A stretch of 64,000 nt of DNA from Candidatus Parcubacteria bacterium (GCA_023444045.1 JAEZRQ010000001.1:66000-129999); one strand, 5' to 3'. Positions 1-64,000 are shown, counted from the first letter of the stretch. Translations and numbers: made by a program. Notes: generated from the letters alone by a model not told the origin.

Positions 1-5
1 CTAGT

Positions 6-133
6 TGCGAAACTACACTTTGGGTATCCGTAAAGGATCCTACTTATGCTGGTCGGCGTGCCCGTTCCATTGCACAAGTAGGATAAATGCCAAGATTGGC
101 AAAAATCCTTTACAGATTAAGCATAGTTTCGCA
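6..133 (+). ncRNA. candidate structured RNA of unknown class, possibly truncated by the window edge
   Basis: Nested complementary segments found by eye: 6-15/124-133 (10 bp), 30-36/107-113 (7 bp), 37-45/76-84 (9 bp), 88-92/97-101 (5 bp). A T-rich tract follows from about 144. No ORF. Confidence 0.3.
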
Positions 134-212
134 TATTTAGTATACATTTTTTTATTTTTATTTTCAATGCTTTAATTATTGTCACGACAAGCTAATTTTA
201 GCAAAAAAATAA

Positions 213-242
213 TTAGACAACGGAGACAAAAAAGTGTAAAAT
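213..242 (+). promoter_or_regulatory. possible sigma70-type promoter for the 272.. operon
   Basis: TTAGAC (213-218), 18-nt spacer, TG-n-TAAAAT extended -10 (237-242), about 30 nt upstream of the ATG at 272. Confidence 0.3.
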
Positions 243-271
243 GGAAGTAAAGAAGATATATTTTTTGATTT

Positions 272-1249
272 ATGGCTATAAATAGGGCATTAAATTTTTT
301 TTATATTTCAGAGAGATTATCCACGCTCTCTACTTTAGTGAAGATGAGCGGTAAAATTAATGTTTTATTATTTCATAATCATTCTGAAAATTTTTATCAA
401 TACTTTTTTAAAATATTATATGATTGGGATCTTGTTGATTTAAATACGGACCAAAAAAGTGAAGAAGCAATCGATTTATTTTGTGAAGATAAAAAACTAA
501 TTGTACAGGTCTCCGCTACAGCCACAAAATCCAAGATAGAAGACTCGATAAAAAAACTTAATATCTCTAAATACAGTGGTTATAAATTTGTATTTATTTC
601 TATTACGGAAGATGTAAAAGACCTTAGAAAAAAAACTTTTTCTAATCCGCAAGAAATTATTTTTGACCCAAATGTTGATATTTATGATATTGCAAGGATA
701 CTCTCTGATATCAAAAAATTTAGTATAATAAAACAGGAAGAAACTAAAGAATTTTTAATTAAAGAGTTGGGTATGGCTGGACAGACTAAACCACTAGATC
801 TTAATTTAACAAAAATTATTAATATTTTATCAAAACAGAATTTAAGCGAAACAGAGAGCGCCATTACAATAAAAGGCTTTAATATAGATGAAAAAATAGA
901 ATTTAACAACCTTGTTGAGATTAAGGATGTGATTAATGAATTTGCCGCTTATCAACCAAAGTTAGATAAAATATATACCGAGTTTGATTCTCAGGGGTTT
1001 AATAAAAGCACGTCAATACTTAGTTTGATGAAAAGCGAATATATAAAATGTCGCAAAAATTCAAAAAATGAAGAGTTATTTTATTTAATTTTTGACAGAT
1101 TAAAGAGCAAAATAATAGAGAGTAAAAATTTTTTAGACACAGAAGAAGAAATTTTGGATATGTGCCTCTATATAATAATGGTCGACTCTTTTGTTAGGTG
1201 TAAAATTTTTGAAAATCCAAGCAATTATAAATATGCTCCTACCAGATAA
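272..1249 (+). CDS. SMEK-domain-like protein, putative effector-side component of an ABC-three-component (ABC-3C) system
   Basis: 325-aa ORF. From memory, the N-terminal ~100 aa (HSENFYQYFFKILYDWDL..AIDLFCEDKKLIVQVSATATKSKIEDSIKKL) resembles the SMEK domain. The ORF overlaps the next gene by 17 nt. No nuclease or protease motif was recognised by eye. Confidence 0.5.
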   Translation: MAINRALNFFYISERLSTLSTLVKMSGKINVLLFHNHSENFYQYFFKILYDWDLVDLNTDQKSEEAIDLFCEDKKLIVQVSATATKSKIEDSIKKLNISKYSGYKFVFISITEDVKDLRKKTFSNPQEIIFDPNVDIYDIARILSDIKKFSIIKQEETKEFLIKELGMAGQTKPLDLNLTKIINILSKQNLSETESAITIKGFNIDEKIEFNNLVEIKDVINEFAAYQPKLDKIYTEFDSQGFNKSTSILSLMKSEYIKCRKNSKNEELFYLIFDRLKSKIIESKNFLDTEEEILDMCLYIIMVDSFVRCKIFENPSNYKYAPTR

Positions 1250-1460
1250 TATACATCCTGAAAACAGTATTTATTATAATGGCTCTTTGGTTTTAAAAGA
1301 GCTACAAGTTTCTAATTCCCAAGATATAATTTCTCTTTATGAAAAAGTGAAAGCAAATAAAGAGATTAGTTTCACAGTTTTTGTATTATGTCTTGATTGG
1401 TTATTTTTAATTAACACTGTTGAGTTTAACAAAAAAGGAGTGGTAAAATTATGTTTTTAA
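1233..1460 (+). CDS. small protein, putative ABC-3C middle component
   Basis: 75 aa from the ATG at 1233 (the ORF track starts at a TTG at 1191, same frame). It overlaps both the upstream gene (17 nt) and the downstream ATPase gene (10 nt). Its position matches the effector-MC-ATPase order of ABC-3C systems. Confidence 0.45.
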   Translation: MLLPDNIHPENSIYYNGSLVLKELQVSNSQDIISLYEKVKANKEISFTVFVLCLDWLFLINTVEFNKKGVVKLCF

Positions 1461-3172
1461 AATCTCTTGTTATAAAAGATGAAAATAAAATAATCCGCCA
1501 AATTAATTTCCACAAAGGAATTAATCTTATAGTAGACAAAACTCCGCAAGGAGATACTAAGGAAACTGGCAATAATGTAGGAAAAACAACGATTTTAAAG
1601 TTGATAGATTTTTGTTTGGCTGGTGATCCGAAGGAAATATATACGGACCCAGAAACAAAAAAGGATGTATATCAGTTGGTTAAAAATTATTTAATAAAAA
1701 ATAAAATAATAATTTCGCTTGTATTAAAAAGGGACTTGGATGATGTTGCATCTGATGAAATTGAGATAGAAAGAAATTTTTTATCCTATAAGGAAAAAAT
1801 ACAAAGTGTTAATGGCCATAATTTTAATAACGAAGAATTTATAGAACAGTTATCAAGGTTGATAATTCCCGAACTAATTACAAATAAACCAACATTTAGA
1901 CAAGTAATTTCTCATAATATTAGATATAAAGATGAAAATATAAATAATACACTGAAAACACTTGATAAATATACTACGGATGCCGAATACGAAGCGCTCT
2001 ACTTGTTTTTGTTCGGTTGCTATTTTGATAAAGGTGATTTAAAACAGGAGATTTTAGAGAGACAAAAACAAGAAGTAAATTTTAAAACCAGGCTTGAAAA
2101 ACATCAAAGTAAAAGCGCTTATGAAGCGGCACTCGCCATTATTGAATCCGATATCTTCAAATTAAATAAAAAGAAAGAATCTTTAAACATAAATAAAAAC
2201 TTTGAAACAGACTTAAATGAACTAACATCGGTTAAATATAATATTAGTAAGTGTGCTTCAGAAATAAATCAATATACAACAAGAAAGGATTTGATAATGG
2301 AAGCCGAAACGTCTTTAAATTTAAAAAAGACAGATATAGATTTGAATCAACTCAAGTTAATTTATCAACAGGCAACGGACAGAATAGACGGAATACAAAA
2401 AACCTTTGAAGATTTAGTGAATTTTCATAATCAGATGATAGAAGAGAGAATAAGATTTGTTATAAAAGAATTACCAGAAATAGAACAGAAACTTAGATTA
2501 AGCAAAATAAGTCTTAAAGAATATCTCGCAGAAGAAGAGCGTTTAACTTCGTCTATTGCTAAAAGTGATGCATTTGAAGATTTGGAAGAACTGATTATAG
2601 AATTAAATGGTCTTTATCAAAAAAAAGGCGAGTATGACAAAACAATTAGTCAGTTAAATGAAGTAGAAAAAAACATCAAACACTATTCATCACAATTATA
2701 TAAAATGGAGGAAGAGCTTTTTTCTGACGAATTTAGTGAAAAAGTTCGAACTCAAATCTATAAGTTCAATGAATATTTTGCTGACATTTCAAATCAACTG
2801 TATGGCGAAAAGTATCTTGTTAATCCTGAAATTGACGAAACAAAAAATGGACGATTGTATAAATTTAGCGCATTTAACACTAATCTTAGTTCTGGCAAAA
2901 AGCAAGGTGAAATTTCCTGTTTTGACATAGCTTATACGTTATTTGCTGATAGTGAAGGAATTTCTTGTTTGCATTTTTTATTGAATGATAAAAAGGAACT
3001 CGTACATGATAATCAGTTGGTTAAAATAGCGGAATTTGTTAATAGGTCTAACATGCAATTTGTTGCCTCTATTCTAAAAGATAAATTACCAGAAGAACTA
3101 AATAATAAAGAGTATTTTATTGTTGAACTATCTCAGAGCGATAAATTATTTAGAATAGAAAGTGATAATTAA
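1451..3172 (+). CDS. ABC/SMC-like ATPase with a long coiled-coil insert (DUF2326-like; ABC-3C ATPase component)
   Basis: Walker A GNNVGKTT at aa 40-47. A charged heptad-rich region spans about aa 200-440. Near the C-terminus are an ABC-signature-like NLSSGKKQG followed by a Walker B-like LHFLLND. Confidence 0.7.
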   Translation: MFLKSLVIKDENKIIRQINFHKGINLIVDKTPQGDTKETGNNVGKTTILKLIDFCLAGDPKEIYTDPETKKDVYQLVKNYLIKNKIIISLVLKRDLDDVASDEIEIERNFLSYKEKIQSVNGHNFNNEEFIEQLSRLIIPELITNKPTFRQVISHNIRYKDENINNTLKTLDKYTTDAEYEALYLFLFGCYFDKGDLKQEILERQKQEVNFKTRLEKHQSKSAYEAALAIIESDIFKLNKKKESLNINKNFETDLNELTSVKYNISKCASEINQYTTRKDLIMEAETSLNLKKTDIDLNQLKLIYQQATDRIDGIQKTFEDLVNFHNQMIEERIRFVIKELPEIEQKLRLSKISLKEYLAEEERLTSSIAKSDAFEDLEELIIELNGLYQKKGEYDKTISQLNEVEKNIKHYSSQLYKMEEELFSDEFSEKVRTQIYKFNEYFADISNQLYGEKYLVNPEIDETKNGRLYKFSAFNTNLSSGKKQGEISCFDIAYTLFADSEGISCLHFLLNDKKELVHDNQLVKIAEFVNRSNMQFVASILKDKLPEELNNKEYFIVELSQSDKLFRIESDN

Positions 3173-3227
3173 TTTAGCAATTATTATTTTTTGTTTTGTT
3201 TTGTTTTTGTAATAACTTTAGAATGTT

Positions 3228-3788
3228 ATGAAAAATAATTTTGCTTATCAGTTGGGTATTGTAAGAGAGGGGGTTTATATTTATTCCCCTGTTTTTATGT
3301 ATCTTTTTTTAAAAATGAGAGAAACCTTTGGTACAAACAATAATGACGTAGATAACATTGTTAGTAAAATATCAGGTTTAAGCTGTGGCCAGTGGCCACA
3401 ACAATATCAAGAAGATTTTGAAAAACTATTTATATTAGATGAAAAACTGGTTAATTTACAAAGAGAATTTATATATTTTTCAATATTTATTTTTTCTGAG
3501 TTCGCTTTTAATTATATTGATAAAAATGATCAAGAAAAAAAGGAATTCACGCTAGATTACTTATTTGAAATATTTAAAGACAATAGACAACCGTGGTTTA
3601 TTAAACCCCCTAGTCAAGATGCTTATAATAAATATAGGAATTCGGATAATCCTATTTTAGTTCTTCATAATGAAATCAGTAAAGTTTCAGAAGAAAAAGA
3701 CGTTTTATTTTTAGCAGACTTTGTCATTGTAATTACAAGTATTGTAAAATTTTATATTGGGTCAACAGTAAAAAAAATCTTTGAATAA
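3228..3788 (+). CDS. hypothetical protein (first gene of a 4-gene coupled block)
   Basis: 186-aa ORF, 55 nt after the ATPase gene with no hairpin in between. Contains hydrophobic stretches (FIYFSIFIFSEFAF, LADFVIVITSIV). No family recognised. Confidence 0.55.
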   Translation: MKNNFAYQLGIVREGVYIYSPVFMYLFLKMRETFGTNNNDVDNIVSKISGLSCGQWPQQYQEDFEKLFILDEKLVNLQREFIYFSIFIFSEFAFNYIDKNDQEKKEFTLDYLFEIFKDNRQPWFIKPPSQDAYNKYRNSDNPILVLHNEISKVSEEKDVLFLADFVIVITSIVKFYIGSTVKKIFE

Positions 3789-3797
3789 TTTAAAAAT

Positions 3798-4934
3798 ATG
3801 GCTAGTTGGAGTTTTAGAAGAAGAATAAAAATAATACCAGGAGTTAGATTAAATTTTAGCAGAGGAGGTATAAGCACTTCTATCGGAATTAGGGGCGCAA
3901 ATTTTACTTTTGGTAAAGATGGAACATATTTAAATACAGGAATTCCGGGAACAGGTATTTATAAAAGACAAAAAATTTCTTCTTCATCTAAATTAAATAG
4001 TAGTTCAAGAACAGAGGAAAACAATAATACAAACCACCAACCAACCATAGAACAAAAAGATAATATTTTTAGTGTAGAACCTGATAAAATTACTAGTCAA
4101 AATATGGAGGGCGTAAAGCAGTCCATAATAGATGCTCATAATCAACGCAAAGAATTAGTTACAGACATTGAAAGAGTTAAAAAAGATTTATTATGGTCAA
4201 GGGTAAAATTATTTTTTGCTTATCTATTTATTATTGGATTTGTTTATAAAAAAATAGTTGAAGAAATAAAGTTAAATATTGTAAAACAAAAAGAATCTAT
4301 CGTAGAACTGGAAAAACAAAGAAATGAATCCTATGTTCAGCTAGATACCGATTTTGATAAGGACACCTCTTTAAAATACGAGAATGTTCTAGAAAGTTTT
4401 AAAGAACTAATGAAGGTGGAAAAGATTTGGGATATCACCAGGGAAGAAGAAAATGACAAAGCAAAAACTAGATCATCAGCATCTAGGGCAATTGAGAGAA
4501 AAGACATAAAAATAGAACTTAAAGACCTAGAAGATATCAAATATAATAAGCAGGCTTTGTGTTTTTGTAATGCTAATGGGGCGGATTTATATTTTTATCC
4601 AAGTTTTATTGTTATACAGGGAAAGGATAATTTTGGTGTTATCGGCCTAGATGAGGTAGAGTTTAGTTTTAATAGCGCTAAACTTATTGAGCAAGAAAAA
4701 GTTCCTAAAGATTCAGAGATTATAGAATATACTTGGTTTAAGGTTAATAAAAATGGTCAACCAGACAAAAGGTTTAAGGATAATTATCAAATACCAGTCG
4801 TAAAATACGGCGTTATTAACTTAAAAACTAATAATGGGTTAAATGAAGAATACCAATTTAGTAATTATTTAGTAAGCGAAAAATTTGCTAATGCATTTTT
4901 AGATTTTAAAAAAATAGTAGAGAGTTTAAACTAA
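3798..4934 (+). CDS. DUF4236-domain membrane protein
   Basis: The N-terminus SFRRRIKIIPGVRLNFSRGGISTSIGIRGANFTFGKDGTYLNTGIPGTGIYKRQ matches the remembered DUF4236 pattern. It is followed by an S/N-rich linker, one TM segment (LFFAYLFIIGFVY), coiled-coil segments and a beta-rich C-terminal domain. Confidence 0.65.
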   Translation: MASWSFRRRIKIIPGVRLNFSRGGISTSIGIRGANFTFGKDGTYLNTGIPGTGIYKRQKISSSSKLNSSSRTEENNNTNHQPTIEQKDNIFSVEPDKITSQNMEGVKQSIIDAHNQRKELVTDIERVKKDLLWSRVKLFFAYLFIIGFVYKKIVEEIKLNIVKQKESIVELEKQRNESYVQLDTDFDKDTSLKYENVLESFKELMKVEKIWDITREEENDKAKTRSSASRAIERKDIKIELKDLEDIKYNKQALCFCNANGADLYFYPSFIVIQGKDNFGVIGLDEVEFSFNSAKLIEQEKVPKDSEIIEYTWFKVNKNGQPDKRFKDNYQIPVVKYGVINLKTNNGLNEEYQFSNYLVSEKFANAFLDFKKIVESLN

Positions 4935-5557
4935 TGTTTAACTTATTTAAATTACAAGAAAAGATTGGCGGTGAAATCGCCTACTATAATTTAACCGACT
5001 GGTGGCTTAAAACATTTAGTAAACAAGAACAGGATTATATAGTAAAAACATTTCAACCTTTGGGCGGTTCGGGGGTAGATTTAATTAAAGGTGAAATTCA
5101 ATATAGTAGTGGTAGTGCGGTTTCTTTATTATCCAACTTGGCGGGGTGGTTTAAAAATGATAAGGATAGAGAAATTGGCTATAAATTATTAGATAAAGCC
5201 GAAAAACTAATTACTGATAATACAGACACATTGAATATTCATTTTTTTTATCAAAACAAGTTAGAATTTTATTATCGTTTTAGAGAAATAGACCAAGAAT
5301 CCTTGAATATTGCGATTGAGGCCTGTAAAAAGCAAATTGAACTTTCTCCTCGTGCTATTTTAGCTTTTAAAAAAGAATACGAACATGAAAAATTGCCAAT
5401 GCACACTGGCTATGAACAACTGGCTATAATTTTGGAAAAACAAAGTAAATTTAATGAAGTGATTGCGTTGTGCGAGAATGCTAAAAATCAAGGCTGGGGA
5501 GGAGATTGGGATAAAAGAATAGAAAGGTGTATGAATAAAATGAAAAATAATCTTTAA
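4934..5557 (+). CDS. hypothetical helical-repeat (TPR-like?) protein
   Basis: 207-aa ORF. Its ATG overlaps the stop of the upstream gene (TAATG). The helical C-terminal half ends in GWGGDWDKRIERC. No family recognised. Confidence 0.55.
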   Translation: MFNLFKLQEKIGGEIAYYNLTDWWLKTFSKQEQDYIVKTFQPLGGSGVDLIKGEIQYSSGSAVSLLSNLAGWFKNDKDREIGYKLLDKAEKLITDNTDTLNIHFFYQNKLEFYYRFREIDQESLNIAIEACKKQIELSPRAILAFKKEYEHEKLPMHTGYEQLAIILEKQSKFNEVIALCENAKNQGWGGDWDKRIERCMNKMKNNL

Positions 5558-5562
5558 ATTTA

Positions 5563-6306
5563 ATGGAAAACTATTATACTCTTTTAGAACAGTTAAGAAC
5601 CATTGCGGATAAATGTTTAACTAATCACCCAGAACCTAAAAGCGAAAAAGAGGCTTTACTACTTTATGCTGTTGCCAAAGCAGATAAGACACTTTGTGCC
5701 GTAGCTCTCTTGTGTCGCAATGGTATGGGTGAGGACGCTTCAATTTTATGCAGAAGTGTTTTTGAATTAGCTTTAACGATAGAATACATTTTTAAAGATT
5801 TAACCGATGGAATGGCTAAGAGATATTTTTCTTATGACTGGATTCAAAGAAAAAAGATGTATGGGTATATGGCAAGGTCTGGTCGATTTCAGAAATATTT
5901 ATTATCACCAGAAAGTCAAAAGATAATTACAAGTATTAATAAAGAAGCAAATAGAGTAAACAAAAAATATAATTATGGTAGCAGTTGGTCAGACAAGAAT
6001 ATTGCCGAAATGGCTAAAAGTGTAGGATGGTTAGATTTATATGAAACCGCTTATAGAATACAGTGTAATTTTAGTCATTCTAATCCGAGATCATCCAATG
6101 ATTATTTTAAAGAAGAAAATGGGCGTTTAGTTTTAAATTCTGGTCCAAGCGAGAATTTAGTATCCGAAACACTTGTTACAATTTTTAATTCTTATCTCCA
6201 TATTGTTAGAAAGATTAATGATTATTTTAAAAAAGGATTAAGTATGGAAATTAAAAAAATTGAGGACGACTTTGTAAGTCTATTGAAAGCCTCTAATAAC
6301 AGTTAA
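5563..6306 (+). CDS. hypothetical all-alpha protein, DUF5677-like, with an HEPN-like Rx6H motif
   Basis: 247-aa ORF starting 5 nt after the upstream stop. Contains YRIQCNFSH (R165..H172; nt 6055-6078). The DUF5677 assignment is from memory only. Confidence 0.45.
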   Translation: MENYYTLLEQLRTIADKCLTNHPEPKSEKEALLLYAVAKADKTLCAVALLCRNGMGEDASILCRSVFELALTIEYIFKDLTDGMAKRYFSYDWIQRKKMYGYMARSGRFQKYLLSPESQKIITSINKEANRVNKKYNYGSSWSDKNIAEMAKSVGWLDLYETAYRIQCNFSHSNPRSSNDYFKEENGRLVLNSGPSENLVSETLVTIFNSYLHIVRKINDYFKKGLSMEIKKIEDDFVSLLKASNNS

Positions 6307-6314
6307 TTTACCAA

Positions 6315-6427
6315 ATATTCCATCAAAAAAGTTTTCCAACCTTTGCGCTTAGCCACCCCATTTGGAAAAGACGAGCTTTCAGGCTCGTTTTTTCTTTGAT
6401 ATAAGGCGCAAAATTGAGTTTTACTAG
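6315..6427 (+). repeat. copy A of a ~113-nt two-hairpin intergenic element
   Basis: Aligns by eye to 6776-6888, with about 88 percent identity over the first 60 nt. Hairpin 1 is TTTTCCAA (6332-6339) paired with TTGGAAAA (6362-6369). Hairpin 2 is the terminator at 6371-6394. Confidence 0.8.
6371..6394 (+). terminator. intrinsic terminator (first one after the 272-6306 gene string)
   Basis: ACGAGC (6371-6376) / GCTCGT (6383-6388), then a T-run. Confidence 0.75.
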
Positions 6428-6475
6428 TTAAGTTGATATAATGAAAACATATAATAATTTAAAATCATAATTAAT

Positions 6476-6775
6476 ATGAGCATACAAGAGTGGTTAATGT
6501 CATTTTTTCTGATTGCAACTATCGTGGGTGTTATAAAGTTAAATAAAAAGATTAAAGCAGGAGAAGTAAATAACAACCCACTTACGAGTGCGGAAAAAGT
6601 TTTTACAGCTTTGGCCGGACTCGCAATTCCTTTATTGGCTGTAAACGGAATTATGTATTACAGCTTGAGAAAGAAGTATCCAGCCAAAGCAAAACAAGCA
6701 AACAAAATTGGATGGATCACTTTATTAATTGCAGTTGGGCTGGGTGTTATAGTGACGATATTACAAATTCAATAA
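6476..6775 (+). CDS. small membrane protein (about 3 TM)
   Basis: 99-aa ORF with hydrophobic segments FFLIATIVGVI, ALAGLAIPLLAV and WITLLIAVGLGVIV. It has its own AT-rich upstream region with TATAAT-like boxes. Confidence 0.6.
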   Translation: MSIQEWLMSFFLIATIVGVIKLNKKIKAGEVNNNPLTSAEKVFTALAGLAIPLLAVNGIMYYSLRKKYPAKAKQANKIGWITLLIAVGLGVIVTILQIQ

Positions 6776-6888
6776 ATATTCCATTAAAATAGTTTTCCAA
6801 GTTTTGCAGTTAGTCACCCCATTTGGAAAAGACGAGTCTAAAAGCTCGTTTTTTATGTTATATAGGGATAAAAAATAGATTTTTACTA
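6776..6888 (+). repeat. copy B of the ~113-nt two-hairpin intergenic element
   Basis: Hairpin arms at 6793-6800 / 6823-6830 are identical to copy A. Substitutions cluster in the loops. Confidence 0.8.
6832..6855 (+). terminator. intrinsic terminator
   Basis: ACGAG (6832-6836) / CTCGT (6845-6849), then a T-run. Confidence 0.7.
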
Positions 6889-6928
6889 AAAAGGGTGTTA
6901 TATTTAAAGTGTCTAAAAAATAAAAAAT

Positions 6929-7219
6929 ATGAAAAGTGTTAAAAGATTGTTAGGTAATAAAGTTGTTAAAACATCATTTTTTGTAGGATTATTTTTTTTA
7001 ACACTAAGTTTGCTTAATCAGAATGGTGTTATTAGTATAAGGCTTATCATAAATAAATTTATTCCATGTGATGGTGCTAATTTTCCGACTTCAATATACT
7101 ATTATTGTTATTCAGTTTATGACTTTAGTTTTTACCTAATTTCCACTAGCATTTATTCTGCTTCTTTTTTAATAACTATCATCACTATTATTCATTGGCT
7201 TATTAAAAGGACTAAATAG
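6929..7219 (+). CDS. small membrane protein
   Basis: 96-aa ORF with an N-terminal TM segment (FFVGLFFLTLSLL) and a hydrophobic C-terminal half. Confidence 0.5.
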   Translation: MKSVKRLLGNKVVKTSFFVGLFFLTLSLLNQNGVISIRLIINKFIPCDGANFPTSIYYYCYSVYDFSFYLISTSIYSASFLITIITIIHWLIKRTK

Positions 7220-7267
7220 AAAATTAAACAAGGTTTATATTTTGCTATATATAATTTACAACAAAAT

Positions 7268-7543
7268 ATGTCTAAGAAAAACTATATTGAGGATCTAAAA
7301 GAATGGAATAATAATATGTATTCCCCTGGTCACTATACCGGAGGAAAGATGCCTATGGATGTTAAATATGGCGGAAATAAGGCTAGGGTCATAATACTAA
7401 TTCAATCACTTTTAATTTTATTTGTCGGAGTTGTGTTCTTATTAGAAACAGACCATAGGGGTATTGGGTATATATTTCTTAGTATTGGTGTGTTTGTTTC
7501 AGCGGTGGTAATTTGGAGAATGTGTTATAAAAAGTCTAAGTGA
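7268..7543 (+). CDS. small membrane protein (2 TM)
   Basis: 91-aa ORF with two TM segments, VIILIQSLLILFVGVVFLL and YIFLSIGVFVSAVVIW. Confidence 0.55.
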   Translation: MSKKNYIEDLKEWNNNMYSPGHYTGGKMPMDVKYGGNKARVIILIQSLLILFVGVVFLLETDHRGIGYIFLSIGVFVSAVVIWRMCYKKSK

Positions 7544-7610
7544 TAATATGTTGTATTAAATAATTTTTCAGGTTTTTCGGCTAGTAGACCTCAAAAAAGA
7601 GGAGTGAAAT

Positions 7611-7647
7611 AACCCTAATCTGCCAGCTGACGGAAGGGTTTTTTTAT
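7611..7647 (+). terminator. probable intrinsic terminator
   Basis: AACCCT (7611-7616) / AGGGTT (7635-7640), then T7. The loop is long. Confidence 0.5.
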
Positions 7648-7782
7648 TTTTGTTTAATTAAACCACTTTATTAGCCAGGTGTTTCCAAGGTGCTGAACTA
7701 TTACGCACGAATTGACAAAATATAATAAATGTGATACATTGTTGGCACAGTTCATTAAAATATTAACCAAAAGACATAAAAC

Positions 7783-8247
7783 ATGGAAATAGAAAAAGTG
7801 TATAATTTTCTTCAGGATTGGATGTTTTTTCCGAAAAATCCTGAGTTTATTGACTATGTTATTTTAGGAATAATGATAGTCATTATTTTAGCTATTTTGT
7901 TTTTGTTTATTCAGTTATTAGTATTAATCTTAAAATGGCTGTATAACCTCTTTGATACTATTGGAGTATCTTTAAAAGAGGGGTGTGGCGAAATTACTGA
8001 TAAACAAATAGTTAAGGGTTTTGAAGTATATTCTAGAACAGGACCTATCACCATTGAGGATCAATTTGTTTTACAGATTAAGATTAATGATCAGTATGCT
8101 CTTGCGTGCGTTTATGAAGACTACTTTGTAAATGTGAGAATAAATAACAAAGTAGAGGTGGCATATATTTTAGGGAGGTTATCTAAAAATATTATTATTA
8201 AAAATTTAAATTCTGTAAAAAATGAGAGAACTAGATATAATAAGTGA
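7783..8247 (+). CDS. hypothetical membrane-anchored protein
   Basis: 154-aa ORF with one TM segment (VILGIMIVIILAILFLFIQLLVLIL). A TTGACA box lies about 70 nt upstream. Confidence 0.55.
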   Translation: MEIEKVYNFLQDWMFFPKNPEFIDYVILGIMIVIILAILFLFIQLLVLILKWLYNLFDTIGVSLKEGCGEITDKQIVKGFEVYSRTGPITIEDQFVLQIKINDQYALACVYEDYFVNVRINNKVEVAYILGRLSKNIIIKNLNSVKNERTRYNK

Positions 8248-8542
8248 GGAGCTCCTGCTTTTATGTAAAATGGCAAAAGTTAATTCTCCGAAGAAATTGA
8301 TAGACAAGACTGTAACTATTACTTATCAAATTACAAGTAGATATGATGTTACAAAAGTCCTTGTATTTGCTAAAATAGCACAAATTACTTATTTTAACGA
8401 TCATAGAAAAGGTTTTTTGTCTATTTACTTTTATCCAAACATGGAAACAAGACTTTACCCTTTTTATGAAAAAGAAAAATTGGGTTTTGCTTATGAGGAA
8501 TCCAAAAAATCACATTTTGGAGTTAAAATTAATTTTTGGTAA
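8222..8542 (+). CDS. hypothetical protein
   Basis: 106-aa ORF overlapping the upstream gene by 26 nt. No family recognised. Confidence 0.45.
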   Translation: MRELDIISEELLLLCKMAKVNSPKKLIDKTVTITYQITSRYDVTKVLVFAKIAQITYFNDHRKGFLSIYFYPNMETRLYPFYEKEKLGFAYEESKKSHFGVKINFW

Positions 8543-8600
8543 AAAATAATAAAAACAAAAAGTCAGTAACATAAAAAAGGGGAGCAGAGTCAAAGTGACG

Positions 8601-8724
8601 ATGGAATCCCTTAAAAATTGGTGAAGAATATACGGTTGCTAAGGTGAACGAACTATCTTGGACAACCGACATATACTTAGAAGAGGTTCCTGATATAAGA
8701 TTTAATTCAGTGAACTTCGTATAA
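8601..8724 (+). pseudogene. possible frameshifted mini-gene (about 40 aa if repaired)
   Basis: A GGGGAG SD-like box (8579-8584) precedes the ATG at 8601. That frame stops after 7 codons. Removing one A from the A5 run (8612-8616) would give MESLKIGEEYTVAKVNELSWTTDIYLEEVPDIRFNSVNFV, ending at the TAA at 8722-8724, just before the terminator at 8731. Confidence 0.25.
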
Positions 8725-8730
8725 TGGAGT

Positions 8731-8762
8731 AAGACTGCATATAACCAAAGCAGTCTTTTTTA
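8731..8762 (+). terminator. intrinsic terminator
   Basis: AAGACTGC (8731-8738) / GCAGTCTT (8750-8757), then a T-run. Confidence 0.75.
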
Positions 8763-8813
8763 TTAATCAAAAAATGCTATAATTATTTAACTGTTAATTA
8801 AACAATTTAAACT

Positions 8814-9380
8814 ATGAAAATATTAGTAATTTATGCGCACCCTACTGGGGTTGGCCATCACGCTTATTTTTTAGAGAAGTTTACAGAGAAATTAAAGCAA
8901 AAAGAATGTTCTTATGAGGTTTTGGACCTTTATCAAATGAATTTTAATCCAATACTAACAAAAACGGATATTGATGGCACCCCCGATAACCAAGTTCTAG
9001 AATTTAAAGAAAAAGTTAGTGAGAGCGATCGCTTGGTTTTTATTTTCCCAACCTGGTGGCAAGGAATGCCAGCTATCATGAAAGGTTTTTTTGACCGCGT
9101 CTTTTCAGCTGGTTTTGCTTTTAAATATCAAAATGGACTGCCTATTGCTCTGTTAAAAAGTAAAAGAGCGATTGTTTTTTCTGCTACTGGTGGGCCAAAA
9201 ATAATTAATGATTTTATTTTAAGGCGCAAAGGAATGCGGGTGGTTGTTGGTGATATTCTAAAGTTTTGTGGAGTTTGCGCTAAAGGTTTTTCTATCGGTT
9301 CCGCTAGAAAATTAACTGAAAAAAATAAAATAAAAATTGATTCTTTAGTTGTTAAGGCTTATGAATACCTTGTTAAATAA
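8814..9380 (+). CDS. flavodoxin-like-fold NAD(P)H dehydrogenase (quinone) family protein
   Basis: MKILVIYAHP at the N-terminus and FPTWWQGMPAIMKGFFDRVF are typical of the Flavodoxin_2/NQO-type family. Confidence 0.7.
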   Translation: MKILVIYAHPTGVGHHAYFLEKFTEKLKQKECSYEVLDLYQMNFNPILTKTDIDGTPDNQVLEFKEKVSESDRLVFIFPTWWQGMPAIMKGFFDRVFSAGFAFKYQNGLPIALLKSKRAIVFSATGGPKIINDFILRRKGMRVVVGDILKFCGVCAKGFSIGSARKLTEKNKIKIDSLVVKAYEYLVK

Positions 9381-10458
9381 AATAAAGATATTTTTTCTCC
9401 TTTTGATTGTCTTGCCAGTTGGTGTTTTTGCAGCCAGTGGTAATACTGCTGAGGCAGAAATACTTAAGATAGTAGAACAAAGAGAGATAACCAGAGAAAA
9501 TGGTGCCAAAGTTATCCAGCAAAACCTAGAACTAGGAATACTTGATGGAATATTTAAAGGGCAGACAAAAATATATCAAGGTATATCTGATTTAGATGTT
9601 CTCTCATCTAAAGAATATAAAACTGGCGACCGGGTTATTGTAAGTTACAGTCGAAATGAGTCTGGTGAATATAGTTTTTATGTTACTGATTATGTTAGAT
9701 TGCGGTCACTTACTTGGTTATTATTTCTTTTTGTTGTGGTTATAGTTTTGGTCGGTGGCCGAAAAGCCTTGATGGCTCTTCTGTCTTTAGGGCTCAGTTT
9801 TTTTATTATCTTAAAGATACTGGTTCCCTTAGTTTTTGCTGGTTATAACCCTCTAATGGTTGGTCTATTTATCTCTTTTCTAATTCTATTTGTTTTAATT
9901 TATTTAACAGAAGGTTGGAACAGGAAAGCACACATCTCAATTGTTAGCATTGCTTTTTCTCTACTAGTAACTGCTGTTTTGGCTCTTATTTTCGCCTATT
10001 TTAGCCGCTTATCCGGCACATCTCAGGAGGAAGTTATTTTTTTAATTGATGCGATTAAACAGCCAGTAAACTTTTCGCATTTATTATTAGCAGCGATAGT
10101 TATCGGTACGCTAGGTGTTTTAGATGATGTGGTTGTTGGTCAAGTTGAGACAGTTTCACAGATTAAAAAAGCTAATCCAAATTTAAAAGATAAAGAGGTT
10201 TTTAAAATGGCGATGTCGGTTGGCCGAGCCCATTTAGGGGCAATTATTAATACCCTATTCTTAGCTTATGTCGGCGCCTCTTTGCCACTCATTCTGTTGT
10301 TTAATCTGCAACAAGAACCATTTTTAACCTTTTCACAAACTCTAAATCATGAAGATATTGCCACTGAGATTGTCCGTACTCTGGTGGGTGTAGTGGGTCT
10401 TTGCTTATCAGCGCCAATTGCCACCATTTTAGCCTCTAAGTACTTAAAAAATAAATAG
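9349..10458 (+). CDS. YibE/F family membrane protein
   Basis: Polytopic protein with LGVLDDVVVGQVETVSQIKKANPNL and GRAHLGAIINTLFLAYVGASLPL, which match the YibE/F signature. The start could instead be the ATG at 9361. Confidence 0.7.
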   Translation: MLRLMNTLLNKIKIFFLLLIVLPVGVFAASGNTAEAEILKIVEQREITRENGAKVIQQNLELGILDGIFKGQTKIYQGISDLDVLSSKEYKTGDRVIVSYSRNESGEYSFYVTDYVRLRSLTWLLFLFVVVIVLVGGRKALMALLSLGLSFFIILKILVPLVFAGYNPLMVGLFISFLILFVLIYLTEGWNRKAHISIVSIAFSLLVTAVLALIFAYFSRLSGTSQEEVIFLIDAIKQPVNFSHLLLAAIVIGTLGVLDDVVVGQVETVSQIKKANPNLKDKEVFKMAMSVGRAHLGAIINTLFLAYVGASLPLILLFNLQQEPFLTFSQTLNHEDIATEIVRTLVGVVGLCLSAPIATILASKYLKNK

Positions 10459-10481
10459 TATTTTTGTGGTATAATAATAAT

Positions 10482-11174
10482 ATGAAGAGAAAACACCGCA
10501 AAATAAAGCTTGGTTTTTTGTTGTTACTTATTGTTGATATTGTTTTTATTATTGTTTCTCCTTTTTTGGTAATTAGCTTTTTTGGCTTTTCTGAGGACTT
10601 ATCAGAATCAATAGTTATTCTCTTTCTGTTTTTGTTGTTTGGCTTATTTTTTTGGTTTTATAGCAAAGAAATTAATGCTTACAAAAAAAAGCAAGCGGAG
10701 CTAGAAGAAAGATTAAAAGAAACCTTTAAATATATTGGATCAATTAATTTGCAACTTGAAGAAATGAAAAAAGTTTTTCAAGCAGTTGATCGTTATCCAG
10801 AGAGTAAAAAAGATGTTCAGACCTTATTTGTTCATACAGCCGAAAGAATTTTAAGTATTATTAACACTGACTGGGTTACTTTAAGAATTATTGATATTAA
10901 GACCGGCAACAACCTCCATGAGTATTTTGTTTCTAGGGGAAACAGAAAAGTTGAAAAAATTAAGATTGAGAATAAAGTTTTGTTAAACGGGGTTTGTTCT
11001 TTTGGTTCTTGTTCAATCATAAAATCTAATCAAGAAAATCTTAATATCAAGGCTTTTTGTATTTTACCGAGCGCCCCAGAAAACAAAAATCAAGAGTTTT
11101 TAATTAATTCAATTGTTAGTCAATTAGAAATGCTTTTTATTATTTTTAACTCCCTTTATTATAAGAAAGGGTAA
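10482..11174 (+). CDS. hypothetical membrane protein with a coiled-coil segment
   Basis: I prefer the ATG at 10482 (MKRKHRK); the track starts at a TTG at 10464. TGGTATAAT (10467-10475) sits immediately upstream. There are two N-terminal TM segments. Confidence 0.55.
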   Translation: MKRKHRKIKLGFLLLLIVDIVFIIVSPFLVISFFGFSEDLSESIVILFLFLLFGLFFWFYSKEINAYKKKQAELEERLKETFKYIGSINLQLEEMKKVFQAVDRYPESKKDVQTLFVHTAERILSIINTDWVTLRIIDIKTGNNLHEYFVSRGNRKVEKIKIENKVLLNGVCSFGSCSIIKSNQENLNIKAFCILPSAPENKNQEFLINSIVSQLEMLFIIFNSLYYKKG

Positions 11175-11191
11175 TATTAACTTTTAAAAAT

Positions 11192-11461
11192 ATGAATTGT
11201 AAAAAAACAAAGAAAGAAGAGACCATTAATGTTGATCAATTCAAAGTTTATGGCCACGAATTACTTGGTAAAGTAAAAGACCTTATCAAAAAAGGTAACA
11301 TTCAGAGAGTGATTATTAAAAATGAAAAAGGAAAAGTAATGATGGAAATCCCGGTTACTTTTGCAGCTGTTGGTGCGGTTGTTGCTCCAATTTTAGCGGC
11401 TGTTGGTGCTTTAGCGGCTCTAGTAAACAAATGCACTATTGAGGTTATTAAAAAGAAATAA
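11192..11461 (+). CDS. DUF4342-like small protein
   Basis: 89 aa with IIKNEKGKVMMEIPVTFAAVGAVVAPILAAVGALAALV, which resembles DUF4342 from memory. Confidence 0.5.
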   Translation: MNCKKTKKEETINVDQFKVYGHELLGKVKDLIKKGNIQRVIIKNEKGKVMMEIPVTFAAVGAVVAPILAAVGALAALVNKCTIEVIKKK

Positions 11462-11477
11462 AACTCCAATATAAAAA

Positions 11478-11506
11478 AGACCCAGCAGTTAGCCGGGTCT
11501 TTTTTA
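11478..11506. terminator. bidirectional terminator between convergent genes
   Basis: AGACCC / GGGTCT stem flanked by an A-run and a T-run. Confidence 0.6.
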
Positions 11507-12871
11507 TTTAATTAAGTTTAAAACCTCATCTCTTTTTTCTTTCATTAAATCGTCACTTATTGCCTCTAAGTTAAGGCGCATTTTATTCTCGGTATTTGAG
11601 CCTCTGACATTAAACCAGTAATTAGAATACTCAACACTAATTCCATCTAGTAGGCTGATTTTAGCATCAGCATATTTTTCTTTAATAAGATTAATAACCG
11701 CCTCCTTGTCAGCAACTTCACGATTAATTTCACCGGAAGCAAAATATTTTTTAAAAGGCTTTAAGTAGTCAGAAATTTTTTGTCCGCAATTAGAAAATTC
11801 TTCCAAAATTTTACCAATAATTATATTGGGCATTTCAAAACAACCAATTGGTAGGTTAAGAAAAAAGTGTCCTGATGATTCTCCAGCAAAATAAATATTT
11901 TCTTTAATCATCTGCTCTTTAATTAATGAGTGTCCAACCCTAGTTAGCACCGGGGTTCCACCGCTTTCTATGATTAAATCAGAAGTTATTTTTCCAGGGC
12001 GAACATCATAAGCAACTTTTATTCCGGGAACGTCTTTTAAAAATGTTCTAGCTAACAACCCTCTAATAATTGCCGGTTCAATAGTTTTTCCCTCATCATC
12101 AACAAAGAAAACCCGGTCGCCATCACCATCAATTGCAATTCCTAAATCAGCTTTTTTTTCTAAAACTGTTTTTTGCAGTTCAGTTAAATTTTCCTCTTTT
12201 AGTGGGTCAGCTTCATGAGCCGGGAATGATCCGTCAAACTCAAAATTTAAAGGAAACAGGGTTATTGGTAACCCTTTAAAAAACTCAAAAAGATATTGAG
12301 CCCCCATACCGTTTGCCGTATCGGCTACTATTTTTAATGGTTTAATATTTTCTTTAGAAAAATATTTTAAGTCATGAGTTAATTGATCTTTAGTTAAATC
12401 ATTTTTAGGGGTAACACTGCCCTTTTCAGAGTTGGTTGTTAAATTATTATTTAAAATGGCGTCTCTAATGAAACCAAGGCCACTATCACCACTAACCGGC
12501 ACACTTTTACTTCTAACAATTTTAAAACCGTTCCACTCGCCAGGGTTATGAGAAGCAGAAATCATAATTCCGCCATCTAGGTTGTAATAAGACACCCCAA
12601 AATAAAAAGCTGGTGTAGAGTTTAGACCAAAATCAACCACATCCGCTCCAGCATCTACTAGTCCTTTAATAACTTGTTCCTTTAGGGCTGGAGAAGATAG
12701 GCGCATATCACAAGCTACCCCAATTTTCATCTTATTATCAGCAAGATAATCAGCATCGCTTTTTCTTAGAGTAACATAAGCTAGAGCGATTTGATAAGCG
12801 GTTTCATCATCAAAATCTTTTCCGTAAACACCACGAATATCATAAGCTTTAAAAATGGCTGGGTTAAACAT
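11504..12871 (-). CDS. phosphohexomutase (phosphomannomutase/phosphoglucomutase type)
   Basis: Active-site loop GIMISASHNPGEWNGFK, metal loop DGDGDR, and GESSGH. Confidence 0.85.
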   Translation of the reverse strand: MFNPAIFKAYDIRGVYGKDFDDETAYQIALAYVTLRKSDADYLADNKMKIGVACDMRLSSPALKEQVIKGLVDAGADVVDFGLNSTPAFYFGVSYYNLDGGIMISASHNPGEWNGFKIVRSKSVPVSGDSGLGFIRDAILNNNLTTNSEKGSVTPKNDLTKDQLTHDLKYFSKENIKPLKIVADTANGMGAQYLFEFFKGLPITLFPLNFEFDGSFPAHEADPLKEENLTELQKTVLEKKADLGIAIDGDGDRVFFVDDEGKTIEPAIIRGLLARTFLKDVPGIKVAYDVRPGKITSDLIIESGGTPVLTRVGHSLIKEQMIKENIYFAGESSGHFFLNLPIGCFEMPNIIIGKILEEFSNCGQKISDYLKPFKKYFASGEINREVADKEAVINLIKEKYADAKISLLDGISVEYSNYWFNVRGSNTENKMRLNLEAISDDLMKEKRDEVLNLIK

Positions 12872-13991
12872 AGAAAGATTTTTTACTTTTTGAAATTAAG
12901 GCACCGGAGCCAATAATAATAGCAAGAGTAATAGTTAGAGGAGATAGTAGTGGAATAACAGATAATATAGAAAGAATAGTTAGCCCAAGAACTAAAGACA
13001 AAAAGGCATTAAAAGGTTTCTTGATAATTTTTTTAAGTAAAATATCGCCAATAGCGAAAGCACTAAAGATAATAGCGAAAATGGAAATTAATACATAAAG
13101 CATGAGTAGTATTATAGCTAGCGGTAAACCAATTAAAGTAATAGCAAAGAAAATAATAACTATTGGCGTTAGAAGTAAGAAGGCTAAGCCAAATAAAGCG
13201 GACTTTCCAAAATTATCATTTATTTCTTTACTAATAGAGTCAAATATTTTCTTTTTTAAACTAAAGATAATAAGGCCAATTAAGAGTAGAGAAAAAATCC
13301 GATAAATAATTTTAGAGGTGATATCAATAGCCGATGTTTTGTGGGCCTCTGTTTTTTTGTAGTTTATTGATCCTAAAACTGAGGAAGGGCTTTCAATAAT
13401 AATCTCCTGGGCTGAAGAGTAGTTAAGATCGCCATTAATAACCGCCTCTTTCCCCAAAAGAATTCCACCACTAGAAGAGTTGGTTATTTTTAAATCAACA
13501 TTTTGTCCAACCTTGCCGTCTATTTTTAATGAATCAAGCTGACCATGTAAATTACCATTAATACTGCCACTAACATTGGCATTTACACCAGCGATTAAAA
13601 CATCAAGTCCAACTAGAGAATCTTTTTCTAAAAATATTTCGGAGGCAAAGACATTTACATTACGGCCAACTCGGCCATTTATTTTTGTGGTAGTCCCTGC
13701 TGTTCTCACACTGCCAGTTACTTCACCAGAGATATTAACATCTTCACCAAAAGCAATTAAATCGCCATTAATCTTGCCACTGATATTAATCTTTTGACAC
13801 AAGGCAATAACATCGCCGTTAACCGTGCCCTCAATTTCCATCTGGCTGCAGCTAGCATAAACGTTACCCTCAGCCACTTCTTCGGCAGATAACTTAATAG
13901 AATCATCAACCCTTACCTCAAAAGCTGAGGTTTTGGGGACAAAGAAGGTAAAAGATAATAATAAAATTGGTAGAATGATTAATTTCTTCAT
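12864..13991 (-). CDS. secreted beta-helical-repeat (bactofilin/DUF583-like) protein with a C-terminal multi-TM anchor
   Basis: Signal peptide MKKLIILPILLLSFTFFVPKTSA. Repeated xxINGxV/I motifs. About 4 C-terminal TM segments. Overlaps the mutase gene by 8 nt. Confidence 0.55.
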   Translation of the reverse strand: MKKLIILPILLLSFTFFVPKTSAFEVRVDDSIKLSAEEVAEGNVYASCSQMEIEGTVNGDVIALCQKINISGKINGDLIAFGEDVNISGEVTGSVRTAGTTTKINGRVGRNVNVFASEIFLEKDSLVGLDVLIAGVNANVSGSINGNLHGQLDSLKIDGKVGQNVDLKITNSSSGGILLGKEAVINGDLNYSSAQEIIIESPSSVLGSINYKKTEAHKTSAIDITSKIIYRIFSLLLIGLIIFSLKKKIFDSISKEINDNFGKSALFGLAFLLLTPIVIIFFAITLIGLPLAIILLMLYVLISIFAIIFSAFAIGDILLKKIIKKPFNAFLSLVLGLTILSILSVIPLLSPLTITLAIIIGSGALISKSKKSFYV

Positions 13992-14057
13992 AGTTGTTAA
14001 TTTAGAAAAATTAGTATAATCTTATAATAATAAACACTTTGATTATAACCTAAAGAC

Positions 14058-15707
14058 ATGAGAGAAGCAATAATAGATTTAATTAAAAATTGGCATAATT
14101 ACGTGAAAACACGTGATGATTTAGCGGAGGCTAAGAGAGAAATTTCTAAGAAATATAAAATAGACTCTCTTTTAAACTCGCAGATTTTGGAGGTTTATCG
14201 TGAGCTGATAAGAACAGATAAACTGCCAAAAGGATTTAATAAAGATCTTTGGGATTCTTTGTTAAGAAAAAGGGCAATTAGAACCCTATCTGGCATCGCT
14301 CCAGTGGCGGTTTTAACTAAACCATATCCCTGTCCAGGAAACTGCGCTTATTGCCCCAACATCCCTAATATGCCAGTCTCTTATCTACCAAATGAGCCGG
14401 CAGTGATGCGAGCAATGCGCTGTGACTTTGACCCTTATAAACAAACAGTCCTGCGTTTAAATTCTTTAGAAAATAATGGCCACCAGCCGAATAAAATTGA
14501 AATTATTGTCATTGGCGGTACCTGGAGTTATCTTCCTGATAGATATCAATATTGGTATATCTTAAATTGTTTTCGGGCGGCTAATGATTTTAGTCGGCTT
14601 AATAAAAAAATTGGTTCTTTTGTGGAATATGATGACAAGGCCCAGATTTTAAAATCAGTTATTTCCAAAGTTAAGTCACCGTACCCTAAATCGATGTCAC
14701 TTTCTAATCTTAAAAGCGCCTTGAAATTAGAGCAGAAAAGAAATGAAACCGCTGAATATAAAATTATTGGTTTAACTCTAGAAACTCGCCCAGATTATCT
14801 TAACGAGAAAGAATTAAGACAAATGAGAGAACTTGGTTGTACTCGGGTAGAGATTGGAGTTCAGGCACCAGACGATGAAATCTTAAAATTAAACAAACGG
14901 GGTCACAATGTAGCGGAAATTGCCAGAGCCACCAAAGAGTTGCGTGATTTTGGTTTTAAAATTACCTACCACATTATGCCCGCTCTTCCCGGATCTAATC
15001 CTAAAAAAGATTCAGTGATGTATAAAATGTTGTTTACTGACGAAAGATTTCAACCGGACCAAATTAAATTTTACCCCACCGTCGTTACTGAAGGTAGTTT
15101 ATTATTTCAGTGGTGGAAGGCTGGTAAATATAGACCTTATACAGACGAAGAGTTACAAGAGTTGATTGTGGATTGTAAAAATTTTACGCCTCAATATGTA
15201 CGAATTATTAGGCTGATTCGTGATATTCCCGGTGAATCAATTTTAGCGGGTAATAAAATTACCAATCTACGACAAATTATGCAGCAACGTGGTGTTAAAT
15301 GTAATTGTATTAGATGCCGTGAATCTAAAGAAACTGCCTACGTGAAAGATTTTAAGATAAATATTAGAAAGTATGCGGCCGGTGATGGTATTGAGTATTT
15401 CATTAGCGCTGACAGTCAAGATGATAAAACTTTATACGGTTTCTGTCGCTTAAGAATTACCTCAGGTAGTCTAGTTGCTCCAGCTCTAATTAGAGAGTTA
15501 CATGTTTATGGTGAACTAGTGCCAGTTGGTGGACAGCAAAAAACACAGCATCGCGGTTTAGGCAAAATACTACTTTCTGAGGCCGAGAGAATTATTAAAG
15601 AAGCTGATGTTTCTAAAATAGCAATTATCTCCGGAGTTGGTGTTAGGGGCTATTACCGTAAGATGGGTTATAAGTTGAAAGATAATTATATGGTTAAGGC
15701 GCTTTAA
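14058..15707 (+). CDS. elp3: Elp3-type radical-SAM / GNAT acetyltransferase (tRNA U34 modification family)
   Basis: 549 aa. Radical-SAM cluster motif CPGNCAYCP. C-terminal GNAT motif QHRGLGKILLSEAERI. The overall layout is as in archaeal/eukaryotic Elp3. Confidence 0.8.
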   Translation: MREAIIDLIKNWHNYVKTRDDLAEAKREISKKYKIDSLLNSQILEVYRELIRTDKLPKGFNKDLWDSLLRKRAIRTLSGIAPVAVLTKPYPCPGNCAYCPNIPNMPVSYLPNEPAVMRAMRCDFDPYKQTVLRLNSLENNGHQPNKIEIIVIGGTWSYLPDRYQYWYILNCFRAANDFSRLNKKIGSFVEYDDKAQILKSVISKVKSPYPKSMSLSNLKSALKLEQKRNETAEYKIIGLTLETRPDYLNEKELRQMRELGCTRVEIGVQAPDDEILKLNKRGHNVAEIARATKELRDFGFKITYHIMPALPGSNPKKDSVMYKMLFTDERFQPDQIKFYPTVVTEGSLLFQWWKAGKYRPYTDEELQELIVDCKNFTPQYVRIIRLIRDIPGESILAGNKITNLRQIMQQRGVKCNCIRCRESKETAYVKDFKINIRKYAAGDGIEYFISADSQDDKTLYGFCRLRITSGSLVAPALIRELHVYGELVPVGGQQKTQHRGLGKILLSEAERIIKEADVSKIAIISGVGVRGYYRKMGYKLKDNYMVKAL

Positions 15708-15741
15708 TGGTATAATTAAAATGAAATGAATAAAATAATAT

Positions 15742-16500
15742 ATGTTAAATAAATTTTTAAAAGATATTGGATTAAATAACAAAGAGGCAAATATTTATTT
15801 GGAGCTTCTACGTTTAGATTATTCATCGGTATTAGATCTATCAAAAAAAACTGGAATTCTAAGAACCTCAATTTATCCTATTTTAAATTCTTTAATAGAA
15901 AAAGGGCTCGTCTCAGAGAATAAAATTGGAAAAAAAGTTTTTTTTCAAGCAGAAACACCAGAAAGAATTAGGACTTTTATAGAGGCTCAAAAAATAAAAT
16001 TAGAAGAACAAAAAAAACTAGCAGATGACTTTATTCCTCAACTAAAAAGCTTATCAAGGCAAACAGGTGAAAAGCCGATTATAAAGATTTATGAAGGTCG
16101 TGAAGGAATTTTTAAGGCTAATGAAGAGTCTTTTGGTCATGAAAAAATTAATGCCGGAGAAACAACCTATTCAATTTATCCTTATGATATTTTAGAAAAC
16201 TTTTTTTCGGAACAAGAAATAAAAAAATCTAGAAACCAAAGAGTTGGTCGTAATATTAAATCAGAGGCCATATATACTTATTCTAAAGGAGAAAGAACGC
16301 CAAGTGAAAACTCTATTCGTTTAAGAATTGATGGTAATAAGTATCCTCTAAGTTGTGACATTAATATTTTTAAAGACATTGTTAGGGTAATTACTCTTGG
16401 AAAATCACTTTCTTCAATGGTTATTAAGAGCCAAGATTTTGCCGATACCCTCAAGTCTCTTTTTAAGGCTGCTTTTGATAATCAAAAAAAAGATAAATAA
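15742..16500 (+). CDS. TrmB-family transcriptional regulator
   Basis: N-terminal wHTH LGLNNKEANIYLELLRLDYSSVLDLSKKTGILRTSIYPILNSLIEKGLV. Confidence 0.7.
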   Translation: MLNKFLKDIGLNNKEANIYLELLRLDYSSVLDLSKKTGILRTSIYPILNSLIEKGLVSENKIGKKVFFQAETPERIRTFIEAQKIKLEEQKKLADDFIPQLKSLSRQTGEKPIIKIYEGREGIFKANEESFGHEKINAGETTYSIYPYDILENFFSEQEIKKSRNQRVGRNIKSEAIYTYSKGERTPSENSIRLRIDGNKYPLSCDINIFKDIVRVITLGKSLSSMVIKSQDFADTLKSLFKAAFDNQKKDK

Positions 16501-16549
16501 AAAAGAGGGGCTGTCTTCTGACGCCCCTCATTTAAAACAATTTTTCCTT

Positions 16550-16571
16550 GCCCAATAGTGGGCTTTTTTTA
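16550..16571 (+). terminator. intrinsic terminator
   Basis: GCCCA (16550-16554) / TGGGC (16559-16563), then T7. Confidence 0.7.
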
Positions 16572-16786
16572 TTTTTTCTCAGCTGTTTTTCTTTTTTCCT
16601 GTTCTTTGCCCTGCTGAGTTAGGGGCTCTCTTCTTAATCGACCATTTTTTTTGTTTTTAATTTTTAAACAATAATACCTATCTAACTCTTTGGAGACAAT
16701 ATACCCACTTAGGGTGAGGGCGGCGCTGCTACAGTGCCACTCCCTCATTAACCTTTAGTCGTGCATATTCCCTCCGTATTTAAATT

Positions 16787-17455
16787 TTATATAAACTCCT
16801 TATACACCGGCACTAAAAAGTTAGTACCGTTTTCAATTAGACCTTCTTTAAGAGAAGGAGAGAACCAGCCAAGGCCATATTTCAATAGTCCACCCATGTC
16901 ATGATAAACTCTAGCGAATTCAAAGCCGTCCCAGGATAGACCAAGAGCACAAAAACTTTTATCAAAAGACATTATTTTTGTGTGGTTAGCAATCGCTATT
17001 GCTTCAACATGGTTAGCCGCTATATACCCCTCAGTCTTTAAGGCTTTTCTTAAAGCTGACCCCATTTCATTTTGATTTGACTCGGCGATAGAAATAGAGG
17101 AGAGTTCAACAGCATCAACTCCTATCATATAACCAATTTCAGAAATTGGACTAAGATTACTAGCTTCATGCTCGTTATGGAAAAATCCGTTGTAATAACG
17201 ATATATCTCACTTGAGCCTTTCTGGGATTGGGTATAATGAAAGAAATGCCCCATCTGGTTAATTGTCTCCATTATTCTATTTGGAATTATGGGGACAAAG
17301 GTGGTTTCGTTTATTTCTAGTCCAAGAGAAAGCAATCTTTCCTTCAGAGTATTCTTTTTACTAAAAAAAGCAGTAAGAATTTCATCAGGAAGGTTTGCCA
17401 TTTTTGCTATTTGAAGCGCAAAAATTTTTTCAAAGAGAAAATTGAATTTTTCCAT
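16787..17455 (-). CDS. hypothetical protein
   Basis: 222-aa ORF with a consensus promoter upstream on the minus strand. No family recognised. Confidence 0.6.
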   Translation of the reverse strand: MEKFNFLFEKIFALQIAKMANLPDEILTAFFSKKNTLKERLLSLGLEINETTFVPIIPNRIMETINQMGHFFHYTQSQKGSSEIYRYYNGFFHNEHEASNLSPISEIGYMIGVDAVELSSISIAESNQNEMGSALRKALKTEGYIAANHVEAIAIANHTKIMSFDKSFCALGLSWDGFEFARVYHDMGGLLKYGLGWFSPSLKEGLIENGTNFLVPVYKEFI

Positions 17456-17495
17456 GGTGTATTTTTTTATGTTTTTAATTTACTTTAGTTTTTAG

Positions 17496-17524
17496 ATTAT
17501 AGAGAATAATCTATTTTTTGTCAA
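17496..17524 (-). promoter_or_regulatory. consensus sigma70-type promoter for the 222-aa minus-strand gene
   Basis: On the minus strand: TTGACA (17524-17519), 17-nt spacer, TATAAT (17501-17496). Confidence 0.7.
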
Positions 17525-17550
17525 TAGTTTTTGTCAATAGTTTTTGTCAC
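17515..17550. repeat. 2.8 tandem copies of the 13-mer TTTTTGTCAATAG
   Basis: Copies at 17515-17527 and 17528-17540, with a partial copy at 17541-17550. Each carries TTGACA on the minus strand. Confidence 0.9.
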
Positions 17551-17775
17551 TTTTTAATAATTTTAAATTTATATTCAACAATATATGAGCTTTATTGTTT
17601 TTTATTAACAACTATTTTTTATTTATTACTATAAAAGTTATCCACAGGTTGTTTAAAAGACAGGAATAAAATTAATTTTTGTTTAAAGTGTTTATATTTT
17701 AAAACATAATAAAACAATTAAAATCCTTTAAATTATGGCTTTTTTATTGTTATTTTATAAATCTGACATAAAGTA

Positions 17776-17804
17776 TTGACATAAATTAAATAATTAGCTA
17801 AGAT
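17776..17804 (+). promoter_or_regulatory. probable promoter for the plus-strand small-ORF block
   Basis: TTGACA (17776-17781), 17 nt, TAAGAT (17799-17804). A duplicated TGACATAAA lies just upstream. Confidence 0.5.
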
Positions 17805-17853
17805 GTTTTCAACTTAACCTGTTCGTTAAAAATAAAATCTAAAATTAATAAAC

Positions 17854-18006
17854 ATGACTAAAGCACAAATTATCTGTATGGCTAACGCTTTGCTGTTAAA
17901 AAACGGCTACGATCTTGACGGTTCAAAGAGAAAAAGTGTTCCACTGGAGCAAAAATTCTTTGAAAAAGTGATAATTATCAAGACTCCGATGGGAAACCAT
18001 CGGTAG
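17854..18006 (+). CDS. possible 50-aa protein (below the ORF-track cutoff)
   Basis: ATG at 17854, reading MTKAQIICMANALLLKNGYDLDGSKRKSVPLEQKFFEKVIIIKTPMGNHR, with TAG at 18004-18006. It lies downstream of the predicted promoter. Confidence 0.35.
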   Translation: MTKAQIICMANALLLKNGYDLDGSKRKSVPLEQKFFEKVIIIKTPMGNHR

Positions 18007-18054
18007 TCTCTACTATTCTGTTTAGATATTGTTAAACCATAAAACAAATAAATC

Positions 18055-18348
18055 ATGTATGTATCATTAACTGGTTGGGCGACTTCTCGTGAGATTATTG
18101 AACACGAAGGCAAATTATATTTTGAGGTCGCTGAGATGGGCCATTGTAGTATCTGTCAATCGCGAATTAACCATATTAAGCAAGTTGCTTTGTCTAAGGA
18201 TTTGGATGTTTCTTATGCTCACCTATTAGATCGGTTTCCGCGGGATGCCAGAACTTTATGGGTGGGGCTGATAAAGCCAAAGTCAGAAATGACAGATGAA
18301 GAAATAAAAAGCTTCATTAAGGAACAACTTAACCTGCCGATTGTATAA
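18055..18348 (+). CDS. hypothetical protein
   Basis: 97-aa ORF. No family recognised. Confidence 0.5.
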   Translation: MYVSLTGWATSREIIEHEGKLYFEVAEMGHCSICQSRINHIKQVALSKDLDVSYAHLLDRFPRDARTLWVGLIKPKSEMTDEEIKSFIKEQLNLPIV

Positions 18349-18615
18349 ACACATGGGGATACCAGCAAAGCAGGCGTAAGCATAAATACTTTTTCTATTG
18401 TCTTTTTGATAACAATTTACGTCTAATGCGCAGGACTACAATTGGGGGACATTAGGGAACGCTTTATGTGGCTGGATTATTGTTAACAGGGGGTGGTTAT
18501 TAATGAATCGCCCCCTAAATACCTTTAGTTATTTATTGACATTATTTTGTAAATGTGTTAGTCTTTTCTTGGTAAAAAAAGAACATTAAAAATAATCACC
18601 TAAAATCAGTATATT

Positions 18616-19425
18616 ATGGCAAAGCAAAAGGTAAACGTGAAAGAGGTTTTAAATTGTATCCAGAAACATTTCCAATTAGGGGAACCATTCAACAGCAAAC
18701 AGTTAAAAGATGCTTACATGGATGAAAATCTAAATGTAACCTATTTTATGAGTATTATCGTTGAAAAAGGAGATGCTGTGCAGATAAAAAGAGGCCTTTG
18801 GTCTTTACCTGGTGGAGAAAGAAATGTGTCAAATATAAAAACTTTGTATATTTCTAAGGCCGAAAAACGAATTCTTGATGCCATCTTGAAGATGGACCTC
18901 AAATCAGAAAATGGTATTTCTCGATTTGGAATGAATAAGTTATCGGAAATCCTAACCGAGGAAGAATCTGTGCTGTTACCGGATTTACTCCCAAAACTTA
19001 AAAGCGTTGGCATTTTGTCCTGCGTTGGCACTGGAACACAAGGTAGAATTCTAGAAATTAAGGATGACTTATTTTTAGAATATGTTACCGATCCTGATGT
19101 GGTCAAAGAAATCTCGTTGACTGACCTTGAGATAGATCAAAAGATTAAACGGTTTTTATCTGAAGAGGATAGAAAACGAAACAGATCTCTTGAGATATCC
19201 GAGAGGCTGGAAAGTGTCGAAGGGGAATTACTTAAAGTCCTTACTCAAATTGAAACTCTGGAAACAAACAAGGAATTGATTGAGAAGGAAATAAAGTCTT
19301 TAAGGCAGGATCTTAGCAGGCTTCAAAACACCAATGATGATGTTGAAAGACAATTCATTGACTTGATGGCTGGCATGGATCCAGAAAGACGACGGGAAAT
19401 ATTCAAGAAGATATTAGTTAAATAG
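18616..19425 (+). CDS. hypothetical protein, wHTH-like N-terminal halves plus a C-terminal coiled coil
   Basis: 269-aa ORF. The C-terminal ~90 aa are heptad-rich (LESVEGELLKVLTQIETLETNKELIEKEIKSLRQDLSRLQ). Confidence 0.55.
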   Translation: MAKQKVNVKEVLNCIQKHFQLGEPFNSKQLKDAYMDENLNVTYFMSIIVEKGDAVQIKRGLWSLPGGERNVSNIKTLYISKAEKRILDAILKMDLKSENGISRFGMNKLSEILTEEESVLLPDLLPKLKSVGILSCVGTGTQGRILEIKDDLFLEYVTDPDVVKEISLTDLEIDQKIKRFLSEEDRKRNRSLEISERLESVEGELLKVLTQIETLETNKELIEKEIKSLRQDLSRLQNTNDDVERQFIDLMAGMDPERRREIFKKILVK

Positions 19426-19472
19426 TATAAACCCGGGAGCAGCCTAAAACTGCTCCCACAATAATTAATAAA

Positions 19473-19751
19473 ATGGAAGTATCTACTCTGATTGCTGTTA
19501 AGTTGACACTATATTTTTTTAGTTTGCTGTTATCCTTATTCTTAGGAACAAGGCAAAAAGCAAGTGATCTCTATCTGTTTTGGTCCCTTCTAATAATAGG
19601 ATCTATTCAGGGGTTATTAGGATTCCTCCTATTCTTTAGCTTAATGGATATTCAGCCAGCTTGGATTCCTGCTATGGCTATTGTTCTTTTCTTTGATGCG
19701 GTTATAGCTGCAGTCAGGGATGTAATGATTAGGAGAAAAAATAAACAATAA
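19473..19751 (+). CDS. small membrane protein (3 TM)
   Basis: 92-aa hydrophobic ORF followed by a strong terminator. Confidence 0.55.
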   Translation: MEVSTLIAVKLTLYFFSLLLSLFLGTRQKASDLYLFWSLLIIGSIQGLLGFLLFFSLMDIQPAWIPAMAIVLFFDAVIAAVRDVMIRRKNKQ

Positions 19752-19770
19752 ACAATAATAAACAAATAAA

Positions 19771-19801
19771 AGACTATCAAAATGATAGTCTGTTTTTTTT
19801 G
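19771..19801 (+). terminator. intrinsic terminator
   Basis: AGACTATC / GATAGTCT stem, then T8. Confidence 0.8.
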
Positions 19802-19848
19802 ACAAAACACCCTCGCTAAACTATGATAAATAGGCAATAAATAATCAT

Positions 19849-21084
19849 ATGAAATACGAATTTTTGCCAAATCAAGACCCGGAACTTTTTAGCTATATTA
19901 GCGAAGAAGAAACTCGCCAAGAAAACGAAATTGAGCTGATTGCTTCTGAAAATTATGCTTCAGCGGCAGTTTTGGAAGCACTTTCAACCTCTTTAGCTAA
20001 TAAGTACAGCGAGGGCTATAGTGGTCATCGTTATTATGGTGGTAATGAAATTGTTGATCGGGCAGAAGACTTGGCTATAAGACGCGCTCAAGAATTATTT
20101 GGCGCTGAGCATGTTAATGTTCAGCCACTATCTGGCTCACCAGCTAACGCGGCTGTCTACATGGCCTTTTTAGAACCGGGCGATAAAGTCCTCGGATTAA
20201 GACTTGATCATGGCGGACACCTATCGCATGGCCATGATGTTAATTTTTCCGGCCGTCTTTACAATTTTGTTCAATATGGTGTTAATCCAGAAACCGGCAT
20301 TATTGATATGGAGGAAGTGCGCCGCGTTGCTCTGGCTGAAAAACCAAAAATGATAGTTGCTGGTTTTAGTGCCTACTCTCGTAATATTGATTGGCAGAAA
20401 TTTAAGGAAATTGCTGATGAAGTTGGTGCTTATACTTTTGCGGATATTGCCCACATTGCCGGACTGATAGCTGCCGGGATTATTGATTCTCCGGTGCCAT
20501 ATTTTGATGTTGTCTCAACTACTACCCACAAGACACTGCGTGGCCCCAGAGGAGCAATTATTATGTGTAAGAAAAAATTTGCTAAACAAATTGATCGAGC
20601 AGTTTTTCCAGGAATGCAAGGTGGTCCTCATGATCACGTGACAGCCGCTAAAGCTGCCGCTTTTGCTGAAGCTTTAAAACCGGAATTTAAGGAATACAGC
20701 AAACAAACAGTCACAAATGCCAAAACCTTAGTCACAGAACTTATTAATAAAGGTTATAAAATAGTTTCAGGTGGTACTGATAATCATTTAATGGTGGTTG
20801 ATTTAAGTGGTAAAGGATTGGTCGGTAAAGAAGCAGAGAGTATTTTAGAAAAAATTGGCATTTCAGTTTCCCGATCCACAATTCCTAATGATCCAAACCC
20901 ACCAATGAATCCCTCCGGAATTAGAATTGGCACTCCAGCAGTAACAACTAGGGGTATGAAAGAAGCCGAGATGGTAACTTTGGCTGATTTAATTGATAGA
21001 GCGCTAACTAACAAAGAAGGAATAAATATTTTAAAAGAAGAAGTAAATAAGCTGTGTCAGAAATTCCCTATTTATAAGAAATAA
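19849..21084 (+). CDS. glyA: serine hydroxymethyltransferase
   Basis: The full-length protein has the SHMT hallmarks [17 protein letters not shown] and the PLP-lysine region [15 protein letters not shown]. Confidence 0.95.
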
Positions 21085-21088
21085 AAAC

Positions 21089-21910
21089 ATGAAATTAATT
21101 GATGGCCGCGCTTTAGCGGAACAAATAAAAGATAAAATCGCTCTTGAGGTTTTTGATTTGGTAAAAAATGGTCAGGCGCATCCAAGTCTGGCAATTATTT
21201 TAGTTGGTAATCGTCCTGATTCAAAACTGTATGTCTCTTTAAAAGAAAGAGAAGCTAAAAAATTAGGCATTGACACCCATCTTTATGAGCTAGAAGAAAA
21301 TGTTTCTGAAGATGAAATTATTCAAACAATTAATTTCTTAAATAATGACCCAGCAATTGATGCTATCTTAGTGCAACTACCACTACCAGAACATCTAGAT
21401 ACTGATAAGATAATGGAAAAAATTGATCCTAGGAAAGACGCTGACGGTTTCTTAAAAAATCATCCACAGAATGTTATTTCGCCAGTTTTTTCTTCAGTTA
21501 AGCTAATGCTAACCGATATTAATATTAATCCCAAAAACCTAAAGGCTGGTATTTTATATAATTCTGAAATTTTTGGTTTAGGACTAAAAGAAATATTACT
21601 TGCTTATGGCTTTAAAGAGGTAGTGCTAGCAGGAGTAAAAGATGTTGATGATGTTCTAGATGTTGATGTTTTAATTAGTGCAGTTGGTCAACCATTTTTT
21701 ATTAAGTCAGGCATGATAAAAAAGGATGTGGTTTTAATTGATATTGGGACGACACAAGTTGGCAACCAGGTTTGTGGTGATGTTGATTTTGAAAGTGTTA
21801 AGGATAAAGCTTCTTATATTTCCCCGGTACCGGGCGGTGTTGGCCCAATGACAATCGCTTTTCTGTTTCAGAATGTCTTAAACATTTATAAAAATAAAAA
21901 AGCCGCCTAA
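21089..21910 (+). CDS. folD: bifunctional methylenetetrahydrofolate dehydrogenase/cyclohydrolase
   Basis: LAIILVGNRPDSKLYVSLKEREAKKLGI and VPGGVGPMTIAFL motifs. Confidence 0.9.
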   Translation: MKLIDGRALAEQIKDKIALEVFDLVKNGQAHPSLAIILVGNRPDSKLYVSLKEREAKKLGIDTHLYELEENVSEDEIIQTINFLNNDPAIDAILVQLPLPEHLDTDKIMEKIDPRKDADGFLKNHPQNVISPVFSSVKLMLTDININPKNLKAGILYNSEIFGLGLKEILLAYGFKEVVLAGVKDVDDVLDVDVLISAVGQPFFIKSGMIKKDVVLIDIGTTQVGNQVCGDVDFESVKDKASYISPVPGGVGPMTIAFLFQNVLNIYKNKKAA

Positions 21911-21927
21911 AACGCGGTTTTAATATA

Positions 21928-23706
21928 ATGCCTCAAAGAAAAAGACAACTCCTTGATTTACTTAAGATTCATTTTGGCTATGAGTCTTTTCGTCCTGGGC
22001 AAGAAGAAGCAATTGATCACCTTTTAGCTGCCAAAAATACAATTGTTATTTTGCCAACCGGCGGCGGTAAATCAATGATTTATCAATTACCGGCTTTAAT
22101 TTTTGAGGGAGTGACTTTAGTAGTTTCGCCGCTAATTGCTTTAATGAAGGACCAAGTTGATTCTTTAGAAAAAGTTGGTATTCCATCAACTTTTATTAAT
22201 TCCTCTTTATCATTAAAGGAAAGTGAAAATAGAATTAAAAGAATTAGAGAAGGATATTACAAAATAATTTATATTGCTCCGGAACGTTTTTATAACGCCG
22301 CCTTTATGTTAGAAATTAGACAGTTAAAGGTTTCTCTTTTTGCTATTGATGAGGCTCACTGCATTTCCCAATGGGGGCATGATTTTCGTCCTAGTTATTT
22401 AAGACTCAAAGAAGTGGTTAAAATTTTAGGTTATCCTCCGGTGGTAGCCTTAACCGCAACTGCCACCCCCGAGGTTCGTGAAGATATTGCCAGGCAGCTT
22501 AATTTAAGTGACCCAGAATATGTAATTAGTGGTTTCGCGCGGCCTAATTTACAATTAGCGGTTGTTCAGGCAACTAACGGCCAGAAAATTCAATATATCT
22601 TAGATGCCCTGGATAATAATAACCTGGGTTCGGGAATTATTTATGTAGGCACTCGCTCTAAGGCTGATGAGCTGGCGGAACTTTTAATTGAACGCGATAT
22701 CAAAGCAGTTGTCTATCATGCGGGGATGGACGCCGATAGTCGTGAATGGGTGCAAAATAGTTTTATGAAAGGTGAGGCTCAGGTGGTAATCGCTACTAAT
22801 GCTTTTGGTTTAGGGATTAATAAAAAAGATATTCGCTTTGTGATTCATCATGATATTCCCGGAACGATTGAGGCTTACTATCAAGAAGCTGGTCGGGCGG
22901 GACGTGACGGCAAACCAAGTTTCTGTCTATTATTTTATTCACCACAAGATAGGTATTTAAGAGAATTTTTTATTAAAGGCGACAACCCTTCCCCTAATAT
23001 TATTTTGGAGGTGTATGATTTTTTAACCGGCTTATCTGATAAAAATGAAGAGCATAATTTAGATAGCGTTTTAATTACCTACTCAGAAATTATCCAAAAT
23101 TTATCAGAAAAGGTTCCAGAAATGGCAGTGGGTACCGCTTTAAAAATTTTAGAAAAAGAAGGCTATATTTCCCGTCCTAATGAAAAAAATTCTAATGCTT
23201 ATTTGAAGGCGAAGGCGGATGTGGCGGCGATGATTCAGGCTTCTGGCAAAAGAGCTAAAGTTCAACTGGAAATTATTGATAAGTTATTTAATCGTTTTAG
23301 CAAAGAGATTATTTCTGGTTGGGAATTTAATTTAGAGAATGTAGCGCAAATTATCGGCGTAAAAAAAGATTCCCTGCAGCGAACAATTAAAAAACTATTA
23401 GAGAAGGATTTGGTAGAATATCGGCCGCCATTTAGAGGTACAGAAATTAAAATATTAAAGAACGTGCCGGCTGCAGATGTTAATTTAGATTTTAAAGCTT
23501 TAAGATTAAAAGCTGACCGGGCTTATGAGAAGCTTGATGAAATGGAGCAATATGTCTATCAAATTTCTTGTCGTCAGCGCTATATTTTAAAATATTTTGG
23601 TGATCACGATGCTTTAGATTGTGGCCAGTGTGATAATTGTTTAAAAGTTAAAAAGGTAGTAGAGGCTGGTGGCGAGGATTATCGCTATAAAGAGTATTTA
23701 TCATAA
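21928..23706 (+). CDS. recQ: ATP-dependent DNA helicase RecQ
   Basis: TGGGKS Walker A, DEAH box in FAIDEAHCISQWGHDFRPSY, a C-terminal zinc-binding Cys cluster and an RQC-like region. Confidence 0.9.
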   Translation: MPQRKRQLLDLLKIHFGYESFRPGQEEAIDHLLAAKNTIVILPTGGGKSMIYQLPALIFEGVTLVVSPLIALMKDQVDSLEKVGIPSTFINSSLSLKESENRIKRIREGYYKIIYIAPERFYNAAFMLEIRQLKVSLFAIDEAHCISQWGHDFRPSYLRLKEVVKILGYPPVVALTATATPEVREDIARQLNLSDPEYVISGFARPNLQLAVVQATNGQKIQYILDALDNNNLGSGIIYVGTRSKADELAELLIERDIKAVVYHAGMDADSREWVQNSFMKGEAQVVIATNAFGLGINKKDIRFVIHHDIPGTIEAYYQEAGRAGRDGKPSFCLLFYSPQDRYLREFFIKGDNPSPNIILEVYDFLTGLSDKNEEHNLDSVLITYSEIIQNLSEKVPEMAVGTALKILEKEGYISRPNEKNSNAYLKAKADVAAMIQASGKRAKVQLEIIDKLFNRFSKEIISGWEFNLENVAQIIGVKKDSLQRTIKKLLEKDLVEYRPPFRGTEIKILKNVPAADVNLDFKALRLKADRAYEKLDEMEQYVYQISCRQRYILKYFGDHDALDCGQCDNCLKVKKVVEAGGEDYRYKEYLS

Positions 23707-23707
23707 T

Positions 23708-24406
23708 ATGGAAGATAGAACTAAAAAGTATTTACAATCAGTGGTTAAAAATAATTATCAGGAAATTGCTGCTTATTTTGATGTGACCAGAAAAAAACAC
23801 ACTTGGCCGGAACTGGAAAAAATTCTTAGTTTTTTAAAAGATGGAGACAGTGTTTTAGATGTTGGCTGTGGTAACGGTCGTTTACTAGATAATATAAGAA
23901 ATAAAAAAATTGATTATTTAGGGATTGATAACAGCAGTAATTTAATAGAAATTGCTAGAAAAAATTATCCGGAAAATGACTTTATATTGGGGGATATTCT
24001 ATATTTAGATAAAGCGACAAACAAAGAATTTGATTTAGTTATTTCGGTAGCTGTTTTACATCACCTACCAAGTCTTGATTTAAGACTTTCGGCTTTAAAG
24101 CAATTAGCTCTAATGACTAGAAGTGGTGGCAGAATAATTTTTAGTGCCTGGAAGATTTGGTCAAATAAAAAATATCTAAAACCACTACTTAAAAATATTT
24201 TTTTAAAGCTTACTTTTCAAAGTGACTTGGATTTTGGTGACCTTTTGTTTCCCTGGAAGGATAATCAAGGGAATCCGCTTAGTGAAAGATATTACCATGC
24301 TTTCACCAGCTACAGCTTAAGGTCTTTGTTAAAAAAAGCTGGTTTTAAAAAGTTTAATTTATATAGTGATAATAATAATTATTGGGTTACTATTGACACC
24401 CCATAG
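23708..24406 (+). CDS. class I SAM-dependent methyltransferase
   Basis: Motif I VLDVGCGNGRL. I prefer the ATG at 23708, right after the recQ stop; the track starts at a GTG at 23669. Confidence 0.75.
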   Translation: MEDRTKKYLQSVVKNNYQEIAAYFDVTRKKHTWPELEKILSFLKDGDSVLDVGCGNGRLLDNIRNKKIDYLGIDNSSNLIEIARKNYPENDFILGDILYLDKATNKEFDLVISVAVLHHLPSLDLRLSALKQLALMTRSGGRIIFSAWKIWSNKKYLKPLLKNIFLKLTFQSDLDFGDLLFPWKDNQGNPLSERYYHAFTSYSLRSLLKKAGFKKFNLYSDNNNYWVTIDTP

Positions 24407-24420
24407 GGGTATGTTATATA

Positions 24421-24666
24421 ATGAAGCATATGAAAACTAGTGAACAAAGAATCAATACCATTATTGGGCAGCTTGAGGGAGTTAAAAAAATGTTAACTCA
24501 AAGAAACAAAGATTGTTTTGCCTCAATTGTGCAGTTAAAAGCCATTCGTTCAGCCACTTCTTCTCTGATGAATAAGATTATCTCTGAAGAGATGGATCAT
24601 TGTTTGCTTGAAAAAAATGGACGCAAAGAAAAACTTACTAAAATTTTTAAAGAAATAATTAAATAA
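24421..24666 (+). CDS. CsoR/RcnR-family (DUF156) metal- or thiol-sensing repressor
   Basis: 81 aa with INTIIGQLEGVKKM and Cys/His positions (DC..., DHC) typical of the family. Confidence 0.65.
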   Translation: MKHMKTSEQRINTIIGQLEGVKKMLTQRNKDCFASIVQLKAIRSATSSLMNKIISEEMDHCLLEKNGRKEKLTKIFKEIIK

Positions 24667-24674
24667 CTAAATTT

Positions 24675-25004
24675 ATGTCACAAGCATTAGATGTTAACAA
24701 AAATAATTTTGAAACTGAAGTTTTAAAAAGTGAACTTCCAGTGTTAGTAGATTTCTGGGCTCCTTGGTGTGCTCCTTGCCGCATGATGGCGCCAATTCTA
24801 GATGAGCTATCAGTGGAATTAGCAGGAAAAGTTAAGATTGTAAAAGTAAATACCGAGGAAGCTGAGAATCAAGACCTAGCGATACAATACCAGATTCAAA
24901 GTATTCCTAATATGAAACTGTTTAAAAACGGAGCGGTTGCCGGAGAATTCATCGGTATGCGTAGTAAGGATAGTTTAAAGGGTGATTTAATGGCAATACT
25001 TTAA
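24675..25004 (+). CDS. trxA: thioredoxin
   Basis: WAPWCAPCRMMAP active site in a 109-aa protein. Confidence 0.9.
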   Translation: MSQALDVNKNNFETEVLKSELPVLVDFWAPWCAPCRMMAPILDELSVELAGKVKIVKVNTEEAENQDLAIQYQIQSIPNMKLFKNGAVAGEFIGMRSKDSLKGDLMAIL

Positions 25005-25099
25005 ACAACAAAAAAATAAACAAAAATAAGCTTCTTAGGAGCTTGTTTTTTTATTTTTTAATTTATGGGGTATAATATAAATAATTTAAAATTAACCAT

Positions 25100-25813
25100 A
25101 TGATGTTAGCTGAAAAAACTTTAATTAGTGGAAATAAAGAAGTAAGAAACAATCAGGCAGAAAAAACCCCGTCTCCTGAATTATTAAAAATTCAAGAGAG
25201 TTTACAAAAATTAAAAAATAGTAGAGAGAATCTTGCTTTAGATGAATATAAAAAAATAAGCTTTCAGACTTACAAAGATTTGGCGGGTTTTCTTATTGAT
25301 AGTGGTGCAGACCTTGTTCCTGATATAAACCAAATATATCAAAAATATAATAAACAAATGTCTAATCCTTTAATTGTTAGGCGTGAAGATCCGGAAAAAG
25401 TAGCTTCTCTAGTAGAAGGATTTGATATCAGTCTTTCATTTGATCCAAAGGTTGTGGGCGATCGCGGCGATAAATATGTTAATTGTGCTATCTGGCCATA
25501 TGGACGAGATTTAGTTTCTGGTATTAGGAATGCTTTCTTAGAGGGTCGGGGCATGGCCGGCCCACTTGTTGCTTTAATTGGAGTAAAACAAAATTACAAG
25601 AATAATAAAGTTGAGGAGGCTGATGATTATCTAAAAAAAGTTGGAACAATTGAAAGAGATGCTGTTAGGATTGCCTCTGGAGAACTTACTAAAGATGATT
25701 TAGAATTTGTTATTTTACGAATACAGAAAGAATTCTTTCCGGAAGAGAATATGTTTGCTGAAGAAAAGACCTCAGAAGCTAAACAGATTTTTAGAGGGTT
25801 TTTGTTTGAATAA
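25100..25813 (+). CDS. hypothetical protein
   Basis: 237-aa ORF. No family recognised. Confidence 0.55.
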   Translation: MMLAEKTLISGNKEVRNNQAEKTPSPELLKIQESLQKLKNSRENLALDEYKKISFQTYKDLAGFLIDSGADLVPDINQIYQKYNKQMSNPLIVRREDPEKVASLVEGFDISLSFDPKVVGDRGDKYVNCAIWPYGRDLVSGIRNAFLEGRGMAGPLVALIGVKQNYKNNKVEEADDYLKKVGTIERDAVRIASGELTKDDLEFVILRIQKEFFPEENMFAEEKTSEAKQIFRGFLFE

Positions 25814-25819
25814 GAAAAA

Positions 25820-25849
25820 AAGACCTAACTTATGTTGGTCTTTTTTTTA
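25820..25849. terminator. bidirectional terminator
   Basis: AAGACC / GGTCTT stem flanked by an A-run and T8. Confidence 0.6.
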
Positions 25850-26117
25850 TACACTTTAGGCAATGTTCGGCTGCCGGGACAATTAAAAGTCTTTTTTCTT
25901 CAATTTCTTGTCCACAGCTTTCACATATACCATAGTTTCCATTTTCTATTTTTTTTAGAGCTTTTTCCAAAATTGGAACTAGTTCTTTCTGTTTATAACG
26001 AGTATAAGGGGAAACGTCTCCAGAAAGGAGCTCGTCACCGATTCGGTTTTTATCCTTATACTTATTAATCCTTTTTATTATCCGCTCTTTCTGTGCGGAT
26101 ATAAAATTTTTTTCCAT
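25830..26117 (-). CDS. DksA/TraR-family C4 zinc-finger protein
   Basis: CESCGQEIEEKRLLIVPAAEHCLKC. Confidence 0.7.
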   Translation of the reverse strand: MEKNFISAQKERIIKRINKYKDKNRIGDELLSGDVSPYTRYKQKELVPILEKALKKIENGNYGICESCGQEIEEKRLLIVPAAEHCLKCIKKRPT

Positions 26118-26121
26118 TTTA

Positions 26122-26397
26122 TCACTTTTTTATTAGCTCCAGAATTATTTCTCGGGCTTTCTTGTATACTTTTTTGTCGCATAAATATTCAACGTCTCTT
26201 TTTTCCTCTTCAGTTAATGTTTTTGATTCGTGAATCGCTCTTCTAAACTCAATTGTTCTTTTTTTGGTGCTACCTCTTCTGTTTGGTGCTCCCAGAATCT
26301 TTTCGACAGCGCCGTCAAAAGTTTCGTTAATAAGATTTTGAGCGGCTAAGATAATTGCCTTGTTTTCCTTAATGTTAGAAATAATTTTTTCAATCAT
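26122..26397 (-). CDS. hypothetical protein
   Basis: 91-aa ORF lying 4 nt upstream of the DksA-like gene. Confidence 0.5.
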   Translation of the reverse strand: MIEKIISNIKENKAIILAAQNLINETFDGAVEKILGAPNRRGSTKKRTIEFRRAIHESKTLTEEEKRDVEYLCDKKVYKKAREIILELIKK

Positions 26398-26534
26398 TTT
26401 TAAAATTTTTTTGGTTTGTAATAAGAACTAGGACTATCTTTATAGCAGTTATATTAATATTTGTCAATAGCTATTTGGGGTAAAAAAATAAGGCCATTTT
26501 TAGGCCCTATTTTTATATTTTAACTTCCTATTTA

Positions 26535-27500
26535 TTATTCACAACTAGCAGCCGCACTGGCAGCGGTAGTACCTTCACCAAAACCAGGAGCTGGGGTAGC
26601 TGATGAAAGAGTAGTAGAGCATTCTTCTGGAGCCTCTTCAAAGGCAGAACAAATAGTGGCTAATAAACTAGCGCTATCTCTACCAGAGGAAACTTCAGTG
26701 CCATTGATAATTAAAGTTGGAGACCCGCCAACACCATATTTAGCATTATCTTCTTTATAAACATTAAAGCCTGGGTAACTACCACGGAAGTCTTTATTGT
26801 TTTTAAAGTTTTCTTTTACGCTAAATTCTTTGTCAGTTTTAGCAACACAGGAATTCATTTTATTTTGATCAATCCCGGCAGAATCTAAACAAGCGGCGCC
26901 ATCACTATTTTTTAGGAAACATGTTAGGTACTCACTGTATTTATTATTTTGTTCTTTTTGAATACAGTACTGAACTAAACTTTCGTCTAATTCCTTTTCA
27001 CCATGCATCGCGTAGTCATTGAATTTAATTTCAAAATCAACTTTATTACCTAAGGTCTCAATTGCTGGTAAAATACCCTTTTCCATTTGAGTGCCGTATG
27101 GGCAGTGGGTCATGACAAATAATTCAACACTAGGCTTATCATTTTTAGGAATGTCTTGGGCTACTGGGGTTTGAGTAGAACCCTCACCGGTAGCTTCACC
27201 AGAAACCTCCTCCATATCTAGAGCTTGAGGGAAGAATAATTTTCCATCTTTAGAGACATATGAATCAACACTTTGTCCGTCACCGATATTAATTTTCATC
27301 TTATACATACCATAAGATTCAGTGACACTGGAGACAATAGCTTCGCTACCAGGTTGCATTAAATAGGTGTTTACAAAAGATTCAACTTTTGACCTGGCCT
27401 CTTCCGGTTTCAGGCTACCCTTCTTAGAAAAGGAGATACCAAGAACAACAGCGATTACTAGAACTAAGGCTGCTGCACCAAATATAATTCTTTTTTGCAT
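26535..27500 (-). CDS. membrane-anchored thioredoxin-fold (DsbA-like) protein with a CPYG motif
   Basis: N-terminal TM segment. VMTHCPYGTQ occupies the position of a CxxC active site. GGSPTLIING cis-Pro region. Confidence 0.6.
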   Translation of the reverse strand: MQKRIIFGAAALVLVIAVVLGISFSKKGSLKPEEARSKVESFVNTYLMQPGSEAIVSSVTESYGMYKMKINIGDGQSVDSYVSKDGKLFFPQALDMEEVSGEATGEGSTQTPVAQDIPKNDKPSVELFVMTHCPYGTQMEKGILPAIETLGNKVDFEIKFNDYAMHGEKELDESLVQYCIQKEQNNKYSEYLTCFLKNSDGAACLDSAGIDQNKMNSCVAKTDKEFSVKENFKNNKDFRGSYPGFNVYKEDNAKYGVGGSPTLIINGTEVSSGRDSASLLATICSAFEEAPEECSTTLSSATPAPGFGEGTTAASAAASCE

Positions 27501-27576
27501 AATTTTTATTAATTAATTTTTTATAATTCTTTGTTTATTATAGCGAAAAGCAACTCTAACGTCAAAGCTTTCTAAG

Positions 27577-28353
27577 TTAATTCGTTTTATCTAAAAAAGC
27601 TTGTAATTCTTGAGGTAAATCAATGGTAAAACTTTGTTTTTCGCCGTCTGAATCTTTAAAACTTAGTGAGGTTGCCGCTAAGAAGATCCTTCCTAAAGAC
27701 ACTTTCTCATTTTTTACTTTTGTTTTCTTGGTATAGTAGAGAGGGTCGCCAAGAAGTGGGTGTCCATAAGCAAACAGATGAACCCTGATTTGGTGGGTGC
27801 GCCCAGTTTTGATTTTTACTTTAAGCAAGGTGTAATTAACAAATCTTTTTAAAACACTAAACTCAGTGATGGCCTCCTTAGATTCTTCTTGGGCTCGTAA
27901 AATTCCCAAATCACGATTACTTGGTTTGTTTTTCTCATTAATCATTTTAGTACTACTAGGAATGGCGGCCATTTTATAACCATCTTTCGCTCGTTTAATT
28001 AAGAAATTAATAACATCTTCGTCTTTACTTATTTTTCCGTGGGCCAGAGCAATATATTCTTTATTTATTTTTCTAGCAACAAATTGTTTTTTAAAATAGT
28101 TAAAGGCCTTTTGATTTTTAGTAATTAACATTAAACCGCTAACCTCTTTATCAAGCCGGTGAACAATCCCTGGTCGCAGTGGGTCGTCCCCAATACCCTT
28201 TATTTGTGGGTATTTTTCTTTAAGCCAGTCAGTTAAGAGAATTTCATCTTTAACCCCCGGTCCCCCATGAACAACTAAACCGGCCGGCTTGTTTATCACC
28301 ACGTAATCATTATTTTCAAAAATTATTGGGATACTTATTTTTTCTTTTTTCAT
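27577..28353 (-). CDS. RluA-family pseudouridine synthase
   Basis: HRLDKEVSGLMLITKN catalytic Asp motif and GRTHQIRVH. Confidence 0.85.
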   Translation of the reverse strand: MKKEKISIPIIFENNDYVVINKPAGLVVHGGPGVKDEILLTDWLKEKYPQIKGIGDDPLRPGIVHRLDKEVSGLMLITKNQKAFNYFKKQFVARKINKEYIALAHGKISKDEDVINFLIKRAKDGYKMAAIPSSTKMINEKNKPSNRDLGILRAQEESKEAITEFSVLKRFVNYTLLKVKIKTGRTHQIRVHLFAYGHPLLGDPLYYTKKTKVKNEKVSLGRIFLAATSLSFKDSDGEKQSFTIDLPQELQAFLDKTN

Positions 28354-28357
28354 ATGG

Positions 28358-29797
28358 TTATAGCTTTTTATTTAATAAAATTTTTAAATCGTTAACCGTT
28401 AAACCTTTTGTGACAAATAGACTTAAAAAGTAAACTGTAATAGCTGTTACACATCCCAAGATCAACCCCGTCCAAGAATAGTAAAAAGATTCATTAATCA
28501 AAAGTAAAATTCCACCCATAATTAATGAGGAAATAATAGCCTTAGAAAATATTTTTAGAGCAGGTGTAAAGCTAGTATATTTAAAAACAATATAGGCCGA
28601 GAAGAGGGCAATTGCTACTTCACTATAAATTGTAATTGCTGCTGCCCCGTAATAGGAAAACTTTGGGATAAAAATTAAGTAAAGCAAAACAGAGGAAAGA
28701 CCAACAAAGATATAGGGGGCAATCATTTTTTTCTGTTGATTAATGGCAATAACAGCGTGAGCAAACATGCAGCCCAAAAAAATAGCCACCAAAGCAAAAA
28801 TTAATATTTTTAAGATAACTCCACTACCGGCAAATTCTGGTCCGGCCACTAAAACGATTATTGGTTTAGCTAGAACTAAAGCACCAGCAATAATTGGAAT
28901 TGAAAAAACCGCCATCAGATCAAAAGATTTTTGTAGGACTAATTTGAAGTAATCTTTTTTGTCTTCAAACCAAGAACTGGTCATAATTGGTAAAACAATC
29001 CCGGCAAACATAAAGGGCAGAGTTGTTAAAACATCAATAATGCGATAAGCCGCTCCGTATAAACCAACTTCTTCAGAACTTTTAATTAGGGAAAGAATTA
29101 AAGTGTCTGTTTTTAGGTATAATAAATTAAGAACAATCGTCACTGCTAAGGGCCAACTTTTTTTGATAACTTCTTTCCAAAGAGTAAAATCAAAACCTGG
29201 TTTTAATAAATACGATTTTCCAGCTAGTAGATAGGAGATAATAAAGTTAACGGCTGCTGCAATTACTGCTGCCCATAAAATGCCCATCAATCCACTTTCT
29301 ATTTTAATAGCTAAATAAGTTCCACCAAATAAAACTAAGCGGGAAATTGTTTCAGCAATCACTGCCTTATCCATACGTAATTTTTTCTGGAATAAGCCAA
29401 TTAGGATTTGATTTAAAGCCGGAAAAAGAAAAGAGAGGGCTGCTACCAGGATGCCAATTTTAATTACTGGAGAATATGGTAAGAATAAAGCAATGATTGG
29501 GGAGAGAGCTAAAAATAAAACAATTGAAACCAGACGTAAACCAAAAAGATTATTTAAAACTTTTTTTTCTTCCACTCCCGGGCGACTGATCATTTGGACT
29601 GTTACTAGGGTTAAGCCTAAGTCAGCGATAATCGCGAAGAAAGAAACAAAGTTAATAATAGTGGTGTAGTCGCCAAAACCAGATTGACCAAGATATCTGG
29701 CCATAATAGCTAGAGTCAGTAATCCTAAAATAGTGGAGATAACTTTGCCAACTACCTGAATTATGGTGTTATAGGCAATCTTTGAAGAAAGATTCAT
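28358..29797 (-). CDS. MOP-superfamily oligosaccharide/lipid flippase (Wzx/MurJ-like)
   Basis: 479-aa polytopic protein with about 14 TM segments and a typical polysaccharide-biosynthesis-protein layout. Confidence 0.65.
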   Translation of the reverse strand: MNLSSKIAYNTIIQVVGKVISTILGLLTLAIMARYLGQSGFGDYTTIINFVSFFAIIADLGLTLVTVQMISRPGVEEKKVLNNLFGLRLVSIVLFLALSPIIALFLPYSPVIKIGILVAALSFLFPALNQILIGLFQKKLRMDKAVIAETISRLVLFGGTYLAIKIESGLMGILWAAVIAAAVNFIISYLLAGKSYLLKPGFDFTLWKEVIKKSWPLAVTIVLNLLYLKTDTLILSLIKSSEEVGLYGAAYRIIDVLTTLPFMFAGIVLPIMTSSWFEDKKDYFKLVLQKSFDLMAVFSIPIIAGALVLAKPIIVLVAGPEFAGSGVILKILIFALVAIFLGCMFAHAVIAINQQKKMIAPYIFVGLSSVLLYLIFIPKFSYYGAAAITIYSEVAIALFSAYIVFKYTSFTPALKIFSKAIISSLIMGGILLLINESFYYSWTGLILGCVTAITVYFLSLFVTKGLTVNDLKILLNKKL

Positions 29798-29862
29798 TAG
29801 TTTGTCTTTTAATGTTTTTTTACGTATAATATTAGTAGCGTTTATAATTATATCAAAATAAT

Positions 29863-30297
29863 ATGCTTCTTGCTAAAAAACACCTATTATCACTGTTTTT
29901 TATTATTTCTTTTGCGGTTTTTCAATTTAACAGTCTTCCTCTGTTAAGTCCAGTAAGGGCTGATGACACTCTGCTTAATTCCCAATCGTTATTAAAAGAT
30001 GCCGCCGCTAATAATTATGGAAATAGTCCTAAGGATGTTCGGGTAATAATTTTAAGAGTCATTAAAACCTTGTTACAATTTTTAGCCTTTATTGTTGTTA
30101 TTTTAATTATCTTTGTTGGTTTTCAGTACATGACTTCTGGGGGTAATGAGGCTAAGACTAAAGAGGCGATTGGTCATTTTAAAGCTTTAATTATTGGTTT
30201 GATTATTATTTTAGCTTCTTGGGGAATAACTCGTTATATTCTTAACGTTCTTATTTGCACCACTACAGCCGATACCGAATGCCGTGGTTTCTGGTGA
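29863..30297 (+). CDS. TrbC/VirB2-like (T4SS-type) pilin-like secreted membrane protein
   Basis: Signal-like N-terminus followed by two TM helices bracketing FQYMTSGGNEAKTKEA. From memory, this resembles the CPR T4SS_pilin family. Confidence 0.4.
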   Translation: MLLAKKHLLSLFFIISFAVFQFNSLPLLSPVRADDTLLNSQSLLKDAAANNYGNSPKDVRVIILRVIKTLLQFLAFIVVILIIFVGFQYMTSGGNEAKTKEAIGHFKALIIGLIIILASWGITRYILNVLICTTTADTECRGFW

Positions 30298-30404
30298 TTT
30301 TGACAAAAGTGAAATTTTTGCTATCATATAAATAAAGCTAGTTGTTTCTACAATTAGCTTTTTCTATAATTATTTAACAGAAGCTTAGAGCTTCTCTTAA
30401 TCTT

Positions 30405-31637
30405 ATGTCTGAACTATCAAGTGCGATTAAGCAGGTTTGTGAAGAAAAAAATCTTGATTATGACACCGTGGTGTCAACTATTGAGCTTGCCTTAGCAGCC
30501 GCTTATCGTAAGGATTATGGTGAAAAAAACCAAAACATCAAGGTCAAATTTGATGTTAATACTGGTAAGAGCGAAATATTTGATGTTAAAACAGTCGTTG
30601 AAAATTTACCAGAACAGGAAGAAGCGGAGATGCTAGAACGTCTTTACGCACCACAGGACAAAAATACAAAAGATGATCTTGCTTATGAGCCAGAGCTGGA
30701 TGCTGAGGGAAAAGAAATTAAAAAGTTTAATCCCAAGACTGATATTCAGCTAAAAGAAGCTGCTATTTTAAAGTCCGGTGCTCAAGTAGGTGATGAGATT
30801 GTCACAGAACTGCCTATTCCAGATAGTTATGGTCGTATGGCCGCTCAAACCGCTAAACAAGTTATTATTCAAAAGCTAAGAGAAATGGAGCGGGATATGA
30901 TTTTTGGAGAATTTAAAGACAAGGAAGGCGAAGTTGTCTCTGGTATTGTTCAACGCCGCGAGGGTCGTCTAGTTTTTGTTGACCTTGGTAAGGCAATTGG
31001 TATTTTACCAGCCGAAGAACAAATCTATGGTGAAAGATATAATATCTCTGATCGCATTAAAGTTCACGTTAAAGAAGTTCGTGAAGGACATAAAGGTCCA
31101 GAAATAATCTTATCTCGCCGCAGTGAAGAGATTTTACGCAAAGTTTTCTATTTAGAGATTCCAGAAATTTCTAACGGTTTAGTGGAAATTAAATCAGTGG
31201 CCCGTGAAGCTGGTTCTCGTTCTAAGGTAGCAATTTATACTGAAGCAGAAAATGTTGATCCAGTTGGTTCCTGTGTGGGTCAACGTGGTTCTAGAATTCA
31301 AACTATCATTTCTGAGCTCGGTGGAGAAAAAGTTGATATTATTGAATATAATGAGGATCCAGCTAAATTTATTGCTAACGCTTTAGCGCCAGCAAAGATT
31401 ACTGATATTGAATTAAATGAACAGGAGCACAAAGCCGTTGTTAAAGTTGCCTCTGATAAATTATCTTTAGCGATTGGTAAAAGTGGTCAAAATGTGCGCT
31501 TAGCGGCTCACCTAACCGGTTGGAAGATTGATATTATTGAAGATGGTGGCAGCGGCGAAAAAATAGTTGATAGTGAGAACCCAGAAACAATAGAGGAGTT
31601 TGAAAAAAAACTTCAGGAAGAAACAGAGACAGAATAA
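30405..31637 (+). CDS. nusA: transcription termination/antitermination factor NusA
   Basis: NusA N-terminal domain, S1 domain (GEVVSGIVQRREGRLVFVDLG) and KH domains (GQRGSRIQ, GKSGQNVRLA). Confidence 0.9.
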   Translation: MSELSSAIKQVCEEKNLDYDTVVSTIELALAAAYRKDYGEKNQNIKVKFDVNTGKSEIFDVKTVVENLPEQEEAEMLERLYAPQDKNTKDDLAYEPELDAEGKEIKKFNPKTDIQLKEAAILKSGAQVGDEIVTELPIPDSYGRMAAQTAKQVIIQKLREMERDMIFGEFKDKEGEVVSGIVQRREGRLVFVDLGKAIGILPAEEQIYGERYNISDRIKVHVKEVREGHKGPEIILSRRSEEILRKVFYLEIPEISNGLVEIKSVAREAGSRSKVAIYTEAENVDPVGSCVGQRGSRIQTIISELGGEKVDIIEYNEDPAKFIANALAPAKITDIELNEQEHKAVVKVASDKLSLAIGKSGQNVRLAAHLTGWKIDIIEDGGSGEKIVDSENPETIEEFEKKLQEETETE

Positions 31638-31723
31638 AATATTTAATAAAAATTTTTAATAAAAAAATTGAGTTATTTATGCTTAACTTAAATAGCTAAG
31701 ATAAATAACCCACACTCAGATTT

Positions 31724-33715
31724 ATGATTAATTTAATCATTCTAGGTAGCGCTGCTCTAGCTATTGTTTATGGAGCAATCGTTATCCGCCTAATTCTTAA
31801 ATTGTCAGCTGGCAATGAAAGAATGAAAGAAATTGCGGCTGCTATTCAACAAGGGGCCAAGGCCTTCTTAAATCGCCAATATAAATCGGTAGCGATTGTG
31901 GCAGCAATTTTATTTTTAGTGATTGGTTTTGTGCCATCTTTAGGTTGGTTAACTGCCTTAGCTTTCTTAGCCGGTGCCATTTTATCAGCTCTTACCGGTT
32001 ACATCGGTATGTTTGTTAGCGTTCGCGCTAACGTTAGAACTACCGAGGCGGCTCGTGGTGGAATGCAAAAAGCTTTAAATGTCGCTGTTCGCGGCGGTTC
32101 TGTCACTGGGATGCTGGTTGTTGGCCTAGCTCTTCTTGGTACCGCTGGTTTTTATTTTATTACCAAAGATCTTAATGCTTTAATCGGCTTTGCTTTTGGT
32201 AGCTCCTTAATTTCTATCTTTGCTAGACTTGGTGGTGGTATCTATACTAAAGCCGCTGATGTTGGTGCTGACTTAGTTGGTAAAGTTGAAGCTTCTATTC
32301 CGGAAGACGATCCTCGTAATCCAGCAGTGATTGCTGATAATGTGGGTGATAATGTTGGTGATTGTGCTGGTATGGCCGCTGACTTATTTGAAACTTATGC
32401 GGTTACTTCTATTGCTACCATGTTCTTAGGCCATTTAACTTTTGCTAATAACGAAAACGTTATTCTTTATCCTTTAGTGTTAGGAGCGGTTTCTATTATT
32501 GCTTCTATCGTTGGTATTTTCTTTATCCGTTTAGGTAAAAAACAAAATATCATGAGAGCTTTATATAAAGGACTTATTGCTGCCGGTGTTTTATCAGCGA
32601 TCGCCTTTTATTTTGTTACTAGAATGTTTATTGCCGAAAACTCTCTTAATATCTTCTTGGCTAGTTTAATTGGTCTAGCAGTTACCGGATTACTAGTTGT
32701 TATTACTGAATACTATACTTCAACCAAATTCTCTCCAGTAAAAAGTATTGCTGAAGCATCAAGCACTGGTCATGGGACTAACGTAATTGCTGGACTAGCT
32801 GTTTCTATGAAATCAACTGCTTGGCCAATTATTGTGATTTGTTTAGCTATTTTTGGAGCTTACTCTTTAGCTGGTTTGTACGGTATTGCTGTTGCCGCTA
32901 TGGCGATGTTATCAATGGCTGGTATTATTGTGACAATTGATGCTTATGGTCCAATTACTGATAATGCTGGTGGTATTGCGGAGATGGCTGAGCTTGGTGA
33001 TGATGTTAGAGATATCACTGACCCATTAGATGCAGTTGGTAATACTACTAAAGCGGTTACCAAAGGTTATGCTATTGGTTCTGCTGCTCTAGCTGCTTTA
33101 GTTTTGTTTGCTGACTTTACTCACAAAATTAAAGTTGGTGGTGGCAGTGCTGAATTCTTAATTGATAATCCATACGTTTTAATTGGCTTATTTATTGGTG
33201 GCTTATTACCATATTATTTTGGGGCTTTAGCGATGAAAGCCGTTGGTAAAACAGCTGGTTCAGTAGTTGAGGATGTTCGTGCTCAATTTAAAGAAAAACC
33301 AGGCATCATGGCTAATACCGAGAAGCCAGATTATGGTAGAACAGTTGATATCGTTACTAAAGCCGCTATTCGCGAAATGATTATTCCAGCTTTAATTCCA
33401 GTTTTAACCCCAATTGTTATCGCTTTGATTTTCCATGGCCATAGCTTACATGTTTTAGGCGGTCTACTAGTCGGCTCTATTATTACCGGTGTCTTCGTGG
33501 CTATTTCTATGACATCAGGCGGTGGTGCTTGGGATAATGCTAAGAAATATATTGAACTTGGTTATTTTGGTGGCAAGGGATCTGACGCTCACAAAGCCGC
33601 TGTTACTGGTGACACTGTCGGTGATCCTTACAAAGACACTGCTGGTCCAGCAATTAATCCGATGATTAAAGTGTTAAACATTGTTGCCTTACTGATTGTT
33701 GGCTTATTGCTCTAA
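31724..33715 (+). CDS. hppA: membrane-bound proton-translocating pyrophosphatase
   Basis: [20 protein letters not shown] and [19 protein letters not shown] motifs. GNTTKA has Lys at the K+-dependence position. Confidence 0.9.
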
Positions 33716-33738
33716 GATAGATTTTTGGGAAAAAGAAA

Positions 33739-33772
33739 AAGCCTCTAGTTATTTTTTAACTAGAGGCTTTTA
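33739..33772. terminator. strong bidirectional terminator
   Basis: 13-bp stem AAGCCTCTAGTTA / TAACTAGAGGCTT with a T5 loop, flanked by A and T runs. Confidence 0.8.
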
Positions 33773-33869
33773 TAAAAGGAAAATAAGGAGGTGACGGTTC
33801 TTGTTCTCTGTCGGGCTCAAATAGATGAGGGGACAGAATTACCCGTTTAGAAACAAATGTTTACCTGGT

Positions 33870-34313
33870 TTATTCCGGAACACATAAAACTTCATTTATC
33901 ACTTCAATAAAGATAGGTTTAATGAAGTTTTTTAATTCATTGGTGGTAAGGTGAGGCTCTAAACCTTTCTGGTTTATTTCCTTAGTCAGTCGCGGCAACT
34001 CTCTTTTGTAGTTGTCAAAGATGACGCTACTTTGTCTAATGTGCATTTTAACCGCTTGTTTTAGGACAGTAATTTCATCTTCTGGTTTTAAGTGAACCGG
34101 AACACTTTCTTTACTAATCCGCCCACAGGCCGCACTAATCGCTTCGTGGAGTTTGTTTGGGCAAACTTCCATTTTAGCCGCTAAACAACCAAGTTCGCGT
34201 TTATCAAAATTCCCATTCTCATTGAGCACATAAAACTCGTTAAGCAATTTTTTGGTGACGTAGTCATCAAAAATAATTCTGGCGATCAGGAGCCACCTGT
34301 TGTCCTTCTCCAT
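33870..34313 (-). CDS. hypothetical protein
   Basis: 147-aa ORF. No family recognised. Confidence 0.5.
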   Translation of the reverse strand: MEKDNRWLLIARIIFDDYVTKKLLNEFYVLNENGNFDKRELGCLAAKMEVCPNKLHEAISAACGRISKESVPVHLKPEDEITVLKQAVKMHIRQSSVIFDNYKRELPRLTKEINQKGLEPHLTTNELKNFIKPIFIEVINEVLCVPE

Positions 34314-34475
34314 GTTATAAATTTTAAAGTTCTAAAGTCTGGCACTATACCAGGCCTCCATATATTGGTATGAAAGTTAAAAAAAGTCAAGGATAATGAG
34401 CTTGAGGCTTGATTTTTCACCTCTAAGTGATATAGTATAAACTCATAAATATCCTTTAGATAAAATAAAAAAACT

Positions 34476-35777
34476 ATGCAAGTAACTAAAAAAGAGTTAG
34501 AAAAATCACAAATTGAGCTGTTAGTAGAACTTTCTGTTGAGGAATTTTCTCCTTATATTAGCAAAGGAGCTCAAAAAATAGCCGAAAAGGTAAAAATTGA
34601 AGGCTTTCGCCCCGGAAAAGCGCCGTTAGAAATTGTTAAGCAAAAAGTTGGCGAAATGAGTATTTTAGAGGAAGCCGCTCATTTAGCGATTAACAAAACA
34701 ATTGATGATGTTTTAGATCAAAATACTGGCGATCGTCCAGCGGTTGGTCAGCCAAAAGTAGAAATTACCAAACTAGCCCCTGAGAATCCATTAGAATACA
34801 AAGTGATAACCGCGATTATGCCGACCTTAACTCTAGGCAAATACAAAGACTTAGGTATTAAACCAGAAGAAGCTAAAGTAGAAGAGCTTGATGTTGAGAA
34901 AACTCTAAAAGAACTGCAAGAAATGCGTGTTAAAGAGGTTTTATCGGAAGATGGCGCCACTGATTCAGATAAAGTTTTGCTTAATGTAGAAATGTTTTTA
35001 GATAAAGTCCCGGTTGAAGGCGGGCAGACTAAAGATTTGGCAGTCATTCTAGGAAAGAATTACTTTGTGGCTGGTTTTGATAAGGAAATTTTAGGAATTA
35101 AAGTTAATGAAGAAAAAACTTTTTCTCTACCTTTCCCTAAAGACCACCACCAGAAAAATTTGGCCGGTAAAAATGTAGAGTTTAAAGTAAAAGCAACCTC
35201 AGTTTTTAAAAGAGAATTGCCGGAGATTAATGATGAGTTTGCGGTTGGTTTTAGATTTAAAGATTTAGTGGATTTAAAAAATACTTTAAAGGAAAACATC
35301 TTAACTGACAGAAAGAATAAAGCTGGTCGCAAAGCGGAAGTGGAAATGCTTGATAAGATTGTAGAAGCAGCTAAATTTGGTGATCTCCCGGAAGCAATGG
35401 TGGAGAGCGAAACCCATCACATGATGCATGAAGTTGAAGAGGATTTAGCTAAACAGGGCGGTAATATGGCTGACTACTTACAACATATTGGCAAAACTCA
35501 CAATGAGTTTGTTTTGGATCTCTTACCTAGTGCTGTTAAGCGAGTAAAAACCGCTTTACTTATGAAAGAGGTTGCTAAAGCCGAAAAACTAACAGTTAGC
35601 GATCAAGAGGTGAGCGATAAAATTAATGAACTACTTCTAGCTCATAAAGATAATAAAGAGTTAGAAAAAATGGCTCAGGAAAAATCGTATCGTCGCTATG
35701 TTGCTAATATTTTAGAAAACGAAAAAGTCTTAACTAAATTAAAGGAATGGAATTATGCCGATTCTGGCAACAAATAA
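34476..35777 (+). CDS. tig: trigger factor
   Basis: The N-terminal ribosome-binding region has GFRPGKAP. The FKBP-like middle domain and C-terminal arm layout are present. Confidence 0.85.
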   Translation: MQVTKKELEKSQIELLVELSVEEFSPYISKGAQKIAEKVKIEGFRPGKAPLEIVKQKVGEMSILEEAAHLAINKTIDDVLDQNTGDRPAVGQPKVEITKLAPENPLEYKVITAIMPTLTLGKYKDLGIKPEEAKVEELDVEKTLKELQEMRVKEVLSEDGATDSDKVLLNVEMFLDKVPVEGGQTKDLAVILGKNYFVAGFDKEILGIKVNEEKTFSLPFPKDHHQKNLAGKNVEFKVKATSVFKRELPEINDEFAVGFRFKDLVDLKNTLKENILTDRKNKAGRKAEVEMLDKIVEAAKFGDLPEAMVESETHHMMHEVEEDLAKQGGNMADYLQHIGKTHNEFVLDLLPSAVKRVKTALLMKEVAKAEKLTVSDQEVSDKINELLLAHKDNKELEKMAQEKSYRRYVANILENEKVLTKLKEWNYADSGNK

Positions 35778-36219
35778 AAAAGCGTTATTTGATTATAAGT
35801 TTCTTGAAACAATAGAGGCTGGCCTTGTTTTATTTGGTCATGAAGTAAAATCAATTAAAAGCGGACACGTTAGTTTAAAAGGGTCATACTTTTCTTTTAG
35901 ATACAATAATGGTCAGCCAGAGATCTATTTAATTGGTTCTCATGTCTCCAAATATAAGCAAGCGGGTCATTTAGATGATTATAATCCAGATAGGGAACGT
36001 AAGGTTTTATTGAAGAAAAAAGAGATCATCAGACTGTTAAATAAGAAAGAGGATGGTGGCTTGACACTGGTGCCAGTTAAAATATATACTAAGCATAGTT
36101 TAATTAAGATAGAGTTGGCTTTAGCTCAGGGAAAGAAGCAATATGACAAGCGGGCCGACCTTAAAAAACGAGATTTGGATCGCCAAATCAGTACTTTAAT
36201 GAAGCGAAGATTAAACTAG
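35755..36219 (+). CDS. smpB: SsrA-binding protein SmpB
   Basis: ATNKKALFDYKFLETIEAGLVLFGHEVKSIK and a basic C-terminal tail. Confidence 0.9.
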   Translation: MPILATNKKALFDYKFLETIEAGLVLFGHEVKSIKSGHVSLKGSYFSFRYNNGQPEIYLIGSHVSKYKQAGHLDDYNPDRERKVLLKKKEIIRLLNKKEDGGLTLVPVKIYTKHSLIKIELALAQGKKQYDKRADLKKRDLDRQISTLMKRRLN

Positions 36220-36598
36220 GGGGATGTCGGGCTTTCGATAGTGAGACTCTCTCTTTAAAGGCGCAAGACGTGGTAAGTCACCACGTAAAAAGACTTAAAA
36301 AAACAATTGGCAAAAAATCTGCCGCATTTACTTGGTTAGTTCCAAGTTATGCTCCTGTTGTCGCTTAATATAGCCACAACCATCAGCCTAGCGACGCTTT
36401 ATAGCTAGTTACTGGTGTCATTTATAAAGCTAGAACTCTTAGGTGCTTTCCTTGAGAGTCTTGAAAACAAAGAAAGATAGTATTAATTTTTTTCTTCTGG
36501 CTAATTAGAATTAATGCGAAAATTTTTAACCAGAATAATCTTGTAGAAGCGTTTAAAGTGACTTGCTAGACATGGGTTCAACTCCCATCATCTCCACA
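36220..36598 (+). ncRNA. ssrA: tmRNA (SsrA)
   Basis: The 5' GGGGATG pairs with the 3' CATCTCC, including a G3:U pair. T-arm ATGGG-TTCAACT-CCCAT. An internal tag ORF ends at the TAA at 36365-36367 (..SYAPVVA). It starts directly after the smpB stop. Confidence 0.85.
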
Positions 36599-36617
36599 TT
36601 TATTTTTTAATAAGTTA

Positions 36618-36701
36618 GCCGCGGTGGCGGAATTGGTAGACGCGCTGGACTTAAAATCCAGTTGTGGCGACACAGTGCGGGTTCGATTCCCGCCCGCGGC
36701 A
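36618..36701 (+). tRNA. tRNA-Leu (anticodon UAA)
   Basis: Cloverleaf folded by hand: acceptor GCCGCGG/CCGCGGC, anticodon loop CTTAAAA, long variable arm, T-loop TTCGATT. No encoded CCA. Confidence 0.9.
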
Positions 36702-36761
36702 CATGACTTTTTTAAAAGTTGATTAGAAAATAGATATTTGCTATATCTTTATATAGCTTAT

Positions 36762-36833
36762 GCGGGTATCGTATAGTGGTTATTATGCGACCTTGCCAAG
36801 GTCGAGAGACGGGTTCGATTCCCGTTACCCGCT
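36762..36833 (+). tRNA. tRNA-Gly (anticodon GCC)
   Basis: Acceptor GCGGGTA/TACCCGC, anticodon stem CGACC/GGTCG, loop TTGCCAA, T-arm ACGGG-TTCGATT-CCCGT. Confidence 0.9.
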
Positions 36834-36901
36834 CACATAAAAAGGCTCCGTTGGGGGTCTTTTTTATTTTTTAAATTAGCAGTAGAATGTAAATAATATT
36901 T

Positions 36902-36973
36902 GCGGGTATCGTATAGTGGTTATTATGTGACCTTCCCAAGGTTAAGAGACGGGTTCGATTCCCGTTACCCGCT
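36902..36973 (+). tRNA. tRNA-Gly (anticodon UCC)
   Basis: Same body as the upstream tRNA-Gly. Anticodon stem TGACC/GGTTA, loop TTCCCAA. Confidence 0.9.
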
Positions 36974-37070
36974 CAGAAAAAGCATAGATAGTTCTATGTT
37001 TTTTTGTTTGACAAACATAAATTTTTATTTTAAGGTCTTGTTATTGTTGAACCTTTTAAAATTAAATATT

Positions 37071-37430
37071 ATGGAAACAGAAGAAGGGCCTGTTTATTGT
37101 AGTAATAACAAAGATCGGAATCTGGAATACGAAAAAACACCAGAAGAAATAAAAGAAGAGAAGAACAAAATTACCATTGTACTCACTTCTTTAGTTGGTA
37201 ATATTTTCTGTATCGCCGCTTTTCTGTATTTTGGTTGGTCGGTGGATCAAAAGAATGAAAACTGGATGCTAAATTCAGCCATTTTTGGCTTAACTATTAG
37301 CATTATCTCGCTAATAATTTCTTATTCTCATCCTACAAAAAAGATGAAATTAAGGGATTATTTTATCTCCGGCCACTATGTTTGGTTGTTTGTCTTTTGG
37401 CTGATAGTAGTACTGCAAAGAATATTTTAA
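37071..37430 (+). CDS. small membrane protein
   Basis: The track ORF (36900..) runs through tRNA-Gly, so I trimmed it to the ATG at 37071 (METEEGPVYC). There are 3 TM segments. Confidence 0.5.
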   Translation: METEEGPVYCSNNKDRNLEYEKTPEEIKEEKNKITIVLTSLVGNIFCIAAFLYFGWSVDQKNENWMLNSAIFGLTISIISLIISYSHPTKKMKLRDYFISGHYVWLFVFWLIVVLQRIF

Positions 37431-37437
37431 ACTAAGA

Positions 37438-37466
37438 ATCACTAGCGCAAAGTTAGTGATTTTTTG
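37438..37466 (+). terminator. intrinsic terminator
   Basis: ATCACTA / TAGTGAT stem, then T5. Confidence 0.7.
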
Positions 37467-37487
37467 TTATTTAAAGCCTTTTCCTTA

Positions 37488-37516
37488 TTGACTAAAGCAA
37501 TTTTTTCCGCTATAAA
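37488..37516 (+). promoter_or_regulatory. promoter of the infC-rpmI-rplT-secG cluster
   Basis: TTGACT (37488-37493), 17 nt, TATAAA (37511-37516). The leader contains a 9-bp hairpin at 37542-37550 / 37555-37563. Confidence 0.55.
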
Positions 37517-37602
37517 TAAGTAATAAGAAAGGATTTAAACAAATAATCTAATTTTAGATTATTTCTTGGCCAGGACTCCCCGGTTCCAGCCCCAAATAAA
37601 CA

Positions 37603-38157
37603 ATGAGAATTAAATTTCACCGCACAGAGGCTAAAGAACAGGTATTCTTTAAGTCAAATTCCCAAATAAAATCGCCAGAAGTTTTTTTAATTGATGAAAC
37701 TGGTGAAAGTATTGGTATTATGGATACAGCGGAAGCGATTGCCCGAGCTAAAGAACTAGAACTGGATTTAGTAGAGGTTAATCCAAAAGCTGAGCCACCG
37801 GTAGCTAAGATTGTTGATCTTGGCCAACTTAAATATGAGCGCGAAAAAAAGGCTCATAAACAGAAAATGCAACAAAAAAAGGTGGAGCTAAAAGCGGTCC
37901 GCTTATCTTTTAGAATCGGTGATCATGATATGGAGCTGCGCCTTAATCAGTCAATTAAATTCTTAAGCAAAGGAGATAAATTAAAGGTGGAATTATTACT
38001 TAAAGGACGCGAAAAGCAATATCCTCAGAAAGCGGCGGAAATAATGAATGATTTTTTCGCTAAACTAAAGGCAAATGAAGATTTTAACCTAGAGTTAGAA
38101 CAACCCTTGACAAAACAAGGAGGAAGATTTACTATGATTGTAATAAATAAAAAGTAA
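37603..38157 (+). CDS. infC: translation initiation factor IF-3
   Basis: IKSPEVFLIDETGESIGIMDTAEAIARAKELELDLVEVNPKAEPPVAKIVD. The exact start is uncertain because IF-3 genes often use atypical start codons. Confidence 0.85.
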   Translation: MRIKFHRTEAKEQVFFKSNSQIKSPEVFLIDETGESIGIMDTAEAIARAKELELDLVEVNPKAEPPVAKIVDLGQLKYEREKKAHKQKMQQKKVELKAVRLSFRIGDHDMELRLNQSIKFLSKGDKLKVELLLKGREKQYPQKAAEIMNDFFAKLKANEDFNLELEQPLTKQGGRFTMIVINKK

Positions 38158-38203
38158 GGATATCGTGAAATCAGGTTTCTACCTGTTTTTTTCTTGAAAA
38201 AGT

Positions 38204-38401
38204 ATGCCAAAAATAAAAACTCACCAAGCTACCGCTAAACGTTTTAAAGCGACTGGCGCTAACAAGGTTTTAAAAAGAAAATCTGGACAAGCTCATAATA
38301 ATGCTCATGAATCAGGAAGAACAACTCGTTCTAAGCGTTTAGATATGACTACCACTAAAACTTTGACCAAGACTGTAAAGACTTTGGCTCAGTTTAATTA
38401 A
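38204..38401 (+). CDS. rpmI: 50S ribosomal protein L35
   Basis: MPKIKTHQATAKRFKATG. Confidence 0.9.
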   Translation: MPKIKTHQATAKRFKATGANKVLKRKSGQAHNNAHESGRTTRSKRLDMTTTKTLTKTVKTLAQFN

Positions 38402-38426
38402 TCAAATTATCAATTTTTGAAAAAAT

Positions 38427-38774
38427 ATGCCTAGAGTAAAGAGAGGAACATCTCATGTTAAAAGAAGAAAGAATATCTTAGCCGATGTTAAAGGTTATCT
38501 ATGGGGTCGCAAGAAGCTGATTAAACTAGCTAAAACTGCCCGCACTTTAGCAGGCGCTCATTCTTACGTTGATCGTCATAAGAAAAAACGCGATATGCGT
38601 GCTTTATGGCAAATCAGAATCAATGCTTTTGTGCGCGAATATGGCTTATCATACTCCAAATTTATTGGCTTATTAAAAGCTAACAATATTTTAATTGATC
38701 GTAAAATCTTAGCGGAAATGGCTATTAATAATAAAGCAGTTCTAGCTAAAATAATTGAGAAAATAAAGAAATAA
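38427..38774 (+). CDS. rplT: 50S ribosomal protein L20
   Basis: MPRVKRGTSHVKRRKNIL..RDMRALWQIRINA. Confidence 0.9.
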   Translation: MPRVKRGTSHVKRRKNILADVKGYLWGRKKLIKLAKTARTLAGAHSYVDRHKKKRDMRALWQIRINAFVREYGLSYSKFIGLLKANNILIDRKILAEMAINNKAVLAKIIEKIKK

Positions 38775-38777
38775 TTT

Positions 38778-38990
38778 ATGAGTTGGATTTCTATTGCACA
38801 ACTTATTGTTTCTATTCTCCTGATTATTGTGATTCTTTTGCAGAGTCGCGGTACGGGGCTCGGATCCGCTTTTGGTGGCTCCGGTGGCGTTTATTTAACT
38901 AAACGCGGTTTAGAAAAAAAGCTTTTTATTATTACTATTATTCTTTCAGTTTTATTTTTTTCTTTATCTCTTCTCGGCATTATTTTATAA
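38778..38990 (+). CDS. secG: preprotein translocase subunit SecG
   Basis: 70 aa with 2 TM segments and LLQSRGTGLGSAFGG. Confidence 0.75.
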   Translation: MSWISIAQLIVSILLIIVILLQSRGTGLGSAFGGSGGVYLTKRGLEKKLFIITIILSVLFFSLSLLGIIL

Positions 38991-39002
38991 ACTTTTGCCA
39001 AC

Positions 39003-40964
39003 GTGAAATCTCTAAAAACTAAAAAAGAATTACTGGCTTTTATTGGGAAAACTCGTAGTCGTTTTGCTAAATTTTTTAGTAAAGCCTCAACTTTTTTATT
39101 TAAAAAAAATAAAAAGGGTCTTTTAAATAATTTTGATCGTGAGCAAGCTGATAAAAACCTAGTTTATACTTTAGCTACTAGTAAAATTCCTAGTAGTCAG
39201 CAGATGAAGCATTTAAATAAGACTTTATCAAAAAAAGAATCTTGGATTATTAGAATTGCCTTAGTTGTTGTTTTGATTAATTTGGTTTATTTAGGTGTTC
39301 GTTTTTATAATAAACACATTACTTTAATTCCAGTATCTGGGGGTACTTATTATGAGGGGGTTTTAGGTTATCCTAGAAATATTAATCCTCTTTATGATGT
39401 AAATCGCGATGTTGATCGTGACCTGGCTCGTTTAATTTATTCTAGTTTGTATAAATATGATGAAAATGGTCAATTAGTTGGCGACCTTGCTCAGGATATT
39501 ACCACTGATGATAATAAAAGTTTTGTTATTACTGTTAGGAATGATGTTAAGTGGCACAGCGGCGATACTTTAACTGTTGATGATATTATTTTTACTTTTA
39601 GATTAATCACTAACCCAGAATACAACTCCCCTTTAAGAAAAAATTTTTCTGATGTTCAACTGGAAAAGATTTCTGATAACCAAATTAAATTTACCCTGTC
39701 ATCAGCTTACGCTGCGTTTCCGCACTTATTAACATTTGGTGTCTTGCCACAGAGTGTCTGGGAAAATACTTCTCCAGATGCCGCTTCTTTAACTGAACTA
39801 AATTTGCAAGCCGTTGGCTCTGGGCCATATAAATTTGAATCTTTACTTAAGAGTAAGCAAGGAGACATTAAAGAATATCGTTTAGTGATAAATGATGATT
39901 ATTATGGCACTAAGCCATATATCAGAAACGTTGTTTTTAAATTTTATCAAGAGCCAGGAGAATTAATTGAGGCTTTAAACGGTGGCGATGTTTTAGGTAT
40001 TAGTTATTTGCCCCTTGAACAGAGAAAATTATTATTAACCCAAAACTCTTTAAACTTTAATTCTTTAAATTCATCACAGGAAGATTTAATTTTCTTTAAT
40101 CAGGAAAATAATAAAAATCTAGCCGATTTAAAAGTTAGACAAGCACTTGCGCTAGCGATTGATAGACAGGCGATAGTTAAAGATATTTTTGATGATTTTT
40201 ATAAAGTAATTAATGGACCGCTGCCAATATCTTCTTTTGCTTATACTGATGAGGTGACTAAATATGATTTTAATCAAGATGCTGCTAATGCAAAATTAGA
40301 TGAAGCTGGTTGGTCTAAAATTGAGATAAGTGATGAAAACCTTAATAATGACTCGCCTGAAGTAAAAGCCATTAGGGCTTACGCCAGCTCTACCGCCGAA
40401 AATGTTTATGGTACTTGGCGTTTTAAAAAAGACAGTAAGAACATCGTTACCATTTTGTCTGTTAAGTTAAGTTTTGTAGATAGCAGTAAATATTTACAGG
40501 TATCACAAAAAATAAAAGAATCTTGGGAGGCTATCGGCGTTAAGACTATTTTAACTAGCACCACTAACACTGAAATTCCTAATTTAGCTTCTTCTCGCAG
40601 TTTTGAAGCTTTAATTTTTGGTGAAATTTTAGGTGGTGACCCGGATATTTTTGTTTTCTGGCACTCTAGCCAAGCTGGTGGAAAAGGGCTAAATATTTCC
40701 GCTTATAAAAATGATCAAGTTGATAAATTACTTGAAGAGGCTCGCGGGACAGTTGATAGAAATTTAAGAATTGAAAAATATCAACAAGTTCAAAAAATAA
40801 TTGCCGAAGAACTGCCAGCGATTTTTCTTTACGAAAAAAATTATATTTATATTCAAAATAAAAAACTTAAAGGCTTCAAGTCCACGGCCGTAATTAGTGC
40901 TAGTGACCGCTTGGCCGGAATTACTAATTGGTTTGTAAAGTATAAAAACAAATTCAACTGGTAA
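39003..40964 (+). CDS. membrane-anchored family-5 (peptide/nickel-type) ABC substrate-binding protein
   Basis: GTG start. An N-terminal basic region and one TM segment, then an SBP_bac_5-like body (e.g. VKWHSGDTLTVDDIIFTF). No permease or ATPase genes are adjacent. Confidence 0.65.
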   Translation: MKSLKTKKELLAFIGKTRSRFAKFFSKASTFLFKKNKKGLLNNFDREQADKNLVYTLATSKIPSSQQMKHLNKTLSKKESWIIRIALVVVLINLVYLGVRFYNKHITLIPVSGGTYYEGVLGYPRNINPLYDVNRDVDRDLARLIYSSLYKYDENGQLVGDLAQDITTDDNKSFVITVRNDVKWHSGDTLTVDDIIFTFRLITNPEYNSPLRKNFSDVQLEKISDNQIKFTLSSAYAAFPHLLTFGVLPQSVWENTSPDAASLTELNLQAVGSGPYKFESLLKSKQGDIKEYRLVINDDYYGTKPYIRNVVFKFYQEPGELIEALNGGDVLGISYLPLEQRKLLLTQNSLNFNSLNSSQEDLIFFNQENNKNLADLKVRQALALAIDRQAIVKDIFDDFYKVINGPLPISSFAYTDEVTKYDFNQDAANAKLDEAGWSKIEISDENLNNDSPEVKAIRAYASSTAENVYGTWRFKKDSKNIVTILSVKLSFVDSSKYLQVSQKIKESWEAIGVKTILTSTTNTEIPNLASSRSFEALIFGEILGGDPDIFVFWHSSQAGGKGLNISAYKNDQVDKLLEEARGTVDRNLRIEKYQQVQKIIAEELPAIFLYEKNYIYIQNKKLKGFKSTAVISASDRLAGITNWFVKYKNKFNW

Positions 40965-41062
40965 ATATAAAAAACTTATCTCTTAAATAAGAGAAAATAA
41001 TTATGGAATTTTTATTTTTAAGGTTAGTTTATTAATATTAAAATTTAAATTCTAAATCTCAC

Positions 41063-43111
41063 ATGATAACTAAATACAAATCTCCTAAGGCGTCAGCTAA
41101 CTACTTTTCGTCCGGGAAAAAAACAAATGACGATGTGATTGTTTTTAAGCAAAATCAAACTCAGTCATTTAAAAGCGCTTCAAGACAAAACACAATTTTA
41201 AAAGAACCTTTTAATATTGATGACATCTTAAAAGCCGATCGGGAATTTCTAAAACAGGAGGGTCAGCCGCTAGTTTCAAGTAGTCAGGCTGCGACTATAC
41301 CTAAGAAAGAAGAACCTAAGCCTAAAAATAATTATAAAAAACCGAATAATTATAATTCTGTTAGAAAAAATAATTATAACACTTCAGCCAAAACAAATAA
41401 TAATGTTCGCCAGGTCTTTCAGCAGAAAGTTAAGGGTGACAACTTAAGAGTGATGGTAATGGGCGGTCTGGAAGAAGTTGGTCGTAACATGACTGTCTTT
41501 GAATGTAATAAAGAAATTATTATTATTGATATGGGTTTGCAGTTTCCGGAAGAAGATATGCCGGGAATTGATTACATAATTCCTAATGTTAGTTATTTAC
41601 AAGATAAAAAGTCTTGGATTAAGGGTGTTATTATCAGTCACGGACATTATGATCATATTGGCGGCATTCCTCATATTATGGGTGAAATTGGTAATCCACC
41701 AATGTTTATGGGCAAGCTAACCGCAGGACTGGTTCGTAAGAGAAATGTTGAATATAAAAATGCTCCAACTCTTAAAATTAAAGAGATTGATGAAAATAGT
41801 AGCATAAAACTGGGCAACTCTTTTACGGTAGAATTTTTAAGGGTAAACCATTCTATTCCAGATTGTTTTGCTACCATAATTAAAACTCCTTTAGGAACCC
41901 TGGTGCACACTGGTGACTTTAAAATTGATTTTACTCCAGTTAATGACAAACCAGCCGATTTAAACCGCATGGCACAACTTGGTGCGGCCGGTGTTCGCCT
42001 TTTAATGTCTGATTCAACTGATGCAACTCATCCAGGGTATCAGGTTTCGGAGTCATACATCGGTGAAGAGATGGGAAAGATTTTTGAAAAAATTGAGGGG
42101 CGCATTATTGTTGGCACCTTTGCTTCCCAATTATCCCGTTTGCAGAAGATTTTTGACTTAGCCGAAAAGTATGGCCGCCGAGTTTCTCTTCAAGGAAGAA
42201 GTATGGTTTCTAATGTGGAGGTGGCTCATGAAATTGGCTACTTAAAGTTTAACCCTAAACTTTTAATTGACGACAAAGAACTTAATAAGTTACCAGATAA
42301 TCGCGTTCTAATTGTGGGGACTGGCGCTCAAGGTGAAAGCAATGCTTTCCTAAGCCGAGTTGTTAACGGTGAACATCGCACGGTTAATATTAAACCAGGG
42401 GACACCGTTTTATTCTCTTCCTCAGTTATTCCCGGTAACGAACGCTCTATTCAAAATTTGATGGACCGTGTTGTTAGACGCGGAGCAAAAATTATCCACT
42501 ACCGCATGCTTGATATTCACGCTGGCGGTCACGCTAAAGCGGAGGATTTAAAATTAACCATGCGTTTATTTAAGCCGGAATATTTCATGCCAATTGAAGC
42601 TAATCATTATATGTTACGTGCTCATGCGGAATTAGCTGAGCAAGTTGGCATTCCTAAAAATAAAATTTTTGTGGCTGACAACGGACAAGTAGTTGATTTT
42701 AGGGTTGTTGGCGGGAAAGTTGAAGGAACGCTTACTGACGAAAAAGTGCCCACCGACTATGTAATGGTTGATGGACTTGGTGTTGGTGATGTTTCCGAAA
42801 TTGTTTTACGCGACAGACGAATGATGGCCGAAGATGGAATGATTGTTGTAATTGCCACTATTGATTCACATACTGGTGATGTAATTGGTAACCCTGACTT
42901 AATTTCTCGTGGCTTTGTTCATATGAAAGAAAATCGTGATTTAATTGAAAAAACCAGAGCTAGAGTTAAGAAGATTGTGAAAGACAAAAATCCGATTACT
43001 GTGGCCGATGATGATTATATTAAAAACAAGATTAGAAATGATATTGGGCAATTTCTGTTTGCCCAAACCAAGCGCCGCCCAATGGTGCTACCGGTAGTAA
43101 TTAAAGTCTAA
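41063..43111 (+). CDS. rnj: ribonuclease J
   Basis: Metallo-beta-lactamase HGHYDHIGG, beta-CASP and a C-terminal domain. About 125 aa of N/K-rich N-terminal extension. Confidence 0.85.
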   Translation: MITKYKSPKASANYFSSGKKTNDDVIVFKQNQTQSFKSASRQNTILKEPFNIDDILKADREFLKQEGQPLVSSSQAATIPKKEEPKPKNNYKKPNNYNSVRKNNYNTSAKTNNNVRQVFQQKVKGDNLRVMVMGGLEEVGRNMTVFECNKEIIIIDMGLQFPEEDMPGIDYIIPNVSYLQDKKSWIKGVIISHGHYDHIGGIPHIMGEIGNPPMFMGKLTAGLVRKRNVEYKNAPTLKIKEIDENSSIKLGNSFTVEFLRVNHSIPDCFATIIKTPLGTLVHTGDFKIDFTPVNDKPADLNRMAQLGAAGVRLLMSDSTDATHPGYQVSESYIGEEMGKIFEKIEGRIIVGTFASQLSRLQKIFDLAEKYGRRVSLQGRSMVSNVEVAHEIGYLKFNPKLLIDDKELNKLPDNRVLIVGTGAQGESNAFLSRVVNGEHRTVNIKPGDTVLFSSSVIPGNERSIQNLMDRVVRRGAKIIHYRMLDIHAGGHAKAEDLKLTMRLFKPEYFMPIEANHYMLRAHAELAEQVGIPKNKIFVADNGQVVDFRVVGGKVEGTLTDEKVPTDYVMVDGLGVGDVSEIVLRDRRMMAEDGMIVVIATIDSHTGDVIGNPDLISRGFVHMKENRDLIEKTRARVKKIVKDKNPITVADDDYIKNKIRNDIGQFLFAQTKRRPMVLPVVIKV

Positions 43112-43136
43112 GAATTAAAAAACCAAGTAAAACTAT

Positions 43137-44828
43137 ATGAAGATAGAAGCCAAAAAGATTAAATGGTTGGCCCTACTTATTTTAGTGGTGCTTGGTTTTT
43201 TGATATACGCCAACTCTTTTAAGAATCAACTTTTTTGGGATGATGATGATGGGATTGTTAATAATGTCTATATTAAAGACTTATCTTACTTCCCTAAATA
43301 TTTTTCCGAGAATTTGATTGCGGGTGCTGGTCAAATTAGTAACTATTGGCGCCCCTTAGTCTTAATTTCTTTTGCAGTTGACTATAAATTATCTGGCCTT
43401 AATCCTTTTGGCTATCATCTTACTAACACCATTCTCCATATCTTGGCCGCTTGGCTGTCATTTTTATTGTTATATAAAATTAGTGGTAAAAAATTTCTGT
43501 CGTTAGCGGCTGCCATTATTTTTTTAGTGCACCCCCTGCAAACCGAAGCGGTAACCTATGTTTCTGGGCGAGCTGATTCACTATCAGCTATTTTTGTTTT
43601 GCTGGGAACACTAACTTATTTTAATTTTAGGCAAGAGAAAAATAAAAAATACTTAGCCATCAGTCTATCATCTTTCATTTTAGCGTTACTAGTTAAAGAA
43701 CAATCTATTACCTTGCCAGGCTTAATTTTTCTAGTGGAAATATTTTTCTTCTTTGAGCGAAAGAAATGGTGTGAAAGTTTGCGATATTTTTTACCTTTTG
43801 TATTAATTGCGGTGGCTTACTTTATCCTAAGAGTCTCTTTTCTTAATTTTAATGACTTGCTCTCTGGGATTGATTATAGTGATGTTTACGACTCTAGCTT
43901 AAAAATCCGTTTACTGACATTTACTAAAGTTTTCGTGAAATATTTTTCTCTTTTGTTTCTTCCTTTTAACCAGCACATGGCTTATGAGGTTGCGCCAGTT
44001 ACCTCCCTTTTCTCTTGGGCTTTTCTGAAATTCACCATTTTAATTGGTGCCCTAGTTTTTGTTATTAAAAAATATTGGTCAAGCCAGAAACTAATTATTT
44101 TTGGTTTAGCTTGGTTTATTATTTTACTACTACCCCGGACTAATATTATTTCTATTAACCGTCCTTTATACGAACACTGGCTTTATCTGCCAATGCTGGG
44201 TTTCTGGCTAGCACTTATTTTATTAATCCAGGAGCTTATTAAAAAATTTAACTTAAAGAAAGTTTTTGTTTGGTATTTTTTACTAGTCTTAATTTTTTAT
44301 TTTAGTGTTTTAACTATTAGACGTAATTTTGATTGGCATGATCCAGTTACTTTTTATGAAAAAAATTTAAAATATACTCCCAATAGTTTCATTCAGAGAA
44401 ATAATCTGGGCATGGCCTATGCGGCAATTAACCGTTATGATGAAGCAATTAAAGAATATCAGAGAGCAATAGAGATTGCCGATATTTATCCTCAAGTTCA
44501 TTATAACCTAGCTAATTCTTTAGTAGCGCTAGGAAGAACCCAGGAGGCAGAGATTGAGTATTACCGGACCATTGAGATGAGCCCGCAATTTTCCTTTCCT
44601 TATAATAATTTGCTGCAACTAGCAATCATTAAGCAAGATGAAAGTAAATTAAAAAAAGCCCTAGAAAAGTTAAGAGAGAATTTTGAAGAAGAATATTATC
44701 TAGAACAAGCTTTCTACTCATATTATTCTCTAAACAAAAAAGAGAGGGCTCTAGAGATTGGTAGAGAATTATTACAAAAATATCCAAATAGAACTGATAT
44801 TGGCCTTATTATGTTAAATATTAGGTAA
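43137..44828 (+). CDS. TMTC/DUF1736-like polytopic membrane glycosyltransferase-family protein with C-terminal TPR repeats
   Basis: N-terminal WDDDDGIVNN..YWRPLVLISFAVDY..NPFGYHLTNTILH pattern, more than 10 TM segments, and C-terminal TPR units (AYAAINRYDEAIKEYQRAIE). Confidence 0.6.
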   Translation: MKIEAKKIKWLALLILVVLGFLIYANSFKNQLFWDDDDGIVNNVYIKDLSYFPKYFSENLIAGAGQISNYWRPLVLISFAVDYKLSGLNPFGYHLTNTILHILAAWLSFLLLYKISGKKFLSLAAAIIFLVHPLQTEAVTYVSGRADSLSAIFVLLGTLTYFNFRQEKNKKYLAISLSSFILALLVKEQSITLPGLIFLVEIFFFFERKKWCESLRYFLPFVLIAVAYFILRVSFLNFNDLLSGIDYSDVYDSSLKIRLLTFTKVFVKYFSLLFLPFNQHMAYEVAPVTSLFSWAFLKFTILIGALVFVIKKYWSSQKLIIFGLAWFIILLLPRTNIISINRPLYEHWLYLPMLGFWLALILLIQELIKKFNLKKVFVWYFLLVLIFYFSVLTIRRNFDWHDPVTFYEKNLKYTPNSFIQRNNLGMAYAAINRYDEAIKEYQRAIEIADIYPQVHYNLANSLVALGRTQEAEIEYYRTIEMSPQFSFPYNNLLQLAIIKQDESKLKKALEKLRENFEEEYYLEQAFYSYYSLNKKERALEIGRELLQKYPNRTDIGLIMLNIR

Positions 44829-44915
44829 AATAGCCAACAATTGACAAAACCCCTCTTTTTTGCTATAATATAGACATAATTAAATCGTATTTATTAACAA
44901 TAAAATATATAAGTA

Positions 44916-46193
44916 ATGAAAACAACCTTTACAAAAGGTCTGTGGAAAACGATAGTTTTCCTGGCCGCAGTAATTATTTCGTGTGTGGCTTGTGAGGGTT
45001 GTGAAGAGCCCTTGATGAAAGCTCAACTGGAAGTGCAGGTGGAGAGTGTGGCTGATGAAGCCGCCACCATCGTCGCTTCACTTCTTCCCAATCAACCAGG
45101 AACAACTATTGCCTGGAGATATAAGGAAGAGGGGTCTACTTACTCTTCTCCTAGAACCTTACCAACTCAATTTGATGGTTCAGATACCGTTAAAGTTGAT
45201 TGGCAGGTGACCGATTTGAAAGCTAATACCACCTATACTTTGGAAGTAGTGGCTAACAATATCGCGGGGGCAACAGTTAAAGAGGTTTCTTTCACCAGCG
45301 GTAAGGCATTGGCCAAAATTGGATTAAGACAAGCCGAAGATGTAAAGCTGACCACAGCTAAACTGACCGCTTGGTTTATTCCTAATCAACCCAATACAGA
45401 ATTTACTTTTGAATACAAAGAAGTAAATTCCACCGGTGCTAGTTACACTTTACCTACCAAATTCTCTGGCACTGATTCTATTAAAGTATCCTTTGATCTT
45501 TCTGGTCTTAAGGAAAACACCGAGTATACTTTTATAACCAAGGCCAAAAATATTGCTGGTGAAAAAATTAGCGATGAGATAATTTTCAAAACTTATGCAG
45601 CTGTTGATGCTGATGGTAATTACTATTATGCAGTGACTATTGGTACTCAAACCTGGTTGCAGACGAATTTGAAAACTACTAAATTCGCTAACGGTGACCC
45701 GATTCCAAATGTCACCGATCAGGCTGCTTGGGGAGCATTAAAGACGCCAGGAATGTGTTATTATAACAACAATCCAAAAAACGGTGAAATCTATGGGGCC
45801 TTGTATAACTTCTATGTTGGGGCCGATTCAAGGGGGTTGATTAAGGGATACAGAATTCCAACACCATATGAGTGGGGTGATATGATGAAATATTTGGAAG
45901 ATGGAAAAATATATGCACAAAAAATAATGGCTAAAGATCTTTGGGTTTTTGATGCATATTATGAAGTAAATAATTCTTCTGGATTTTCTGCCTTACCTGG
46001 CGGCGGCCGATTTTTCGATTATTCCGACTATCCATTTAAATTTAATGGTGTTGGCAAAAAGGGGATGTTTTGGACGTCTAATGTTGTTGGCTCTAGTGCA
46101 GTGATTATTGGTGTTTATAATAATTGCACATGGGGACTTGGAGAGTTGTATGACATGTCAAACGGATTTTCTATCCGTTTGATAAAAGAATAG
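44916..46193 (+). CDS. lipoprotein with two Fn3-like repeats and a Fibrobacter succinogenes major paralogous (FISUMP) domain
   Basis: Lipobox-like VIISC. Two ~85-aa tandem repeats (..LKANTTYTLEVVANNIAG.. and ..LKENTEYTFITKAKNIAG..). C-terminal DGNYYYAVTIGTQTWLQTNL..GFSALPGG..FWTS. Confidence 0.7.
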   Translation: MKTTFTKGLWKTIVFLAAVIISCVACEGCEEPLMKAQLEVQVESVADEAATIVASLLPNQPGTTIAWRYKEEGSTYSSPRTLPTQFDGSDTVKVDWQVTDLKANTTYTLEVVANNIAGATVKEVSFTSGKALAKIGLRQAEDVKLTTAKLTAWFIPNQPNTEFTFEYKEVNSTGASYTLPTKFSGTDSIKVSFDLSGLKENTEYTFITKAKNIAGEKISDEIIFKTYAAVDADGNYYYAVTIGTQTWLQTNLKTTKFANGDPIPNVTDQAAWGALKTPGMCYYNNNPKNGEIYGALYNFYVGADSRGLIKGYRIPTPYEWGDMMKYLEDGKIYAQKIMAKDLWVFDAYYEVNNSSGFSALPGGGRFFDYSDYPFKFNGVGKKGMFWTSNVVGSSAVIIGVYNNCTWGLGELYDMSNGFSIRLIKE

Positions 46194-46297
46194 TTTAAAT
46201 GGGGTGTTGACCAATTCAGCACCTCTTTTATTTTACTAAATATGTTATTTATTATATAATTAAGACAGCTTTTCTCTTATTTGTATATTATAAAATT

Positions 46298-48001
46298 ATG
46301 AAATTTTTAGGGAACAGAACATTTTTAATAATTATCACATTGTTTTTTTTATCTGCGGGGTACATTTTTGCAGATGATGTTTCAAAAGGTTTTCAAAGTT
46401 TAAAAAATGGAGCTAATAATTCTCGGGCTATTTTCTGGAACACCTCTAATGATGTTGCTAATTTATCAGCAACTCCAATTGGGACCTGTATTGAAAATAA
46501 TACTGACAAGGATTATTTTGTGCCCACTAGAACCAAAAAAGAGTGGGATTCTTTTGTGAGTATTGTGGCTAACCCATCAAATACTTTAGGTCTTAAATTA
46601 GTTGGCTGTGATGGCGATAAAGAGTGCCGCATGTCGGCTGGGGAAAATTGTGCGATTGCTCCCAATGATTGTGGTAATTGTGGTAGTTCATGTTCAGGAA
46701 CAATCTCTTACGGTGGCGAAAGTTATGGTTTGGTGCAAATTGGTGGCCAATGTTGGTTAAATAGGAATTTAAATATTGGTTCCAGGGTAAATTTTTCAAC
46801 CTATCAAACTAACAATGGGGTTACTGAAAAATATTGTGTTGGTAATACTGATGATGGTTGTACCGTTTCTGGTGGTCTTTATAGTTATATGGAAGCTATG
46901 AATCATAATTTTACAATCTCCGGCCCCTTTGCCCGTGGTATTTGTCCAGAGGGCTGGCATATTCCAAGTATGTCCGAATTTACTGTTTTAAGAGATTATT
47001 TAGGAGGGGAGACTGTGGCTGGTGGAAAATTAAAGAAAACGGGTACGGGATCAATTACTCCTATTTGGGGATTTGCTACTAATTGGCTTTCACCAAATAC
47101 TGGAGCAACAAACTCTTCTTTGTTTAATGCTGTTCCTGGTAGAATTAATCAAGACAGTGATGCTGGACGGTTAGCTGGATTTAGAACTACAGACATGAGT
47201 AGTTTTTGGTTATTGTCAAATAATTCAACATCTTTTTCTTCAGCAACAATTGACGCAAATTTAGGATTATCTGTTCGTTGTATAAGAGATATTGAAGCTC
47301 AGCGTTTTTTTGTAATTTTCAAAAAGAATGGCAACGGAACTCTCACTGGAAATACAACTCAGATATTATATGGGCCAAACAAAAATGCCGAACCAGTAAC
47401 CGCTTCATCAAATTCAGAATGCTTGTTTGTTAATTGGAGCGATGGTTATGCTGGATATACCAGAAACGTTACGAACGTAACTAATCATATTACGCTAACA
47501 GCTAACTTTAATTGTACTAAATATACTTTACAATATAACACTGCTGGTAGTGGTTCTATCACTGGTAATACCACACAGAGTGTCTTTTCTGGATGGTGTG
47601 GCTCTGCTGTTACTGCCACCCCAGCTCCGGGGTACAAATTCTTTGAGTGGACCGATGGTTCAAAAGCTAATCCAAGAACGGATTGTAATGTGACAGGCAA
47701 CATAAATGTGGCCGCAAAATTTGTGGAGGATGTTGCTGGTTGTGGGGTATGCGGAACAGCTCCTAATAAATCCTATTGTCCAAATTTGTGTTATGATGGA
47801 GGCAGAAACATGACCAATTGTGTTAAGGATTTAGATTGTCATGATGAAGAACAGAATTGTCAACAAGTATATCACCCATGTGTAGTAGGTCAATATCCTT
47901 GCACTCCTTATTATCAAACAATATGTCAATTTGGTGATCCAAGGCTTTGCGATTTTACTTATTATATAGGCAACCCAGATGCTTGGCATTGTGAATATTA
48001 A
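46298..48001 (+). CDS. secreted FISUMP-domain protein with two InlB-B-repeat-like modules and a Cys-rich C-terminus
   Basis: Signal peptide. GLVQIGGQCWLNRNL..GWHIPSMSEF..AGGKLK. Two repeats (GTLTGNTTQ.. and GSITGNTTQ..). 12 Cys in the last ~88 aa. Confidence 0.7.
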   Translation: MKFLGNRTFLIIITLFFLSAGYIFADDVSKGFQSLKNGANNSRAIFWNTSNDVANLSATPIGTCIENNTDKDYFVPTRTKKEWDSFVSIVANPSNTLGLKLVGCDGDKECRMSAGENCAIAPNDCGNCGSSCSGTISYGGESYGLVQIGGQCWLNRNLNIGSRVNFSTYQTNNGVTEKYCVGNTDDGCTVSGGLYSYMEAMNHNFTISGPFARGICPEGWHIPSMSEFTVLRDYLGGETVAGGKLKKTGTGSITPIWGFATNWLSPNTGATNSSLFNAVPGRINQDSDAGRLAGFRTTDMSSFWLLSNNSTSFSSATIDANLGLSVRCIRDIEAQRFFVIFKKNGNGTLTGNTTQILYGPNKNAEPVTASSNSECLFVNWSDGYAGYTRNVTNVTNHITLTANFNCTKYTLQYNTAGSGSITGNTTQSVFSGWCGSAVTATPAPGYKFFEWTDGSKANPRTDCNVTGNINVAAKFVEDVAGCGVCGTAPNKSYCPNLCYDGGRNMTNCVKDLDCHDEEQNCQQVYHPCVVGQYPCTPYYQTICQFGDPRLCDFTYYIGNPDAWHCEY

Positions 48002-48010
48002 TCAACATCT

Positions 48011-48415
48011 ATGAATAAAAAGAAAATAGTAATAGTAATAATTTCTTTCATCATTTTTATTTCTATTATCTTGTTTGCAATTATCTTTAATAAAAGAAGA
48101 TCCCTAACCCCAGGAGAAGGGTCTAATTTAAAGGTAGATACTCTTGCTCAAGAGGAAATAACTTCTCTTAATGAATACCGGTTGGGTGTTTATGAAGTTG
48201 TTTCTAGGGATGATAACGGAGAGCCGTTGGGGTATAGATTAACCGGGTCCAGAGAAGAAGAGCCAATAGAGCTAGAGATAATGGATGATTTAGAAAAAGC
48301 AAAAATCGGCGCCCCTATGGGCGAAAAGATCCAGGTTTTACAACGTGATTCTAGCGGCAACGTTTCTTCATATCGCTTAATTAAAGATGACTCTGATATA
48401 GTGACCAAATATTAA
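48011..48415 (+). CDS. hypothetical membrane-anchored protein
   Basis: 134-aa ORF with an N-terminal TM segment, starting 9 nt after the upstream stop. Confidence 0.55.
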   Translation: MNKKKIVIVIISFIIFISIILFAIIFNKRRSLTPGEGSNLKVDTLAQEEITSLNEYRLGVYEVVSRDDNGEPLGYRLTGSREEEPIELEIMDDLEKAKIGAPMGEKIQVLQRDSSGNVSSYRLIKDDSDIVTKY

Positions 48416-48427
48416 ACCAAAATCCCT

Positions 48428-48447
48428 CCCCTCAAGGAGGGGTTTTT
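48428..48447 (+). terminator. intrinsic terminator
   Basis: CCCCTC / GAGGGG stem with an AAG loop, then T5. Confidence 0.7.
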
Positions 48448-48454
48448 GATACCC

Positions 48455-48482
48455 TTGCCAAAATCATAAAAACCTGTATAAT
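48455..48482 (+). promoter_or_regulatory. rpsA promoter
   Basis: TTGCCA (48455-48460), 16 nt, TG-n-TATAAT (48477-48482). It leaves a ~140-nt structured leader. Confidence 0.6.
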
Positions 48483-48625
48483 TTAAAGGAATTAAATAAA
48501 GGCTCAAAATTACTCTGGGTAATAAAAGCGAAAATATCGCTTCCGGGCGCCTAGAGACTAATCCGCAAGGATTGGTTAAGACCGCTTTTTTTATTAGCAA
48601 ATTTAGAAAGTAGTCTCTTAAATAT

Positions 48626-49795
48626 ATGGAAAATGATTTTGGAAAATTGTTAGAGAAAGACGATATCCGCATCCCACAGGTGGGCGATATTGTTAAGGGT
48701 GTAGTTATTACCGCCTCTAAATCAGAGGTAAGATTAGATATTGATGGTGTTTTAATGGGTATTGTACGTGGACCAGAGCTTTATTCTGAAGTTCCTGAGT
48801 TTGCTAATTTAAAACCAGGCGATGAAATTGAGGCAGCGGTTATTGATGAGGAAAATGAGAATGGTGAACTAGAATTATCATTTAAAACCGTTGGTCAGGA
48901 AAAAGCTTGGAATAATCTACGCCAGGCTTTCAAAGACAAGAGCACAATTAAGGTTAAAATTATTGATGCTAATAAAGGCGGTCTAATGGCTCGTTATTGC
49001 CAAATTAATGGTTTCTTACCAGTTTCTCAGTTAGCTCCAGAAAACTATCCTAGAATTAGTGGCGGCGACAAGAGCAAAATTTTAGAAAAGTTAAAGAGTT
49101 TTGTTGGTATGGAATTTGAAACCAACGTGATGACTTTAAACGAAGAAGAAAATAAAATTATTTTCTCCGAAAAAGATGTTTGGAATCGTCGTCAAAAACC
49201 AACTCTAGATAAATACAAAGTTGGTATGGAAGTTGAGGGTAAGATTACCGCGATTACTAACTTTGGTGTTTTTGTTAACTTTGATGATGGCATGGAAGGC
49301 TTAATTCATATCTCTGAGCTTGCTTGGCAGAGAATTGATTCTCCAAGTGAACTTTATAAAGTAAATGACAAGATTAAAGCAGAAATCGTGACCATTGATG
49401 GTTCAAAGATTTTCTTAAGTGCTAAAAAGTTAATGCAAGATCCTTGGCTTGAAGCTAGTGCTAAATATAAAATTGGCCAAACCGTAGCCGGTACAATCTT
49501 AAAAGTGAATCCTTTCGGTTTATTTGTTAAGCTTGATGAGGAAATTCACGGCTTAGCTCATATCAGCCAACTAGGACTGACTGCTAAAGATAAAATCTCT
49601 GACTTATATAAGGTTGATGAGGTGCGTGATTTTGAAGTAGTTAATATTTCTCCAGCTGAACACCGTTTAGGTCTTAAATTAGCCGGTGTAATTAGTGAAG
49701 AGGTGGTTAGTGAGAAAGCTGAAGAAAAGAAAGAAGAAAAGGCTGAAAAGAAAGAAAAGGCAGTTAAGAAAAAAGCAACCAAAAAAGCTGAATAA
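48626..49795 (+). CDS. rpsA: 30S ribosomal protein S1 (four S1 domains, Lys/Glu-rich tail)
   Basis: Four repeats of the GxxVxGxV...GLxHISE pattern (e.g. GMEVEGKITAITNFGVFVNFDDGMEGLIHISEL). Confidence 0.85.
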   Translation: MENDFGKLLEKDDIRIPQVGDIVKGVVITASKSEVRLDIDGVLMGIVRGPELYSEVPEFANLKPGDEIEAAVIDEENENGELELSFKTVGQEKAWNNLRQAFKDKSTIKVKIIDANKGGLMARYCQINGFLPVSQLAPENYPRISGGDKSKILEKLKSFVGMEFETNVMTLNEEENKIIFSEKDVWNRRQKPTLDKYKVGMEVEGKITAITNFGVFVNFDDGMEGLIHISELAWQRIDSPSELYKVNDKIKAEIVTIDGSKIFLSAKKLMQDPWLEASAKYKIGQTVAGTILKVNPFGLFVKLDEEIHGLAHISQLGLTAKDKISDLYKVDEVRDFEVVNISPAEHRLGLKLAGVISEEVVSEKAEEKKEEKAEKKEKAVKKKATKKAE

Positions 49796-49820
49796 TTATT
49801 TATAGATGTATCTTTAAAAA

Positions 49821-49846
49821 GCTCCGGGCGACCGGAGTTTTTTTTG
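49821..49846 (+). terminator. intrinsic terminator
   Basis: CTCCGG / CCGGAG stem, then T8. Confidence 0.8.
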
Positions 49847-49938
49847 GTTTGCCAGATCTTTATTTGACTATATTCAAAATATATTGTATTATTTAATGAT
49901 TTTGAACATTAAAAATTAAAATAATAGGAGATAAAAGG

Positions 49939-50487
49939 ATGGATAAAAAAGATTGTAATCAAAAAAACTTCTTTAACTCATTAAGAGGTGAAAGAAGCAA
50001 AAAAGCTGATGATTTGCATCGGCTTTTGAGACAGAAAGGGGTTAATTTTGCCACTGGTATTCCATGTGGGGTGCTACGTGAAATTATTGGTAATTTAATA
50101 AACGATTCAAATATTTTACATATTGTTGCTAATCGTGAATCAGAGGCTGTTGGCATTGCTGCTGGGGCTTATTTTTCTGGTAAGATGCCAATAGTGTATA
50201 TGCAGAATTCTGGATTGTTTGCTTCTTCAAATGATATCGCCTCATTATTAATGCCATATAGAATTCCAATTCTATTTGTTGTTACTTACCGTGGGTGTGA
50301 GGGTGAGGATGCCGTACAACATTTTGTTACTGGTGGTGCTACAGAGAAATTATTGACATCATTTGACTTGTCTTATTTGGTTTATGAAAAACAAGACTTA
50401 AATGTTTTAGTAAATCAAATTTTTTCTAGAATGCAGGAGACTAGTTTACCTTTTGTATTATTATTAAAGAGAGGGTGGAACCTATGA
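49939..50487 (+). CDS. TPP-dependent decarboxylase, alpha (PYR-domain) subunit, sulfopyruvate/phosphonopyruvate decarboxylase type
   Basis: GVNFATGIPCGVLREII..ANRESEAVGIAAGAYFSGKMPIVYMQNSGL resembles ComD/Ppd N-terminal halves. Confidence 0.65.
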   Translation: MDKKDCNQKNFFNSLRGERSKKADDLHRLLRQKGVNFATGIPCGVLREIIGNLINDSNILHIVANRESEAVGIAAGAYFSGKMPIVYMQNSGLFASSNDIASLLMPYRIPILFVVTYRGCEGEDAVQHFVTGGATEKLLTSFDLSYLVYEKQDLNVLVNQIFSRMQETSLPFVLLLKRGWNL

Positions 50488-51047
50488 AAAGAAAAGAGGC
50501 TATTGAATCAATTTTCAACACAATAAGTGATGTTGATGTTACTGTTTCAACCACGGGGCTTATTTCTAGGGAAATTTATTCTAAGTTTGACTCCCCTAGA
50601 AATATTTATGTTCCTGGTTCAATGGGGCTTGTTTCATCTATTGGGTTAGCTATTGCTCTTTGCCATCAAGAAAAACGAGTTTTTGTAATTGATGGTGATG
50701 CTAGTCTGTTAATGAATCTGGGAAGTTTAGTAACTATTGGAGCAAATAAACCAACTAATCTAGTGCATGTTGTATTGGATAATGGTGTTTATGGTTCTTG
50801 TAGTGAAGAAAAATCTTTGTCATATTTTGCTAATTTTGCTAAAATAGCCAAAGATGTTGGGTATCAACATGTAATAACAGCTAAATCGGCTAAAAAATTA
50901 AAAGAGGCAATACAGTTTTGTGCCAATGGACCTGTTTTTATCTTAGTTAAGATTAAAGTGGGTGGCCGGAGAGATTTTTCTCGTCCATTAAGGTTGGTAG
51001 AGATAAAAGTAAGATTTATGAATTTTTTATTAAATAATAAAAGTTAA
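50484..51047 (+). CDS. TPP-dependent decarboxylase, beta (PP-domain) subunit
   Basis: TPP-binding motif IDGDASLLMNLGSL..VVLDNGVYGS. The ATG at 50484 overlaps the alpha-subunit stop (ATGA); the track starts at a GTG at 50475. Confidence 0.65.
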   Translation: MKRKEAIESIFNTISDVDVTVSTTGLISREIYSKFDSPRNIYVPGSMGLVSSIGLAIALCHQEKRVFVIDGDASLLMNLGSLVTIGANKPTNLVHVVLDNGVYGSCSEEKSLSYFANFAKIAKDVGYQHVITAKSAKKLKEAIQFCANGPVFILVKIKVGGRRDFSRPLRLVEIKVRFMNFLLNNKS

Positions 51048-51060
51048 AGGAGATAAGATT

Positions 51061-51885
51061 ATGATTTTTCAAGGAGAAAAAATGTTTGACGCGTCATTTG
51101 ATATTTTTGCAAATAATTATGATGACGTTCGCCCAGGATATCCGGCCCAGATGTATAATGATATTCAAAAAATCTGTGCAGTATCAGACCAATCTAATTT
51201 ATTAGAAATAGGGGCCGGTAGTGGAATTGCTACTGTTGAGCTAGCAAAGCTTAACTGTAGAATTATTGGCATTGAACCTGGCTCTAATTTGGTAGTAATT
51301 GCCAAACAAAAAACTGCAGAATATTCTAATGTTGAAATTAGAGAAGTAATGTTTGAAGAATTTGAAACAAAAGAAAAATTTAACACTATTTTGGCTCTAA
51401 CTTCATTTCATTGGATTAGTGAGTATATGAAGTATAAGAAAGTTTTTGACTTATTAGATGACAATGGCAGTTTTGTTTTAGTTTGGAATAGTTTTTTTCA
51501 ATCAGATTCACCTGTTGCTCAGGAGATAAATGCACTTTATCAAGAGATTTTGCCTGACGTTTATCCTGCCAGTGATATAAATGTTAATGATGCGGTTCTA
51601 CAAAAGTTAAACGGAAGAGAGAAAGAAATTCATGACAGTGATTTGTTTTATATTCATTTTTTAAGGAAATATGTCACTGTTTGTAATTATGACTCTGATA
51701 CTTATCCAAAGTTACTCAATACTTTTCCAAAAATAATTAAAACAGATAAAAAGCGTCGCCAAGAATTTTTGGATCGTGTCGGCTTAATTGTTAAAAAATA
51801 TGGAAAAATATCAATTCCTCTTTTAACAACTTTAATTATTTGTAAGAAAAGAGATAACTTTCTTAGTTCTGTTTCTAAACTCTAA
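51061..51885 (+). CDS. class I SAM-dependent methyltransferase
   Basis: Motif I LLEIGAGSGIAT. An AAGGAG SD lies upstream. Confidence 0.7.
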   Translation: MIFQGEKMFDASFDIFANNYDDVRPGYPAQMYNDIQKICAVSDQSNLLEIGAGSGIATVELAKLNCRIIGIEPGSNLVVIAKQKTAEYSNVEIREVMFEEFETKEKFNTILALTSFHWISEYMKYKKVFDLLDDNGSFVLVWNSFFQSDSPVAQEINALYQEILPDVYPASDINVNDAVLQKLNGREKEIHDSDLFYIHFLRKYVTVCNYDSDTYPKLLNTFPKIIKTDKKRRQEFLDRVGLIVKKYGKISIPLLTTLIICKKRDNFLSSVSKL

Positions 51886-51905
51886 GAAGTTGAAAAGAAA
51901 GAAAA

Positions 51906-51938
51906 AGCTGCAGTCAATAATTGATTGCGGCTTTTTTT
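51906..51938 (+). terminator. intrinsic terminator
   Basis: 12-bp stem (51906-51917 / 51921-51932), then T7. Confidence 0.8.
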
Positions 51939-51997
51939 GTTAGTCGTTATAATTAAGGTATTAAATAGCCTGTAATATTTGAAGCTAGCTAACGTTA

Positions 51998-52573
51998 TTG
52001 CTTATGGAGGAGAGTAATTCTAAAATTAAATTAGAGAACGAAAACATGCTAGTAAAACAGGCCAGAACTGATGACCGTGCTTTTGAAATTTTATATAATT
52101 TTTATTTTTCTAAAATTTATTTTTTTATTTTTAAAAGAATTGGCCAGAAAGAGGTTGCTGAAGATTTAGTATCGGCCACTTTTATGAAGGTTTTCACTGG
52201 TCTTAATAAGTTTGTAGCTAAAAATGAAAATTCTTTTGCCGCTTGGGTTTATCAGATTGCTGGTAATAATATAGTTGATTATTATCGTCGTCAAAAAAAG
52301 TATTTAAGCACTGATATTAGTAGCATCACTGAGCCGGTGGACCTAAGCCAAAATCTGGAAGAAGATTTAGTGAAAAATTTAAACCGTGACTTAGTAGCTA
52401 AGGTTTTAACTAAATTATCAGAGCATGACCAGAAGATTCTCCAATTAAAGTTTTTTGCAGATTTAGACAACACGGAAATCGCTCAAATACTGGAAACAAA
52501 GCCAAACAACGTCGGCGTTTGGCTGTTTAGGGCGCTTAAAAGATTTCAAAAAGAATACCAAAAATATGAATAA
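51998..52573 (+). CDS. ECF-type sigma-70 family RNA polymerase sigma factor
   Basis: Region 2 (FAAWVYQIAGNNIVDYYRR) and region 4 HTH (LDNTEIAQILETKPNNVGVWLFRALKRF). The start is either the TTG at 51998 or the ATG at 52004. Confidence 0.8.
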   Translation: MLMEESNSKIKLENENMLVKQARTDDRAFEILYNFYFSKIYFFIFKRIGQKEVAEDLVSATFMKVFTGLNKFVAKNENSFAAWVYQIAGNNIVDYYRRQKKYLSTDISSITEPVDLSQNLEEDLVKNLNRDLVAKVLTKLSEHDQKILQLKFFADLDNTEIAQILETKPNNVGVWLFRALKRFQKEYQKYE

Positions 52574-55500
52574 AGATAAGCTGGAAAAATTTAATGATTC
52601 TTTAGAAAAGGGGGTGTTTGTTACCGGGTGTAATGATCCAGAAATTTTAGCGTTATTAAAGGCAGGAGAGCAAATTAAAAACTCTGCCTTTAATAACTCA
52701 GCCCCTGATGATAATTTTAAAGACCGCCTTAAAAGGGATATCGCGGCCAAACGTCAAGCTGATTTTTTGACTATGAAAAATAAAATTAACAGATTTTTTG
52801 AGAATTTTAATTCACAAATTAATCGCAAAAGACTATACCCAGTAATAGCTTCTTTATTGATAGTGGCGGTGGTCATGCTGACTTTTAAGTTTTGGCCTAA
52901 TAATAGTTTTTCGCCTTTAACTATTGAAGCTGCCTATGCTCATGATAATTTTACTGTTGAGCCGACTGCTGGCGGAGAATTGGGGGTTGAAAATGACACC
53001 CAGTTTATTATTAAGAGTAAGACCCCGATTACTAGCACTGATTCTTTAAGAGATAATATTACTTTATTTCCCACAACTAACTTTGAATTAAAAAAAGTAA
53101 GCGATTATGAATTTCATTTGATGCCAGAAAATAAATTAAGTGACAAGACTGTTTATCGTTTACAAATTGCCTCAACCTATATTAATGATAATGGACTGAC
53201 TGTTGATTATGATTATTCCTGGGCCTTTCAAGTAAAGGACGTTTTTAAGGTTATTGGCTCTATTCCAACTGACCGTTCTAAGGCTCCAGCCAATACTGGC
53301 ATTGAAATTAATTTTAGTACTGATAGTTTTACTGATTTTGAGGAGGCTTTTAAAATCAGCCCGGCAGTTAGCGGCCGCTTTGAAAAACATAATCGTACCA
53401 TGGTCTTTGTCCCTGAAAAACCTTTGACAGCTGGTGTTTTATATACGGTAACAGTTGATAAAAAAGTTAAAAACTCTATTAGTGGTGAAAACTTATCTGA
53501 AGATTTCCGTTTTCAATTTGAGGTTCAAGGTGTCACCTCAAAAACAGTAATTAGTTTTGTTGAAGATAGTGCAGAATTTTCCAGTACTCAAAATCCTGCT
53601 TTTGGTATTTATTTTAATCAGGGTCAGGCTGATCAAAAAATTACCACTAAAGTATATAATTTTCACAAATTGGATGATTACACAGAAGCTTTAGAAAAAT
53701 ATTATGAAATCCCTTATTGGAGTGATACTCGTTTTAATTTTAAACCAGACTATTCTAAGTTATCACTAGCAGCTACTTATGAGTTATCAGCGGTTGAAAG
53801 TGATGGTCGCCGCTTCCTTGTTTTGCCAAATAATTTACCGGTTGGTTATTACCTAATTGAAGCTAAGGTTGGCGACAGTTATGCCAAAACTTTTGTCCAA
53901 ATTTCAGATATTTCCGCTTATGCTAGCGTGACCACCGATAAAACAATCTTTTGGATAAATAGCGTAGCTGACAAAAAGCTATCTGATATTAAGGTGACTA
54001 ATTTAAACAGTGAAGAAACTGTTACCGCTAAAGATAACGTTGCTATTTTTAATAATAGTGAAAAAGGTACGGAAAGTGAGATTTTTGTTGTTAGTGCTGC
54101 TGGTGAAAATTTAGTTGTCGGTCTTAGATCAGATAATTTTTGGCGCAATGAGTCTACCAATGATGAATATTGGAATTACATATATACTGATCGCAGTTTG
54201 TATCAACCAAATGATGAAATTAATTTCTGGGGCTTAACTAGATCCAGATTAAACGATTCTAGTACTTTTAATAAGGAGGTAGAAGTTTCTCTTTTTAGTT
54301 ATGATTTTCGTGGTTTTTACCAAGAACCGGTTGCCATTGCTAAGCAAAAAATTAAAACAGATAATCAGGGCTTTTTTATTGGTAAACTAAAAATAAGCAA
54401 TCTAACTCCTAAAAACTATTATCTTAAAGTAACAATGGATGGGCGCGATGTGTCTGTTGACCATTATATTGCTATTACTGATTATGTTAAACCAGCTTAT
54501 ATGATTAGCGCTGAGCCTGAGTCTAAAGCCGTTTTAGCTGGTGATAAGATTAAATATCAAATAAAAAGTACTTTCTTTGAGGGGACGCCGCTGCCAAATA
54601 ACCCTTTAGTAGTTAATTATGAAAATACCAGTAAAGAGGTAAAAACCGATTCTCAAGGGGTGGCCAAGATGGAATACACCGCAAACTGTAGCTGTTCTGA
54701 GAATTGGTGTCCAGCTTCTTGTGAAAAATATTTATCCGCTAATCCTAAACTATCTGAGGCCGGTGAAATCGCTGGCTATGGAAGAGTTGAAGTCTTTCGT
54801 TCTTTAGTGGAATTTAGCGCTGTTAAAATTAATCAAATTCCTGGCAAAAATCAAGTGAGAATTGAGGCTGGTTTATACAATGTTGACCTAAATAATGAAG
54901 CAAATAATTGGCGAGGGCAAGTGGCTTCCGGACATCAGATAGAAGCTCAAATTACCCAAATAGAATATATCGCCTATCAAACTGGAACTTATTATGATTT
55001 TATTAATAAAACTTCCTCTCCCACCTATCGCTATGAAACTAAAAGGACACCAAAGGGAAACAAAAGTTTCATAACCAATAATGATGGACAAGGAGTTTTA
55101 GAATTTGATATTGACCCAAAATATTCTTATGAAATAAAACTAAGTGCCTCGGATAAGAATCAGAACTTTGTTTATAGTAATTTATATTTTAGCTCTCTTG
55201 AAGGTAGAAGTAACCCGGGGTACAAATATTACTATTTAATGCCTGAGGTTTTATCAGAAAGTGGTTATGATTTAGGTGAGAAAGTGAATCTAAAAATTGT
55301 TGGTGATGGTGGTGACTTAAAGGAAAATGGTAAATTTTTATTTCTTGAACTACAAAATGGTCTAAAAAATTATCAAATAAATGATGCCCCTAAAACCAGT
55401 TTTACTCTTTCAGATAATAATCTGCCTAACATGCACATTGGAGCTATCTGGTTTGATGGTAATACCTATTATTCTGTCTCTGAATTTAATATACGTTTTA

Positions 55501-57668
55501 AAAGAGAAAACCGTAAATTAGATGTCAGCGTAAAAAGTGATAAAGAAAAATATCGTCCCGGAGAGGAAGCAACCTTAAGTATTGTTGTTAAAGATCAAAA
55601 TAATCGTGGGGTTAAAACTAAAGTTAATATTAGTGCCGTTGATATTGCCATGGATCCTTTAGGCGGAATCCCTCTTGGCGATCCTTTAGAATATTTATAT
55701 AGAAGGGTTTCAAGTGGATTATTGCTCACAAAATATTCTCATAAAAATCAAATGCTTTCAGCAGGGGCTGAAGGTGGTGGTGGCGGTGGCGGTGATCGTT
55801 CTTATTTTCCAGATCTAGCTCTATTTACTCAGATAGATACTAATAGTAGCGGTGAAGCAACAGTTAAGTTTAAATTACCAGACACCGTTACCACTTGGCA
55901 GATTAATACTCAAGCAATTTCTGATGATTTAGAGGCGGGTGTTGTAACTACTAAAGTAAAAGCTAGTTTACCGTTTTTTGCTGTGGCTAATTTTTCTAAG
56001 CAATATTTAGCCGGTGATGAACCAATTATTAAAGCAGCTGTTTATGGTGACGCACTAAAAAATAATGATCAGGTTAATCTTAAATTAGAATCAGATGGTT
56101 TAGGGATAAGTGGCGACACAAAGAATACCCTCGCCTTTTCTCCGGCTTATTTTAATCTAGGTCAAATTAAGCAAGGTAACTTTGATTTTAGAATTAGCGC
56201 GTTATATCAAAATAATAGTGACGCTATTTTACATAAAATAGAGGCTGTTAGTTCTCTTCTAAGTGAAAGAACTCAAGCGTCAACTGAAGTTAAAGATGGT
56301 CAGAAGATTATTGGTTCGGATAACTTAAGTACTAAAATTACTTTAATGGATAATAATCGGGGACGTTATTATCAGGAACTGCTTAACTTAAGTTATAGTG
56401 ATGGTGCTAGAGTAGATCAAAAAGCAGCAAGGGTTGTCGCTAGTAGTTTAATGAAAAATTATTTTGGAGTTGAGGATGGGCAATTTAATCCGGATTTAAA
56501 AGTTTATCAAACTGTCGGTGGCGGTATTTCGCTACTGCCTTATTCTAGTGAAGATTTACAACTCTCAGTGTTGATGTCTTTAATTTCTAGTGAGTCATTT
56601 GATAAAAATTTATTAGCCAATTATTTCTATAGTATTTACAACAATACTAAATCAAACCGAGAGGAGATTTCTTTGGCTTTGTCTGGCTTAGCCGCTTTAA
56701 ATGAGCCGGTGCTAATTCAATTGCGTAGTTTTAGTAAAATAGAAAAATTAACACCAATGGAAAAACTTTATTTAGCTCTAGGAGCTCAAGAAATAGGTGA
56801 CGCTACCCTAGCAAAAAATATTTATCAAGATCTTATTAGTCAATTTGGTGAAGAACTTGATCCATATCTACGCCTTAAAATAGATGATAAAGATAATGAC
56901 GCTAACTCTAAGGCCACGGCCTTAACCGCTATTTTAGCAGTTGGCTTAGATGACAACCGGGCTGAAAAAATGTGGCAGTATGCCGTAAAAAATCAACCAC
57001 AGGAATCTTTAAGCAGTTTAGAAAGATTACTTTATTTAAGTAATGCTTTGCCTAATACTCCTGCCGGTGACGCTAAATTTTCTTTAGTGATTGATGGCCA
57101 AGAAATTATTCAAGATTTAAAGAGAAATGAAAAATATTTATTCTCTGTTAGTCCTGAGCAACTTAAGAATTTAAATATTAAAGTCTTAAGTGGTAATATT
57201 TTGGCAGTTAGTGATTATGAAGTTCCGGCCAACCCAGACAAGCAAAGCAAACTAGTGGCCATCAGTAAATCTTATTTTAGTAACAACAAGAAAACATCAG
57301 AGTTTAAAGAGGGTGATATTATAGAAATTAGGATTAAACCAGAAATAAAAGATAGTGCAATTGATGGATTGTATGAGGTAACTGATATTTTACCAAGCGG
57401 TTTAAAATTGATTACTAATGTTTATAGCCGCAATTTATCTTCTAACTGTAATGTTTGGCACCCTTACGAAGTTAATGGCCAGAAAGTAAAGTTTATTATT
57501 GATAAGAATTGGAATAAGAGTGGTGGCTGCCAACGCGAAGAAATTAGATACTTTGCTCGTGTTAGCCAGCCGGGTAAATATGTAGTTGAACCAGCCATGA
57601 TTCAATCAGTTGAGTCAGTGGCAGTTAAAAGCTTTTCTGATGGTGGACAAATTAATATTAAATATTAA
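52566..57668 (+). CDS. membrane-anchored alpha-2-macroglobulin-family giant protein (putative anti-sigma N-terminus; no thioester motif)
   Basis: The ATG overlaps the sigma gene by 8 nt. About 89 aa are cytoplasmic, then one TM segment (aa 90-108), Ig-like/MG-type repeats (TDRSLYQPNDEINFWG), an A2M-domain hallmark (FPDLALF..TWQINTQAIS) and a C-terminal LPSGLKL module. No CxEQ. Confidence 0.7.
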   Translation: MNKDKLEKFNDSLEKGVFVTGCNDPEILALLKAGEQIKNSAFNNSAPDDNFKDRLKRDIAAKRQADFLTMKNKINRFFENFNSQINRKRLYPVIASLLIVAVVMLTFKFWPNNSFSPLTIEAAYAHDNFTVEPTAGGELGVENDTQFIIKSKTPITSTDSLRDNITLFPTTNFELKKVSDYEFHLMPENKLSDKTVYRLQIASTYINDNGLTVDYDYSWAFQVKDVFKVIGSIPTDRSKAPANTGIEINFSTDSFTDFEEAFKISPAVSGRFEKHNRTMVFVPEKPLTAGVLYTVTVDKKVKNSISGENLSEDFRFQFEVQGVTSKTVISFVEDSAEFSSTQNPAFGIYFNQGQADQKITTKVYNFHKLDDYTEALEKYYEIPYWSDTRFNFKPDYSKLSLAATYELSAVESDGRRFLVLPNNLPVGYYLIEAKVGDSYAKTFVQISDISAYASVTTDKTIFWINSVADKKLSDIKVTNLNSEETVTAKDNVAIFNNSEKGTESEIFVVSAAGENLVVGLRSDNFWRNESTNDEYWNYIYTDRSLYQPNDEINFWGLTRSRLNDSSTFNKEVEVSLFSYDFRGFYQEPVAIAKQKIKTDNQGFFIGKLKISNLTPKNYYLKVTMDGRDVSVDHYIAITDYVKPAYMISAEPESKAVLAGDKIKYQIKSTFFEGTPLPNNPLVVNYENTSKEVKTDSQGVAKMEYTANCSCSENWCPASCEKYLSANPKLSEAGEIAGYGRVEVFRSLVEFSAVKINQIPGKNQVRIEAGLYNVDLNNEANNWRGQVASGHQIEAQITQIEYIAYQTGTYYDFINKTSSPTYRYETKRTPKGNKSFITNNDGQGVLEFDIDPKYSYEIKLSASDKNQNFVYSNLYFSSLEGRSNPGYKYYYLMPEVLSESGYDLGEKVNLKIVGDGGDLKENGKFLFLELQNGLKNYQINDAPKTSFTLSDNNLPNMHIGAIWFDGNTYYSVSEFNIRFKRENRKLDVSVKSDKEKYRPGEEATLSIVVKDQNNRGVKTKVNISAVDIAMDPLGGIPLGDPLEYLYRRVSSGLLLTKYSHKNQMLSAGAEGGGGGGGDRSYFPDLALFTQIDTNSSGEATVKFKLPDTVTTWQINTQAISDDLEAGVVTTKVKASLPFFAVANFSKQYLAGDEPIIKAAVYGDALKNNDQVNLKLESDGLGISGDTKNTLAFSPAYFNLGQIKQGNFDFRISALYQNNSDAILHKIEAVSSLLSERTQASTEVKDGQKIIGSDNLSTKITLMDNNRGRYYQELLNLSYSDGARVDQKAARVVASSLMKNYFGVEDGQFNPDLKVYQTVGGGISLLPYSSEDLQLSVLMSLISSESFDKNLLANYFYSIYNNTKSNREEISLALSGLAALNEPVLIQLRSFSKIEKLTPMEKLYLALGAQEIGDATLAKNIYQDLISQFGEELDPYLRLKIDDKDNDANSKATALTAILAVGLDDNRAEKMWQYAVKNQPQESLSSLERLLYLSNALPNTPAGDAKFSLVIDGQEIIQDLKRNEKYLFSVSPEQLKNLNIKVLSGNILAVSDYEVPANPDKQSKLVAISKSYFSNNKKTSEFKEGDIIEIRIKPEIKDSAIDGLYEVTDILPSGLKLITNVYSRNLSSNCNVWHPYEVNGQKVKFIIDKNWNKSGGCQREEIRYFARVSQPGKYVVEPAMIQSVESVAVKSFSDGGQINIKY

Positions 57669-58555
57669 TGAGCAGTAAAAAAAGAAAATTAATTATTATC
57701 TTAGCAATACCGGTTTTCATTTTGACCGGTTTTTGCTTTTGGAGAAGTTCTAATAATAAACCAGATACTAAACCAAATTTAATTATTCCGGTTAATTATA
57801 ATCAGGAATTATTTTTAAGAGCCGTTTCTTATTTTCCTAAAAGTCAGGAAATTAATGCTACTAAAATCTCTGGCTTAATTGCTCCTCATCATGATATTGC
57901 TTCTCTTTACACGGCGGAATTATTTCAGAAAGTGGGCCGCAAAGATATTAAGAGAGTAATTATTATTGGACCAAATCATGAAAATAAAGGCGCTGGTGAT
58001 ATTATTAGTGGTAACTTTTCTTATCGTTATTTAGGAGAAGAAATTAGTTTTGATAAAGTGTTAATTAATAGGATGTTAAAAGATAAAATAGCTGTTTTGG
58101 ATAATGAAAGACTAAATACCGAACATTCAATTTCTGCTCTAGTACCATTTGTTAATTATTATTTTGCAGATGCTAAGATTGTTCCTTTAATACTTAGCTC
58201 TAGAGTAAGTTTAGAACAGGCTGTAAAACTAGGTGAGTATTTAGCTCCCTATTTGGATGAAGAAACTATTATTATTGCTTCTATAGACTTTTCTCATTAC
58301 TTAAGCACAGAAAAGGCTAACAATAATGATTCAATAACTCGTGAAGCTCTATTAGATCATAATTATAATAAATTATTTTCTTTAAATAGTGATTATTTAG
58401 ACTCACCAGCTGCTCTAGTAACTGTTTTATCAGCTGTTAATAAAAATGAGGTTTCTCAGGTAGAGATAGTCCGTCAAGCTAATCTAGCAGAAGCGATTGG
58501 TGCCGGCAGTGTGATTAACTCCACTAGTTACTTTACGGCTTTATTACATCATTAA
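57668..58555 (+). CDS. membrane-anchored Memo-like (AmmeMemoRadiSam system protein B family) protein
   Basis: TAATG overlap with the upstream stop. N-terminal TM segment. GLIAPHHD, IIIGPNHE and DFSHY motifs. Confidence 0.65.
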   Translation: MSSKKRKLIIILAIPVFILTGFCFWRSSNNKPDTKPNLIIPVNYNQELFLRAVSYFPKSQEINATKISGLIAPHHDIASLYTAELFQKVGRKDIKRVIIIGPNHENKGAGDIISGNFSYRYLGEEISFDKVLINRMLKDKIAVLDNERLNTEHSISALVPFVNYYFADAKIVPLILSSRVSLEQAVKLGEYLAPYLDEETIIIASIDFSHYLSTEKANNNDSITREALLDHNYNKLFSLNSDYLDSPAALVTVLSAVNKNEVSQVEIVRQANLAEAIGAGSVINSTSYFTALLHH

Positions 58556-58632
58556 AGAATTATTCCTTTATTGCCAAAACAGCAAATATAATATACAATT
58601 TTTATACTTAATTTACTGTTTTAAACTAATAT

Positions 58633-60465
58633 ATGAAAAATTTATTTAAGAATTTAATCAGTTTTTTCTTGGTTTTTTTGATTATTGCGGCTATTTTTAG
58701 TGCCTTTGGCTTTAATTCAAACACTAAAACAGTCGGACTTGATGTGTTAGTTGGTCGCATTAATAACGAAGAAATTGATTCAGTAACGGTTGAGGGTGAT
58801 AAGATTTCCCTTGCTTTAAAAGATGGTAATAAGGAGATTGTTAAAAAAGAAAGCCAGGATTCTTTGACATCACTACTTAAAGATCTAGGTGTGCCGGCTG
58901 ATAAAATTTCAAAAATTAATATTACTATTAAGGATCAAAGTGGTTGGAATTATATTTTAATGAATATTTTACCATTTTTAATTCCCTTTATTTTAATTGT
59001 TCTTTTTTTGATGTATACCATGCGTGGCGTTTCGGGAATGAATTCACGAGCGATGAATTTTGGTCAGTCAAATGCTAAAGATTTTAATCTTAATCAAAAA
59101 GATAAGGTTAGTTTTAAAGATGTGGCTGGTGCTAAAGAGGCCAAGGAGGAGCTCAGAGAAATTGTTGATTTTCTTAAATTTCCCAAAAAGTTCCATGATT
59201 TAGGGGCTAAAATTCCTCGGGGCGTTTTGCTTTTAGGTAGCCCTGGAACCGGTAAAACTTTAATGGCTCGTGCTGTGGCCGGTGAAGCTGGTGTGCCATT
59301 TTTTAATATTTCTGGTTCAGAATTTGTGGAAATGTTTGTTGGTGTTGGTGCTTCCAGAGTTAGATCACTTTTTGAAAAAGCCAAAAAAGAATCCCCTTGT
59401 ATTATTTTTATTGATGAGATTGATGCTGTTGGTCGCCGTCGTGGTTCCGGTCTTGGTGGTAGTCACGATGAAAGAGAGCAAACGCTTAATCAAATTTTAG
59501 TAGAGATGGATGGTTTTGATACCACTAATAATATTATTGTGATTGCAGCCACTAATAGGCCAGATGTTTTAGATCCTGCTTTACTGCGCCCCGGTCGTTT
59601 TGATAGGCAAGTAGTAATTGATAAGCCTGATTTAAAGGATCGTGAAGAAATTTTAAATGTTCATGCGAGAAAAAAACCTTTAGAACCAGAAGTTAGTTTA
59701 AAATCAGTCGCCGAGAGAACCCCTGGATTTTCTGGGGCAGATTTAGCTAATTTACTAAATGAGGCAGCTATTTTAGCGGCCCGTCAAGATAAAAAACTGA
59801 TTGGTCAAGCAGAAATTTTTGAAGCGATTGAGAAAGTAATGATCGGCCCAGAACGTAAAAGTCGAGTAATTACTGAACAAGATAAAAAAATAACTGCTTA
59901 TCATGAAGCAGGTCACGCTGTCGTGGCTCACTTTTTACCTGGGGTTGATCCGGTTCAAAAAGTTTCTATTATTGCTCGCGGTCAAGCGGGTGGTTATACC
60001 TTAAAAGTACCAGTTGAAGATCGTCATTACCACTCTAAATCAGACTTTATTAATGAATTATCGGTATTACTTTCTGGCCATTTAGTTGAGAAGGAGGTTT
60101 TTGGCGAAGTAACTACTGGCGCCACCTCTGATTTAAGAAGGGCCACTGCCATCGCTCGCAGTTTAGTAACTGATTACGGAATGAGTGAAAATCTTGGACC
60201 ACGCACCTTTGGTGAAAAGGAAGAAATGATCTTTTTGGGGCGGGAAATTCATGAACAAAGAGATTACAGTGAAAAAGTAGCGGAAAAAATTGATGAGGAA
60301 ATAGAAATGTTCTTAGAGAAAGCCTCTAAAGCTGCCTTAAAAGTTATTAAAGATAAAAAAGATTACTTAGAAAAGGTGGTGTCTGTCTTGCTAGAGAAAG
60401 AAACAATTGAAAAAGAGGAGTTTGATGCTTTAATGGCTGACGATTCTTTAATAGCCAAGAGCTAA
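58633..60465 (+). CDS. ftsH: ATP-dependent zinc metalloprotease FtsH
   Basis: Two TM segments, Walker [12 protein letters not shown] region, HEAGH zinc motif. Confidence 0.95.
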
Positions 60466-60537
60466 GTCACCCTTTGACTAAAATTATTTTTAAGTTATAC
60501 TAACATTATAATAAATTAAATAGGTTATCTAACACGT

Positions 60538-60732
60538 ATGGCTAATCCAAAAAAACGAAAAACCCATAGTGCTGTCGGTAAGAATAGGGCCCATCAAGCT
60601 TTAGAAAAAGTTGCATTAAATAAGTGCACTAAATGTGGTCAGTTAAAACAGCCTCATACCGCCTGCAGTTTCTGTGGTGCCTATAAAGGCAAGGAAGCAG
60701 TTAAAGTAAAATCTAAAAAGGCAAGTAAATAA
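60538..60732 (+). CDS. rpmF: 50S ribosomal protein L32
   Basis: MANPKKRKTHSAVGKNRAH and a CxxC...CxxC zinc ribbon. Confidence 0.85.
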   Translation: MANPKKRKTHSAVGKNRAHQALEKVALNKCTKCGQLKQPHTACSFCGAYKGKEAVKVKSKKASK

Positions 60733-60822
60733 ATTTTAAAGATTTGAATTCTTGGAGGTTATTTAATAATCTTCAAGCTTTAAATATTTAGACTTAAAAA
60801 CAATTAGCTCTTATTCAAATTT

Positions 60823-61347
60823 ATGTCCAATCGTCATTTGGCCCGAACCATTGCTATGCAAACCCTTTTTGCTTGGGATTTTAATGGGCAGAATTCAACT
60901 AAGATTGAGGATTTAATTAGGGACAATTTCTCTAATTTTGCTCCCAACTTTGATGATGGCGGATTTGTTAAAGAATTAATTGACGGTGTAACGACTCATT
61001 TAGTGGAACTGGATCAATTAATCAGCAAGCACGCAACTGAATGGCCACTTGATCAAATTACTTGTGTTGACCGCAACGTCCTCCGTTTAGGAATATATGA
61101 GCTGCTTTATTGTGAAAACATCCCTTCAAGAGTAGCAATTAATGAGGCCATTGAAGTGGCTAAAAGCTTCGGCGGCGATTCTTCTGGCAAGTTTATTAAT
61201 GGAGTTTTGGGAGCGATTTACGCTGAACTGCCTGAAGACAAAAAGAGGGATAATAAGGAAGAATTTGAGGAAAAAAAGAAGGCCTCTTTAAAGGAAGATG
61301 CCGGTAATTCAGAGGACTCTGGAGAGACAGAATCTACTTTAAATTAA
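60823..61347 (+). CDS. nusB: transcription antitermination factor NusB (acidic C-terminal extension)
   Basis: [39 protein letters not shown]. Confidence 0.85.
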
Positions 61348-61361
61348 TTTTATTTTTTACC

Positions 61362-61388
61362 AAGCCTCGAAGTTTCGAGGCTTTATTC
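61362..61388 (+). terminator. intrinsic terminator
   Basis: AGCCTCGA / TCGAGGCT stem, then a T-rich tract. Confidence 0.65.
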
Positions 61389-61403
61389 TAGAGCAATAAA
61401 TAT

Positions 61404-62096
61404 ATGAATTCTCTTGAAAAATTAGAAAACAAACTAAAAATTAAGTTTAATAATCAAAATTTATTAAAACAGGCAATGGTCCACCGTTCTTATTTAAATG
61501 AACACCCCGATTCGGTTGTTGGCCATAATGAGCGTTTGGAGTTTTTAGGGGACGCGGTACTGGAGATTGTCGTTACTGAATATCTTTATTTAAACTTTAA
61601 AGATACCGATGAGGGCGATTTAACAAATTGGCGCGCCTCTTTAGTAAATGCCAAAATGCTGCATGTGGTAGCGACAGAGTTAGATTTAGAAGATTATTTG
61701 TATTTGTCTAAAGGAGAGGCCAAGGATAAGAATAAAAAGTCACGTCAGTATATCTTAGCTAATGCCGTTGAGGCTTTAATTGGGGCTATTTATTTAGATC
61801 AAGGCTTAGAAGTTGCTAAGAATTTTATTTTAAAAAACATTGTTTGTAAGTTAGATGAAATTTTAAAGAATGAGTCATATCTAGATCCCAAATCTAGATT
61901 TCAAGAAGAGGCACAGGATAAAAAAGGAATTACGCCCCATTATGAAATATTAAATGAGGAAGGACCCGATCATGCTAAAATATTTACCGTTGGCCTGTAT
62001 TTAGGTGAGGAAAAAATTAGTGATGGCGTTGGTTCTTCAAAGCAGGAAGCTCAGGTAGATGCGGCTACTAAAGGCTTATTAAAAATGGGCTGGTAA
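61404..62096 (+). CDS. rnc: ribonuclease III
   Basis: NERLEFLGDAVLE signature and a C-terminal dsRBD (HAKIFTVGLYLG..GSSKQEAQVDAA). Confidence 0.9.
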   Translation: MNSLEKLENKLKIKFNNQNLLKQAMVHRSYLNEHPDSVVGHNERLEFLGDAVLEIVVTEYLYLNFKDTDEGDLTNWRASLVNAKMLHVVATELDLEDYLYLSKGEAKDKNKKSRQYILANAVEALIGAIYLDQGLEVAKNFILKNIVCKLDEILKNESYLDPKSRFQEEAQDKKGITPHYEILNEEGPDHAKIFTVGLYLGEEKISDGVGSSKQEAQVDAATKGLLKMGW

Positions 62097-62112
62097 AATA
62101 ATTTTTAATTTT

Positions 62113-63150
62113 ATGGACCTTAAAGAAATATTTAGATTAGCTTCTTCAAGAAAGGCTTCCGATATTCATCTTTTAGTTGGGCAGCCGCCAGTTTTAAGAA
62201 TTGATGGTCAGTTAACAGTTTTATCTGTGACAGAAAACCCACTGACAGCAACAGACCTTAATACAATAGTAGATATTTTGCTAACTGCTGAAGAGAAAAA
62301 TCGTTTAATTCAAGAAAAAGATTTGGACTGCAGTTATGCCCTTGATGACGTTCGTTTTCGGGTTAATATTTCTTATGAAAAAGATAATTTAAGAGTAGTG
62401 GCCAGAATTATTGAAGAAAAAAAACCAACCCTTGATGAAATAGGTATGCCTGATGTAATTAAGGATTTATTAGATTTACCCCAGGGCCTGATTCTAGTTA
62501 CTGGCCCGACTGGTTGTGGTAAATCAACCACATTGGCAGCCATGATTAATCATATCAACTCCACTCGTACTTGTAATATTGTTACTTTAGAGGATCCAAT
62601 TGAATATGTTTTTAATTCTGATAAGAGTTTGGTTTCTCAGCGTCAATTGGGTTCAGATATGGTTTCTTTTGCTTCTGGTTTAAAGCATGTGTTAAGACAG
62701 GATCCTAATGTAATCATGGTTGGAGAAATGAGAGATTATGAAACTATTTCCACTGCTATTACTTTAGCAGAGACCGGGCACCTAGTTTTGGCTACTTTAC
62801 ACACCTATAATGCTGTTCAAACAATAGATCGCATTATTGATATCTTTCCTCCTCATCAACAAAATCAAGTTCGCTCACAATTATCAATGTTACTAACGGC
62901 CGTTATTTCTCAAAGATTATTGCCGAGAGTAAATGGTGGTCGGGTAGCGGCTAGAGAATTATTAATCAGAAATGCCGCTGTGGCTAATATAATTAGAGAA
63001 GATAAAATTAGTCAGCTTAAAAGTGTGATGGAGATGCATAATAATACCGGCATGATTACTTTAGATAATCATTTAAAAGAGTTATATCAAGCTGGAGAAA
63101 TTACTCGTGAAACCGCTCTAACATATTTAGAAGATCCGAAAAAAATTTAA
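62113..63150 (+). CDS. pilT: type IV pilus retraction ATPase PilT
   Basis: Walker A GPTGCGKST, TLEDPIEY, MVGEMRD, and the AIRNLIRE-like AVANIIRE. Confidence 0.85.
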   Translation: MDLKEIFRLASSRKASDIHLLVGQPPVLRIDGQLTVLSVTENPLTATDLNTIVDILLTAEEKNRLIQEKDLDCSYALDDVRFRVNISYEKDNLRVVARIIEEKKPTLDEIGMPDVIKDLLDLPQGLILVTGPTGCGKSTTLAAMINHINSTRTCNIVTLEDPIEYVFNSDKSLVSQRQLGSDMVSFASGLKHVLRQDPNVIMVGEMRDYETISTAITLAETGHLVLATLHTYNAVQTIDRIIDIFPPHQQNQVRSQLSMLLTAVISQRLLPRVNGGRVAARELLIRNAAVANIIREDKISQLKSVMEMHNNTGMITLDNHLKELYQAGEITRETALTYLEDPKKI

Positions 63151-63187
63151 ATAAAAAATAAAAATTTTTTTAATTGTTTTTCAAAAA

Positions 63188-63209
63188 AGCATCAAGTGGT
63201 GCTTTTTTG
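63188..63209 (+). terminator. intrinsic terminator after pilT
   Basis: AGCATC / GGTGCT stem (one G:U pair), then T6. Confidence 0.6.
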
Positions 63210-63244
63210 TTATTTTTCCCTTATTTTTTAAGGGGTTTAGACTC

Positions 63245-63272
63245 TTGACATTATTTTATTTTCATCTATAAT
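63245..63272 (+). promoter_or_regulatory. near-consensus sigma70 promoter upstream of the 23S rRNA gene
   Basis: TTGACA (63245-63250), 16 nt, TATAAT (63267-63272). Confidence 0.7.
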
Positions 63273-63365
63273 AGATAACAGTTTTACGAAACTAAAAAAT
63301 TATGCGTAAACACTTAATATTAAACTCACTTAGCGGTTAAAAAGGACGATAACTCGTTTTTTGTG

Positions 63366-63388
63366 ACCGCCGCCCGGCGGTTTTTTTT
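63366..63388 (+). terminator. terminator-like GC hairpin plus T8, between the promoter and the 23S rRNA gene
   Basis: ACCGCC / GGCGGT stem followed by TTTTTTTT. Confidence 0.55.
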
Positions 63389-63554
63389 ATCCCAACGGGT
63401 GTGAGTGCAAGTATTAAGCCGAACATTCAAAACTGAATATCTTTAGATTAATATCAAAACATCAAATATAAGATTGATACAAGACTTCGCAATTGTATTG
63501 TATCAGTCGCATCTAATTTGCTAGATGCACACACTTTTGGAAACAGAAGTGTGG

Positions 63555-64000
63555 GAGAATCTCAACAAGAGTATACGGTGGATGCCTTGACATAAAAAGA
63601 CGATGAAGGACGTAGCAGCCTGCGATAAGCTGCGGTGAGGTGGCAAGCAACCTTTGACCCGCAGATGTCCGAATGGGGGAACCCGCCACGTTGAAAACGT
63701 GGAGAGCTCTGACTTTGAGTCGGAGCTAGAAGACCTGGTGAACTGAAACATCTTAGTAACCAGAGGAAAAGAAAATAATAATCATTCCCTAAGTAGTGGC
63801 GAGCGAAAGGGGAGGAGCCTAAATCTATCAAACTGCGAATTTAAACCAATTTATTGGCAAGAATTTTGAAGGATCCAAGTCCATATGTTTCATAGACGTT
63901 GCAAGAGATGGCGTTTGTCCCTTGGGTTGGACAAGACGAAGTCATAAAAGAGAATTTTTAATTGAATGAGCTGGAAAGCTCAGCCAGAGCGGGTGATAGC
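63555..64000 (+). rRNA. rrl: 23S rRNA, 5' portion (runs off the window)
   Basis: ACGGTGGATGCCTTG, GATGAAGGACGT, CCGAATGGGG, GTGAACTGAAACATCT, AGTAGTGGCGAGCGAA and CTGGAAAG..GGTGATAGC match conserved 23S domain I strings. The 5' boundary is approximate. Confidence 0.9.

Follow-up and report, generated by a model that had tools for sequence, protein, structure and literature searches.

The closest described relatives of the locus analyzed here are the short (type II) Lamassu/ABC-3C systems with a SMEK effector (LmuA-LmuC-LmuB), in which three overlapping genes encode the effector, the middle component, and the ATPase, in that order. SMEK is a nuclease domain known from short-pAgo systems (PMC10810196), and it appears in the list of short-Lamassu effectors (PMC12663957). 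Our literature search found no solved structure or tested mechanism for a SMEK-type Lamassu; the best-studied relative of short Lamassu is DdmABC. A second precedent is given by the cargo hotspots of integrative elements, where a conserved backbone carries a variable slot with differing ATPase-based candidate defence genes, and where insertion at the 3′ end of a tRNA gene duplicates the tRNA end. DUF5677 has been reported as enriched beside serine recombinases in that setting, and a DUF5677 ORF that was assayed was not among the protective ones (PMC12632615).

Our window is a stretch of 64,000 nt of DNA from a Candidatus Parcubacteria bacterium, in which ORF calling gave seven same-strand genes between 272 and 6306 (g1-g7), with small genes downstream (s1-s5). 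Patescibacteria are a group from which few described defence systems would be expected. Compared contigs and loci are given L-numbers, and L006 9863-13512 corresponds to window 134-3783. From g1 to g7, the junctions are an overlap of 17-59 nt, an overlap of 10 nt, a gap of 55 nt, a gap of 9 nt, an overlap of 1 nt, and a gap of 5 nt, a layout that agrees with the sequence-only reading of this DNA, including its 55-nt gap. That reading joined the seven genes in one transcription unit and took the last four as accessory or effector modules of an ABC-3C-like core. We favor, at a probability of roughly 80%, a mosaic of three separately travelling modules that a mobile element carries and that are probably transcribed together through stacking, and not a seven-gene system. 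The first module comprises three genes:

272-1249, + strand: g1, LmuA-like effector component, with a SMEK_N nuclease domain at residues 11-148 and an ABC-3C CTD10 at 178-314
1233-1460, + strand: g2, ABC-3C middle component MC6 (LmuC-like; Pfam MC6, 1.6e-28)
1451-3172, + strand: g3, DUF2326 ABC/SMC-like ATPase (LmuB-like; Pfam DUF2326, 1.6e-21), overlapping g2 by 10 nt

Both domains of g1 were found by Pfam (SMEK_N, E = 2.7e-34; CTD10, 3.9e-28), and PADLOC matched the pAgo-associated REase N-domain (2.3e-14). This likens g1 to the SMEK-APAZ partners of short pAgo, although there is no APAZ domain and no Argonaute gene here, and the SMEK_N of g1 is fused to the ABC-3C CTD10 instead. Residues E39, D68, Q79, S81, T83, and K88 are invariant across 54 homologues. 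The AF2 model (pLDDT 80.9) has an alpha-beta-beta-beta-alpha-beta core (H38-50, E66-71, E76-81, H86-101, E105-110), and the motif reads D..QxS..K, compared with D..ExK of the PD-(D/E)XK fold. Foldseek gave the model no significant match to nucleases (Shedu nuclease, probability 0.14); its best match was the YydD-YydB model 9a6c_B (probability 0.99, E = 0.03), in which YydB is what we take to be an ABC-3C effector component. The g2 gene overlaps g1 by 17 nt from ATG 1233 or by 59 nt from TTG 1191; the MC6 match begins at residue 17 of the TTG form, and g2 was called as 75 aa on L006. PADLOC matched g3 to LmuB (7.9e-11) and to PDC-M68B (6.2e-36, over residues 13-555), and g3 carries a Walker A motif (GNNVGKTT) at residue 40, a signature (LSSGKKQ) at 479, and FLLND at 509.

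With LmuB-type ATPase motifs, a small MC6 gene just upstream of the ATPase, and an LmuA effector domain with its CTD, g1-g3 is, judged by sequence, an ordinary SMEK-type short Lamassu, an already known kind of anti-phage system with its own nuclease. The earlier description of an ABC-3C core without a recognisable enzymatic effector was wrong, as the SMEK_N match in g1 shows. The trio differs from short Lamassu elsewhere in that it sits on a small Patescibacteria integrative element, lacks a terminator of its own, and continues into genes unrelated to it. If the solved Lamassu complexes are a guide, a self-contained module of this kind would hold the LmuA-like protein by CTD10 through an LmuB-like ATPase dimer and MC6. 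Sensing of foreign DNA ends or replication intermediates would release or oligomerise the SMEK nuclease, and DNA would be degraded, a mechanism carried over here from Cap4-type systems to the SMEK type.

The mobile element is defined by features on both sides of the array:

1-133, no strand assigned: right part of a conserved, strongly structured non-coding region between leftward backbone genes and the cargo arm
134-271, + strand: upstream region associated with the trio, holding the best g1 promoter-like site
6343-6421, + strand: right-end repeat (attR-like), duplicating the 3′ end of tRNA-His together with its terminator (6365-6394)
6804-6882, + strand: third repeat copy, after s1 (6476-6775)

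The seven genes make up the entire rightward arm of a ~13.2-kb element with two serine recombinases, located at the 3′ end of tRNA-His. Upstream of g1, the window's contig carries the recombinases, an AAA_25 gene, and small leftward genes. At the left end, tRNA-His (L006 2785-2858) adjoins a 504-aa serine recombinase, and direct repeats of the tRNA 3′ end lie at both ends, L006 2841-2919 and window 6343-6421 being 77% identical, with the same layout in L096. The repeat has three copies, of which the left one, at tRNA-His, is outside the window and the one at 6804-6882 is likely a remnant of a second insertion. Window 1-133 is 95% identical to L010 and L096, and the homology, to L010 as to L096, stops at 133; the conserved non-coding region had no Rfam match, and L006 9700-9865 folds at -51.9 kcal/mol (z -4.3). 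Large serine recombinases seldom target tRNA genes, which counts against the tRNA-insertion picture, and no clean empty site was found among the related loci compared. Set against the described cargo hotspots, the host here has an ultra-small, low-GC Patescibacteria genome, and the element is only ~13 kb.

Comparison by blastn with sibling elements, which share 92-96% identity in the backbone and 84-92% in g5-g7, separates the array into parts. Window 134-3783 is absent from L010/L096, where g5-g6-g7 come straight after the backbone and both the trio and g4 are missing, and is replaced in L008/L009/L020; L008/L009 carry g5 and the start of g6 with the same backbone. In one sibling element, a 1008-aa PHP-ATPase occupies the place of the trio and g4. 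The block formed by the trio and g4 would fill a variable slot, empty in one sibling and holding the PHP-ATPase in another, with g5-g6-g7 as the resident cargo of the element family.

The syntenic L021 locus complicates this picture, as it keeps g5-g7 without backbone, trio, or g4. There, tRNA-His is followed by ~300 nt and then by g5-g7, with no recombinases and no right-hand repeat, and similarity to the window sequence picks up again just before g5. Such an arrangement would be expected if g5-g6-g7 were chromosomal island genes beside tRNA-His and the element, from the recombinases to g4, had inserted between the tRNA and g5. We regard this as quite improbable: in L006 and L096, tRNA-derived repeats enclose g5-g7 (left at the tRNA, right after g7), there is no repeat copy between g4 and g5, and in the sibling elements the same backbone is accompanied by g5-g7, or by g5 and the beginning of g6. 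Given L021, the right boundary drawn for the element, and the reading of g5-g7 as mobile cargo and not as a fixed island remnant, are probable only.

Within the mosaic, the second module is a single gene with its upstream region:

3173-3227, + strand: 55-nt gap, corresponding to the natural 5′ flank of the g4 cassette and homologous in nucleotide sequence to the g4 locus in a different element family
3228-3788, + strand: g4, protein of 186 aa, assigned to no known family, whose one strongly hydrophobic segment is C-terminal (159-177, hydropathy)

No match to g4 was obtained in Pfam, PADLOC, NCBIfam, or PHROG. The gene is rare, with homologues in four clusters only, all of 186 aa with a conserved N-terminus, and is found only in Patescibacteria-type contigs. 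In another element family, it is the first rightward gene, beside other cargo, with g6 (85% identity) four genes further; g4 and g6 occur in L001-L005, where the trio, g5, and g7 are absent. As nucleotide homology to that family begins exactly at the g3 stop, g4 is probably a small cassette imported with ~55 nt of its own upstream region.

The third module contains the remaining genes:

3798-4934, + strand: g5, DUF4236 protein (Pfam DUF4236, 8e-22; phrog_17982, 4.4e-71)
4934-5557, + strand: g6, soluble protein of 207 aa, assigned to no known family; start and g5 stop overlap (ATGA)
5563-6306, + strand: g7, DUF5677 protein (Pfam DUF5677, 3.9e-33), the last gene of the element

The g5 protein begins with the DUF4236 beta-meander. 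A disordered linker leads to a long helical hairpin whose tip (131-154) is hydrophobic, and the C-terminal domain is beta-rich and gave weak PH-like matches. Its AF2 model (pLDDT 78.5) matched nothing in the PDB below E = 0.001 by Foldseek and matched phage proteins with DUF4236 in BFVD. Full-length homologues number more than 860, and 252 species in GTDB, mostly Bacteroidota, carry the gene. At the best 80 loci among these species, g6/g7 are present in two (sibling elements) and g1-g4 in none, and no neighbour family recurs in more than 14, so g5 is an autonomous, widely transferred gene. The g6 protein has a partial match to phrog_22434 (4.6e-12), and its copies are 75-96% identical in sibling elements (one given as 204 aa). 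For g7, 918 representative clusters were found, with R64, W142, and H172 invariant. A role of g5-g7 in membrane-associated exclusion or defence is our guess. It is doubtful, though worth naming, that they form a new three-gene Patescibacteria module for defence or superinfection exclusion, its expression now under the Lamassu promoter, in which case the two systems would be co-regulated, maybe layered, and not one machine.

These distributions bear directly on the proposal that g4-g7 are accessory or effector modules of the core in one functional system. All seven genes lie close together on the same strand, the first canonical terminator comes only at 6365, and g4-g7 apparently lack strong promoters of their own. 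The whole array is also 98-100% conserved in L007, L016, and L017, being found again as an identical array in at least two further samples (L016/L017). The array is stable within its own lineage, and acquired cooperation is compatible with that, but the full-array carriers are near-identical copies of one element and not independent. Had the proposal been right, homologues of g4-g7 would be expected to travel with ABC-3C loci; instead, g4-g7 adjoin none of the five other SMEK_N/CTD10-MC6-DUF2326 trios (43-49% identity). In L018 the trio is immediately followed by a tRNA-His-like end and a strong terminator, and in L104 by a convergent gene. Conversely, g5-g7 occur without the trio in L010/L096/L021 and g4 with g6 in L001-L005, g5 is solitary at 78 of its 80 best loci, and g1 already supplies a nuclease. 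Trio and four genes found apart in both directions is the very outcome that the sequence-only reading had named as its refutation. A single seven-gene system is, in our judgement, very improbable indeed.

Base composition had also been noted as different here. The difference is real and modest (28.4% GC at 272-6306 versus 34.6% in the rest of the window; gene means 28.8% versus 35.4%, Mann-Whitney p = 5e-4), and low GC extends beyond the array to ~8.6 kb. The hand-counted values of 17-18% and 55% were extremes of single 60-nt lines, which span 5%-58% across the window.

Whether the stacked modules share a transcript depends on terminators and promoters, for which two further features matter:

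3151-3198, + strand: hairpin of A-U and G-U pairs only in the predicted fold, straddling the g3 stop codon, with a T/G run 3′ to ~3210
3721-3750, + strand: promoter-like site in the 3′ end of g4 (TTGTCA-18-TAAAAT, score 10/12), 47 nt upstream of g5

The clean terminator proposed earlier at 6371-6394 was borne out at 6365-6394 (dG -18.3 kcal/mol, z -5.3), and neither the consensus scan nor the hairpin/T-run scan found a GC-stemmed terminator in any intergenic gap from 272 to 6365. Since the absence of terminators within ORFs is uninformative, the entire observation hangs on the single 55-nt gap. This gap had been described as free of hairpins, which is refuted by the 20-bp hairpin at 3151-3198, formed between the 3′-terminal 22 nt of g3 and the front half of the gap (dG -14.4, z -3.75; 1 of 200 shuffles equally stable). 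More broadly, the absence of any stem-loop with a T-run before 6371 holds for GC-stemmed terminators in the gaps and fails for hairpins with T-rich runs at 3151-3198 and 3265-3298. The first of these was rejected as a canonical intrinsic terminator: a U/G-rich tail is present, but by our reading of the fold the stem lacks any G-C pair, unlike all convincing terminators nearby with their G/C-rich cores, and the hairpin is absent from the consensus-scan output. It is at most a weak terminator or pause site. The second, a GGGGG/CCCC hairpin followed by TGTTTTTAT within g4, was dismissed, as it is not kept in the g4 homologue. Downstream, where every small gene had been credited with its own terminator, terminators follow s1 (6827-6854), s3 (7604-7647), and s5 (8731-8757), and the hairpin and T-run scan found none after s2 or s4.

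In promoter scans, the best site for g1 was TAGACA-17-TAAAAT at 214-242. The g5 promoter of sibling elements (TTGATT-17-TAGAAT with TGn) sits in a 125-nt stretch missing from the window. The g4 promoter reads TGTGATAAT in its native contexts, L001 and L100 carrying TTGATT..TGTGATAAT at the gap-equivalent position, and TGTAATAAC in the window, where the -7 T is gone and the -35 region replaced, leaving a degraded extended -10 (TGT AATAAC) at 3208-3216 inside the gap. With the g5 promoter absent and the -7 T missing from the g4 promoter, transcription from the g1 promoter is likely to read through; as the modules also abut without GC-stemmed terminators, the arm is probably one transcript that starts from 214-242 and ends at the tRNA-derived terminator of the right-end repeat.

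It is possible, if on the unlikely side, that there are two or three transcription units instead, with g1-g3 ending at the hairpin and T/G run (3151-3210) and g4-g7 or g5-g7 starting at 3208-3216 and/or 3721-3750. The stability of the hairpin against 199 of 200 shuffles, the U-rich tract 3′ to it, and the origin of the gap as the inherited promoter-proximal region of g4 all point this way, and the site at 3721-3750 is nearer consensus than the same codons in homologues (TTATTA..CTAAAT or TCAAAG). However, the 5′ arm of the G-C-free hairpin lies in translated sequence, neither the -7 T nor the -35 region of the inherited promoter has survived, and TAGAAT at 3219-3224 would start transcription inside the ATG. 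In this AT-rich DNA, promoter-like sites are also no commoner in the consensus scan than in shuffles (60 versus 48.8 ± 8.8), so the 3721-3750 site is a candidate internal promoter indistinguishable from chance.

We therefore retain one long transcript from g1 to 6365 as plausible, within which some transcripts may start at 3208-3216 or 3721-3750, and some may stop at the hairpin. Co-transcription as first proposed gains some support from the missing terminators and promoters, although its no-hairpin premise fell; it arises from head-to-tail stacking, with no evidence for a seven-gene machine.

In conclusion, 272-6306 would be the complete rightward cargo arm of a tRNA-His element, built from three modules with separate histories, and tight same-strand packing on a mobile element is no evidence of a multi-gene system. 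The locus shows, in small and clean form, how an integrative element in an ultra-small Patescibacteria genome can carry a modular cargo slot, and it places three uncharacterised families in context: g4, the widespread autonomous DUF4236 (g5), and DUF5677. The promoter sequences lost here suggest that promoter loss may leave passenger genes reliant on a defence operon inserted upstream of them.

The seven same-strand genes (g1-g7) at 272-6306 comprise a short Lamassu/ABC-3C trio with LmuA-, LmuC- and LmuB-like members (g1-g3), followed by four further genes:

272-1249, + strand: g1, Pfam SMEK_N (E = 2.7e-34) and ABC-3C CTD10 (3.9e-28)
1233 or 1191-1460, + strand: g2, ABC-3C middle component MC6 (1.6e-28)
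1451-3172, + strand: g3, DUF2326 ABC ATPase (1.6e-21); PADLOC PDC-M68B (6.2e-36) and LmuB (7.9e-11)
3228-3788, + strand: g4, no match in Pfam, NCBIfam or PADLOC
3798-4934, + strand: g5, N-terminal DUF4236 (8e-22)
4934-5557, + strand: g6, no match in Pfam, NCBIfam or PADLOC
5563-6306, + strand: g7, DUF5677 (3.9e-33)

g1 overlaps g2 and g2 overlaps g3; gaps of 55 nt and 9 nt precede g4 and g5, respectively; g5 and g6 overlap by 1 nt, and 5 nt separate g6 from g7. Shine-Dalgarno-like motifs precede only 4 of the 42 window genes. Elsewhere in the window lie a tmRNA gene (36220-36597), then three tRNA genes, and a 23S rRNA gene from 63555 whose upstream neighbour is a protein gene, not 16S.

An exact look-up of g1 found the contig of the window as L006 (ENA ERZ27268862, 291 kb; window position = L006 position - 9729), where two serine recombinases (504 and 247 aa), an AAA_25 protein and small genes lie on the opposite strand upstream of g1, with a SpoU methylase and a penicillin-binding protein farther left. 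ARAGORN located tRNA-His(gtg) at the recombinase end, in L006 2785-2858, and further copies of the 3′ end of this tRNA with its terminator lie at window 6343-6421 and 6804-6882. Because the recombinases are upstream, tRNA-His is at the left and the tRNA-end repeats follow g7, g1-g7 make up the entire rightward arm of an element of ~13.2 kb integrated at tRNA-His, and the terminator that the sequence-only reading took as the first clean one belongs to the right-end repeat and derives from the tRNA. The 6343-6421 repeat was also considered as a generic genome-wide terminator repeat, but the 64-kb window holds only two copies and the third is the tRNA-His end. The 6804-6882 copy brackets the small downstream gene s1 (6476-6775), which encodes a 99-aa protein with three hydrophobic segments; this pair looks like what is left of a second insertion there, and the three-copy layout is also found in the sibling element L096. 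The non-coding stretch of window 1-133 and ~215 nt more upstream (L006 9512-9862) is 95% identical between sibling elements, and for L006 9700-9865 the computed folding energy is -51.9 kcal/mol (z -4.3), the closing stem being formed by window positions of about 7-16 and 122-133. An Rfam search of this conserved region gave no match; it may encode a small RNA of the element, or act as an origin or in regulation.

Comparison with sibling elements, whose backbone (the leftward genes and non-coding region) is 92-96% identical at the nucleotide level, revealed a mosaic arm. In L010 and L096, g5-g6-g7 directly follow the backbone (84, 75 and 91% amino-acid identity) and window 134-3783, containing the trio and g4, is absent, while in L008, L009 and L020 the slot of the trio and g4 is filled by a 1008-aa PHP plus SMC_N/AAA_21 ATPase, followed by g5. 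This slot protein (L008 3568-6594, L009 3498-6524, L020 785-3811; all three domain matches weak) is a candidate uncharacterised defence ATPase, and in L020 it is followed by g5 and then, in the absence of g6, by a divergent DUF5677 protein. L021, from a different Patescibacteria genome that shares the host flank, carries tRNA-His and then g5-g7, without backbone, trio or g4. In L001-L005 and L100-L102, g4 is the first rightward gene of another recombinase element, after a divergent 310-aa gene, and is followed by cargo consisting of a PycTM protein, or 173-aa and 190-aa proteins, an Ltp lipoprotein, a g6 homologue (85% identity) and a GIY-YIG protein; trio, g5 and g7 are absent from these elements. 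Nucleotide homology between the window and this other element family starts exactly at the g3 stop codon and spans the entire 55-nt gap, and g4 has an origin of its own. The full array was otherwise found only in L007, L016 and L017, which are 98-100% identical copies of the same element. L006 and L017 are 99.0-100% identical over ~1300-6100 and only 88-93% over g1 and its upstream region (window 93-1292), with 23 amino-acid changes spread across both g1 domains, which suggests that the LmuA-like effector allele was replaced by recombination.

The wider distribution of these genes also bears on whether they belong together. For g5, we found >860 full-length homologues at ~50% identity, with source names including Flavobacterium, Chitinophagaceae, Bacilli and Aenigmarchaeota, and a scan of one genome per species placed it in 252 species, mostly Bacteroidota. 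Among the best 80 g5 loci of these 252 species, g6/g7 occurred in only 2, both sibling elements, and g1-g4 in 0; there was no conserved g5 partner gene, as no neighbour family reached more than 14 of these 80 loci. In three Aenigmarchaeota loci (L013, L014 and L015), a g5 homologue (60% identity), an AAA_21 ATPase and a 160-aa gene interrupt an NAD-biosynthesis cluster (nadA, nadC, then aspartate dehydrogenase, nadE), pointing to cross-domain transfer of g5-type DUF4236 proteins. Five further SMEK_N/CTD10-MC6-DUF2326 trios (43-49% g1 identity) are each a compact three-gene unit, with DUF4236 or DUF5677 following in 0 of 5; four have an acetate kinase gene, an HTH/Mrr island, a convergent gene or a PIN pair at their 3′ side, and the fifth reaches the contig end. 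The similar, distantly related element in L018 has the trio as its final module, followed by GGCACCCCA and a terminator with a 15-bp stem (L018 11060-11115); GGCACCCCA is identical to the tRNA-His 3′ end, and therefore this element may also be located at tRNA-His. The sequence-only reading had proposed that g4-g7 could be accessory or effector modules of the ABC-3C-like core, a functional link that these comparisons refute in both directions, with the trio found without g4-g7, and g5-g7, as well as g4 with g6, found without the trio.

A single C-terminal segment of the g4 product is hydrophobic, and its homologues form only four clusters, all of 186 aa with a conserved N-terminus, one homologue with the source name 'Patescibacteria group bacterium'. 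In its AF2 model (pLDDT 78.5), g5 begins with a six-strand meander, the DUF4236 part; a disordered linker and a long helical hairpin, whose tip (residues 131-154) is hydrophobic, come next, and the C-terminal domain is rich in beta strands. Foldseek against PDB returned nothing below E = 0.001; the resemblances, PH-like or to long hairpins, were weak. Phage-encoded DUF4236 proteins match g5 in PHROGs and BFVD (in BFVD they are the sole matches, unannotated), and IMG/VR scans with g5, g6 and g7 detected no close relatives in viral contigs. Sequence searches of PDB with g1, g6 and g7, and with g5 and g7 profiles, gave nothing meaningful. Invariant residues of the g7 family, which comprises 918 representative clusters, are R64, W142 and H172; g7 was considered as a HEPN RNase, as it contains R-x6-H (RIQCNFSH), but R164 is not conserved, so this assignment was dropped. 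PADLOC gave only 3 weak matches, to PDC-S52, for 58 g7-family members, and DUF5677 has been reported as enriched beside serine recombinases in Bacillota and was not among the protective tested ORFs (PMC12632615). None of these features links g4, g5 or g7 to the trio, and an exclusion or defence role for them would be a guess.

A shared transcript is a separate matter. A strong terminator (dG -18.3 kcal/mol, z -5.3) lies at 6365-6394, and a consensus scan and a hairpin/T-run scan found no GC-stemmed terminator in the intergenic gaps of 272-6365. Two hairpins had been overlooked. One, of 20 bp at 3151-3198, comprises the g3 end and the first half of the gap (dG -14.4, z -3.75) and is followed by a T/G run; by our reading of the computed fold its stem has no G-C pair, while the convincing terminators nearby all have a G/C-rich core, and it is at most a weak pause site or terminator. 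The other, a GGGGG/CCCC hairpin plus TGTTTTTAT at 3265-3298 within g4, could end the trio transcript if g4 started at M24, but all g4 homologues have 186 aa with a conserved N-terminus and L001 does not keep the hairpin, which is a codon by-product. Upstream of g4, both native contexts have TTGATT..TGTGATAAT, and the window has TGTAATAAC, which lacks the -7 T, and a T/G run takes the place of the -35 region; TAGAAT at 3219-3224 is too near the ATG to serve as g4 promoter, as transcription would start after its A. The L010 g5 promoter (TTGATT-17-TAGAAT with TGn) sits in a 125-nt stretch absent from the window, where g4 ends 9 nt before g5. The top promoter-like site for g1 is TAGACA-17-TAAAAT (214-242). 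Inside g4, TTGTCA-18-TAAAAT (3721-3750) is a candidate promoter for g5-g7, of a type no more frequent here than in shuffled sequence. Read-through from the g1 promoter to 6394 is likely (probability about 0.6), and some internal initiation or partial termination may occur, with a lower probability. Co-transcription, as first proposed, is plausible and somewhat strengthened. The claim that each small downstream gene has its own terminator held for s1, s3 and s5 and failed for s2 and s4 in the hairpin plus T-run scan, and the suspected composition shift is real (28.4% GC in 272-6306 vs 34.6% in the rest of the window; gene means 28.8% vs 35.4%, p = 5e-4) but modest, the 17-18% and 55% quoted for it being single-line extremes.

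The ABC-3C-like core had been described as having no recognisable enzymatic effector, yet the SMEK_N of g1 is a listed one: SMEK is described as a nuclease domain, APAZ-fused in short-pAgo systems (PMC10810196), and is listed as one of the effectors particular to short Lamassu systems (PMC12663957). The g1 product matches the REase N-domain of pAgo-associated proteins (PADLOC, 2.3e-14), and E39, D68, Q79, S81, T83 and K88 are invariant in 54 homologues. Its AF2 model (pLDDT 80.9) has an alpha-beta-beta-beta-alpha-beta core; Foldseek gave no significant nuclease match, the top match being a YydD-YydB model (probability 0.99, E = 0.03), and the predicted nuclease-domain fold is supported by profile. 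By analogy with Cap4-type structures (PMC12663957), the ATPase dimer and middle component would sequester LmuA through its CTD, and sensing of DNA ends would set the nuclease free. Taken together, the region is of a known kind, a small element inserted at a tRNA gene whose variable slot carries a SMEK-type short Lamassu stacked with passenger modules unrelated to it, and it is the host group of this Lamassu-bearing element that is unusual.

What the first reader, a model, noticed from the sequence alone, without database searches (positions are those of the whole stretch)
51998..58555. Translationally coupled ECF sigma factor, anti-sigma-like giant alpha-2-macroglobulin-family protein, and membrane-anchored Memo-like protein
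The start of the 1700-aa gene overlaps the sigma gene by 8 nt (ATG at 52566, sigma stop at 52571-52573). Its stop overlaps the start of the Memo-like gene (TAATG at 57666-57670). The giant protein has about 89 cytoplasmic residues, one TM helix (aa 90-108) and then an extracytoplasmic A2M-like body. That is the topology of a single-pass anti-sigma factor, here with a protease-trap fold as the sensing domain.

In the bacterial A2M operons I know of, A2M is paired with PBP1c, not with a sigma factor or a Memo homologue. My hypothesis is a surface module that reports proteolytic attack, or host contact, to an ECF sigma factor. I do not recognise this three-gene combination as a described system.
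Basis: partly seen in the sequence, partly recalled or inferred. Interest (0 to 1): 0.7.

Follow-up and report, generated by a model that had tools for sequence, protein, structure and literature searches.

The report
Sigma factor wired to membrane macroglobulin
A small-genome (CPR-type) bacterium has a three-gene unit in which a stress-type sigma factor is coupled to a giant membrane-anchored protease-trap-like (alpha-2-macroglobulin) protein whose short inner tail probably holds the sigma factor in check, plus a membrane-tethered Memo enzyme; this would be an undescribed way for a cell to sense events at its surface.

Summary
An ECF sigma gene (true start probably ATG 52004), a 1700-aa single-pass A2M-family gene and a membrane-anchored Memo gene are translationally coupled.

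Across 79 related loci:
- The older conserved pair is A2M plus Memo (51 of 70 assessable loci, Clostridia and CPR).
- An upstream sigma occurs only when the A2M protein has a long cytoplasmic tail (22/1/0/48).
- This coupling arose at least four times.
- In Bacillota the tail is a canonical zf-HC2 anti-sigma domain.

The anti-sigma reading is therefore well supported by comparison, but binding is untested and the window's tail matches no known anti-sigma domain.

New finding: an ECF-type promoter motif, GTAAT-N16-CGT[TA], lies just before the sigma ATG, implying a leaderless mRNA. A second copy sits inside codons 22-30 of the A2M gene and is conserved at the DNA level while the amino acids vary. 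This implies sigma-driven transcription of A2M and Memo without the sigma gene.

The body has the A2M fold (best matches E. coli ECAM and Salmonella A2M), a disordered bait-like loop and no thioester. Protease sensing remains a hypothesis. No publication describing this was found. I rate it a new variant of a known kind.

The parts
51907..51938 (+). Hairpin plus T-run after the upstream methyltransferase-like gene. Probably a terminator that insulates the module from upstream transcription.
   Evidence: Read directly from the sequence. Rfam's only weak hits here are leader/terminator-like.
51971..51996 (+). P1: ECF-type promoter motif TGTAAT-N16-CGTT. Its -10 element ends 7 nt before the sigma ATG, so the sigma mRNA is predicted to be leaderless or nearly so and autoregulated.
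   Evidence: The motif is at the same position in 13 of the 15 window-type loci under the exact pattern, and in 14 if L070's variant -35 (TGTCAC) is counted.
52004..52573 (+). ECF sigma factor, 189 aa (sigma-2 plus sigma-4 only).
   Evidence: Pfam Sigma70_r2 and Sigma70_r4_2. NCBIfam sigma70-ECF at 1e-28, with the closest families being BldN and SigM, both below their cut-offs. Closest solved structures are SigW 5wuq and BldN 6dxo. The start at 52004 is inferred from orthologues.
52566..57668 (+). Giant single-pass membrane protein (1700 aa): cytoplasmic tail, TM helix, then a thioester-less A2M-family ectodomain.
52566..52829 (+). Cytoplasmic tail (aa 1-88), the putative sigma-binding (anti-sigma) domain. 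It is predicted as three helices (3-15, 25-39, 51-87). F51, L55, I59 and R63 on helix 3 are conserved at the protein level.
   Evidence: The tail family is found only on A2M-size proteins.
52629..52654 (+). P2: a second copy of the promoter motif (TGTAAT-N16-CGTT), embedded in codons 22-30 (C N D P E I L A L) of the giant gene.
   Evidence: The DNA is conserved while the amino acids vary (C/R and A/S/P). The summed log10 probability of the synonymous-codon choices is -25 over 15 loci.
52773..52775 (+). In-frame ATG (Met70), 19 codons before the TM helix. An in-frame ATG 12-26 codons before the TM helix is present in all 15 window-type genes examined. It is a candidate start for a tail-less isoform made from P2 transcripts (hypothesis).
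   Evidence: No Shine-Dalgarno sequence is visible.
52830..52898 (+). Transmembrane helix (aa 89-111).
   Evidence: Hydropathy and positive-inside charge.
52932..52940 (+). Conserved A-Y-A just before HDNF, 14 residues outside the membrane. Possibly a signal-peptidase-type cleavage site (weak lead).
53247..53522 (+). Big_5 bacterial Ig-like domain (aa 228-319).
   Evidence: Pfam 2.5e-8.
54177..54398 (+). MG2 macroglobulin domain (aa 538-611).
   Evidence: Pfam 6.7e-9.
55257..55646 (+). A2M bait-region domain (aa 898-1027).
   Evidence: Pfam 3.9e-9. Beta-sandwich in the model.
55650..55814 (+). Bait-like flexible loop (aa 1029-1083), ending in the G-rich AEGGGGGGGDRS. Many relatives have a Hint domain inserted at this site.
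   Evidence: pLDDT below 50 for model residues 150-155 and 168-204..
55818..56069 (+). A2M domain (aa 1085-1168).
   Evidence: Pfam 1.1e-11. This is the only stretch with sequence similarity to solved A2Ms (human A2M, 1e-5).
56358..57056 (+). All-helical domain nested in a beta domain (aa ~1265-1497), equivalent to the thioester domain (TED) but without a CxEQ thioester.
   Evidence: Secondary structure of the model. Fold matches to ECAM and Salmonella A2M. No CxEQ motif.
57261..57608 (+). C-terminal bMG10-like beta-sandwich (aa 1566-1681).
   Evidence: Weak Pfam hit at 0.0083, but significant in homologues. Beta-sandwich in the model.
57668..58555 (+). Memo-family protein (295 aa) with an N-terminal membrane anchor (aa ~5-28). 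The family keeps an invariant His/Asp set: H74, H75, H104, H153, D207, H210, D245.

Best explanation
This is a self-contained, autoregulated ECF sigma/anti-sigma signalling operon. The anti-sigma factor is the roughly 88-residue cytoplasmic tail of a single-pass membrane protein whose large outside portion is a thioester-less alpha-2-macroglobulin (A2M) fold. A membrane-tethered, outward-facing Memo-family metalloenzyme is co-expressed.

Shown:
- The three genes are translationally coupled.
- The ectodomain has the A2M fold, with a flexible bait-like loop and no thioester.
- A2M plus Memo is an old, widespread pair in Clostridia and CPR bacteria.
- An upstream sigma occurs only together with a long tail.
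- A motif, GTAAT-N16-CGT[TA], occurs at two fixed places: just upstream of the sigma ATG (P1) and inside codons 22-30 of the A2M gene (P2).

Inferred:
1. In the resting state the tail, probably its long third helix bearing F51, L55, I59 and R63, holds the sigma factor at the membrane.
2. An event at the ectodomain leads to loss of the tail's grip. The event is most plausibly cleavage of, or a conformational change in, the A2M body. Release would most likely follow the regulated-proteolysis route known for other single-pass anti-sigma factors.
3. Free sigma then transcribes from P1 (more sigma and full-length sensor) and from P2.
4. P2 transcripts lack the sigma gene and the first ~32 codons of the tail. 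They would yield A2M and Memo without adding sigma, possibly as a tail-less isoform starting at Met70. That would raise the envelope-protective output without proportionally raising sigma or its inhibitor.
For: Architecture and coupling.

Synteny in 79 loci from genome representatives:
- Long tail (45 aa or more before the TM) with adjacent same-strand sigma in 22 loci, long tail without sigma in 1, short tail with sigma in 0, neither in 48 (Fisher p = 2e-17, not corrected for phylogeny).
- Sigma/A2M gaps range from -47 to +12 nt in 21 of the 22 loci; L075 is +189.

Independent origins: four tail types (window type, zf-HC2, Peribacteria type, L017) sit on separate branches of the A2M tree.

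Canonical anti-sigma domain on the same body: Pfam zf-HC2 best E = 4.3e-8 across the aligned tails and 1.6e-6 on the full-length L005 protein. At least 14 further zf-HC2 plus A2M protein clusters exist in Bacillota.

The tail is a real protein domain:
- The frame is open in all orthologues, against 5 and 15 stops in the other two frames.
- L55 uses six Leu codons and R63 uses six Arg codons.
- AlphaFold predicts three helices, pLDDT 77.6.
- A profile search of 1.84 billion proteins finds the tail almost only at the N-terminus of A2M-size proteins or fragments.

Promoters:
- 31 motif matches in 300 kb of the 15 window-type loci, 29 of them at P1 or P2. Shuffles give about 6.
- 2 matches in 1.09 Mb of the other loci.
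- P2 is conserved at the DNA level (N23 is AAT in 17/17, L30 is TTR in 17/17, Arg always CGT, Ala/Ser/Pro always NCG; summed log10 P = -25).
- ECF sigmas usually autoregulate and are co-encoded with their regulators and targets (PMC7826278).

Precedent: RsbN is a single-pass anti-sigma with three helices and a long alpha-3, has no sequence similarity to other anti-sigmas, and its gene is a direct sigma-BldN target (PMC6101532). BldN and SigW are the closest solved relatives of this sigma.

A2M fold.
Against: - No direct or modelled evidence that the tail binds the sigma factor.
- The window-type tail has no Pfam, PDB-sequence or Foldseek similarity to any anti-sigma domain.
- Part of the tail's apparent peptide conservation (N23, L30) comes from the embedded DNA motif, which leaves one clearly protein-constrained helix.
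- P1 and P2 are inferred promoters. There are no transcript data, and the -35 (GTAAT) differs from the common ECF 'AAC'.
- P2 lies about 110 nt upstream of Met70 with no visible ribosome-binding site, so the tail-less isoform is speculative.
- A cut in the bait loop would leave about 940 ectodomain residues attached to the TM helix. How that would license intramembrane proteolysis is unclear.
- The co-occurrence counts are phylogenetically non-independent.
Confidence: 0.6

Rival explanations
1. The A2M protein and Memo are simply the sigma factor's target genes, an envelope-protection regulon co-transcribed with and driven by the sigma. The tail is not an anti-sigma domain. Sigma activity is controlled in another way, such as transcriptionally, by an unlinked anti-sigma factor, or by turnover.
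For: P2 marks A2M and Memo as sigma targets. The tail has no similarity to known anti-sigma domains. A2M plus Memo functions widely without any sigma.
Against: It does not explain why a long cytoplasmic tail appears if and only if a sigma gene is directly upstream (22/1/0/48). It does not explain why four unrelated tails evolved on this body in sigma-linked lineages, or why one of them is a bona fide zf-HC2 anti-sigma domain. It also does not explain the tight start/stop overlaps, which fit stoichiometric co-production.
Confidence: 0.2
2. The anti-sigma reading is correct, but the ectodomain is not a protease sensor. It is a structural or enzymatic cell-envelope component that works with Memo (and, in some lineages, a CapA-like PGA_cap domain) on a surface polymer. 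The sigma factor then reports envelope or assembly stress, or a ligand, rather than proteolysis.
For: There is no thioester. The Memo partner is conserved and has an intact His/Asp site. Memo-PGA_cap fusions and adjacent PGA_cap genes occur. In relatives the 'bait' loop holds a self-cleaving Hint-type domain, which suggests autoprocessing rather than a bait for foreign proteases.
Against: The full A2M domain set and the flexible loop at the bait position are retained. Thioester-less MagD still traps a protease (PMC5764988). Dockerin-bearing family members in cellulolytic clostridia would fit an extracellular protease-inhibitor role. No polymer-synthesis genes are conserved next to the module.
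Confidence: 0.3
3. The 69 codons upstream of Met70 are not translated. The real A2M gene starts at Met70, and the 'tail' is a non-coding promoter and leader region that happens to be open in frame.
For: P2 lies in this region. An in-frame ATG (Met70 in the window) is present before the TM helix in all 15 genes. Among close relatives the few substitutions in codons 31-69 show no third-position bias.
Against: Frame 0 is open from the sigma overlap in every orthologue, although the other frames carry 5 and 15 stops. F51, L55, I59 and R63 are conserved as amino acids through many different codons. The ATG overlaps the sigma stop in most loci.
Confidence: 0.05

Closest known systems
Single-pass ECF anti-sigma factors with extracytoplasmic sensor domains (B. 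subtilis SigW-RsiW; the RsiV type)
   Same: Small two-domain ECF sigma gene followed by, and translationally coupled to, a gene for a protein with an N-terminal cytoplasmic sigma-binding segment, one TM helix and an outside sensor. Autoregulatory promoter. SigW is the closest solved relative of this sigma. Bacillota members of this A2M family carry the same zf-HC2 domain type as RsiW.
   Different: The outside domain is a ~1590-residue A2M fold, far larger than usual. The window's tail lacks the HxxxCxxC zinc motif and any detectable anti-sigma-domain similarity. A second sigma-type promoter lies inside the anti-sigma coding region. Regulated proteolysis is assumed, not shown.
Streptomyces sigma-BldN / RsbN (class III anti-sigma domain; PMC6101532)
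   Same: BldN is the best NCBIfam family match (below its cut-off) and the second-best solved relative. RsbN is single-pass, has three cytoplasmic helices with a long alpha-3, shows no sequence similarity to other anti-sigmas, and its gene is itself a sigma target. The window tail is predicted as three helices, with the conserved residues on a long third helix.
   Different: No sequence or Foldseek similarity between the tail and RsbN. The lineage and ectodomain are different. The resemblance is architectural only.
Bacterial alpha-2-macroglobulins: Type I (E. coli ECAM/YfhM, Salmonella A2M) and Type II (P. aeruginosa MagD)
   Same: Same multi-domain fold: MG domains, bait-region domain, A2M domain, nested helical TED-like domain and a C-terminal beta-sandwich. 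Best structural hits are 5a42 and 4u48. Membrane-anchored and outward-facing. Lacks the thioester, like Type II.
   Different: 13-15% identity. Only the A2M domain is detectable by sequence against solved structures. It is anchored by an N-terminal TM helix in Clostridia and CPR lineages. The conserved partner is Memo, not PBP1c or MagA/B/C/E/F. It has an extra Big_5 domain and is fused to a sigma-linked cytoplasmic tail.
Memo / AmmeMemoRadiSam system protein B
   Same: Clear family membership (Pfam 74.9 bits against a cut-off of 27; TIGR04336 99.5 bits against 26), with a conserved His/Asp set.
   Different: Membrane-anchored and predicted to face outward. No AMMECR1 or radical-SAM partner is conserved nearby. 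Instead it is paired with an A2M-like protein and in some lineages fused to PGA_cap.

Membership tests
ECF (group IV) sigma-70 factors | [quoted passage not shown] | tested here: met
   Sigma70_r2 at aa 36-101 and Sigma70_r4_2 at aa 132-182 on the 191-aa TTG-start translation scanned. The protein is 189 aa from the preferred ATG at 52004. TIGR02937 scores 100 bits against a cut-off of 42.9.
ECF (group IV) sigma-70 factors | Autoregulation from a conserved group-specific promoter with a CGT-containing -10 element. | tested here: met
   TGTAAT-N16-CGTT lies at a fixed distance from the ATG in 13 of 15 loci under the exact pattern (14 counting L070's variant -35) and is absent elsewhere. Promoter function is inferred, not measured.
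Class I / zinc-binding (ZAS) anti-sigma domain | HxxxCxxC zinc motif, or a match to Pfam zf-HC2 or another anti-sigma-domain model. | tested here: not met
   The window tail has one Cys, no His-x3-Cys-x2-Cys motif and no Pfam hit at E up to 1. The feature is met in Bacillota relatives (L005, L016, P0109 and others).
Anti-sigma factor (functional class) | Binds its cognate sigma factor and blocks its association with RNA polymerase or promoter DNA. | not testable with these tools
The only evidence is comparative.
Class III (RsbN-like) anti-sigma domain | Three helices with a long alpha-3 clamped between sigma-2 and sigma-4. | tested here: inconclusive
   AlphaFold predicts helices at 3-15, 25-39 and 51-87. 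There is no sequence or fold match to RsbN.
Alpha-2-macroglobulin / thioester-containing protein superfamily | MG-domain array, bait-region domain, A2M domain, helical TED nested in a CUB-like domain, and a C-terminal beta-sandwich. | tested here: met
   Pfam MG2, A2M_BRD and A2M are above their cut-offs. Model of aa 880-1700 has pTM 0.71. Foldseek gives 4e-40 to ECAM and 2.5e-39 to Salmonella A2M.
Alpha-2-macroglobulin / thioester-containing protein superfamily | Internal CxEQ thioester. | tested here: not met
   No CxEQ motif in the window protein. Among P0001-P0053 the only occurrence is a CKEQ at residue 721 of P0025, well outside the TED-equivalent region.
Type I bacterial A2M (ECAM-like) | Thioester, lipoprotein anchor and a neighbouring PBP1c gene. 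| tested here: not met
   No thioester. The anchor is a TM helix. No PBP1c-like conserved neighbour in 79 loci.
Type II bacterial A2M (MagD/YfaS-like) | Thioester-less A2M encoded in a mag-type multi-gene operon in Gram-negative bacteria. | tested here: not met
   The thioester-less feature is shared. However, the only conserved neighbours are Memo and sigma, and the lineages are Clostridia and CPR.
Memo family (PF01875 / TIGR04336) | Profile match above the curated cut-off with conserved His/Asp residues. | tested here: met
AmmeMemoRadiSam three-protein system | Memo co-encoded with AMMECR1 and a radical-SAM activase. | tested here: not met
   No such neighbours are conserved within 4 kb of the A2M gene in 79 loci, and none lie next to the window module.

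The most novel reading that the evidence does not exclude
The A2M ectodomain is a direct protease sensor. Attack on its bait loop, or the resulting A2M-type conformational change, exposes the juxtamembrane A-x-A site and triggers intramembrane proteolysis of the tail, which frees the sigma factor. The sigma then fires an intragenic promoter (P2) to make a tail-less A2M isoform plus Memo. The result is a self-amplifying anti-protease shield at the surface of CPR/monoderm cells, in which sensor and effector are isoforms of one gene.
Probability: 0.2. Interest if true: 0.85.

Novelty: new variant of a known kind. Interest (0 to 1): 0.66.

Why it matters
ECF sigma/anti-sigma pairs are a major route for bacterial signalling across the membrane, but the input is known for only a few. 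An anti-sigma factor whose sensor is an entire A2M protease-trap fold would define a new input class, and it suggests a testable signal (proteolysis at the cell surface).

It would also extend bacterial A2Ms beyond the two Gram-negative types. This would be a third type: TM-anchored and Memo-partnered, widespread in Clostridia and in the poorly understood CPR/Patescibacteria, where few regulatory circuits have been worked out.

The promoter embedded in the anti-sigma coding sequence is conserved as DNA while the encoded residues change. It is a clear example of overlapping codes, and of how a sensor gene might also yield an effector isoform.

The conserved outward-facing Memo partner gives a concrete genetic context for a protein family whose bacterial function is unknown.

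Tried and rejected
- **Sigma/tail co-fold.** I submitted a paired alignment of 15 orthologous pairs joined by a linker.
- **Tail against known families and structures.** Pfam at E up to 1 and a PDB profile search at E up to 10 gave nothing credible for the window type. Foldseek of the tail model against PDB gave no match.
- **Is the tail a general-purpose anti-sigma domain used with other sensors?** No. The profile search found it almost only on A2M-size proteins or fragments.
- **P0010/P0011 'short' proteins starting at the internal Met.** These are contig-end artefacts and not evidence for a short isoform.
- **Non-coding-leader reading of the tail.** Rejected on frame maintenance and codon variety.
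- **P2-like second promoter in the other sigma-linked types.** None found in the Peribacteria, zf-HC2 or L017 types. L024 and L044 do have it.
- **The same motif upstream of sigma-less A2M genes** (which would suggest regulation in trans). Absent: 2 hits in 1.09 Mb.
- **PGA_cap, or a second sigma, Memo or A2M gene in the window.** None.
- **Rfam on 51700-53100.** Only sub-threshold hits on the upstream terminator.
- **Generic sigma-70 promoter scan.** At chance level.
- **Literature.** No paper links anti-sigma factors with macroglobulins or Memo with bacterial A2M. The ECF reclassification paper does not mention A2M, Memo or CPR, and its supplements were not available.
- **Published BldN and SigW promoter consensus sequences.** I could not retrieve them, so the comparison with GTAAT-N16-CGTT rests on general knowledge that ECF -10 elements contain CGT.
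- **First alignment for locus retrieval.** It was too diverse. A narrower one worked.

Full report
**1.

The + strand carries three tightly packed ORFs:
- A sigma gene ending at 52573.
- A 1700-aa gene at 52566-57668.
- A 295-aa gene at 57668-58555.

The giant gene's ATG overlaps the sigma stop by 8 nt (ATGAATAA). Its TAA shares a base with the next ATG (TAATG).

Domain assignments:
- Sigma: Pfam Sigma70_r2 plus Sigma70_r4_2.
- Giant protein: Big_5, MG2, A2M_BRD and A2M above the curated cut-offs, plus a weak bMG10.
- Third protein: Memo at 7.8e-21. NCBIfam calls it AmmeMemoRadiSam protein B (TIGR04336, 99.5 bits against a cut-off of 26).

Hydropathy and charge place aa 1-87 of the giant protein in the cytoplasm, a TM helix at about 88-112, and the rest outside. 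The Memo protein has an N-terminal anchor.

- The sigma start is almost certainly ATG 52004 (189 aa, like its orthologues), not TTG 51998.
- The giant protein has no CxEQ thioester.
- A thioester-less 'Type II' A2M class in mag operons already exists alongside the PBP1c-linked Type I class (PMC5764988).

**2. The giant protein has the A2M fold**

An AlphaFold model of aa 880-1700 (pLDDT 83, pTM 0.71) shows, in order:
- Beta-sandwich domains.
- A roughly 50-residue low-confidence loop between the bait-region domain and the A2M domain (protein aa ~1029-1083).
- Further beta domains.
- A helical domain nested in a beta domain.
- A final beta-sandwich.

Foldseek's best hits are E. coli ECAM (5a42, 4e-40) and Salmonella A2M (4u48), followed by CD109, A2ML1, TEP1 and complement C3/C5. 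By sequence, only the A2M domain is detectable against solved structures (human A2M, 1e-5). This is therefore a very divergent branch.

**3. Comparative genomics changes the picture**

Homologues are found in Patescibacteria/CPR and in Bacillota. A scan of one genome per species returned 79 loci. Only two neighbour families are conserved:
- A Memo gene directly downstream on the same strand, often with a 4-nt overlap.
- An ECF sigma gene directly upstream on the same strand.

There is no PBP1c and no Mag partner.

Memo is adjacent in 51 of 70 assessable loci, including many Clostridia that have no sigma. A2M plus Memo is therefore the older core.

Sigma presence tracks one feature of the A2M protein, the length of its pre-TM tail:

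| | Sigma adjacent | No sigma |
|---|---|---|
| Tail of 45 aa or more | 22 | 1 (L040, start probably over-extended) |
| Short tail | 0 | 48 |

Fisher p is 2e-17, without phylogenetic correction.

On a tree of the A2M bodies, the sigma-linked forms fall into at least four groups with unrelated tails:
- The window type (Uhrbacteria, Magasanikbacteria and relatives).
- A Peribacteria type.
- L017.
- A Bacillota type.

The Bacillota tail is a Pfam zf-HC2 zinc anti-sigma domain (best E = 4.3e-8; 1.6e-6 on the full-length L005 protein). At least 14 further zf-HC2 plus A2M protein clusters exist.

Repeated, independent fusion of sigma-linked cytoplasmic tails to this ectodomain, one of them a textbook anti-sigma domain, is the strongest evidence that the window protein is an anti-sigma factor.

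**4. The window-type tail**

It matches nothing in Pfam or PDB. Its AlphaFold model is three helices (3-15, 25-39, 51-87; pLDDT 77.6) with no Foldseek match. A profile search of 1.84 billion proteins found it almost only at the N-terminus of A2M-size proteins or fragments of them. It is therefore private to this module.

The closest analogy is RsbN, the anti-sigma factor of BldN (PMC6101532):
- It is single-pass.
- It has three helices, with a long alpha-3 clamped between sigma-2 and sigma-4.
- It has no sequence similarity to other anti-sigma factors.

BldN and SigW are the closest solved relatives of this sigma. This is a resemblance, not a membership. I could not run the sigma/tail co-fold.

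**5. Two sigma-type promoters, one inside the gene**

Upstream of the sigma genes of the window-type loci there is a conserved TGTAAT-N16-CGTT motif. Its -10 element ends about 7 nt before the ATG (window 51971-51996). This implies an autoregulated, essentially leaderless mRNA.

A second copy lies inside the A2M gene (window 52629-52654), on codons 22-30. In 14 of the 15 window-type genes first examined, and in all 17 once starts were corrected and L024 and L044 were added, the DNA reads [T/C]GT AAT ... NCG TTR although the encoded residues vary (Cys or Arg; Ala, Ser or Pro). Specifically:
- Arg is always CGT.
- Ala, Ser and Pro always use NCG.
- Asn is always AAT.
- Leu is always TTR.

The summed log10 probability, given each gene's own codon usage, is -25. 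That figure treats the loci as independent.

By contrast, F51, L55, I59 and R63 further along the tail are conserved as amino acids through many different codons (six for Leu, six for Arg). The frame also stays open in all orthologues, while the other two frames carry 5 and 15 stops. The tail is therefore translated, and it also carries an embedded DNA signal.

The motif is highly specific:
- 31 matches in 300 kb of the 15 window-type loci, 29 of them at these two positions. Shuffles give about 6.
- 2 matches in 1.09 Mb of all other loci.

The simplest reading is two promoters for this sigma factor. That fits the general rule that ECF sigmas autoregulate and sit next to their regulators and targets (PMC7826278).

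P2 transcripts would lack the sigma gene and the first ~32 tail codons. An in-frame ATG 12-26 codons before the TM helix is present in all 15 genes (window Met70) and could start a tail-less A2M, but no ribosome-binding site is evident. That step is hypothesis.

**6. The Memo partner**

Across 54 family members, H74, H75, H104, H153, D207, H210 and D245 are invariant or nearly so, and 53 of 54 have an N-terminal hydrophobic anchor. This fits an active, outward-facing, membrane-tethered metalloenzyme. No AMMECR1 or radical-SAM partner is nearby, so this is not the AmmeMemoRadiSam system. In Collierbacteria and some others, Memo is fused to a CapA-like PGA_cap domain or followed by such a gene. 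The window has none.

**7. Mechanism and its limits**

Shown:
- The architecture and the A2M fold.
- The synteny rules.
- The DNA-level motif at two fixed positions.

Inferred:
- The tail sequesters the sigma factor.
- An ectodomain event releases it.
- Released sigma fires P1 and P2.

The nature of the signal is open. A protease-sensing role is attractive for three reasons:
- The fold retains a flexible loop at the bait position.
- Thioester-less MagD still traps a protease.
- Some clostridial relatives carry dockerins, which would place them in cellulosomes.

There are also reasons for doubt. A cut in the loop would leave about 940 residues on the membrane stub. Many relatives carry a self-cleaving Hint-type domain in that same loop, which points to autoprocessing. 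A conserved A-x-A|(Q/E)DNF junction 14-29 residues outside the membrane could be a signal-peptidase-type site, as used by RsiV-type anti-sigma factors. That comparison rests on my own knowledge and is only a lead.

**8. Novelty**

Full-text searches found no paper connecting anti-sigma factors with macroglobulins, or bacterial A2M with Memo. The ECF reclassification paper mentions none of A2M, Memo or CPR.

I classify this as a new variant of known kinds: an ECF sigma/anti-sigma system with a new sensor fold and an intragenic target promoter, and a third genomic type of bacterial A2M. Confidence in the anti-sigma reading is about 0.6. Confidence in the protease-sensing, two-isoform model is about 0.2.

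Noticed in passing
Relatives P0016-P0042 and others, e.g. P0023 aa 1102-1235 and P0017 aa 1017-1152. The equivalent window site is aa 1065-1081 (55758-55808).: Many CPR homologues have a ~130-aa Hint/intein-like domain inserted between the bait-region domain and the A2M domain, in the G-rich loop. It has intein blocks (N-terminal Cys in 'CFLxGT', 'TPEH', C-terminal 'VHN'), but the +1 residue is D, E or Q rather than C, S or T. It should therefore self-cleave rather than splice, which would give a two-chain A2M or a reactive thioester at the bait position. The window protein keeps the uninterrupted loop.
   Followed up: partly
L048:13034-14791, L044:12998-14872, L047:8113-10047, L027:14413-15537, L029:6136-7287: In Collierbacteria and some other CPR lineages the downstream Memo protein is fused to a CapA-like PGA_cap (metallophosphatase-type) domain (Pfam 1e-58 to 1e-66). 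In L027 and L029 a separate PGA_cap gene sits beside the module. This hints at a shared envelope function. The window has no such gene.
   Followed up: partly
Proteins P0140, P0142-P0147, P0149, P0151-P0153, P0156, P0158: A2M-like proteins of this family in cellulolytic Clostridia (for example Acetivibrio clariflavus) carry a dockerin type I domain, so they are probably cellulosome components. A few others (P0134, P0135) carry a Cu_amine_oxidN1 domain.
   Followed up: no
window 51944-51960, and the equivalent positions in L080, L081, L025-L028 and L041: A TATAAT or extended -10-like element (window TATAAT at 51948-51953) lies 5-20 nt upstream of the P1 -35 element in many orthologous loci. This suggests a housekeeping promoter in tandem with the sigma-dependent one.
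   Followed up: partly
window 52566-52772 compared with L080:764-970 and L081:3001-3207: Among relatives that are 90-92% identical at the protein level, the first 69 codons of the giant gene are far more conserved at the DNA level than the body. Only 1-3 codons differ synonymously, where about 11 would be expected. This goes beyond what the 26-nt P2 motif explains and may reflect extra RNA- or DNA-level constraint.
   Followed up: partly
window 52932-52940 (A123-Y-A125) and the CPR homologues: A conserved A-[YFN]-A followed by [QE]DNF lies 14-29 residues after the TM helix in sigma-linked and sigma-less CPR members alike. It looks like a signal-peptidase site at an unusual distance from the membrane.
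   Followed up: partly
window 58571-60465; L081:9068-10900: FtsH, a membrane AAA protease, lies directly downstream of Memo in the window and in L081. A sigma-70-like TTGCCA-17-TACAAT site sits in the 77-nt spacer. L080 also has a downstream gene in that position, but it is cut by the contig end and was not identified. This adjacency is not conserved in more distant loci.
   Followed up: no
Record titles of L001, L003, L021, L025, L027, L032, L037, L041, L055, L059, L060, L070, L077: Several MAG records titled 'uncultured Gammaproteobacteria' or 'Pseudomonadales' carry A2M, sigma and Memo loci that cluster within the CPR/Patescibacteria clades of the tree. These titles look like taxonomic mislabels.
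   Followed up: no
window 46298-48001: A 567-aa Cys-rich protein with an N-terminal signal-like segment is encoded about 4 kb upstream. I did not analyse it.
   Followed up: no
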